DNA of 27,823 nt, from positions 1-27,823 of IMG/VR virus record IMGVR_UViG_3300030372_000610, one strand, 5' to 3'. Made by a program: the position numbers and the translations under genes. Of the stretch, positions 1 through 27,823 are shown piece by piece; position 1 is the first letter of the stretch, and every line of letters begins with the position of its first letter. Under the pieces are notes generated by a model that was not told the origin of the DNA, ran no database searches, and saw nothing but the letters and a program-made list of their open reading frames with translations. Source of the DNA: a virus (lineage: Duplodnaviria > Caudoviricetes).

Positions 1-212
1 CACCATTGTTTGAGGCAGGTATGGTATGGGCACCAGAGAAAAGTTTCTCGGAGGAAGTGATTGAAGAGTGTGCAGCATTTCCACATGGTGACTATGATGA
101 TTATGTTGACAGTATGACAATGGCTTTGATACGTTTTCGTCAGGGAGGTTTTATATCTCTTGATGGCGAAGAAGAAGATGAATGGTATCCAAGGAAGAAG
201 GAGTATTACTGA
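1..212 (+). CDS. terL: Terminase large subunit, C-terminal end (5' truncated)
   Basis: Frame is open from the window edge. EECAAFPHGDYDDYVDSMTMAL matches the FP-x-G-x-(H/Y)-DD-x-VD nuclease C-terminus of phage terminases, and the gene lies just upstream of the portal. Confidence 0.9.
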   Translation, partial: PLFEAGMVWAPEKSFSEEVIEECAAFPHGDYDDYVDSMTMALIRFRQGGFISLDGEEEDEWYPRKKEYY

Positions 213-565
213 TGGGCAATGAAAAATATAAACCATATAAGTCAGCTTTTTTAAATAGCATTTATGGCACAGGTGAAATAGGAAAAGCTTTATCACAGAA
301 GAATAGATTAGGTCCTGCATCTTTAAGTGATCGTCAAAAAAAGATTGTTGACTTAATTAGGATAGAAATGAGCAAAATAGGTTCTCCAGGTGTAGAGGGA
401 CAAAACATAAAAAGTCAACCAGGAGGAGCAAGGTTTACAACTCCTTTGGGTAGATTTACTGGAATGAAACTTCCTCCTAAAAAATTAATGAATGAGGGTG
501 GTATAGTAAAAGGTGCAAAAGGCGGTTTTATAAGACAAAGATCTAAACAAGTGAGGATATTCTAA
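212..565 (+). CDS. Basic hypothetical protein with C-terminal GG motifs
   Basis: Likely start is the ATG at 212 (TGATG overlap with terL, AGGAG upstream) rather than 182. Ends MNEGGIVKGAKGGFIRQRSKQVRIF, and the stop overlaps the portal ATG. Confidence 0.75.
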   Translation: MGNEKYKPYKSAFLNSIYGTGEIGKALSQKNRLGPASLSDRQKKIVDLIRIEMSKIGSPGVEGQNIKSQPGGARFTTPLGRFTGMKLPPKKLMNEGGIVKGAKGGFIRQRSKQVRIF

Positions 566-2946
566 TGGCAGAAATACCTATCGGACCTGGTGGTCCAGAG
601 GAAGAAGAACTTCCTCAAGTTGAAATGGAGATTGCATCACCAGAGGAATTTGAAGGTGGTGTCGATGTTACAGAAGATGGACAGGGTGGAGCTATTCTTG
701 AAGCGTTAATGGGTGGCGAAGGTATGGAAGTTGAAACCGAAGTCTATGACCACAATGCTAATCTGGCAGATGTCCTTGATGATGGTATTTTAGGTGAGAT
801 GTCAAGTGAATTAAGAGGACTGTATGAAGAAGACAGTGACACACGGGCAGAGTGGGAAGAAGGATATGTTAAGGGTCTTGATCTTTTAGGTATTAAGTAT
901 GAAGAGAGAACACAGCCATTTGCTGGTGCATCTGGTGTAACACATCCGTTGATTGCAGAATCAGTAACCCAGTTCCAGGCACAATGCTACAAGGAACTTT
1001 TACCAGCAGGTGGTCCAGTAAAAACACAGATTATAGGAATGAAAGACCAGGCACGAGAGGAACAGGCAACTCGTGTCAAGGACTTTATGAACTACCAGAT
1101 CACAGAGGTGATGGAGGAGTTTGATACTGACACAGACCAGATGCTTTTTTATCTGCCGTTGTCTGGTTCTACATTTAAGAAAGTTTATTATGATCCGTTG
1201 AAGCAACGTGCGGTCGCCATGTTTATACCAGCTGAAGACATGGTTATACCTTATTCTGCCACGGACATTGCAACTTCAAGCCGTGTGACACATGTACTAC
1301 GAATGGATGAAAACCAAGTTCGTAAGATGCAGGTTGCAGGTGAGTATAGAGATATTGAGTTATCATCTTCTTATGATGATTCAGATGGTTCTGTTAAGGA
1401 AAAGGTTAGAGAGCTTGACGGAACAGATAAATCACATACCGATGATATTTACACAATTCTTGAGATGCATGTTGATTTGGACATCGAAGGATTTGAGGAC
1501 AGAGATCCGATGGGCGAACCAACGGGTGTAAAATTACCATACATTGTGACTCTCGACAAAGGTAGTGGTGAAATTCTGTCCATACGAAGAAACTTTATGG
1601 CTGACGATCCCCTCAAAAGAAAACGTCAGTATTTTGTGCATTATAAGTTTCTTCCAGGTCTAGGGTTTTACGGATTCGGTTTGATACATATGATTGGCGG
1701 TTTGGGTCGGGCTGCCACCAGTATCTTAAGGCAGTTAATCGATTCTGGAACTCTGGCTAACCTACCTGCTGGTTTTAAGGCAAGAGGATTAAGAATACGA
1801 AATGATGATGAACCTCTCAACCCAGGCGAGTTCAGAGATATTGACGCACCTGGTGGTGATATCAGAAGTTCGATTATACCTCTTCCATTCAAAGAACCAT
1901 CTGGAACACTGGCACAGCTTTTGGGGTCTTTGATTGATGCTGGTCGGAGATTTGTTTCTATTGCAGACCAGCAGGTAGGACAAAACATGGGCAAGGAGAT
2001 GCCTGTAGGTACAACAGTTGCACTGCTTGAACGTGGCATGAAAGTTATGTCAGCAATCCACAAACGATTGCATTATGCACAGAAACAGGAGTTTCGTTTA
2101 CTTGCATCGATACTGGCAGAAAATTTACCACCAGAATATCCTTATGATGTCAGTGGTGGCAACAGACAAGTTAAACAAACAGATTTTGATGGACGTATTG
2201 ATATTGTACCAGTATCAGATCCAAACATATTTTCGATGGCACAAAGGGTGACTTTGGCACAGACACAGTTGCAGTTAGCACAGTCAAATCCACAAGTTCA
2301 CAATTTGTATCAAGCATATCGTAGAATGTATCTTGCTTTGGAGGTGCAGAATATAGATGAGGTTCTCCCTCCTCCACCACAGCCACAGCCGTTGGATCCC
2401 GCAATTGAAAACGCTAGGGCGTTGATGGGCGAGTTATTGCAGGCATTTCCAGAGCAAGACCATGACTCACATGTCAGTATGCATGTTTCTTTTATGAAGC
2501 TGCCAGTTGTCCAATCTTCGCCACAAGTTTATGGTGTATTCATATCACATGTTATGGAACATATTTCATTGAAAGCAAGGGCAATGGCACAACAGGAATT
2601 ACAACAAATGCAAATGCAGGGTATGCCTGTTGATCAAGCATCAATGGATATGAAAATATCACAAATACAACTTGAGTTAACAAATGCTATGATGCCGAAC
2701 TTAATACCACCGCCACCAGGTCCAGATCCACTTGTTCAGATTAGACAGCAAGAACTTGCGATTAAACAACAGCAAGAGCAGAACAAGACACAAACTGATG
2801 CAGAAAGACTTGATATTGAAAGACAAAGATTACAGCAACAAGCTGTGACGGATTCTGCAAGACTTGAACTGCAAGAAGATATTGCCGAGGAAAGGAATCA
2901 AGTGAATCGAGAGCGTATCGCTGCTCAATCTGCTAGAGGTCAATGA
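565..2946 (+). CDS. Portal protein (long, P22-like, with C-terminal Gln-rich coiled coil)
   Basis: 793 aa following terL. Contains HPLIAESVTQFQA, LPLSGSTFKKVYYD and FLPGLGFYGFGLIH motifs typical of this portal class, Pro-rich linkers and a coiled-coil tail. Confidence 0.9.
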   Translation: MAEIPIGPGGPEEEELPQVEMEIASPEEFEGGVDVTEDGQGGAILEALMGGEGMEVETEVYDHNANLADVLDDGILGEMSSELRGLYEEDSDTRAEWEEGYVKGLDLLGIKYEERTQPFAGASGVTHPLIAESVTQFQAQCYKELLPAGGPVKTQIIGMKDQAREEQATRVKDFMNYQITEVMEEFDTDTDQMLFYLPLSGSTFKKVYYDPLKQRAVAMFIPAEDMVIPYSATDIATSSRVTHVLRMDENQVRKMQVAGEYRDIELSSSYDDSDGSVKEKVRELDGTDKSHTDDIYTILEMHVDLDIEGFEDRDPMGEPTGVKLPYIVTLDKGSGEILSIRRNFMADDPLKRKRQYFVHYKFLPGLGFYGFGLIHMIGGLGRAATSILRQLIDSGTLANLPAGFKARGLRIRNDDEPLNPGEFRDIDAPGGDIRSSIIPLPFKEPSGTLAQLLGSLIDAGRRFVSIADQQVGQNMGKEMPVGTTVALLERGMKVMSAIHKRLHYAQKQEFRLLASILAENLPPEYPYDVSGGNRQVKQTDFDGRIDIVPVSDPNIFSMAQRVTLAQTQLQLAQSNPQVHNLYQAYRRMYLALEVQNIDEVLPPPPQPQPLDPAIENARALMGELLQAFPEQDHDSHVSMHVSFMKLPVVQSSPQVYGVFISHVMEHISLKARAMAQQELQQMQMQGMPVDQASMDMKISQIQLELTNAMMPNLIPPPPGPDPLVQIRQQELAIKQQQEQNKTQTDAERLDIERQRLQQQAVTDSARLELQEDIAEERNQVNRERIAAQSARGQ

Positions 2947-3425
2947 TCGATCCAATCACATTGTCTGCTGCTGTCACTGGAGCAACTGCTGCCTATAATG
3001 GCATAAAAAAAGCCATCTACATGGGTCGTGAAATTGAGGATTTATCGAGTCAATTGTCAACGTGGATGAAAGCTGTAAGTGACGTAGACAACATTCACAA
3101 AAACGCCAGTAACCCTTCAACATTTGATAAATTATTCAACGGCTCTGTTGAAGAAGTAGCGATAGAAAGTTTTGCCAGTAAAAAGAAACTGGCAAAACAA
3201 AGAGAAGATCTTAAAAATTTTCTTGTGGCTCATTATGGAATGACGGCATGGGATGATCTTATTCGTGAAGAAGGACGAATACGCAAGGCACGACAAACAG
3301 CAGTGTATGCAAAACAGGCACAACAACGCATGATAAGAGATTACACTATTATGGGTGTTGCCTGTTTAATAGGTTTCTCTGCTCTTGGTTGGATGATCTG
3401 GATTATAAGCAAAAGCGTAGAGTAA
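2943..3425 (+). CDS. Hypothetical protein with coiled coil and C-terminal TM segment
   Basis: ATGA overlap with the portal. MIDPITLSAAV-type N-terminus and hydrophobic C-terminus IMGVACLIGFSALGWMIWII. Confidence 0.8.
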   Translation: MIDPITLSAAVTGATAAYNGIKKAIYMGREIEDLSSQLSTWMKAVSDVDNIHKNASNPSTFDKLFNGSVEEVAIESFASKKKLAKQREDLKNFLVAHYGMTAWDDLIREEGRIRKARQTAVYAKQAQQRMIRDYTIMGVACLIGFSALGWMIWIISKSVE

Positions 3426-3430
3426 TAATT

Positions 3431-3724
3431 ATGTTATATAATTTAATTTATTATTTTTTATTATTTTTTTGTTTTGCTTCTATACTGGCAATAGTTGTGT
3501 TTGCTAGAGAAAAAGATATAACAACTTGCAGATTGGCAAAACAATTATTAGAAGATAAAACTAGAGTTTGTGTTTATGTTGGAGCAAACTATACGCAATG
3601 GAACGAATTTGTACCAATAGCTGCAGGTGAATGTCCAAGAGAAATACAATGTAAGTACAGGCCCAATGAGAAACCATTTACGCTTAAAAACGTAATAAAA
3701 AGCATAAAGGACAGTTTTAAATGA
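3431..3724 (+). CDS. Secreted or membrane-anchored protein with 4 Cys in the soluble part
   Basis: Likely start is ATG 3431. N-terminal hydrophobic segment, then TCRL...VCVY...ECPREIQC. Stop overlaps the next ATG. Confidence 0.7.
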   Translation: MLYNLIYYFLLFFCFASILAIVVFAREKDITTCRLAKQLLEDKTRVCVYVGANYTQWNEFVPIAAGECPREIQCKYRPNEKPFTLKNVIKSIKDSFK

Positions 3725-4050
3725 GCAAAAAATTACAAAAAGGCAGTCAATATGAAAAATTTGATTTAGATGGTGACGGCATTGTAAGTGACCAGGAACT
3801 CTCACGATCTGAGCATATGATACGTCTTGAGAACTCTGATAAAATGCAAGATCAACAGCGTATGCTTTGCTGGGTATCATCTGTATCATCAATCATTTTA
3901 ATAGTGTTGGTTATGTCTCCTGTTATACCAGACACAAGAGTTGAGATGGTTACGGCTTTACTTTCGACATATGTTGTGGCAAATTTAGGTATCGTTGCTA
4001 CTTTTATGGGTACAACAGCTTTTACAAGGTCGAAAGAAAATGGTAAATGA
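3721..4050 (+). CDS. Two-TM membrane protein with N-terminal EF-hand-like loop (holin-like)
   Basis: DLDGDGIVSDQE is a canonical 12-residue EF-hand loop, followed by two hydrophobic helices. ATGA overlaps at both ends. Confidence 0.75.
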   Translation: MSKKLQKGSQYEKFDLDGDGIVSDQELSRSEHMIRLENSDKMQDQQRMLCWVSSVSSIILIVLVMSPVIPDTRVEMVTALLSTYVVANLGIVATFMGTTAFTRSKENGK

Positions 4051-4241
4051 CATGGCTACTCGTAGTTTTTCTGTCTGGAACAGTTCAAGAAAGTGTCTAC
4101 TTCAGTGATTTGGACTCGTGCCTTAGAATTGCAGCGAAAATTAGAGCACAAAACTACGATCCATCACTCGCAGGAGACAGTAAAATCTGGGTCAAGGCTT
4201 ATTGCGTACCTAAAACAGTACCTAAAGAGAAAGGACAATGA
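4047..4241 (+). CDS. Small hypothetical protein (hydrophobic N-terminus, 2 Cys)
   Basis: ATGA coupling. MTWLLVVFL...F...DSC...AYCVP pattern. Confidence 0.7.
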   Translation: MTWLLVVFLSGTVQESVYFSDLDSCLRIAAKIRAQNYDPSLAGDSKIWVKAYCVPKTVPKEKGQ

Positions 4242-4271
4242 AGACCCAAAATATTTGCAGGGTAAAAATAA

Positions 4272-4469
4272 ATGATGGAACAAACAGTCAGTGATGTAGA
4301 AAATTTTACCAAAAACGTCACTTTTGGTGGCGGAGGTAGTGATTTAGAGGCTGGAATACAGTTTATTTACGATATGAGAGAACATTTAGTGGATATTGGC
4401 ATTGCAACAGTGTATGGTTTAGCTGTATATGCCATTTTTTTGTGGATAACTAAGAAAATAAAGGGGTAA
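4272..4469 (+). CDS. Small membrane protein (C-terminal TM)
   Basis: IGIATVYGLAVYAIFLWI followed by a basic tail. Fills the gap in the operon. Confidence 0.65.
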   Translation: MMEQTVSDVENFTKNVTFGGGGSDLEAGIQFIYDMREHLVDIGIATVYGLAVYAIFLWITKKIKG

Positions 4470-4471
4470 TT

Positions 4472-4726
4472 ATGGCAAAAGACGCTTGTTATTATAAAGT
4501 TAAGTCACGTTATAGGGTTTTTCCAAGTGCTTATGCCTCTGGAGCGATTGCAAAATGCAGAAAAGTTGGTGCTGCTAACTATGGAAAGTCATCTTCAAAG
4601 AAGAAGAAGAGAAAAACAAGGAAAGCAGCAGAGGGTGGTATCATTACACTACAAAATGGCGGTTTTATAGCTAATGGATGTGGTGTTGTAAGAGAAAATA
4701 GGCGTAAAAAAACAAGGATTTTTTAG
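4472..4726 (+). CDS. Small basic protein (Cys pair, GG motifs)
   Basis: AAGGGG upstream. K/R-rich; DAC...PSAYASGAIAKCRK; ends AAEGGII-LQNGGFI...RRKKTRIF. Confidence 0.8.
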   Translation: MAKDACYYKVKSRYRVFPSAYASGAIAKCRKVGAANYGKSSSKKKKRKTRKAAEGGIITLQNGGFIANGCGVVRENRRKKTRIF

Positions 4727-5019
4727 TGGCTGTACGAAAAACTAAAAAAGGTTTAGCGTTAAAGCGTTGGTTTAAGGAGGATTGGAAAGATGTCCGCACG
4801 GGGAAGGCCTGTGGGAGACGCAAAGGTGAAAAACGGGGTACTCCATATTGTCGCCCCTCGAAAAGGATTTCGTCTAAAACTCCAAAAACCGCAGGAGAAA
4901 TGTCCAAGTCAGAAAAAGCTAAAAGAATCGCTCAGAAGAAGAGGCTAGGTCAACCAGCTGGTAAGCCAAGAAGAGTTCAACCAGCTAGGAGAAAGAAACG
5001 TGGCACGAAAAAGAGATAA
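4726..5019 (+). CDS. Small basic protein (LKRWFKEDW / CGR / YCRP type)
   Basis: GTG start overlapping the TAG. Extremely K/R-rich; resembles conserved basic phage proteins of unknown function. Confidence 0.8.
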   Translation: MAVRKTKKGLALKRWFKEDWKDVRTGKACGRRKGEKRGTPYCRPSKRISSKTPKTAGEMSKSEKAKRIAQKKRLGQPAGKPRRVQPARRKKRGTKKR

Positions 5020-5284
5020 ACAACCACCAAAGACTAAAAAATACTTTCGTTCTACCAAGTCTGGTGCTGGTATGACAAAGGCTGGTGTTGCTAGATATAG
5101 ACGAGAAAATCCAGGCAGTAAATTAAAAACTGCTGTTACTGGTAAAGTTAAAAAGGGTAGTAAGGCCGCTAAGAGACGTAAGTCATTTTGTGCAAGAAGT
5201 GCAGGACAGATGAAGAAGTTTCCAAAGGCAGCTAAAAATCCGAATAGTCGTTTACGACAAGCAAGAAGAAGATGGAAATGTTAA
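5000..5284 (+). CDS. Small basic protein (NPGSKLK / RRKSFCAR / RRWKC type)
   Basis: GTG start with AGGAG upstream. K/R-rich with recognisable conserved phage motifs; function unknown. Confidence 0.8.
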   Translation: MARKRDKQPPKTKKYFRSTKSGAGMTKAGVARYRRENPGSKLKTAVTGKVKKGSKAAKRRKSFCARSAGQMKKFPKAAKNPNSRLRQARRRWKC

Positions 5285-5289
5285 TTTAC

Positions 5290-5333
5290 GGGGAAGGTTC
5301 GCAGGGGTGCTATCCTTCCTCACCAAAGAGGAG
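5290..5333 (+). promoter_or_regulatory. GC-rich leader hairpin / anti-SD switch upstream of the holin
   Basis: GGGGAAGG (5290-5297) pairs with CCTTCCTC (5314-5321). TCCTC can alternatively pair with the SD GAGGA (5328-5332). Confidence 0.5.
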
Positions 5334-5339
5334 AGTAAA

Positions 5340-5765
5340 ATGTTAGGTTTAGGACAGATAATAGGCCCTATAAGTTCTCTTGCTGGAACGTGGTTACAGG
5401 GGCGTGTTGATAAAGCAAAAGCTGAGACAGAAGTAAAAGTAGCCAGAGCCAGAGCGGAAGCGAAGGTTTACGAGACTGAGGCCACAAGTTCAATGTTAAA
5501 TGAACAGGCTCTCACAAATCAAATGGGTGAGAGTTGGAAGGATGAATTTTGGTCACTTATCTTTGGAGCCATATTAGTATGTTGTTTCTTGCCTTGGACT
5601 CAACCATATGTTAAAGAAGGCTTTGTATTTTTAGATCAAAACACACCAAATTGGTTCTCCAACATGTTATATATAATAATAGGGAGTTCATTTGGATACC
5701 GCTTTGGTAAGCAAGGTTTGCAGATGATTAATAAAAGAGGCAACAATGTCAGCCAAAAGAATTAA
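5340..5765 (+). CDS. Putative holin (3TM / GTA-holin-like)
   Basis: GAGGAG SD before ATG 5340. Amphipathic N-terminus, coiled coil, SWKDEFW then a TM helix, P.WF then a TM helix, SFG.R and a basic tail. Confidence 0.65.
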   Translation: MLGLGQIIGPISSLAGTWLQGRVDKAKAETEVKVARARAEAKVYETEATSSMLNEQALTNQMGESWKDEFWSLIFGAILVCCFLPWTQPYVKEGFVFLDQNTPNWFSNMLYIIIGSSFGYRFGKQGLQMINKRGNNVSQKN

Positions 5766-5859
5766 AAAAGTAATCAAAGGTTTAAAAAAAGCATCTAAGA
5801 CACATGCTGCACAAGCTAAAACATTAAAAAGCGTTTTAAGAAAAAGGAGAAAGAAATGA
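5746..5859 (+). CDS. 37-aa basic peptide (absent from the ORF track)
   Basis: AAGAGG SD, ATG 5746, MSAKRIKKVIKGLKKASKTHAAQAKTLKSVLRKRRKK. The TGA overlaps the next ATG (ATGA). Confidence 0.75.
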   Translation: MSAKRIKKVIKGLKKASKTHAAQAKTLKSVLRKRRKK

Positions 5860-6440
5860 GTAACGGAAAAAAAAGAACTAAAAGAACTAAAGGAACTAAA
5901 AGAACTAAAAGGTTTCTTGATACAATAGAAACAATAAACGAAAAAGATATGGTTCGTGATGCTAAGACAGGTAAAGAGATGTCTTATAAGCAATATAGAA
6001 AACTGGAAGATAAACAAGATATCGATGAAGATAAAAAAGAATTTCCTCGTTTAGCTAAAAAAGGATATTTTGGCGAACTACCAAAAAAGAATCGTTTTGG
6101 TAAACAGGTGCAACAAAGGGAAGACAAATCTGTATTTGATTATCAAACCAAAGGCAAACCTATCAAAAAAATTGTTGGAAAAATTAAAAGAGCAATGGGC
6201 ATGAGTGGTTTAAAAGAAGGTGGTGTAGTTGGTAATCAAAAGAAACTTGACATGAATAAAGATGGTAAATTAACTAAAGTTGACTTTCAAATGTTAGGTA
6301 ATAAATCTAAACCATTTAAAGGTAAAATAGATACAGACAAAGAAAAACTTGTTAGCGAAAATGGTAAAACTATGGTTGTTCAAAAAGCTAAAGGTGGATC
6401 AATACAAGTTTCTGGTACTAACTTTTCTGGAGTTTATTAA
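5856..6440 (+). CDS. Basic hypothetical protein with EF-hand-like loop and GG motifs
   Basis: AGGAG SD. KRT repeats, LKEGGVV, DMNKDGKLTKVD, KAKGGSI, ending GTNFSGVY. Confidence 0.8.
   Translation: MSNGKKRTKRTKGTKRTKRFLDTIETINEKDMVRDAKTGKEMSYKQYRKLEDKQDIDEDKKEFPRLAKKGYFGELPKKNRFGKQVQQREDKSVFDYQTKGKPIKKIVGKIKRAMGMSGLKEGGVVGNQKKLDMNKDGKLTKVDFQMLGNKSKPFKGKIDTDKEKLVSENGKTMVVQKAKGGSIQVSGTNFSGVY
5871..5906 (+). repeat. 4 x 9-nt tandem repeat AAA(A/G)GAACT
   Basis: Read directly from the sequence; encodes KRT-KRT-KGT-KRT. Confidence 0.9.
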
Positions 6441-6450
6441 AAAATACAAT

Positions 6451-6663
6451 ATGGATGTTGCAGACTTCGCAAAACATGTGTATAAGATGTTAGAAAGGCG
6501 GGAGCAAGACATTGCTACCATCTTAACATCTGGTGGTATCCAGGATATGGAAAACTACCGACTTCTTGTAGGCGAGATGCAAGGCTTGAACTACGCAAAA
6601 GGAGAAATGAAGTCCTTGTTGGAGAAAAATTACGAAGATGGCGAAGACATTATTAGTACCTGA
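6451..6663 (+). CDS. Small helical hypothetical protein preceding GroES
   Basis: Likely start is ATG 6451, just after the previous stop. Contains YRLLVGEMQGL. Confidence 0.75.
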   Translation: MDVADFAKHVYKMLERREQDIATILTSGGIQDMENYRLLVGEMQGLNYAKGEMKSLLEKNYEDGEDIIST

Positions 6664-7102
6664 CCACATACTTCAGAAGAGAAATAAAGAGAAAGCTTAT
6701 GTTAAGAAGGAGGAGAGAGTATTAGATCCTACGCTTCTTGATAAATCATTTAAAGAAAGATTACCTCAACCAACTGGTTGGAGAATTCTTGTTGCACCTT
6801 ATAAAGGTAAAGAGGTTACTGATAAAGGTGTTATTATACCAGATCAAATACGACAGAGAGAAGCATTAGCAACAGTTGTTGCATATGTATTAAAAGTTGG
6901 GCCTTTAGCGTATCAAGATACGGCTAAGTTTGGACCTGCTGTATTTGAAGAGGATAGAGCTTGGTGCAAGGAAGGAGATTGGATCTGCATAGGTCGATAT
7001 GCAGGTTCACGTTTTTCATTAGAAGATATGGAAGTTCGTGTCATTAACGATGATGAAGTTATTGCCACATTACTCGATCCAGAAGATATTAAACATATAT
7101 AA
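6638..7102 (+). CDS. groES: Co-chaperonin GroES-like protein with N-terminal extension
   Basis: PQPTGWRILV...T.KGVIIPD...VLKVGP...KEGD.I...RYAG...VINDDEVIA is the Cpn10 pattern. Confidence 0.9.
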   Translation: MAKTLLVPDHILQKRNKEKAYVKKEERVLDPTLLDKSFKERLPQPTGWRILVAPYKGKEVTDKGVIIPDQIRQREALATVVAYVLKVGPLAYQDTAKFGPAVFEEDRAWCKEGDWICIGRYAGSRFSLEDMEVRVINDDEVIATLLDPEDIKHI

Positions 7103-7112
7103 GGGATAAAAT

Positions 7113-8024
7113 ATGTCAGAAAAATTAGCTGAAGAAAAAGTTGAAACAACCGAAGAGGAAAAAGATGTTGAAGTTACTTTGGAAGAAAATGTTGAGTCTG
7201 CTAGTGTGGATACAGCAGAAACTGCACCTAATACTGGACAGTCTGAACAAAAGACAGAAGAGCCAGATGACAAAGAATTACAAGATGTCGGTAAAAGGGC
7301 ACAAGATAGGATCAAAAAGCTCACAACCAAGTACAAAAACGAAGAAAGAGCCAAGCAAGAGGCGGAGAGGAAGGCCCAGGAAGCATCTTTAGAGAATCAA
7401 CAACTCAAAGAAAGATTAAAAAATCTTGATCATGGGTATATATCAGAATATGGAACTCGCCTTGATGCACAACTTGAACAGGCAAAAAAGAACTATCGAG
7501 ATGCCCATGAAGCTGGTGATGTGGATAAAATGTTTGATGCACAACAAGCTCTTTCAAAGATATCGATTGAGCAAGAGCGTCATCGAATAGCTAAAGATAG
7601 GCAAGAGGCACAGGTTAAGCAAGTAGAACAACAAGATCAACAGCCTCAAGCTCAACCACAGCCTCAACAAGCACCTGTAGATCCAAAGGCACAGGCTTGG
7701 GCAGAAAAGAATGAATGGTTTGGTGAAGATCAAGTGATGACAAGCACTGCTATGGGTATTCACCAAAAATTATCAGAAGAAGGGTTTGACCTTTCATCTG
7801 ATGAGTATTATGATGAGATTGATCGTCAGTTAAAAACCTTGTTCCCAGACAAGTTTAATACTGGACGAGCAAACGGAGGAAGTGCCAGGGTCGCCCCTGC
7901 TGACACTTCCGCTTCACGCAAAAAACAGGGACGCAGAACTGTTAGATTGTCTCCTTCGCAGGTGGCAATAGCTAAAAAACTTAACGTACCTCTTGAAGAG
8001 TACGCAAAGTATGTAAAGGAGTAG
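7113..8024 (+). CDS. Capsid scaffolding-like protein
   Basis: Acidic N-terminus, long coiled coil, W..KN.WFG and a C-terminal helix hairpin (LSPSQVAIAKKLNVPLEEYAK). Lies upstream of the MCP. Confidence 0.7.
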   Translation: MSEKLAEEKVETTEEEKDVEVTLEENVESASVDTAETAPNTGQSEQKTEEPDDKELQDVGKRAQDRIKKLTTKYKNEERAKQEAERKAQEASLENQQLKERLKNLDHGYISEYGTRLDAQLEQAKKNYRDAHEAGDVDKMFDAQQALSKISIEQERHRIAKDRQEAQVKQVEQQDQQPQAQPQPQQAPVDPKAQAWAEKNEWFGEDQVMTSTAMGIHQKLSEEGFDLSSDEYYDEIDRQLKTLFPDKFNTGRANGGSARVAPADTSASRKKQGRRTVRLSPSQVAIAKKLNVPLEEYAKYVKE

Positions 8025-8486
8025 ATGATGACAGATCGAACTAAAAGAGAAGCGAATACACGGGCAAACGCTACCCGTAGAAAACCCTGGTCACCACCGA
8101 GCAGACTTGAAGCTCCAAAACCACCAGAAGGATATAGGCAGAGATGGATAAGAACCAACATTCGAGGCGAGGAGGATCAAATGAACGTCCACGCTAAATT
8201 AAGAGAAGGTTGGGAACCTGTTCGTGCTGACGAATATCCAGACAGTGAATTTTCTACTATTACAGAAGGAAAACACGCTGGTGTGATTGGTCAAGGAGGC
8301 TTGATACTGGCTAGGATACCTGAAGAGACGGCATTGGAAAGAAACGATTACTATCGGGGTCGTACCCGCAACCAAATGACGGCTGTTGATGAAAACTTAA
8401 TGAAGGAGTCACATCCTTCAATGCCTATCCAAAAGGAAAGGCAAAGTCGTGTAACATTTGGAGGAAACCGAAAAGGTGAATCCTAA
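8025..8486 (+). CDS. Conserved head-module protein of unknown function
   Basis: AAGGAG SD. RKPW.PP, RWIR and LREGWEPV motifs; lies between the scaffold and capsid genes. Start is 8025 or 8028. Confidence 0.8.
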   Translation: MMTDRTKREANTRANATRRKPWSPPSRLEAPKPPEGYRQRWIRTNIRGEEDQMNVHAKLREGWEPVRADEYPDSEFSTITEGKHAGVIGQGGLILARIPEETALERNDYYRGRTRNQMTAVDENLMKESHPSMPIQKERQSRVTFGGNRKGES

Positions 8487-8515
8487 TGAAATTTTAATTT
8501 TAACTAGGAGGTTTT

Positions 8516-9139
8516 ATGGCTAACGTAAGCTTAAAATTCGGCTTAAAACCAATCAATGGTTTTGGCGGTACTACTGCTGATGGAGTAACTCAATACTTTA
8601 TCGCAAGTGATGCTTCAGCTATTTACCAAGGTTCACCTGTAATTGTTGAATTAACAGGTGGAACTATTGCAATAGGTTCAGCAACTGGTGATACAAAACA
8701 GTTGTTAGGCGTTTTTGCAGGGTGTGAATATGTTGATGCAACAACAGGAAAACTAAAGTTTTCTAACTACTGGCCTGGTTCTGGGTCAGCAGATACTAAC
8801 CACGATATAAAAGGTTTCGTGTATGATAACCCTATGCAAAGATTTATCGTTGCATCTGACGGAACAAACACCAATAAGGCAACTGCTAGAGTAGATATTT
8901 TTAAAACAGTTGAACTTGAGAATGGTGCTGCAGGAAGTACAACTACCGGTATTTCTACTGCTCAGATCGATATATCTACAGCGGAGGATTCAGATCCGTC
9001 TAATCCTTTAATGATATTGGGTATACATGATGATCCTACAAATGCTGATCATTCAGCAGCTGGGGTTAACTATATCGTTAAAATTAACAATCATATCTTC
9101 TTCAGTTCTGTTGGAGATTCTGATGCAGCTATTTCTTAA
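8516..9139 (+). CDS. Putative capsid decoration/cement protein
   Basis: Strong AGGAGG SD. Beta-rich (IYQGSPV, LLGVFAGCEY, VYDNP); immediately before the MCP. Confidence 0.6.
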   Translation: MANVSLKFGLKPINGFGGTTADGVTQYFIASDASAIYQGSPVIVELTGGTIAIGSATGDTKQLLGVFAGCEYVDATTGKLKFSNYWPGSGSADTNHDIKGFVYDNPMQRFIVASDGTNTNKATARVDIFKTVELENGAAGSTTTGISTAQIDISTAEDSDPSNPLMILGIHDDPTNADHSAAGVNYIVKINNHIFFSSVGDSDAAIS

Positions 9140-9151
9140 AGGAGATTAATT

Positions 9152-10060
9152 ATGGCGATAAGTAGAGCACAATTATCTAAAGAGCTAGAGCCAGGTCTTA
9201 ATGCTCTTTTTGGAATGGAGTATGCTAGATACGAAAATCAGCACTCTGAAATTTTCACAACTGAAACATCAGACAGATCTTTTGAAGAAGAAGTAATGCT
9301 ATCTGGTTTTGGTGCTGCACCGACTAAGTCGGAAGGTACTGGAGTGGCATTCGATGATGCAAATGAAGCTTATACTGCAAGGTATAACCATGAGACTATT
9401 GCTTTAGCATTCAGTATCACAGAGGAGGCTGTTGAAGATAATCTTTATGACAGACTTTCTGGTAGATACACAAAAGCTTTAGCACGTTCAATGGCACACA
9501 CCAAGCAAGTTAAAGCTGCAGCTGTATTAAACAATGCGTTTGATAGCACTGTTACAGGCGGTGACGGCAAGGAACTCTGTGCAACAGATCATCCATTAAC
9601 AAATGGATCAACTTTTGCAAATGAACCTTCAACTGCGGCAGACCTTAATGAAACATCTCTTGAAGATGCCTTGATTAAGATTGCTGGATTTGTTGACGAA
9701 AGAGGTCTTATTGTAGCATTGAGAGGAATGAAGTTAATTATTCCTAGACAGTTACAATTTGTTGCTGAGAGAATTATGAACTCAACATTGCGTGTAGCAA
9801 CTTCAGATAACGATCTTAATGCACTCAAGAGCATGGGTATGTTACCAGAAGGTTATGTCGTTAATGACTTCTTAACTGATACAGATGCATTCTTCATTAT
9901 GACAGACACTCCTCGTGGGTTCTTGCATTTTGAGCGTGTAGCTTTATCAACTGGTATGGAAGCAGACTTCGATACTGGAAACATGAGATATAAAGCTCGT
10001 GAGAGATATTCTTTTGGATTCTCTGATCCAAGATGTGTATTTGGTTCACCAGGTGCATAA
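9152..10060 (+). CDS. Major capsid protein (HK97 fold expected)
   Basis: AAGGAG SD. MAISRAQLSKELEPGLNALFG...EEAVEDNLY...GGDG...HPL...DFDTGNMRYKARERYSFG.SDPR; followed by an intrinsic terminator. Confidence 0.9.
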   Translation: MAISRAQLSKELEPGLNALFGMEYARYENQHSEIFTTETSDRSFEEEVMLSGFGAAPTKSEGTGVAFDDANEAYTARYNHETIALAFSITEEAVEDNLYDRLSGRYTKALARSMAHTKQVKAAAVLNNAFDSTVTGGDGKELCATDHPLTNGSTFANEPSTAADLNETSLEDALIKIAGFVDERGLIVALRGMKLIIPRQLQFVAERIMNSTLRVATSDNDLNALKSMGMLPEGYVVNDFLTDTDAFFIMTDTPRGFLHFERVALSTGMEADFDTGNMRYKARERYSFGFSDPRCVFGSPGA

Positions 10061-10084
10061 CTGAAAAATAAATTCTGGGATTAG

Positions 10085-10114
10085 AAGGGCGGCACTTGCC
10101 GTCCTTTTTTATTT
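10085..10114 (+). terminator. Intrinsic terminator after the MCP
   Basis: Stem AAGGGCGGC, loop ACTT, stem GCCGTCCTT, then a T-run. Confidence 0.9.
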
Positions 10115-10124
10115 GTGGTATGAT
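10096..10124 (+). promoter_or_regulatory. Sigma70-type promoter overlapping the terminator
   Basis: TTGCCG-N17-TATGAT with an extended -10 TG at 10116-10117. Predicted +1 is ~10131. Confidence 0.65.
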
Positions 10125-10130
10125 TTATAT

Positions 10131-10205
10131 GAAATAATAGTTTTTACTCATTATTTCCTCCCAAGGAAAAAACTTTGCCAGATTGCATTGCAATCTGGTT
10201 TTTTT
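10131..10205 (+). ncRNA. Candidate ~75-nt small RNA with anti-SD/anti-start segment
   Basis: Bounded by a promoter and a terminator. 5' hairpin GAAATAAT/ATTATTTC, a CCTCCC motif, and no usable + strand ORF. Confidence 0.55.
10178..10205 (+). terminator. Second intrinsic terminator
   Basis: CCAGATTGC, loop ATT, GCAATCTGG, followed by 7 T. Confidence 0.85.
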
Positions 10206-10216
10206 CATTATATAAA
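10188..10216 (+). promoter_or_regulatory. Candidate promoter for downstream structural genes
   Basis: TTGCAA-N17-TATAAA (lacks the -7 T). Predicted +1 is ~10223. Confidence 0.45.
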
Positions 10217-10272
10217 TAATCAACCGACAATCGCATAATGTGATTGACATTTGCCAAGACGGGAGATTTCAA

Positions 10273-11151
10273 ATGGCTAATACAACCTTTTCTGGACCTA
10301 TAAGGTCACAAAATGGAATGAAGTTAATCAGTAAAGATTCTACTACTGGTTTAATTCAAGATAGAACTCTTGGGGATTACCCACAAGATACAAGACGTTT
10401 TTATTTAGAAGAATGGTTTTTACAAAGACCTGGCTTAAATGCAAATATTGACCAAGCCGCCACAGTTGAAGTTCAAAGAGCTTTGAATAGAAACTGGGAA
10501 GCACTTGGAACAAATATGACTACTGCTTTATGTACTTTTAATACTACATCAGCAGGAATTGTAGCAACAACAGCAGGTGCTGATCAAGACCAAGCAATCA
10601 TTACTCCACATTTAGATACTGCTGCAACAGCATGGGCAGGGTGTTTATGGGGTACTGAAAACCAAGTGCACTTTGAAACATCAATAGCATTACCTGCAAT
10701 TGATAATCAAAAAGCATATGCTGGTTTAAAACTAACTAATGATCAATTGATAGCAACAGACGCTGATCAAGCATATTTTAAGTTTCAAACAGATGCTACA
10801 AACTCTGAATCTTTTGATGATTTTACAAAACTGCATTTTGTTCACAGTATTGGCGGCACAGATCATATCAGTGTTTTACCGATAACTGTGGCTGCGAGTA
10901 CAATTTATCATTTAAAAATTGAATTTGATAGTTCAAGACAAATGTCAATTTTTGTAAATGGTACTCAGTATAATGTGACAAGCACAGCTGGTTCTACAGG
11001 TGGTACATCAGTTACAACTGGTACAACTAAATCAGCGGCTATGACAGATGATGTTGATTTAATTCCTTATATTGGAATTGAAGCTGGTGCTGCTGCGGCA
11101 GAGGCTATTCATATTCATTATGTTAAAATGAGCAGAATAATTAACGAGTAA
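10273..11151 (+). CDS. Putative minor capsid/head-fibre protein with beta-sandwich (lectin-like) domain
   Basis: GGGAG SD before ATG 10273 (MANTTFSGPIRS). C-terminal YHLKIEFD...IFVNG pattern resembles a ConA-like fold. Confidence 0.6.
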   Translation: MANTTFSGPIRSQNGMKLISKDSTTGLIQDRTLGDYPQDTRRFYLEEWFLQRPGLNANIDQAATVEVQRALNRNWEALGTNMTTALCTFNTTSAGIVATTAGADQDQAIITPHLDTAATAWAGCLWGTENQVHFETSIALPAIDNQKAYAGLKLTNDQLIATDADQAYFKFQTDATNSESFDDFTKLHFVHSIGGTDHISVLPITVAASTIYHLKIEFDSSRQMSIFVNGTQYNVTSTAGSTGGTSVTTGTTKSAAMTDDVDLIPYIGIEAGAAAAEAIHIHYVKMSRIINE

Positions 11152-11166
11152 ACTTAGGAGGTTAAA

Positions 11167-11568
11167 ATGGCTGATGCAGTAGCAACTCAAACCATTCTTG
11201 ACGGTCCAAAGTATGCAGTTTTAAAATTCACAAACATAAGTGATGGCACTGGAGAAAGTGCCGTCACTAAAGTTGATGTAAGTGGTCTAGCTACAAGTGC
11301 AGATGGTAGCACTTGTACAGGTGCTACAATACAAAAGATCTGGTGGCAATGCACGGGTATGAAAGTTAATATCCTATTTGATGCCACATCAGATGTTTTG
11401 GCTATTCAACTTGGTGAAAATCAATCTGGTCATCACGACTACACATCTTTTGGTGGTATACCAAATAATGGAGGTTCTGGTGTAACAGGTGATATAAAAT
11501 TTACAACTGTTGGACACGATAACACAGACACATATACAGTAATTCTTTATCTTAGAAAAGAATACTAA
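11167..11568 (+). CDS. Virion structural protein (unknown)
   Basis: AGGAGG SD. Beta-rich, GGIPNN...TGDI.FTT. Confidence 0.75.
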   Translation: MADAVATQTILDGPKYAVLKFTNISDGTGESAVTKVDVSGLATSADGSTCTGATIQKIWWQCTGMKVNILFDATSDVLAIQLGENQSGHHDYTSFGGIPNNGGSGVTGDIKFTTVGHDNTDTYTVILYLRKEY

Positions 11569-11570
11569 AA

Positions 11571-11783
11571 ATGAAAATGTCTCAGAATCAAAGACTTGAG
11601 ATTTCTTTGGCTAAACTTGAAGAAAGAGTCGAGTCTATTCAAGATGATATGAGAGAATTAAAAACAGATGTAACCCAACTTCGTGCTACTGCTGATAAGT
11701 GGAGAGGTGGATTTTGGGTTATGATGGCCTTGGGCGGTGTTGTTGGCGTTGTGGCTAATCTAGCAATGGGTTGGTTTAAATGA
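11571..11783 (+). CDS. Coiled-coil plus C-terminal TM protein (XhlA-like architecture)
   Basis: Heptad region LAKLEERVESIQDDMRELKTDV, then GGFWVMMALGGVVGVVANL. Confidence 0.7.
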   Translation: MKMSQNQRLEISLAKLEERVESIQDDMRELKTDVTQLRATADKWRGGFWVMMALGGVVGVVANLAMGWFK

Positions 11784-12013
11784 CAATATCCCGTTCAAAT
11801 ATTCCTAAACAAATAACTACTGGAGGTAGAAAAATGAAGAAAAAAGGTTACTCAAGAGGTGGAGCAGCTATGGTTAGTCCTCGTAAAATGATGGCTAAAG
11901 GCATGAAGATGGGCGGTAAAGTTAAGGGTATGAAAAAAGGCGGTAAAGTTATGACTCTTTCTGCTATTAAAGCTGCTGCTAAGAAAAAAGGTTATAAGTT
12001 AGTCAAAGCTTAA
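11780..12013 (+). CDS. Small basic K/M/G-rich protein with repeated xxxGG motifs
   Basis: ATGA coupled. Contains ITTGG, YSRGG, MKMGG and MKKGG. A second in-frame start at 11834 has a GGAGGT SD. Confidence 0.8.
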   Translation: MTISRSNIPKQITTGGRKMKKKGYSRGGAAMVSPRKMMAKGMKMGGKVKGMKKGGKVMTLSAIKAAAKKKGYKLVKA

Positions 12014-12687
12014 TGCCTTATTTACAGAGTAATATTCCTCACTTTAAATGTTGGGTGAGAAGAGAATATACTTGTAATCATCTTAGATACCACGGAGAGT
12101 TTTTACATGCTATGGCTGTTGCTGTGACAACTATGCCTAATAGATGTTTAAGCTTTCAAATGATATTCACTGGTTCAGAGGTAGACGACACAGATGATCC
12201 TAATGTTCATGGTGGAGCTATGTGGGCAAGAATGCCTATAACAGCACTCATGGCTGATATACCAGTAGAAGAATGGCCTGTTCCTATGGATGTGTATAAC
12301 GCACAGCCTTGGGATTGTCCTTCACACACTCATGCTGTTTATAGCTTAGATAGAGCAACTCCATGTCCCTGGTTAGCTAAAATAGAGGGTAATTTCTATC
12401 CAGCTAAATATTTGTTTACAGTTGATTATACTGATAGCGAAATAGCAGATGATCCAGCACAACATAAACAAAGTCATGTTATGTATTTATTAGATGCTGG
12501 TGAGTGGACAGGTAATATTGTAGCATTGCCAAACAACAGAGTTCGTGTTACACATCCAGCATGGTTTGAAACAGGTGAAGGTGCACCAGATTTTTTACCT
12601 TCACAGCATATACATTATTCAAAATCTGATTTAGACTATACATTAGATGTAAATAAAATTTTTGATAATTTGTATAATGAGGATTAA
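12013..12687 (+). CDS. Conserved Cys/His/Trp-rich protein of unknown function
   Basis: TAATG coupled, 224 aa. Motifs GAMWARMPI, QPWDC, YLFTVD, HKQSH and PNNRV. Confidence 0.85.
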   Translation: MPYLQSNIPHFKCWVRREYTCNHLRYHGEFLHAMAVAVTTMPNRCLSFQMIFTGSEVDDTDDPNVHGGAMWARMPITALMADIPVEEWPVPMDVYNAQPWDCPSHTHAVYSLDRATPCPWLAKIEGNFYPAKYLFTVDYTDSEIADDPAQHKQSHVMYLLDAGEWTGNIVALPNNRVRVTHPAWFETGEGAPDFLPSQHIHYSKSDLDYTLDVNKIFDNLYNED

Positions 12688-13353
12688 ATGACAACTTCGG
12701 ATTCAAGAGACTTTGATTTAGATGTAGGTGAGATCGTAGAGGAAGCATACGAAAGATGCGGTCTTGAGGTTAGAACAGGTTATGATGCAAGAACAGCTAG
12801 ACGTTCTCTTAACATCATGTTTTCTGAATGGGCAAACAGAGGACTTAATTTATGGACAGTAAATTCAGCAACACAAGCTCTTACAAGCGGAACATCTAGT
12901 TATACTTTTACTGCTGATTACACAGATTTGTTAGAAGTTGTTCTTAGAAGAAGTGGTACAGATTTTAGTATGTCAAAGATATCGAGAGGTGAATACCTAA
13001 ATTTACCAAGTAAAACTCAAACAGGAAGACCTTCACAGTATTACTTTGATAGACAAATTACTCCTAAAATATTCTTGTGGCCTACTCCAGAGAATAGCAC
13101 AGATACTTTAGAGTATTTCTATGTTAGAAGAATACAAGATGCGGATACTCTGCAAAATACATCAGATGTTCCTTTTCGTTTTCTACCTTGCATGGTGGCA
13201 GGTCTTTCTTATTATCTGTCAATAAAACGTGCACCAGAAAGAACACAGTTATTAAAGTCTGTTTATGAAGAAGAGTTTCAAAGAGCAGCAGCCGAGGATG
13301 AGGATAAAGTGGCTTTAACTTTAACACCCGATATTAAATACTTGAGTGTCTGA
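12688..13353 (+). CDS. Head-tail adaptor / tail tubular A-like protein
   Basis: GAGG SD. EEAYERCG...SLN.MF.EWANRGLNLW...GRP.QY...LWPTP; position in the neck module. Confidence 0.7.
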   Translation: MTTSDSRDFDLDVGEIVEEAYERCGLEVRTGYDARTARRSLNIMFSEWANRGLNLWTVNSATQALTSGTSSYTFTADYTDLLEVVLRRSGTDFSMSKISRGEYLNLPSKTQTGRPSQYYFDRQITPKIFLWPTPENSTDTLEYFYVRRIQDADTLQNTSDVPFRFLPCMVAGLSYYLSIKRAPERTQLLKSVYEEEFQRAAAEDEDKVALTLTPDIKYLSV

Positions 13354-13862
13354 TGGGACGATTTGCTACAGGCAAAAACTCTTATGGTATATCAGACAGA
13401 TCTGGGTTTCGTTATCGTTTACGAGACATGAGAAAAGAATGGAATGGTCTTTTTGTAGGTAAAGATGAGTTTGAACCAAAACATCCTCAAATAGATTTAC
13501 GAGTAAAAACAGCAGACGCTGAAGCAATTAAAGATGCTAGACCAGATAGAGAAGAGCCATCTGTTTCTGTTATTTTACCTCACAATCCATTTAAAACTGG
13601 AAGTGGTGGAAGCAGTCCTACAACTGTTACAGTGACAGAACCAGCACATGGAAGATCTGCTTCAAGCACAGTTCGTTTTAGAGATGTATCACCTTTTGAT
13701 GGTATATCAAGTGCTACTATACAAGGTTCATCTGGCTTTACAATTCAATCTGTGGTAGATACAAATAGGTACACTATAAGCGTAACTGCTACAGCTACGT
13801 TAGGTAATACCACAGGTGGTGGCGGTATTGCATCTGCTGGACCCGTGACGTTGGAGAGTTAA
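13353..13862 (+). CDS. Neck/head-completion protein with appended beta domain
   Basis: ISDRSGFRY...EWNG...EPKHPQ N-terminus, then a TVTVTEPAHG-type domain. Confidence 0.6.
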   Translation: MGRFATGKNSYGISDRSGFRYRLRDMRKEWNGLFVGKDEFEPKHPQIDLRVKTADAEAIKDARPDREEPSVSVILPHNPFKTGSGGSSPTTVTVTEPAHGRSASSTVRFRDVSPFDGISSATIQGSSGFTIQSVVDTNRYTISVTATATLGNTTGGGGIASAGPVTLES

Positions 13863-14717
13863 ATGAGTTACACATTAACAACATTAAGAACATCTATCCA
13901 AGATTATACTGAGAATGATGAAACAACTTTTGTTTTTAATTTAAGAAACTTCATTCGATCTACAGAAAATCGTCTTTTTAAGATGATTGACTTTGAAGTT
14001 TTTCGTAAAAATGTAACAAGTGCTACGACTTCTTCAGATAGATTTTTGTCTGTTCCAACAGATTTCTTTTCACCTTTTAGTTTATCAATAACAGTTTCAA
14101 GTAATTTAGTTTTTCTGTTAGAGAAAGATGTAAACTTTGTTCAAGAATATCACCCTAATCCTGCGACTACAGGTGTTCCTAAATACTATGCACGATTTGA
14201 TGTGGATAATTTTATATTATCTCCTACACCTAATAGCAATTATCCAGTTGAGTTACATTATTATTACAGACCAACAAGTTTAGCTGATAGTACAATTCAA
14301 TTAACTGTTTCTTCAGCATCAAGTTTTGCGGTAGGAGAAACAATAACAGGTTCCTCCAGCGGTGTTACAGCTACTATTGACAGTAAAAATGATAGCGATA
14401 ATAAATTAACAATCATCGTACCAACAACTGGTTTTACCAATGGTGAGACAATAACAGGTAGTACAACTTCTCATAGTTCTGCTATATCCGCTATATCAAG
14501 TGATACTACAACATCCTGGTTAAGTAAGAATGCAATTAATGCTTTACTTTACGGATCGCTTGTAGAAGCGTATATTTTTATGAAAGGAGAGGCAGATGTT
14601 ATACAATTATATGAAAGAAGGTTTATGGAAGAAGTAAGTCGTTTAAAAGATTTTGGTGAATCAAGAGAAAATAATGATGCTTATAGACAAGGGTTACCTC
14701 GTAGGCAAAGAACATAG
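13863..14717 (+). CDS. Adaptor/tail tubular-like protein with inserted GETITG domain
   Basis: GGAG SD. G.PKYYA...PTP...Y.VELHY.YRP.SL and WLS.NA..ALLYGSLVEA, separated by an S/T-rich insertion. Confidence 0.65.
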   Translation: MSYTLTTLRTSIQDYTENDETTFVFNLRNFIRSTENRLFKMIDFEVFRKNVTSATTSSDRFLSVPTDFFSPFSLSITVSSNLVFLLEKDVNFVQEYHPNPATTGVPKYYARFDVDNFILSPTPNSNYPVELHYYYRPTSLADSTIQLTVSSASSFAVGETITGSSSGVTATIDSKNDSDNKLTIIVPTTGFTNGETITGSTTSHSSAISAISSDTTTSWLSKNAINALLYGSLVEAYIFMKGEADVIQLYERRFMEEVSRLKDFGESRENNDAYRQGLPRRQRT

Positions 14718-14727
14718 GAGATAAATT

Positions 14728-15162
14728 ATGGCAACCTCAAATGCAGCAACTAACTATTTAGAAAGAAGAATATTACATTATATCTTCAAGAATAACTCGT
14801 TAAGTTTCTCAAGTCCTGGTGATAGTATTTATGTAGGACTAGCAACAGCCGTATCTGCTGCTGAAACAGGTTCATTAACAGAAGCAAGTTTTGGTGGATA
14901 TTCCAGACAACAAGTAGCAGCAGCTAGTTGGACAACAATAGGTGCTGATTCAACAGATACACAGACAGCAAAGAACACTTCAGCAATTGATTTTCCAGCT
15001 AAGACAGATAGTGGAACACAAACAATAACTCATGTATTTATTGTAGATGCAAGTTCAAGTGGTAACATATTGTTTGTAGGTGCTTTAGATGCAAGTAAGA
15101 CATTGGCAGAGGGTGATATATTTAGAATAAACGCAACAAATTTAAGTATTGAGTTGAAATAA
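14728..15162 (+). CDS. Tail-associated structural protein
   Basis: AGGAG SD. NYLE...YVGL...Y.RQ...I.FP...ITH..I.DA.SSGN.LF.G.L...K....GD.F pattern. Confidence 0.7.
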
Positions 15163-17129
15163 TGGCTTTAGTAATAAAGGACAGAGTTAAAGAAACCACA
15201 ACTACCACAGGCACTGGAACATATACGTTAGCTGGTGCAGTAAGTGGTTTTGAAACATTTACTGCTAACCTTAGTAATTCTGATACAACGTATTATGTTT
15301 GCACAGACAATACTGACTTTGAGGTTGGATTAGGTACTTTTACATCTTCTGGAACTACATTAGCTCGAACAACTATATTAGCTAGTTCTAATTCAAACAA
15401 TGAAGTAAACTGGTCATCTGGTACAAGAAGTATATTTATGACTTATCCTGCTGATAAGGCAGTGTTTGAAGATGCAGATGGTCATGTGTCCATACCACAT
15501 GACTTATTTATTGCAGGTGGTTTGATTGATCTTAAAAATGATGGTGGTGCTGTATCAAAAATTAAGTTTTATTGTGAAAACTCAAATCAACACGCACAAA
15601 CACTTCAAGGTGCAGCACACTCAGAAGCTGCTTCCAATACTTTAACATTACCGAGTGCTGGTGATTTAATTTCAACCACTTCAACTTCCACATTAACAAA
15701 TAAAACAATAGATGTAGATAGTAATACTATATCTAATATTGAAGTAGATAATTTTAAAGCATCTGCAATTGTTTTAGAATCTGAAGGTATTGGTTCTAAT
15801 GACAACGATACAAGCCTTCCAACATCTGCTGCAGTAAAAGATTATGTTGATACACAAATTACGGCTGAAGATTTAGATGTAATAACAGACAGTGGCACAA
15901 TAGCTATTGATCTTGATAGTGAAACATTAACAGTTGAAGGTGGTGAAGGTATAGATACTTCAGCAACAAGTAACACCATAACTATTGCAGGTGAAGATGC
16001 TACAACTTCTAATAAAGGTATAGCTTCATTTTCTTCTAGCGATTTTAGTGTTTCTTCTGGTGCTGTTACTATAAAATCGAGTGGAGTTTCTAATACTCAA
16101 CTTGCAGGGTCTATAACAAACGCCAAGTTGTCTAACTCTTCATTTTCATTAACTGATGGAAGTACAACACAATCTGTAGCTTTAGGAGATACTTTAACAG
16201 TAACTTCTGGAGAAGGTATTGATGCTGCAGTTTCAGCAACAGATACATTAACTATTGCAGGTGAAGATGCTACTACATCAAACAAAGGAATTGCATCATT
16301 TTCTTCTAGCGATTTCAGTGTTTCATCTGGTGCTGTAACCATAAAATCGAGTGGTGTTAGTAACACACAACTTGCTGGGTCTATAGCAAACGCTAAATTA
16401 GCGAACTCTTCTATTACAGTTTCTGACGGATCAAATACTACAGATATTGCATTAGGTGGCACTGCAACTTTTGCAGCAGGTGAGGGTTTAGATGTTGCTG
16501 AAAGTTCTGGTACAGTTACATTTAGTGGTGAAGATGCAACTACATCTAACAAGGGTGTAGCATCATTCTCTTCTGATGATTTCAGTGTTTCTTCTGGTGC
16601 TGTTACTATAAAATCAAGTGGTGTCAGTAATACGCAACTTGCAGGTAGTATAGCCGACAGTAAACTTAATCAAATAACTACAGCAGGTAAAGTCGCTCTA
16701 GGTGCATTAGAAATAGATGGTGCAAGTGATATTGGTGCAGATTTAGCAGATGCTGATTTAATTATTGTTGATGATGGTGCAGGTGGAACAGAAGTAAAAT
16801 CTGAATTAACAAGAGTTAAAAAATATATTTATTCTGCAATGTCAGGTGATGCAACTGCAAGTGATGCAGGAGCAGTAACAATAGCAAATGGTGCTGTAGA
16901 AACTGCAATGTTAGCTGATGATGCAGTTGATGCAGATAAGTTAGCGTCAAACGCTGTAGTTAATGCAAGTGTAGCATCAGGTGCAGCTATTGATGCAACT
17001 AAAATACACGATGGTTCAATATCAAATACAGAGTTTGGGTATTTAGATGGAGTATCATCTAATATACAAACACAGCTAGATGCAGGAACATCAAAAGGGT
17101 TCGCTACTGCTATGGCGATTGCCTTGTGA
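15162..17129 (+). CDS. Tail fibre protein with internal repeats
   Basis: [19 protein letters not shown] anchor, [18 protein letters not shown], three 90-aa repeats, and [14 protein letters not shown]...AMAIAL end. Confidence 0.8.
15981..16668 (+). repeat. Three intragenic repeats with a 270-nt period
   Basis: [40 protein letters not shown] in units starting at ~15981, 16251 and 16521. Confidence 0.9.
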
Positions 17130-17142
17130 ATAGGAGAATATA

Positions 17143-17478
17143 ATGGCACAAGATTTTGAACGGCAACTAACTAAAGATATAGATGCTTCGTTAGTAGATA
17201 TAAGGGATCAGGCAAATAGTGACGATGCAATAGTTGGCATACGATTAGCCAACACGTCAACTTCTACGATAACGGCTGACGTAGCTGTAACAGATAGTTC
17301 AAATAATGTTACAGCTTACTTAATTAAAAATGCACCAATCCCTGCAGGTTCATCATTAGAACTTATAGATGGTGGTGCAAAGATAGTTTTGCAATCAGGC
17401 GATAAGTTAAGAGCAAAATCAGATGCAACAAACTCTATGGATGTTGTTGTGTCAGCAGTAGATGCGATTAGTACATAG
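17143..17478 (+). CDS. Small tail structural protein (paralogue of 25202..25528)
   Basis: AGGAG SD. IP.GSSLELI.G.KIVL..GD.L motif. Confidence 0.75.
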   Translation: MAQDFERQLTKDIDASLVDIRDQANSDDAIVGIRLANTSTSTITADVAVTDSSNNVTAYLIKNAPIPAGSSLELIDGGAKIVLQSGDKLRAKSDATNSMDVVVSAVDAIST

Positions 17479-17486
17479 GTGATAGA

Positions 17487-18086
17487 ATGGGGTATGTAGG
17501 AGCAGTAATAACACAAAATGTAGTTGATACAGCAGACATAGCTGATGGATCAATCACAACAGCTAAACTTGCTACAAACGCAGTTAGAGATGAAATGCCA
17601 TCTGGTTCTGTATTACAAGTGCAAACAGCTACAACTAATACACAACAAGCAATAACAAGTAATACTACTTTTGCAGATATAACTGGATTAACAGTTAACA
17701 TTACACCAATAGCAACAAGTAATAAAATAATTGTTATGGGAAAAGTGTTTTTAGGAGGTGGTACTAATCCTAATGGTGGACTAGCTGTTCATAGATCAGA
17801 AACAAGTGGTGGTGGTAATGCTGCTTATGTTGGCATTACAGATGGTGGAGATAGTGACTACCAAAGAGCTAATGCCTTTTGGAATTCTGATGATTTTGTA
17901 GGTGCTTCAACTCTATATGGTATTCCTTTTGTTTTAGAAGACACAGCACCCTCTACAAATCAATTAACGTATAAATTACAATTTGGTTCTAGTACGGCTT
18001 CTAATGTGTATATAAATTATCCCTCTGCTGGAACAGCCTCTGGAAGAGGAAAACATAGCATAACAGTAATGGAAATAAAAGCATAA
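17487..18086 (+). CDS. Short fibre/adhesin-like protein
   Basis: MGYVG start, IADGSITTAKLA stalk, then a GSVLQV...ITP..TSNKI...TYKLQ...SITVMEI head domain. Confidence 0.7.
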   Translation: MGYVGAVITQNVVDTADIADGSITTAKLATNAVRDEMPSGSVLQVQTATTNTQQAITSNTTFADITGLTVNITPIATSNKIIVMGKVFLGGGTNPNGGLAVHRSETSGGGNAAYVGITDGGDSDYQRANAFWNSDDFVGASTLYGIPFVLEDTAPSTNQLTYKLQFGSSTASNVYINYPSAGTASGRGKHSITVMEIKA

Positions 18087-18928
18087 TGGGTTACATTGGT
18101 AAAAGTTCAGATGGATTTGGGATAAGAGAAAGGTATCGTTATTCTGCTAGTGGTAGTCAAACTGCATTTACTGGTAGTGATCTTGATAGTAAAACACTTC
18201 AAATAGATAGTGGTTCACTTGTAGACGTATATCTTAATGGTGTTCTTTTAGACACGGCAGATTATAATACGAGTACAGCCAATACAGTTACATTATCTAG
18301 TGGTGCTACAGCTTCTGATGAAGTGATGATTATAGTCTATGATGTTTTTGCTTTATCTGATGCTATGCCAAAAACAGGTGGTGCGTTTACAGGAAATGTA
18401 ACTGGTGCTGGTATAGATCATCTTCTTTCAGCAACCATAAGTAGTGCTGTTTCTGCCTATGATATAGATTCTACATACATCAATTCAACCTATAATAATT
18501 ATTTAATACAAGCAGAGTTTCTTCCAGCAACTGATGGTGTTTCTGTACAATTCCGAGTATTTGTAGGTGGAACAGTTCAAACTGGCTCAATACATGGAAG
18601 AGAAACAGCTATTTTAAGTTCAAGTTCTTATTTAAATAATAACTCTTCCAGCAATTTTGGTATTCCTGCTTATTCTGTACTTGGTAATGCTACAGGAGAA
18701 GGAATTACTATTAATGCAACTTTACAAAATGTAAATAACACAGCAAGATCATGTTGTATTACTGGTATGTCAAATGCTTTTTCTACTAGTGGTACTCATA
18801 TGTCTAATGCTTTTGGTAGTAGTTTAATAGTAGCCAATGCTGCTAATGTTGTTAATGGATTTAGATTTTATTGTAGCAGTGGAGACATTGCATCAGGAAC
18901 AGTTAAACTTTATGGGTTTAAAGACTAA
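18086..18928 (+). CDS. Fibre/adhesin-like protein
   Basis: MGYIG start, VDVYLNGVLL anchor domain, GGAFTGNV linker, and a C-terminal beta domain ending SGTVKLYG. Confidence 0.7.
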   Translation: MGYIGKSSDGFGIRERYRYSASGSQTAFTGSDLDSKTLQIDSGSLVDVYLNGVLLDTADYNTSTANTVTLSSGATASDEVMIIVYDVFALSDAMPKTGGAFTGNVTGAGIDHLLSATISSAVSAYDIDSTYINSTYNNYLIQAEFLPATDGVSVQFRVFVGGTVQTGSIHGRETAILSSSSYLNNNSSSNFGIPAYSVLGNATGEGITINATLQNVNNTARSCCITGMSNAFSTSGTHMSNAFGSSLIVANAANVVNGFRFYCSSGDIASGTVKLYGFKD

Positions 18929-19209
18929 TGAAAAAAATGGTTAATAACTTAATAGTAGAAATGACTTCAGACGAAGTTAAAGCAAGAGAAGCTGAAGAAA
19001 AGACTTGGGCTGATGGTGCTACTGAGCGTAAAAAAAATGAGTTAAGAGATACTAGAAAACCATTATTAGAAGAAGCAGACTATAAAATAAATATACTTAC
19101 AGATAGTGGTGGTGATGCAACTGCATGGCGAAAATACAGACAAGAGCTTAGAGACATTACTAAGGCATCTGACTTGGATAACGTAACTTTTCCAACGAAA
19201 CCAAGTTAA
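18928..19209 (+). CDS. Tail fibre assembly chaperone-like protein
   Basis: LR..R..LL.E.D...W..YRQELRDIT...FPTKP motif. Confidence 0.75.
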   Translation: MKKMVNNLIVEMTSDEVKAREAEEKTWADGATERKKNELRDTRKPLLEEADYKINILTDSGGDATAWRKYRQELRDITKASDLDNVTFPTKPS

Positions 19210-19219
19210 GGAATAAGAT

Positions 19220-19732
19220 ATGGGTAACGCAAGAAATTTAGCAAATCTTTTAGGAACTAAAGCCAGACCTACTGGTTCTGTTATTCAAGTCGTGCAAGAC
19301 GTAAAGTTAGATACATTTACAACGTCAAGCACTTCATTTGTAGATGTTACAGGTTTATCTGTAGACATTACTCCTTCATCAACCTCAAACAAGGTTTTAG
19401 TATTGGTTCATTGTCCGATTACAATGGGAGATGCAGGAGGTGGTATGACCCTTGTAAGAGATTCAACTGAAATATTTAGAGCAAATGCTGGTGGTAGTAG
19501 ACAAAGATTTACTGCAACAGGAATGTATGGCATAGATGAATCTCAATATAGTGGAGGAACAGGAACAGCCGTATTTTTAGATTCACCAAGTTCTACCTCT
19601 TCATTAACATATAAAGTTCAAGTAAAAATTAGAGCAACGACATTATATGTAGGAAGAACTGTTTATGATACAGACAATGACAATGCTTCAAGACACGCAT
19701 CATCAATTACAGTAATGGAGATAGCAGGATGA
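19220..19732 (+). CDS. Adhesin-like protein (paralogue of the 17487..18086 head domain)
   Basis: ARNLANLL start; GSVIQV...ITPSSTSNKV...DSPSSTS.LTYKVQ...SITVMEIA. Confidence 0.7.
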   Translation: MGNARNLANLLGTKARPTGSVIQVVQDVKLDTFTTSSTSFVDVTGLSVDITPSSTSNKVLVLVHCPITMGDAGGGMTLVRDSTEIFRANAGGSRQRFTATGMYGIDESQYSGGTGTAVFLDSPSSTSSLTYKVQVKIRATTLYVGRTVYDTDNDNASRHASSITVMEIAG

Positions 19733-20025
19733 CAGATATTTTAAATTCAATTTTAGCAATAAAATCAGATGCACATGTGAGCGTTAACAATGAAGACATA
19801 AATCAAATAACTTGGCACGATGGTAATCCAACTAGTATAACAACAAAACAAATTACAGACAAACAAGCAGAACTTCAGACTATTTACGATAATAACAAAT
19901 ATCAAAGAGATAGAGAAGTGGCTTATCCGTCTATCAAAGATCAGTTAGATGATTTATACCACAATGGAATTGATGGTTGGAAAACAACTATTAAGGCAGT
20001 AAAAGATAAATATCCTAAAGGTTAA
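19729..20025 (+). CDS. Putative fibre-associated chaperone
   Basis: YQRDR..AYPSI.DQLD.LYH...W...I.AVK.KYPK; ATGA-coupled to the adhesin gene. Confidence 0.65.
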   Translation: MTDILNSILAIKSDAHVSVNNEDINQITWHDGNPTSITTKQITDKQAELQTIYDNNKYQRDREVAYPSIKDQLDDLYHNGIDGWKTTIKAVKDKYPKG

Positions 20026-20027
20026 TT

Positions 20028-20498
20028 ATGTTAGGCTTTAGCTCATTATCAGAAAACCCTATTAGTAGTGTTAATAAGGTACTAGAGCTTTCAGCATCAA
20101 TGACAGGGTTAGCCGTATCGTCTTCTGCTGCTGCTGGTACGCTTGTTGGTACAAGTACGATGTCTTCGTCAGCTATACAGACAACAGTTGGAGTCCGAAC
20201 ACTTGTTCATAGTGCAAGTCTTGAGTCAACATCTGTAGCATCCTCTGCTGCTGTTTTTGTGAAAACATTAGAAGCAGATTTAATATCTTCAACTGTGCAG
20301 ACAACAACAGGTGTTCGTACATTGGTTGGCACTTCAACACAAGATTTTAATTTAACACAGACAGCTATTGGTGAATTATTATTTACAGAGATTGATCCAA
20401 GTGTTACTGTGACTTACACAGAGATTACACCAAGTGTGACGGCTACTTACACAGAGATTACACATACTGGTGACACATGGACAGAGATTACACCATAG
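20028..20498 (+). CDS. S/T-rich tail structural protein with C-terminal TEI repeats
   Basis: MLGFSSLSE.P.S start, QTT.GVRTLV twice, TEI four times. Confidence 0.7.
   Translation: MLGFSSLSENPISSVNKVLELSASMTGLAVSSSAAAGTLVGTSTMSSSAIQTTVGVRTLVHSASLESTSVASSAAVFVKTLEADLISSTVQTTTGVRTLVGTSTQDFNLTQTAIGELLFTEIDPSVTVTYTEITPSVTATYTEITHTGDTWTEITP
20385..20495 (+). repeat. Four 30-33-nt tandem repeats beginning ACAGAGATT
   Basis: Units at 20385, 20418, 20451 and 20481. Confidence 0.85.
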
Positions 20499-20507
20499 GA
20501 GTATTAG

Positions 20508-22142
20508 ATGGGAAGTGCTTATACAGATAATAACAAGTTTGAAAAAATAGGAACGGGAGAACAGGCAGGAACCTGGGGAACCACGACTAATTTAAACTTT
20601 GATATGATAGATAGAGCAATTAACGGGGTTACAAGTATCGGTTTAACTGGAACTAGCAGTAGTATAACAACTTCTGATGGCACATTGACAGATGGTCTTT
20701 TTAAAGTTTTACAATTTACTGGTTCTTTAAGTGCTGGTCACACAGTAACTATTGCTCCAAACAGTGTTAAAAAATTATATTTTGTAAATAATACTTCTGG
20801 AAATACTTTAACATTTATTCAAGGCACGGGTGGAACTGTTGATAATGGTCGTGCTGTTGCAATTGAAAACAATAAAACTGGAATTATATTTTGTGATGGA
20901 ACTGGAGATAATTCTACTGCAAAAGTAACAAAAATAGAAACTGGTTCAGATGAGTTTACAACAGATGTAACCATCAAAACAGATGATGGTGCATTGTTAA
21001 CTTTACAAACATCTGATACGACCATTACAGATGGTGATGTTCTTGGAGCGTTACAGTTTCGAGCACCAAGTGAAGGCAGTGGCACAGATGCTATCGCAGT
21101 TGCTGGAGCTATTGTTGCTGAAGCTGATGCTACTTTTACAGATGAGATTGCTTCTACAGATTTGGTTTTTAAAGTAGGAACCGCAGTTGCTAGTGACAAT
21201 GCTGCTGTAGAGAAAATGCGATTAACCCATGAAGGTGATCTTGAAGTGAAAGCAGCAGATGGTGCAATACTTAAACTACAAACTACTTCGACTGATGTTA
21301 CAGATGGAAACGTCTTAGGTGCAGTAGAATTTAATGCTCCACTTGAAGCAGGTGGAACTGATGCTATAACTACAGCTGCATCTATCGTAGCTGAAGCAGA
21401 TGATACTTTTGCGGCAGATAACAATGAAACTGATTTAGTATTTAAATTAGGAGTTTCTGAAGCTGCAACAGAAAAAATGAGACTTACACATGAAGGTGAT
21501 TTAAATCTTGTCACAGATAATAAATCAATTAACTTTGGTGCAGATAGTGAAATAACATTAACTCATGTAGCAGATACAGGCTTAACATTAACACATACTG
21601 CTACTGGTGCTGGAACACCTGTTGTCTTAAATCTTAAATCTGAAGAGGATGCAATTGCTGATGGTGATGTAATTGGTAAAATTACTTTTACGGCTGGTGA
21701 TAGTGATGGAACGGATGCGATAGCTACAGCCGCATCAATTGAAGCAGAAGCTGATAATACCTTTGCCGCAGATAATAATCAAACTGATTTAGTGTTTAAG
21801 CTAGGCAGTTCTGAAGCTGCAACAGAAAAAATGCGATTAACTCATGAGGGAGCTTTAGTAGTGACTGGTGACGTTACAGCTTTTTCAGATGAAAGATTAA
21901 AGTCTGACGTTAAAACAATAGATAACGCTTTAGACAAAGTTATGAATATGCGTGGTGTGTCTTACACCAAACAAGCTGAAAAAGGTGTTGGTGTAGTTGC
22001 TCAAGAGATAGAAAAAGTTTTACCAGAAGTTGTAACAGATGGTGAATATAAGTCTGTTGCATACGGAAACATAGTTGGCGTTTTAATTGAAGCAATCAAA
22101 GAACAGCAAAAACAAATTGATGAGTTAAAGAAAGATAAGTAA
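20508..22142 (+). CDS. Tail fibre with C-terminal intramolecular chaperone (peptidase S74)
   Basis: GEQAGTWGTTTN anchor, three repeats ending EKMRLTHEG, then SDERLK...ALDKV...RGV...GVVAQE...LPEVV...SVAYGNIVGVLIEAIKE. Confidence 0.9.
   Translation: MGSAYTDNNKFEKIGTGEQAGTWGTTTNLNFDMIDRAINGVTSIGLTGTSSSITTSDGTLTDGLFKVLQFTGSLSAGHTVTIAPNSVKKLYFVNNTSGNTLTFIQGTGGTVDNGRAVAIENNKTGIIFCDGTGDNSTAKVTKIETGSDEFTTDVTIKTDDGALLTLQTSDTTITDGDVLGALQFRAPSEGSGTDAIAVAGAIVAEADATFTDEIASTDLVFKVGTAVASDNAAVEKMRLTHEGDLEVKAADGAILKLQTTSTDVTDGNVLGAVEFNAPLEAGGTDAITTAASIVAEADDTFAADNNETDLVFKLGVSEAATEKMRLTHEGDLNLVTDNKSINFGADSEITLTHVADTGLTLTHTATGAGTPVVLNLKSEEDAIADGDVIGKITFTAGDSDGTDAIATAASIEAEADNTFAADNNQTDLVFKLGSSEAATEKMRLTHEGALVVTGDVTAFSDERLKSDVKTIDNALDKVMNMRGVSYTKQAEKGVGVVAQEIEKVLPEVVTDGEYKSVAYGNIVGVLIEAIKEQQKQIDELKKDK
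20985..21856 (+). repeat. Three ~80-90-aa intragenic repeats
   Basis: DG.V.G...F.A...GTDAI..A..I.AEAD.TF...TDLVFK.G...AA.EKMRLTHEG three times. Confidence 0.85.
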
Positions 22143-22144
22143 AT

Positions 22145-22846
22145 ATGGCTCTAACAGGTAGTGGCACTATAAGTATGAGTGATATGCGAACTGAGTTTGG
22201 CATATCTGGTGCTATATCAATGAGTGACTTATATAGAGGTGGTAGTGAAGTTCCTGCAAATGCTACTGTAACTGGAAGTGTTGCCAGTACTGAAACGACA
22301 GCAACTACTACTAGTTTTGATGGATCTTTATCTGGACAAGGGTCAGGTCATTATGCTTCACAAGCTCTCTTATCATCAGCCATGACTGTTGGAGGCAATG
22401 GAGATGCTGCAGCTAGTGGAAATATTGTATATTCAGGTAGCGGAATAAACGGAGATGGGGATAACGCTGCTCTTGTCACAGTTACATCAGGTGGTGTAAA
22501 AGTAGTGTCGGCAGATGCAAGTGGTTTAGGTTCAGGAGGTACTATTTCAAGTGGAACAGTTTATAAAACTGTTTCTGGAACTACAACTTCAGCATCTACA
22601 ACTGCCGCAACTCATGTTACAACAATAACAAGTGGAACATCTTTAGATATTCCTTCAGACGTAACATCTTTTAAATTTATAAACCATATAACAGTTTTTA
22701 AAAAAGCTGATGGTAGTGGTGATGGCAGTGTTACTGCAAATATAGGTGGTGGTTCTGGTAGTTATACATCTACTGGTGCTGTAAATACAAATGTTCCTGC
22801 ATCAGGCACTATAGCTTTTTCTGATTTGTATGGAGCTATTGCATAA
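22145..22846 (+). CDS. G/S/T-rich fibre-tip/adhesin-like protein
   Basis: SGTISMSD...GAISMSDLY at the N-terminus and SGTIAFSDLY at the C-terminus; follows the S74 fibre. Confidence 0.6.
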   Translation: MALTGSGTISMSDMRTEFGISGAISMSDLYRGGSEVPANATVTGSVASTETTATTTSFDGSLSGQGSGHYASQALLSSAMTVGGNGDAAASGNIVYSGSGINGDGDNAALVTVTSGGVKVVSADASGLGSGGTISSGTVYKTVSGTTTSASTTAATHVTTITSGTSLDIPSDVTSFKFINHITVFKKADGSGDGSVTANIGGGSGSYTSTGAVNTNVPASGTIAFSDLYGAIA

Positions 22847-24978
22847 TGCCATTAACCAAATTACAGTTTCGTCCAGGTATAAATACAGACATTACATCCT
22901 ACAGTAATGAAGGTGGGTGGACGGATTGCGATAAAATCCGTTTTAAATTAGGATATCCAGAAAAGATAGGTGGATGGTCTAAACTAACTGATAGTACATA
23001 TTTAGGTACGGCTAGACGTTTACATAACTGGACTGCGTTAGATGGTTCTGACTTTTTAGGCGTAGGAACACATTTAAAATACTACATAGAAGAAGGTGGA
23101 TCTTTCAACGATATAACACCTATCCGAAACTCTACGACAAACTCTACGACATTCGCAGCTACAAATGATTCTGCAAATATAACTGTTACAGAAACTAGTC
23201 ATGGTGCAGCAGAAAATGATTTTGTTACATTTAGCAGTGCTGTTAGTTTAGGTGGTTTAGTTACAGCAGCCATACTTAATGCTGAACATAAAATAGTAAA
23301 TGTTATAGATGGTAACTCTTACACCATAACAGTTAGTGTAACTGCTAATTCATCTGATACTGGCAATGGTGGAAGTGCGACAGATGCTGTATATTTAGTA
23401 AGTGGAGGTCTTGACTCTCAAATTGGTGGTACTGGTTGGGGTGGTGGCTTATGGGGCGGCACGACTGCGGGTGCTTTAACAACCCAATTGAATGAGGCAC
23501 TTGATGCTAGTGAGACAGCAATTGATGTTGACAGTTCTACAGGTATTATTGCTGGTGATACAATATTAATAGAAGAAGAACTTATAACAGTAGGAACAAT
23601 TAGCAGTAATACATTAGGAACTGGTGGGGGCCCATCAACAAGAGGTGCAAGTGGTACAACTGCTGCCACTCATGCAGATGATACAACTGTTAGACTTGCT
23701 GTTGGAAATGCATCATCTGATGATGATTTTACTGGTTGGGGTATAGCAGCCGTAAGTGGCACAACTCGTGAAATACGAACATGGTCACATGACAACTTTG
23801 GAGAAGATTTAATTATTAACCCTAGAGATGGTGCAATTTACCTTTGGGATAAAACAACGGGTCTATCTACAAGAGCCGTGGAAATAGGTACAATATCTGG
23901 TGCAACAAATACACCGACTGTTGCCAAACAGGTTCTTGTAAGTGACATTGACAGGCATGTGCTTTGTTTCGGTACTAACACATATGGAACCACGGTCCAA
24001 GATCCTTTGATGATACGATGGTCTAACCAGGAGTCTGTAACAAACTGGACAATTAGCTCGGCTACAACAGCTGGAAGCATAAGGCTTGGATCTGGGTCAG
24101 AGTTTGTACAAGCTGTAGAAACAAAACGTGAGATACTCGTATACACAGATACATCATTACACTCTTTACGTTTTATTGGTGGGGATTTTGTTTTTGGTAT
24201 ACAGCAGATTGCATCAAACATCACGATCATGGGTCCAAACGCTGCTGTTGCTACAGAAGATTTTGTGTTCTGGATGGGTAAAGATAACTTTTATGTATAT
24301 GCTGGTGGTACAAAAACTCTACCTTGTACTGTCAAGGACAAAGTGTTTCTTGATTTTAATAACGAACAGAGAGACAAAGTTGTATCTGGTGTTAACTCTG
24401 AGTTTGGTGAAGTCATATGGTTGTATCCATCACAGTCTAATTCATTAGCTAATGAAGGCACAGGCGATATAGATAAATATGTCATCTATAACTACAATCA
24501 ACAAATCTGGTACTATGGAACATTAGTAAGAACAGCATGGTTAGATAAGGGTATAAGACAGTTTCCTATAGCTGCAGGATCTTCTTATCTGTACAACCAT
24601 GAGTTTGGTTTTGATGATGATGGCTCTGCCATGACATCGTTTATTGAATCTGGGCCAATGGATATAGGAGATGGAGATAAATTTACTTTGATACAGAAAG
24701 TAATACCAGACTTAACTTTTCAAGGTTCTGACTCTACCAGTTCTCCTGCGGCAACATTTACAATAAGAGCTAGAAATGAACCTGGTTTAGCGTACAGTAA
24801 CACATCTTCTGGCACAGCAACCAGAACATCTACATCTCCTGTAGAACTATTTACTAATCAAATTAATTTACGGGCAAGAGGTCGATCTTTTTCTTTAAAG
24901 GTTGATTCAAATGCTGTTGGTATGAAATGGAAATTAGGATCACCAAGGGTTAGTCTTAGACCAGATGGGAGGCGTTGA
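22846..24978 (+). CDS. Tail nozzle / DNA stabilisation protein (tail tubular B / P22 gp10-like)
   Basis: 710 aa. F.PGIN, PEKIGGW, WS.DNFGEDL, DP..IRWS.QE, N.EF.EV.W.YP, R.RGR and PDGRR; precedes the ejection genes. Confidence 0.75.
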   Translation: MPLTKLQFRPGINTDITSYSNEGGWTDCDKIRFKLGYPEKIGGWSKLTDSTYLGTARRLHNWTALDGSDFLGVGTHLKYYIEEGGSFNDITPIRNSTTNSTTFAATNDSANITVTETSHGAAENDFVTFSSAVSLGGLVTAAILNAEHKIVNVIDGNSYTITVSVTANSSDTGNGGSATDAVYLVSGGLDSQIGGTGWGGGLWGGTTAGALTTQLNEALDASETAIDVDSSTGIIAGDTILIEEELITVGTISSNTLGTGGGPSTRGASGTTAATHADDTTVRLAVGNASSDDDFTGWGIAAVSGTTREIRTWSHDNFGEDLIINPRDGAIYLWDKTTGLSTRAVEIGTISGATNTPTVAKQVLVSDIDRHVLCFGTNTYGTTVQDPLMIRWSNQESVTNWTISSATTAGSIRLGSGSEFVQAVETKREILVYTDTSLHSLRFIGGDFVFGIQQIASNITIMGPNAAVATEDFVFWMGKDNFYVYAGGTKTLPCTVKDKVFLDFNNEQRDKVVSGVNSEFGEVIWLYPSQSNSLANEGTGDIDKYVIYNYNQQIWYYGTLVRTAWLDKGIRQFPIAAGSSYLYNHEFGFDDDGSAMTSFIESGPMDIGDGDKFTLIQKVIPDLTFQGSDSTSSPAATFTIRARNEPGLAYSNTSSGTATRTSTSPVELFTNQINLRARGRSFSLKVDSNAVGMKWKLGSPRVSLRPDGRR

Positions 24979-25202
24979 TGGCAGAGTCTGATCAAGGCCC
25001 ACCACGTTTACCCGATCCACCACCACAAGATTCTCCTTTTGGATACAGTCCTGGTGCGGGTGGAGTAAATTATTCTTTTCAACAAACAATGAATACTCAA
25101 TATTTACAAGACTTAGTAAGAGCATTAGAGTTTTACATTGCACAACAACAACGTAATGAGATAGCTAATAATTCACAAACAATAAACTGGTTTTTAAGTT
25201 AA
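24978..25202 (+). CDS. Small tail-associated protein
   Basis: GGGAGG SD and TGATG overlap; PPRLP.PP...L.RALEFY...WFL. Confidence 0.7.
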   Translation: MAESDQGPPRLPDPPPQDSPFGYSPGAGGVNYSFQQTMNTQYLQDLVRALEFYIAQQQRNEIANNSQTINWFLS

Positions 25203-25528
25203 TGGCAATATTATATAAAAATGTTAAAAAGAAGTTGCAGACTTCAGATACAACAATTTTAACACCAGCTAACGCAACAACGGCTATTATTAAATCAATT
25301 GTTGTTTGTGAACAAAGTAATAATGGTGAAACATTAAATGTAACAATTACAGATACAGCAGATACTCCTGTAACATTTCAATTGTTTAAAGATAAGACAA
25401 TATCTGCAAAAGCAACAGTTGAACTATTAACAGAACCTTTGGTGTTAGCAGAATCAGAAACACTAAAAGCAACGGGTGCAGCAAATGATCGCTTACATAT
25501 GGTTGTAAGTTATCAAGAAATAAGTTAA
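25202..25528 (+). CDS. Small tail structural protein
   Basis: TAATG overlap; AIIKSI.V...TVELL..PLVL...E.LK...HMVVSY.EI. Confidence 0.75.
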   Translation: MAILYKNVKKKLQTSDTTILTPANATTAIIKSIVVCEQSNNGETLNVTITDTADTPVTFQLFKDKTISAKATVELLTEPLVLAESETLKATGAANDRLHMVVSYQEIS

Positions 25529-25550
25529 GGTATAGCAAAGAGGATAATAT

Positions 25551-26084
25551 ATGTTTTCAGGTCTTGGTGGTTTATTTAGTAAAGTGGGTGGTTTCCCAGG
25601 TATTTTTTTAGTTGCTAGTGTGCTTGATATGTTAAAAAAAGGTGGAGGTAAAGGTTTAGAAAGTCTTTATACACCAGAACAATTAGCAACGGGTGAAAGA
25701 GATCCAGACTATAAAGGCGATCCAACAAAATATAATGTTTTTGTAAACACATTAACTGATGAAAGATTTGGAACAAAAGAAGAGCGTGACGAGGATCTTG
25801 AAAAAGTAAAGAAAGCAGCGGATGGTGGCATAATGTCAGCATATAGTTCAGGTGGCATGGCAGAGCCAGAATTTGGTGGGTTGTTGCGTGGACCTGGTAC
25901 TGGAACCTCGGACAGTATACCTGGCATGATATATCAAAATGGTAAACCAGTTCAAAGAGCAGCCTTGTCAGATGGTGAATTTGTGTTTACAAACAAAGCG
26001 GTCAAAGCCGCAGGTGGCGGAAGTATTGAAAAAGGTGCTGATGCAATGTATGAATTGATGAATAAGCTTGAAAGGAAAGCATAA
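25551..26084 (+). CDS. Putative internal virion protein with GPGTGTSDSIP...LSDGEFV motif
   Basis: GAGG SD. Hydrophobic N-terminus, AADGG and YSSGG, then GPGTGTSDSIP and LSDGEFVF..KAV. Confidence 0.7.
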   Translation: MFSGLGGLFSKVGGFPGIFLVASVLDMLKKGGGKGLESLYTPEQLATGERDPDYKGDPTKYNVFVNTLTDERFGTKEERDEDLEKVKKAADGGIMSAYSSGGMAEPEFGGLLRGPGTGTSDSIPGMIYQNGKPVQRAALSDGEFVFTNKAVKAAGGGSIEKGADAMYELMNKLERKA

Positions 26085-27010
26085 TGGCGGTTCAATCTGG
26101 TTCTTCCCAAACTTTTTTACCCTCCTATCAAGAACAATATCTTAAAGATCTTTTAGCTGGAGCCTCGGCTCTTGGAACCGAAGGAGGAATGGAGGTTCCA
26201 GAATATAAAATAGCGGATCTGACACCTCTGCAACAGCAGGCTATAACAATGGGTGCGGCAGGATTAGGGGCATATTCTCCGTATTTTCAATCAGCTGTGG
26301 GAACATTGGGTAAAGGTGCAGAAGCCATAGCTCAAAGCACTGGAACTTTTGATCCTCGATCTGCGTCACAGTTCATGGATCCGTATACAGAGGATGTAAT
26401 AAGACAATCAGAAAAAGACATTGCAAGATTAGGAACTAAACAGCAACAAGGTTTAAGAGATAGAGCAGTTGCTGCTGGTGCATTTGGTGGTGGTAGACAG
26501 GCAATAGGAGAAGCTGAAATAGGTAGAAATGTTCTTGATCAACAAGCAAGAACTGGTGCACAGTTAAGATCGCAAGGTTACCAACAAGCTATGGGTCAAG
26601 CACAAGCAGCGTTTGAAAACCAACAGAGAAGACAGCAACAAGCTGGACAAATATTTGGTGGACTTGGACAAGCTACAGCACAGTTAGGTCTTGGTTTGCA
26701 AGGTGCACAGCAAAGAGATGTATCAAGTCTTCTTGGTCTGGGTGGCTTGGAACAGGCACAACAACAGGCTGGTCTGGATGCATTCAGAAAAACTGCGGCA
26801 GAAAGAGCAAGATCACCTTACCAGAACATAGGTTTCTTATCAGATATATTTAGAGGTGTACCATCAACTGGCGGTACATATACACAACAATTTACGCAAG
26901 ATCCTAGTATGCTGTCACAAGTTGCTGGATTAGGACTTGGATTAGCTGGATTAGGACAAGCATATCCTAATATGTTTAGCGGAATATTTGGAGCACCAGC
27001 AAAAACATGA
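26084..27010 (+). CDS. Putative DNA ejection/transfer protein
   Basis: Q/G/A-rich helical protein; FMDPY...V, AGAFGG.R, L.SQGY.QA and a Gly-rich hydrophobic C-terminus. Confidence 0.7.
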   Translation: MAVQSGSSQTFLPSYQEQYLKDLLAGASALGTEGGMEVPEYKIADLTPLQQQAITMGAAGLGAYSPYFQSAVGTLGKGAEAIAQSTGTFDPRSASQFMDPYTEDVIRQSEKDIARLGTKQQQGLRDRAVAAGAFGGGRQAIGEAEIGRNVLDQQARTGAQLRSQGYQQAMGQAQAAFENQQRRQQQAGQIFGGLGQATAQLGLGLQGAQQRDVSSLLGLGGLEQAQQQAGLDAFRKTAAERARSPYQNIGFLSDIFRGVPSTGGTYTQQFTQDPSMLSQVAGLGLGLAGLGQAYPNMFSGIFGAPAKT

Positions 27011-27823
27011 GTGTAATGAACCGAAAAATGTTTAACAGAGGTGCTCGTAAAGAGTTACGCAAAAAAGGTGGCATTGAAGATGTGCAACATTTTAAAAATG
27101 CTGGACGAGTTGATGTAAGTAACATATCAAATCAAGATGCTATAACCATGGCTTTAAATGCCTCGCCAAGTTTAAAAACCAGATTAAATATACTTAATAC
27201 ATATCAAATTCCTTTAGTTCCTGGCATGTATGTTAATAAAGAGGGTGGAATATTCCAACCTAACAGTTCTGTAACCAAAATTACAAATGAACAGATAAAT
27301 CAATTGTTAAAAAACAGAGCAGAGAGAGCAAAAAGTCCGATTGGTTTAGAACAGGGTCTTTCTTCTGTATTTAAACCAGAAGAAGCCGTTACTGCCGCAG
27401 GTGTATTAGGTTCTAAAGTAGGACAATATTTAGGAGAAATTGGTGATTTAGGAGCACAAGGTATAATGAGTGTTGCTGAACTGTTTCAAAAGAAAAATTT
27501 AGATGTACCTGGTCTTAGAAAACTTATTGAAGAAGGAGATCCGAAAGGAATATTATATGGTATTGATTTAACCAAATTAGAGGGAATAGAGAAAATAGAT
27601 CCTTCTCTTGCAAGACCTCCTGGTAAGGTTCCTGGTAAAATCACACAAGTTGGTGATGAAAATCAAATAACAAAGCCTATACCAGAACTTAGAACTATGT
27701 ATGATACAGACAATGTTCCAGAGATAGATGCTTCAATAAATGAAGAGATTAGAAAACTGCTTTATCCAGATGAAAAAGAAGTTCAAGAACAGAAGAAAAA
27801 AGAAGAAGAAAAAAAGAAAGTTA
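27007..27823 (+). CDS. Putative large internal/ejection protein (3' truncated, absent from the ORF track)
   Basis: ATGA overlap. Translated by hand as MSVMNRKMFNRGARKELRKKGGIEDVQHF..., with no stop before the window end. Confidence 0.8.
   Translation, partial: MSVMNRKMFNRGARKELRKKGGIEDVQHFKNAGRVDVSNISNQDAITMALNASPSLKTRLNILNTYQIPLVPGMYVNKEGGIFQPNSSVTKITNEQINQLLKNRAERAKSPIGLEQGLSSVFKPEEAVTAAGVLGSKVGQYLGEIGDLGAQGIMSVAELFQKKNLDVPGLRKLIEEGDPKGILYGIDLTKLEGIEKIDPSLARPPGKVPGKITQVGDENQITKPIPELRTMYDTDNVPEIDASINEEIRKLLYPDEKEVQEQKKKEEEKKKV

Follow-up and report, generated by a model that had tools for sequence, protein, structure and literature searches.

Directly behind the major capsid protein gene of the phage studied here lies a short spacer in which an earlier note had read a self-contained small RNA that is the exact antisense of a ribosome-binding site, and this raises the questions of whether such a gene exists, to which known RNAs it is related, and which messages it would silence. 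The window, that is, the whole stretch of 27,823 nucleotides that was analysed, comes from a tailed phage and covers its packaging and structural half, with the early region lying outside it. Its capsid protein shares 71% identity with that of pelagiphage HTVC023P and 55-56% with those of roseophages CRP-901 and CRP-902, and, judged by sequence, the window is an HTVC023P-type marine phage. HTVC023P and CRP-901/902 are described as belonging to one family, with a lytic cycle suggested for CRP-901/902 (PMC10149686).

The predicted small-RNA unit

After the capsid stop codon come T1 with a promoter that overlaps it, the unit, T2 with a second promoter-like site that overlaps it, and the Mu-gpT-DE motif, in that order. 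The features are as follows.

9152 to 10060, plus strand: major capsid protein gene (Pfam Phage_capsid_4, Mu-like_gpT; HTVC023P-type), which defines the slot
10083 to 10114, plus strand: T1, an intrinsic-terminator-like hairpin closing the capsid mRNA, whose 3' arm contains the -35 element of the small-RNA promoter
10096 to 10124, plus strand: predicted sigma-70-type promoter with extended -10 (TTGCCG 10096-10101, 17-nt spacer, TG 10116-17, TATGAT 10119-10124)
10125 to 10151, minus strand: ORF of 8 codons, MSKNYYFI, judged a by-product of the antisense design
10131 to 10205, plus strand: predicted small RNA of about 75 nt, its start placed by promoter spacing
10131 to 10157, plus strand: 5' hairpin, which buries the anti-AUG (CAU 10149-10151) in the window's member; across the family its sequence is hypervariable and its fold is kept
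10154 to 10163, plus strand: seed UUUCCUCCCA, 9/10 identical to the alpha-r8 decamer
10170 to 10176, plus strand: AAACUUU linker right before the terminator, matching AgACUU of the suhB model and GGACUU of the SorY model
10177 to 10205, plus strand: intrinsic terminator T2 (stem 10177-10199 plus U-run)
10188 to 10216, plus strand: second promoter-like site TTGCAA-N17-TATAAA, read from the sequence with no scan flag and invariant in 12/12 close variants
10223 to 10275, plus strand: Mu-gpT-DE RNA motif (RF03012) ahead of the next gene, a known element separate from the small-RNA unit

The promoter, the hairpin, the CCUCCC (10157-10162) and the terminator named in the earlier note are all present where it had placed them, and the reverse complement of 10141-10162 is indeed a perfect Shine-Dalgarno (SD) sequence, spacer and ATG-Ser-Lys. 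The promoter matches its consensus at 9/12, a match that is by itself at chance level, with 14 such sites in the window vs. 13.9 in shuffles. The predicted folding energy of the 75-nt unit is -21.8 kcal/mol (z -4.36; 0/200 shuffles as good), a score that owes much to the terminator, given that the 5' 40 nt folded alone reach a z of -2.29. Because the promoter is at chance level in the window and the fold score comes largely from the terminator, the case for the unit therefore rests on the comparison with its relatives. Within the predicted fold, the unpaired probability is at most 0.05 at 10150-10157 and rises to 0.54-0.88 at 10158-10163, and this mostly single-stranded stretch is the predicted toehold.

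The T1 and T2 stems also vary between relatives. The T1 stem carries a C-G to U-A double change in 4/12 close variants, and T2, which scores as a minus-strand terminator as well (10198-10178), shows G-C/G-U/A-U interchange at its first pair and A-U/G-U at another. The alternative hairpin TTTCCT-CCCA-AGGAAA, which had been proposed to follow the first one, is present in the sequence, but we do not retain it since its GG is kept in only 3/12 close variants. A UGGGA in the capsid 3' UTR (within 10076-10082), kept in 12/12 close variants, can pair with the seed at 10158-10163 in a read-through transcript, and this pairing could mask the seed unless the RNA begins at its own promoter. The second promoter-like site at 10188-10216 probably drives the downstream gene. 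The Mu-gpT-DE motif scores 47.6 bits in the window (cut-off 49, E 6.9e-10) and is above the cut-off in 12/16 relatives; variants with similarly low scores occur in L003, L004, L010, L014 and L574.

Among the assembled contigs of seven RNA runs and one run of unrecorded kind, six of the seven RNA runs were without coverage of 10115-10195, a gap that is not evidence of absence because contigs cannot show RNA ends and short RNAs may be lost. One 151-nt RNA-library contig, with a depth of 2, covers 10086-10237 in a close variant and thus crosses both predicted ends, which fits read-through or DNA and not a discrete RNA.

A family of units in the post-capsid slot

Capsid loci were gathered by protein similarity (80), by the unit's motif (47), the two sets that are biased towards the window's relatives, and by a capsid C-terminal pattern that takes no account of the spacer (120), plus cultured phages. 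The 223 loci having a capsid end and at least 110 nt downstream gave 181 distinct spacers in 108 clusters. CCTCCC occurs in 24/108 cluster representatives vs. 2.8 (max 8) in dinucleotide shuffles, with its opposite-strand form in 2, and it is followed by a hairpin and U-run in 22 of these 24. An ACT lies within 20 nt past the core in 21 of 22 representatives (shuffles 4.3, max 11), and an extended -10 of the form TGnTAnnnT stands 18-50 nt before the core in 16 of the 21 representatives with room for it, core variants included (shuffles 1.8, max 6). The stretch from promoter to core folds with a z of -2 or lower in 15/18 representatives despite their unrelated sequences, and core positions 3-7 are predicted to be unpaired with an average of 0.81-0.95 across the family. 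A MAFFT alignment of 40 units gave no consensus pairs; the family model is therefore sequence-only, and the 5' hairpin was judged by folding each sequence against its shuffles. A second arrangement, of 3'-UTR type, has the core within 16 nt of the capsid stop (L005, L006, L035, L041, L048 and L190).

In a quick tree of 107 capsid C-terminal fragments, limited by its few columns and related rows, all 27 rows with a unit belong to one clade of 65 rows (SH-aLRT 98) and 0/42 rows outside it, SAR11 phages among those, carry a unit. Inside the clade, the distribution is patchy, requiring at least 16 changes on the tree. This patchiness, together with the 84/108 clusters having no CCTCCC, speaks for a functionless remnant, either of a terminator-plus-promoter module that was duplicated or of a minus-strand gene since lost, whose start is seen here from its reverse face; the opposite strand of any gene start has the form CAT...CCTCCC, and 61/101 distinct viral matches to that pattern are open minus-strand frames. 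However, a remnant would not predict a plus-strand promoter, a plus-strand U-tail and a 5' hairpin refolded from unrelated sequences, nor the ACU linker or the core identity with SorX/SorY described below, and within the close clade the core stays fixed while its flanks turn over. We consider such a remnant improbable. The comparison across related post-capsid spacers supports the claim of a self-contained anti-SD small-RNA gene, and the unit is very probably real as such a gene.

What the window's member has beyond the core is less general. A CAT placed 5-8 nt before the core, always as TCAT, was found in 9/19 of the representatives that have 14 nt or more upstream, where 2.3 would be expected (P=0.0005, overstated like the other family P values because cluster representatives are related), and the complement of these TCAT-bearing units reads SD, spacer, AUG, A. 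The anti-AUG is missing in 4/5 of the 5' types of the window's own sub-clade (L003/L086, L004, L567 and L574), some members of which also have CCUCCC changed to CCUCUC. The antisense match to AUG-Ser-Lys thus holds for the window, with CAT enriched family-wide, but as a lineage-specific trait and not as a property of the whole family; on the sequences compared, the anti-SD core, linker and terminator are the fixed parts and the anti-AUG extension is a lineage option.

The same comparison bears on the alternative reading in which the minus-strand mini-peptide MSKNYYFI is the function, with the plus-strand RNA possibly being its antitoxin-like antisense. Its frame is preceded by a strong SD spaced by 5 nt and persists in the 5' type to which the window belongs, and a bare TATAAT is found on the minus strand at 10213-10208. 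Nevertheless, the equivalent minus-strand frames in relatives range from 2 to 35 codons and share no peptide except a capsid-antisense tail, for which we reject the mini-ORF; in addition, the AUG is lost in those same 4/5 sub-clade types, a minus-strand terminator lies directly upstream of the frame, and no minus-strand promoter scored there. This reading is thus extremely improbable.

In cultured phages, CCTCC is absent from the post-capsid spacers of HTVC023P, HTVC027P, 023Pt_psg01, DSL-LC04 and MinM2, and BLASTN of the unit against cultured phages gave chance-level matches only. Roseophage CRP-902 (L254 1504-1565) has a variant core, CCUCUCUGUUGG, directly after the capsid stop and before a terminator, scoring 17.9 bits with the family model; the core of CRP-901 is more degenerate. 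CRP-902 is the only cultured test case found. A window-type core with terminator also turned up in two other mobile-element contexts among 48 distinct metagenome matches, namely L540 461-535, after an unannotated ORF, and L585 469-545, upstream of a gene with an ORF 8516-like start, both with 33 bits on suhB.

Probable kinship with alphaproteobacterial small RNAs

No Rfam match reached the gathering level in the whole window, and no phage copy reaches an Rfam cut-off. The best match on the unit is suhB/MmgR (RF00519), with 20.4 bits and an E of 0.017 against a gathering cut-off of 41, and suhB matches of 21-36 bits (best L035, 35.8) lie at the same slot in 7/16 relatives scanned, with SorX matches in three. 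The Rfam check thus gave no match above cut-off, while its best weak match on the unit recurs in relatives. Such weak suhB scores prove little because 78/81 Rhodobacteraceae genomes have suhB matches at E<=0.05, commonly of 24-35 bits, only 9 being above the cut-off, in contrast to the true alpha-r8/suhB members of this family at 52-68 bits. Given that the window's unit has only 20.4 bits and that such scores are common, the homology of the window's member rests on short motifs.

According to PMC12559287, what defines the alpha-r8 RNAs (SuhB/MmgR/SisA-D, RF00519) is a weak hairpin followed by a single-stranded UUUCCUCCCU, together with a terminator and an anti-SD signature. Like them, the unit has about 75 nt, with a 5' hairpin followed by a UUUCCUCCC core, an ACUU linker and an intrinsic terminator, and the same anti-SD logic. 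The decamer UUUCCUCCCU is exact in L035 and L043; the window's seed differs from it in the tenth base, which is A and not U. Decamer positions 1-4 are predicted to be paired in the window and 5-10 mostly open, and unlike the alpha-r8 model, its 5' hairpin is longer, is without GCCC...GGGC, and buries those first four seed bases. Also unlike alpha-r8 genes, which lie beside FGase/dinB, the unit is phage-encoded and flanked by the capsid gene and Mu-gpT-DE, with no FGase linkage in the window; the paralogues SisB-D are likewise without FGase linkage in the account given by PMC12559287.

A second line of kinship leads to SorX (RF02784) and SorY (RF02651) of Rhodobacter sphaeroides. A 15-nt core of ACCUCCCUGUUGGAC type, followed by a terminator in the phages, is common to phage relatives L027, L036 and L068 and to chromosomal loci L289, L291, L292 and L293, which follow a LysR gene and reach 52-85 bits on SorY. 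The three phage units have 25.7-30.6 bits on SorX (phage relatives overall 18.8-30.6) and a UUCAU 6 nt before the core, as does host locus L396, which is above the SorX cut-off (50.5 vs. 46.6). The phage copies include both promoter-driven and 3'-UTR-type arrangements, comparable to SorX/SorY, but they stay under the two cut-offs (46.6 and 111) and stand behind a capsid gene, whereas the host SorY-like loci stand behind the LysR gene. The window's core is CCUCCCAAGG and not ACCUCCCUGUUGGAC, and its unit gave no SorX or SorY match in the Rfam scans.

The AbcR/cuckoo RNAs that the earlier note had brought in turned out to be analogues in logic, with alpha-r8/SuhB/MmgR/SisA and SorX/SorY as the closest kin by Rfam matches and shared cores; the unit gave no Rfam match to AbcR/cuckoo families at E<=10. 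AbcR1/2 are described as using two anti-SD motifs, and AbcR/NfeR1 as silencing transporter binding-protein mRNAs through anti-SD seeds, but these RNAs measure 114-121 nt and carry two or three such motifs in loops or between stems, as described in PMC8844928, while the window's unit has one in 75 nt. VpdS of phage VP882 and PreS of lambda resemble the unit as phage-encoded small RNAs acting on host mRNAs with Hfq, PreS on dnaN; both come from temperate phages, and the review PMC12197685, in the sections that concern them, does not describe them as copies of a host small-RNA family.

From the shared cores we infer that the RNA family of these phages was captured from alphaproteobacterial hosts, while the window's own member is possibly a case of convergence; the latter is predicted to work like an alpha-r8/SorX RNA and is not classed as a member. 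The literature searched contained no description of this element, of alpha-r8/SorX phage copies, or of the capture by marine phages of a trans-acting host RNA family; a paper on alpha-r8 phylogeny that PMC12559287 cites lies beyond that search and may, itself or in its supplements, list phage copies.

In a different mode of action, the RNA would be mainly a decoy that occupies Hfq or titrates a CrfA-type host sponge RNA that normally neutralises alpha-r8 RNAs. CrfA is described as sponging SisA-D via the decamer (PMC12559287), phage VpdS as competing for Hfq (review PMC12197685), and the seed, linker and U-tail of the phage units are conserved while the 5' arm varies freely. Against a decoy, the anti-AUG at RBS-like spacing in the nine TCAT-bearing representatives points to mRNA start sites, and we hold a main decoy role to be improbable.

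Candidate targets

The candidate host genomes searched represent the class (401) and the family Rhodobacteraceae (251) of a Salibaculum bin. Among GTDB bins, capsid matches were found in three Rhodobacteraceae MAGs at 82-85% identity, probably bin contaminants because they are mixed with unrelated taxa, and none of the four bins with capsid matches has a suhB match at E<=0.001. Hfq is encoded in 5/5 small Rhodobacteraceae genomes tested.

With up to 2 mismatches, the 21-nt complement of the unit has 6 places in the 401 class-level genomes (control 1), one of which starts a periplasmic binding protein; the best have 1-2 mismatches, with no perfect target among the 401. With up to 3 mismatches, the 20-nt complement has 76 places in 63/251 Rhodobacteraceae-family genomes vs. 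5 for the reversed control. Of 30 loci taken from these 76, 18 are starts of ABC, TRAP or TTT substrate-binding proteins by Pfam (27 were scanned, and the three without usable ORF were counted as misses). A control RBS, the capsid gene's own (121 genomes), gave 0/19 binding-protein starts (15 scanned, four too short; Fisher P=9e-6), a control that begins Met-Ala and so disfavours signal peptides. The complement thus resembles binding-protein start sites, which is a likeness and not binding, and by sequence the transporter binding-protein mRNAs that the earlier note had put among its possible targets are the best-matching host class. Selected host binding-protein starts pair with the seed down to -31 kcal/mol. 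In the low-GC genome G529, binding proteins stand at only 2/7 plausible gene starts among 30 of its 71 GGGAGG sites, and the best-pairing start is a binding protein, in a genome that was picked through that match. For the SorX-type complement, only 1/4 genes behind it is a binding protein.

These targets are in keeping with what is described for the host RNAs: SorY lowers the TRAP binding protein takP in an Hfq-dependent manner (PMC4615379), SorX, of 75 nt and derived from a 3' UTR, blocks potA (review PMC9438474), SisA represses its targets via the decamer (PMC12559287), and SuhB with Hfq represses phbB and a TonB-dependent receptor (bioRxiv 10.64898/2025.12.09.693200).

Inside the window, the start of ORF 5856, suggested earlier as a partial match, does pair at -16.3 kcal/mol, but it ranks 4th of 44 start windows, none of which stands out as a target, and 90/1852 plus-strand windows reach -14 or better. 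In G654, a close relative of 46 kb (79% complete), the ten best seed-pairing starts of 75 ORFs are all on the early strand, at -17 to -22 kcal/mol; the strand difference averages -2.2, against +0.1 (sd 0.6) with shuffled seeds (Mann-Whitney P=0.04), and two of these early-strand starts have ATAATGAGT in common with the complement. When five unit-bearing genomes are taken together, early-strand starts carry GGAGG about twice as often (46/237 vs. 26/277), counts behind which the ORF calls are crude. Such data would suit a real anti-SD small RNA whose main targets are the phage's own early genes, switched off as late expression begins. However, three of the five genomes show no strand bias or the opposite one, G659, which belongs to the clade but has no unit, shows the same early cluster rich in GGAGG, no near-perfect self target exists in the five genomes scanned, and their energies stop at about -22 kcal/mol, weaker than those of the selected host starts. 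Early genes are an unlikely main target, and both the host and the phage early sets could be hit.

Proposed mechanism and its meaning

The explanation that we favour, at even chances, is that the unit is a phage-carried relative of alpha-r8/SorX/SorY, a predicted RNA of about 75 nt that would keep ribosomes off host mRNAs, above all the mRNAs for periplasmic substrate-binding proteins. Host RNA polymerase would start at about G10131, or, in members without a promoter of their own, the RNA would be cut from the 3' end of the capsid mRNA, as SorX is from its parent mRNA, and the U-tail would load it on Hfq. The open CUCCCA would then nucleate on a GGGAG(G) Shine-Dalgarno sequence, with pairing spreading over the spacer by unzipping of the 5' hairpin and, in the window's lineage, over the AUG too, so that translation of nutrient-uptake proteins would drop, freeing ribosomes for phage proteins, while variation in the 5' arm would shift the preferred targets from lineage to lineage.

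The phage capture of host metabolic genes is well known. A more tentative reading, plausible though somewhat short of even chances, is that the marine HTVC023P-type clade captured host alpha-r8/SorX-type regulators as "auxiliary regulatory RNAs" in a post-capsid hot-spot, with the 5' arm rebuilt into whole-start-site antisense guides shutting down nutrient-binding-protein synthesis. If true, this would be the RNA counterpart of auxiliary metabolic genes, in abundant marine phages. Silencing of substrate-binding proteins by the RNA, if it occurs, would alter which dissolved organic matter infected cells take up, and gene-only annotation would miss the cause. The natural 5'-arm variants of the family would serve as ready-made specificity controls.

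Further observations on the slot and on related genomes

In G654 (L346-L348), GGGAG/GAGGG RBSs are favoured by early-strand genes and AAGGAG by late-strand genes (1 vs. 6), a contrast that is a possible handle for class-specific translational control. Among the L081-L127 promoters, two close 5' types no longer have the final T of the -10 hexamer, with TG-n-TA kept; a weak last T of the -10 is typical for alphaproteobacterial promoters. Tandem units are present in L022, L043 and L047, with CCUCCA, a degenerate form, ahead of the first terminator and a complete CCUCCC unit ahead of the second, which suggests module duplication. The same slot also holds inserted protein genes, a small hydrophobic ORF or longer unannotated ORFs (L016, L017, L020, L021, L048, L009, L060, L064 and L067). 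The post-capsid slot may be a small-RNA hot-spot. A different promoter-hairpin-terminator unit, with CCCUCAUU or CCCCAUU, occupies it in L025, L072, L078 and L185, and L025 contains UUCCCCUC, given as the AbcR aSD2 motif in PMC8844928.
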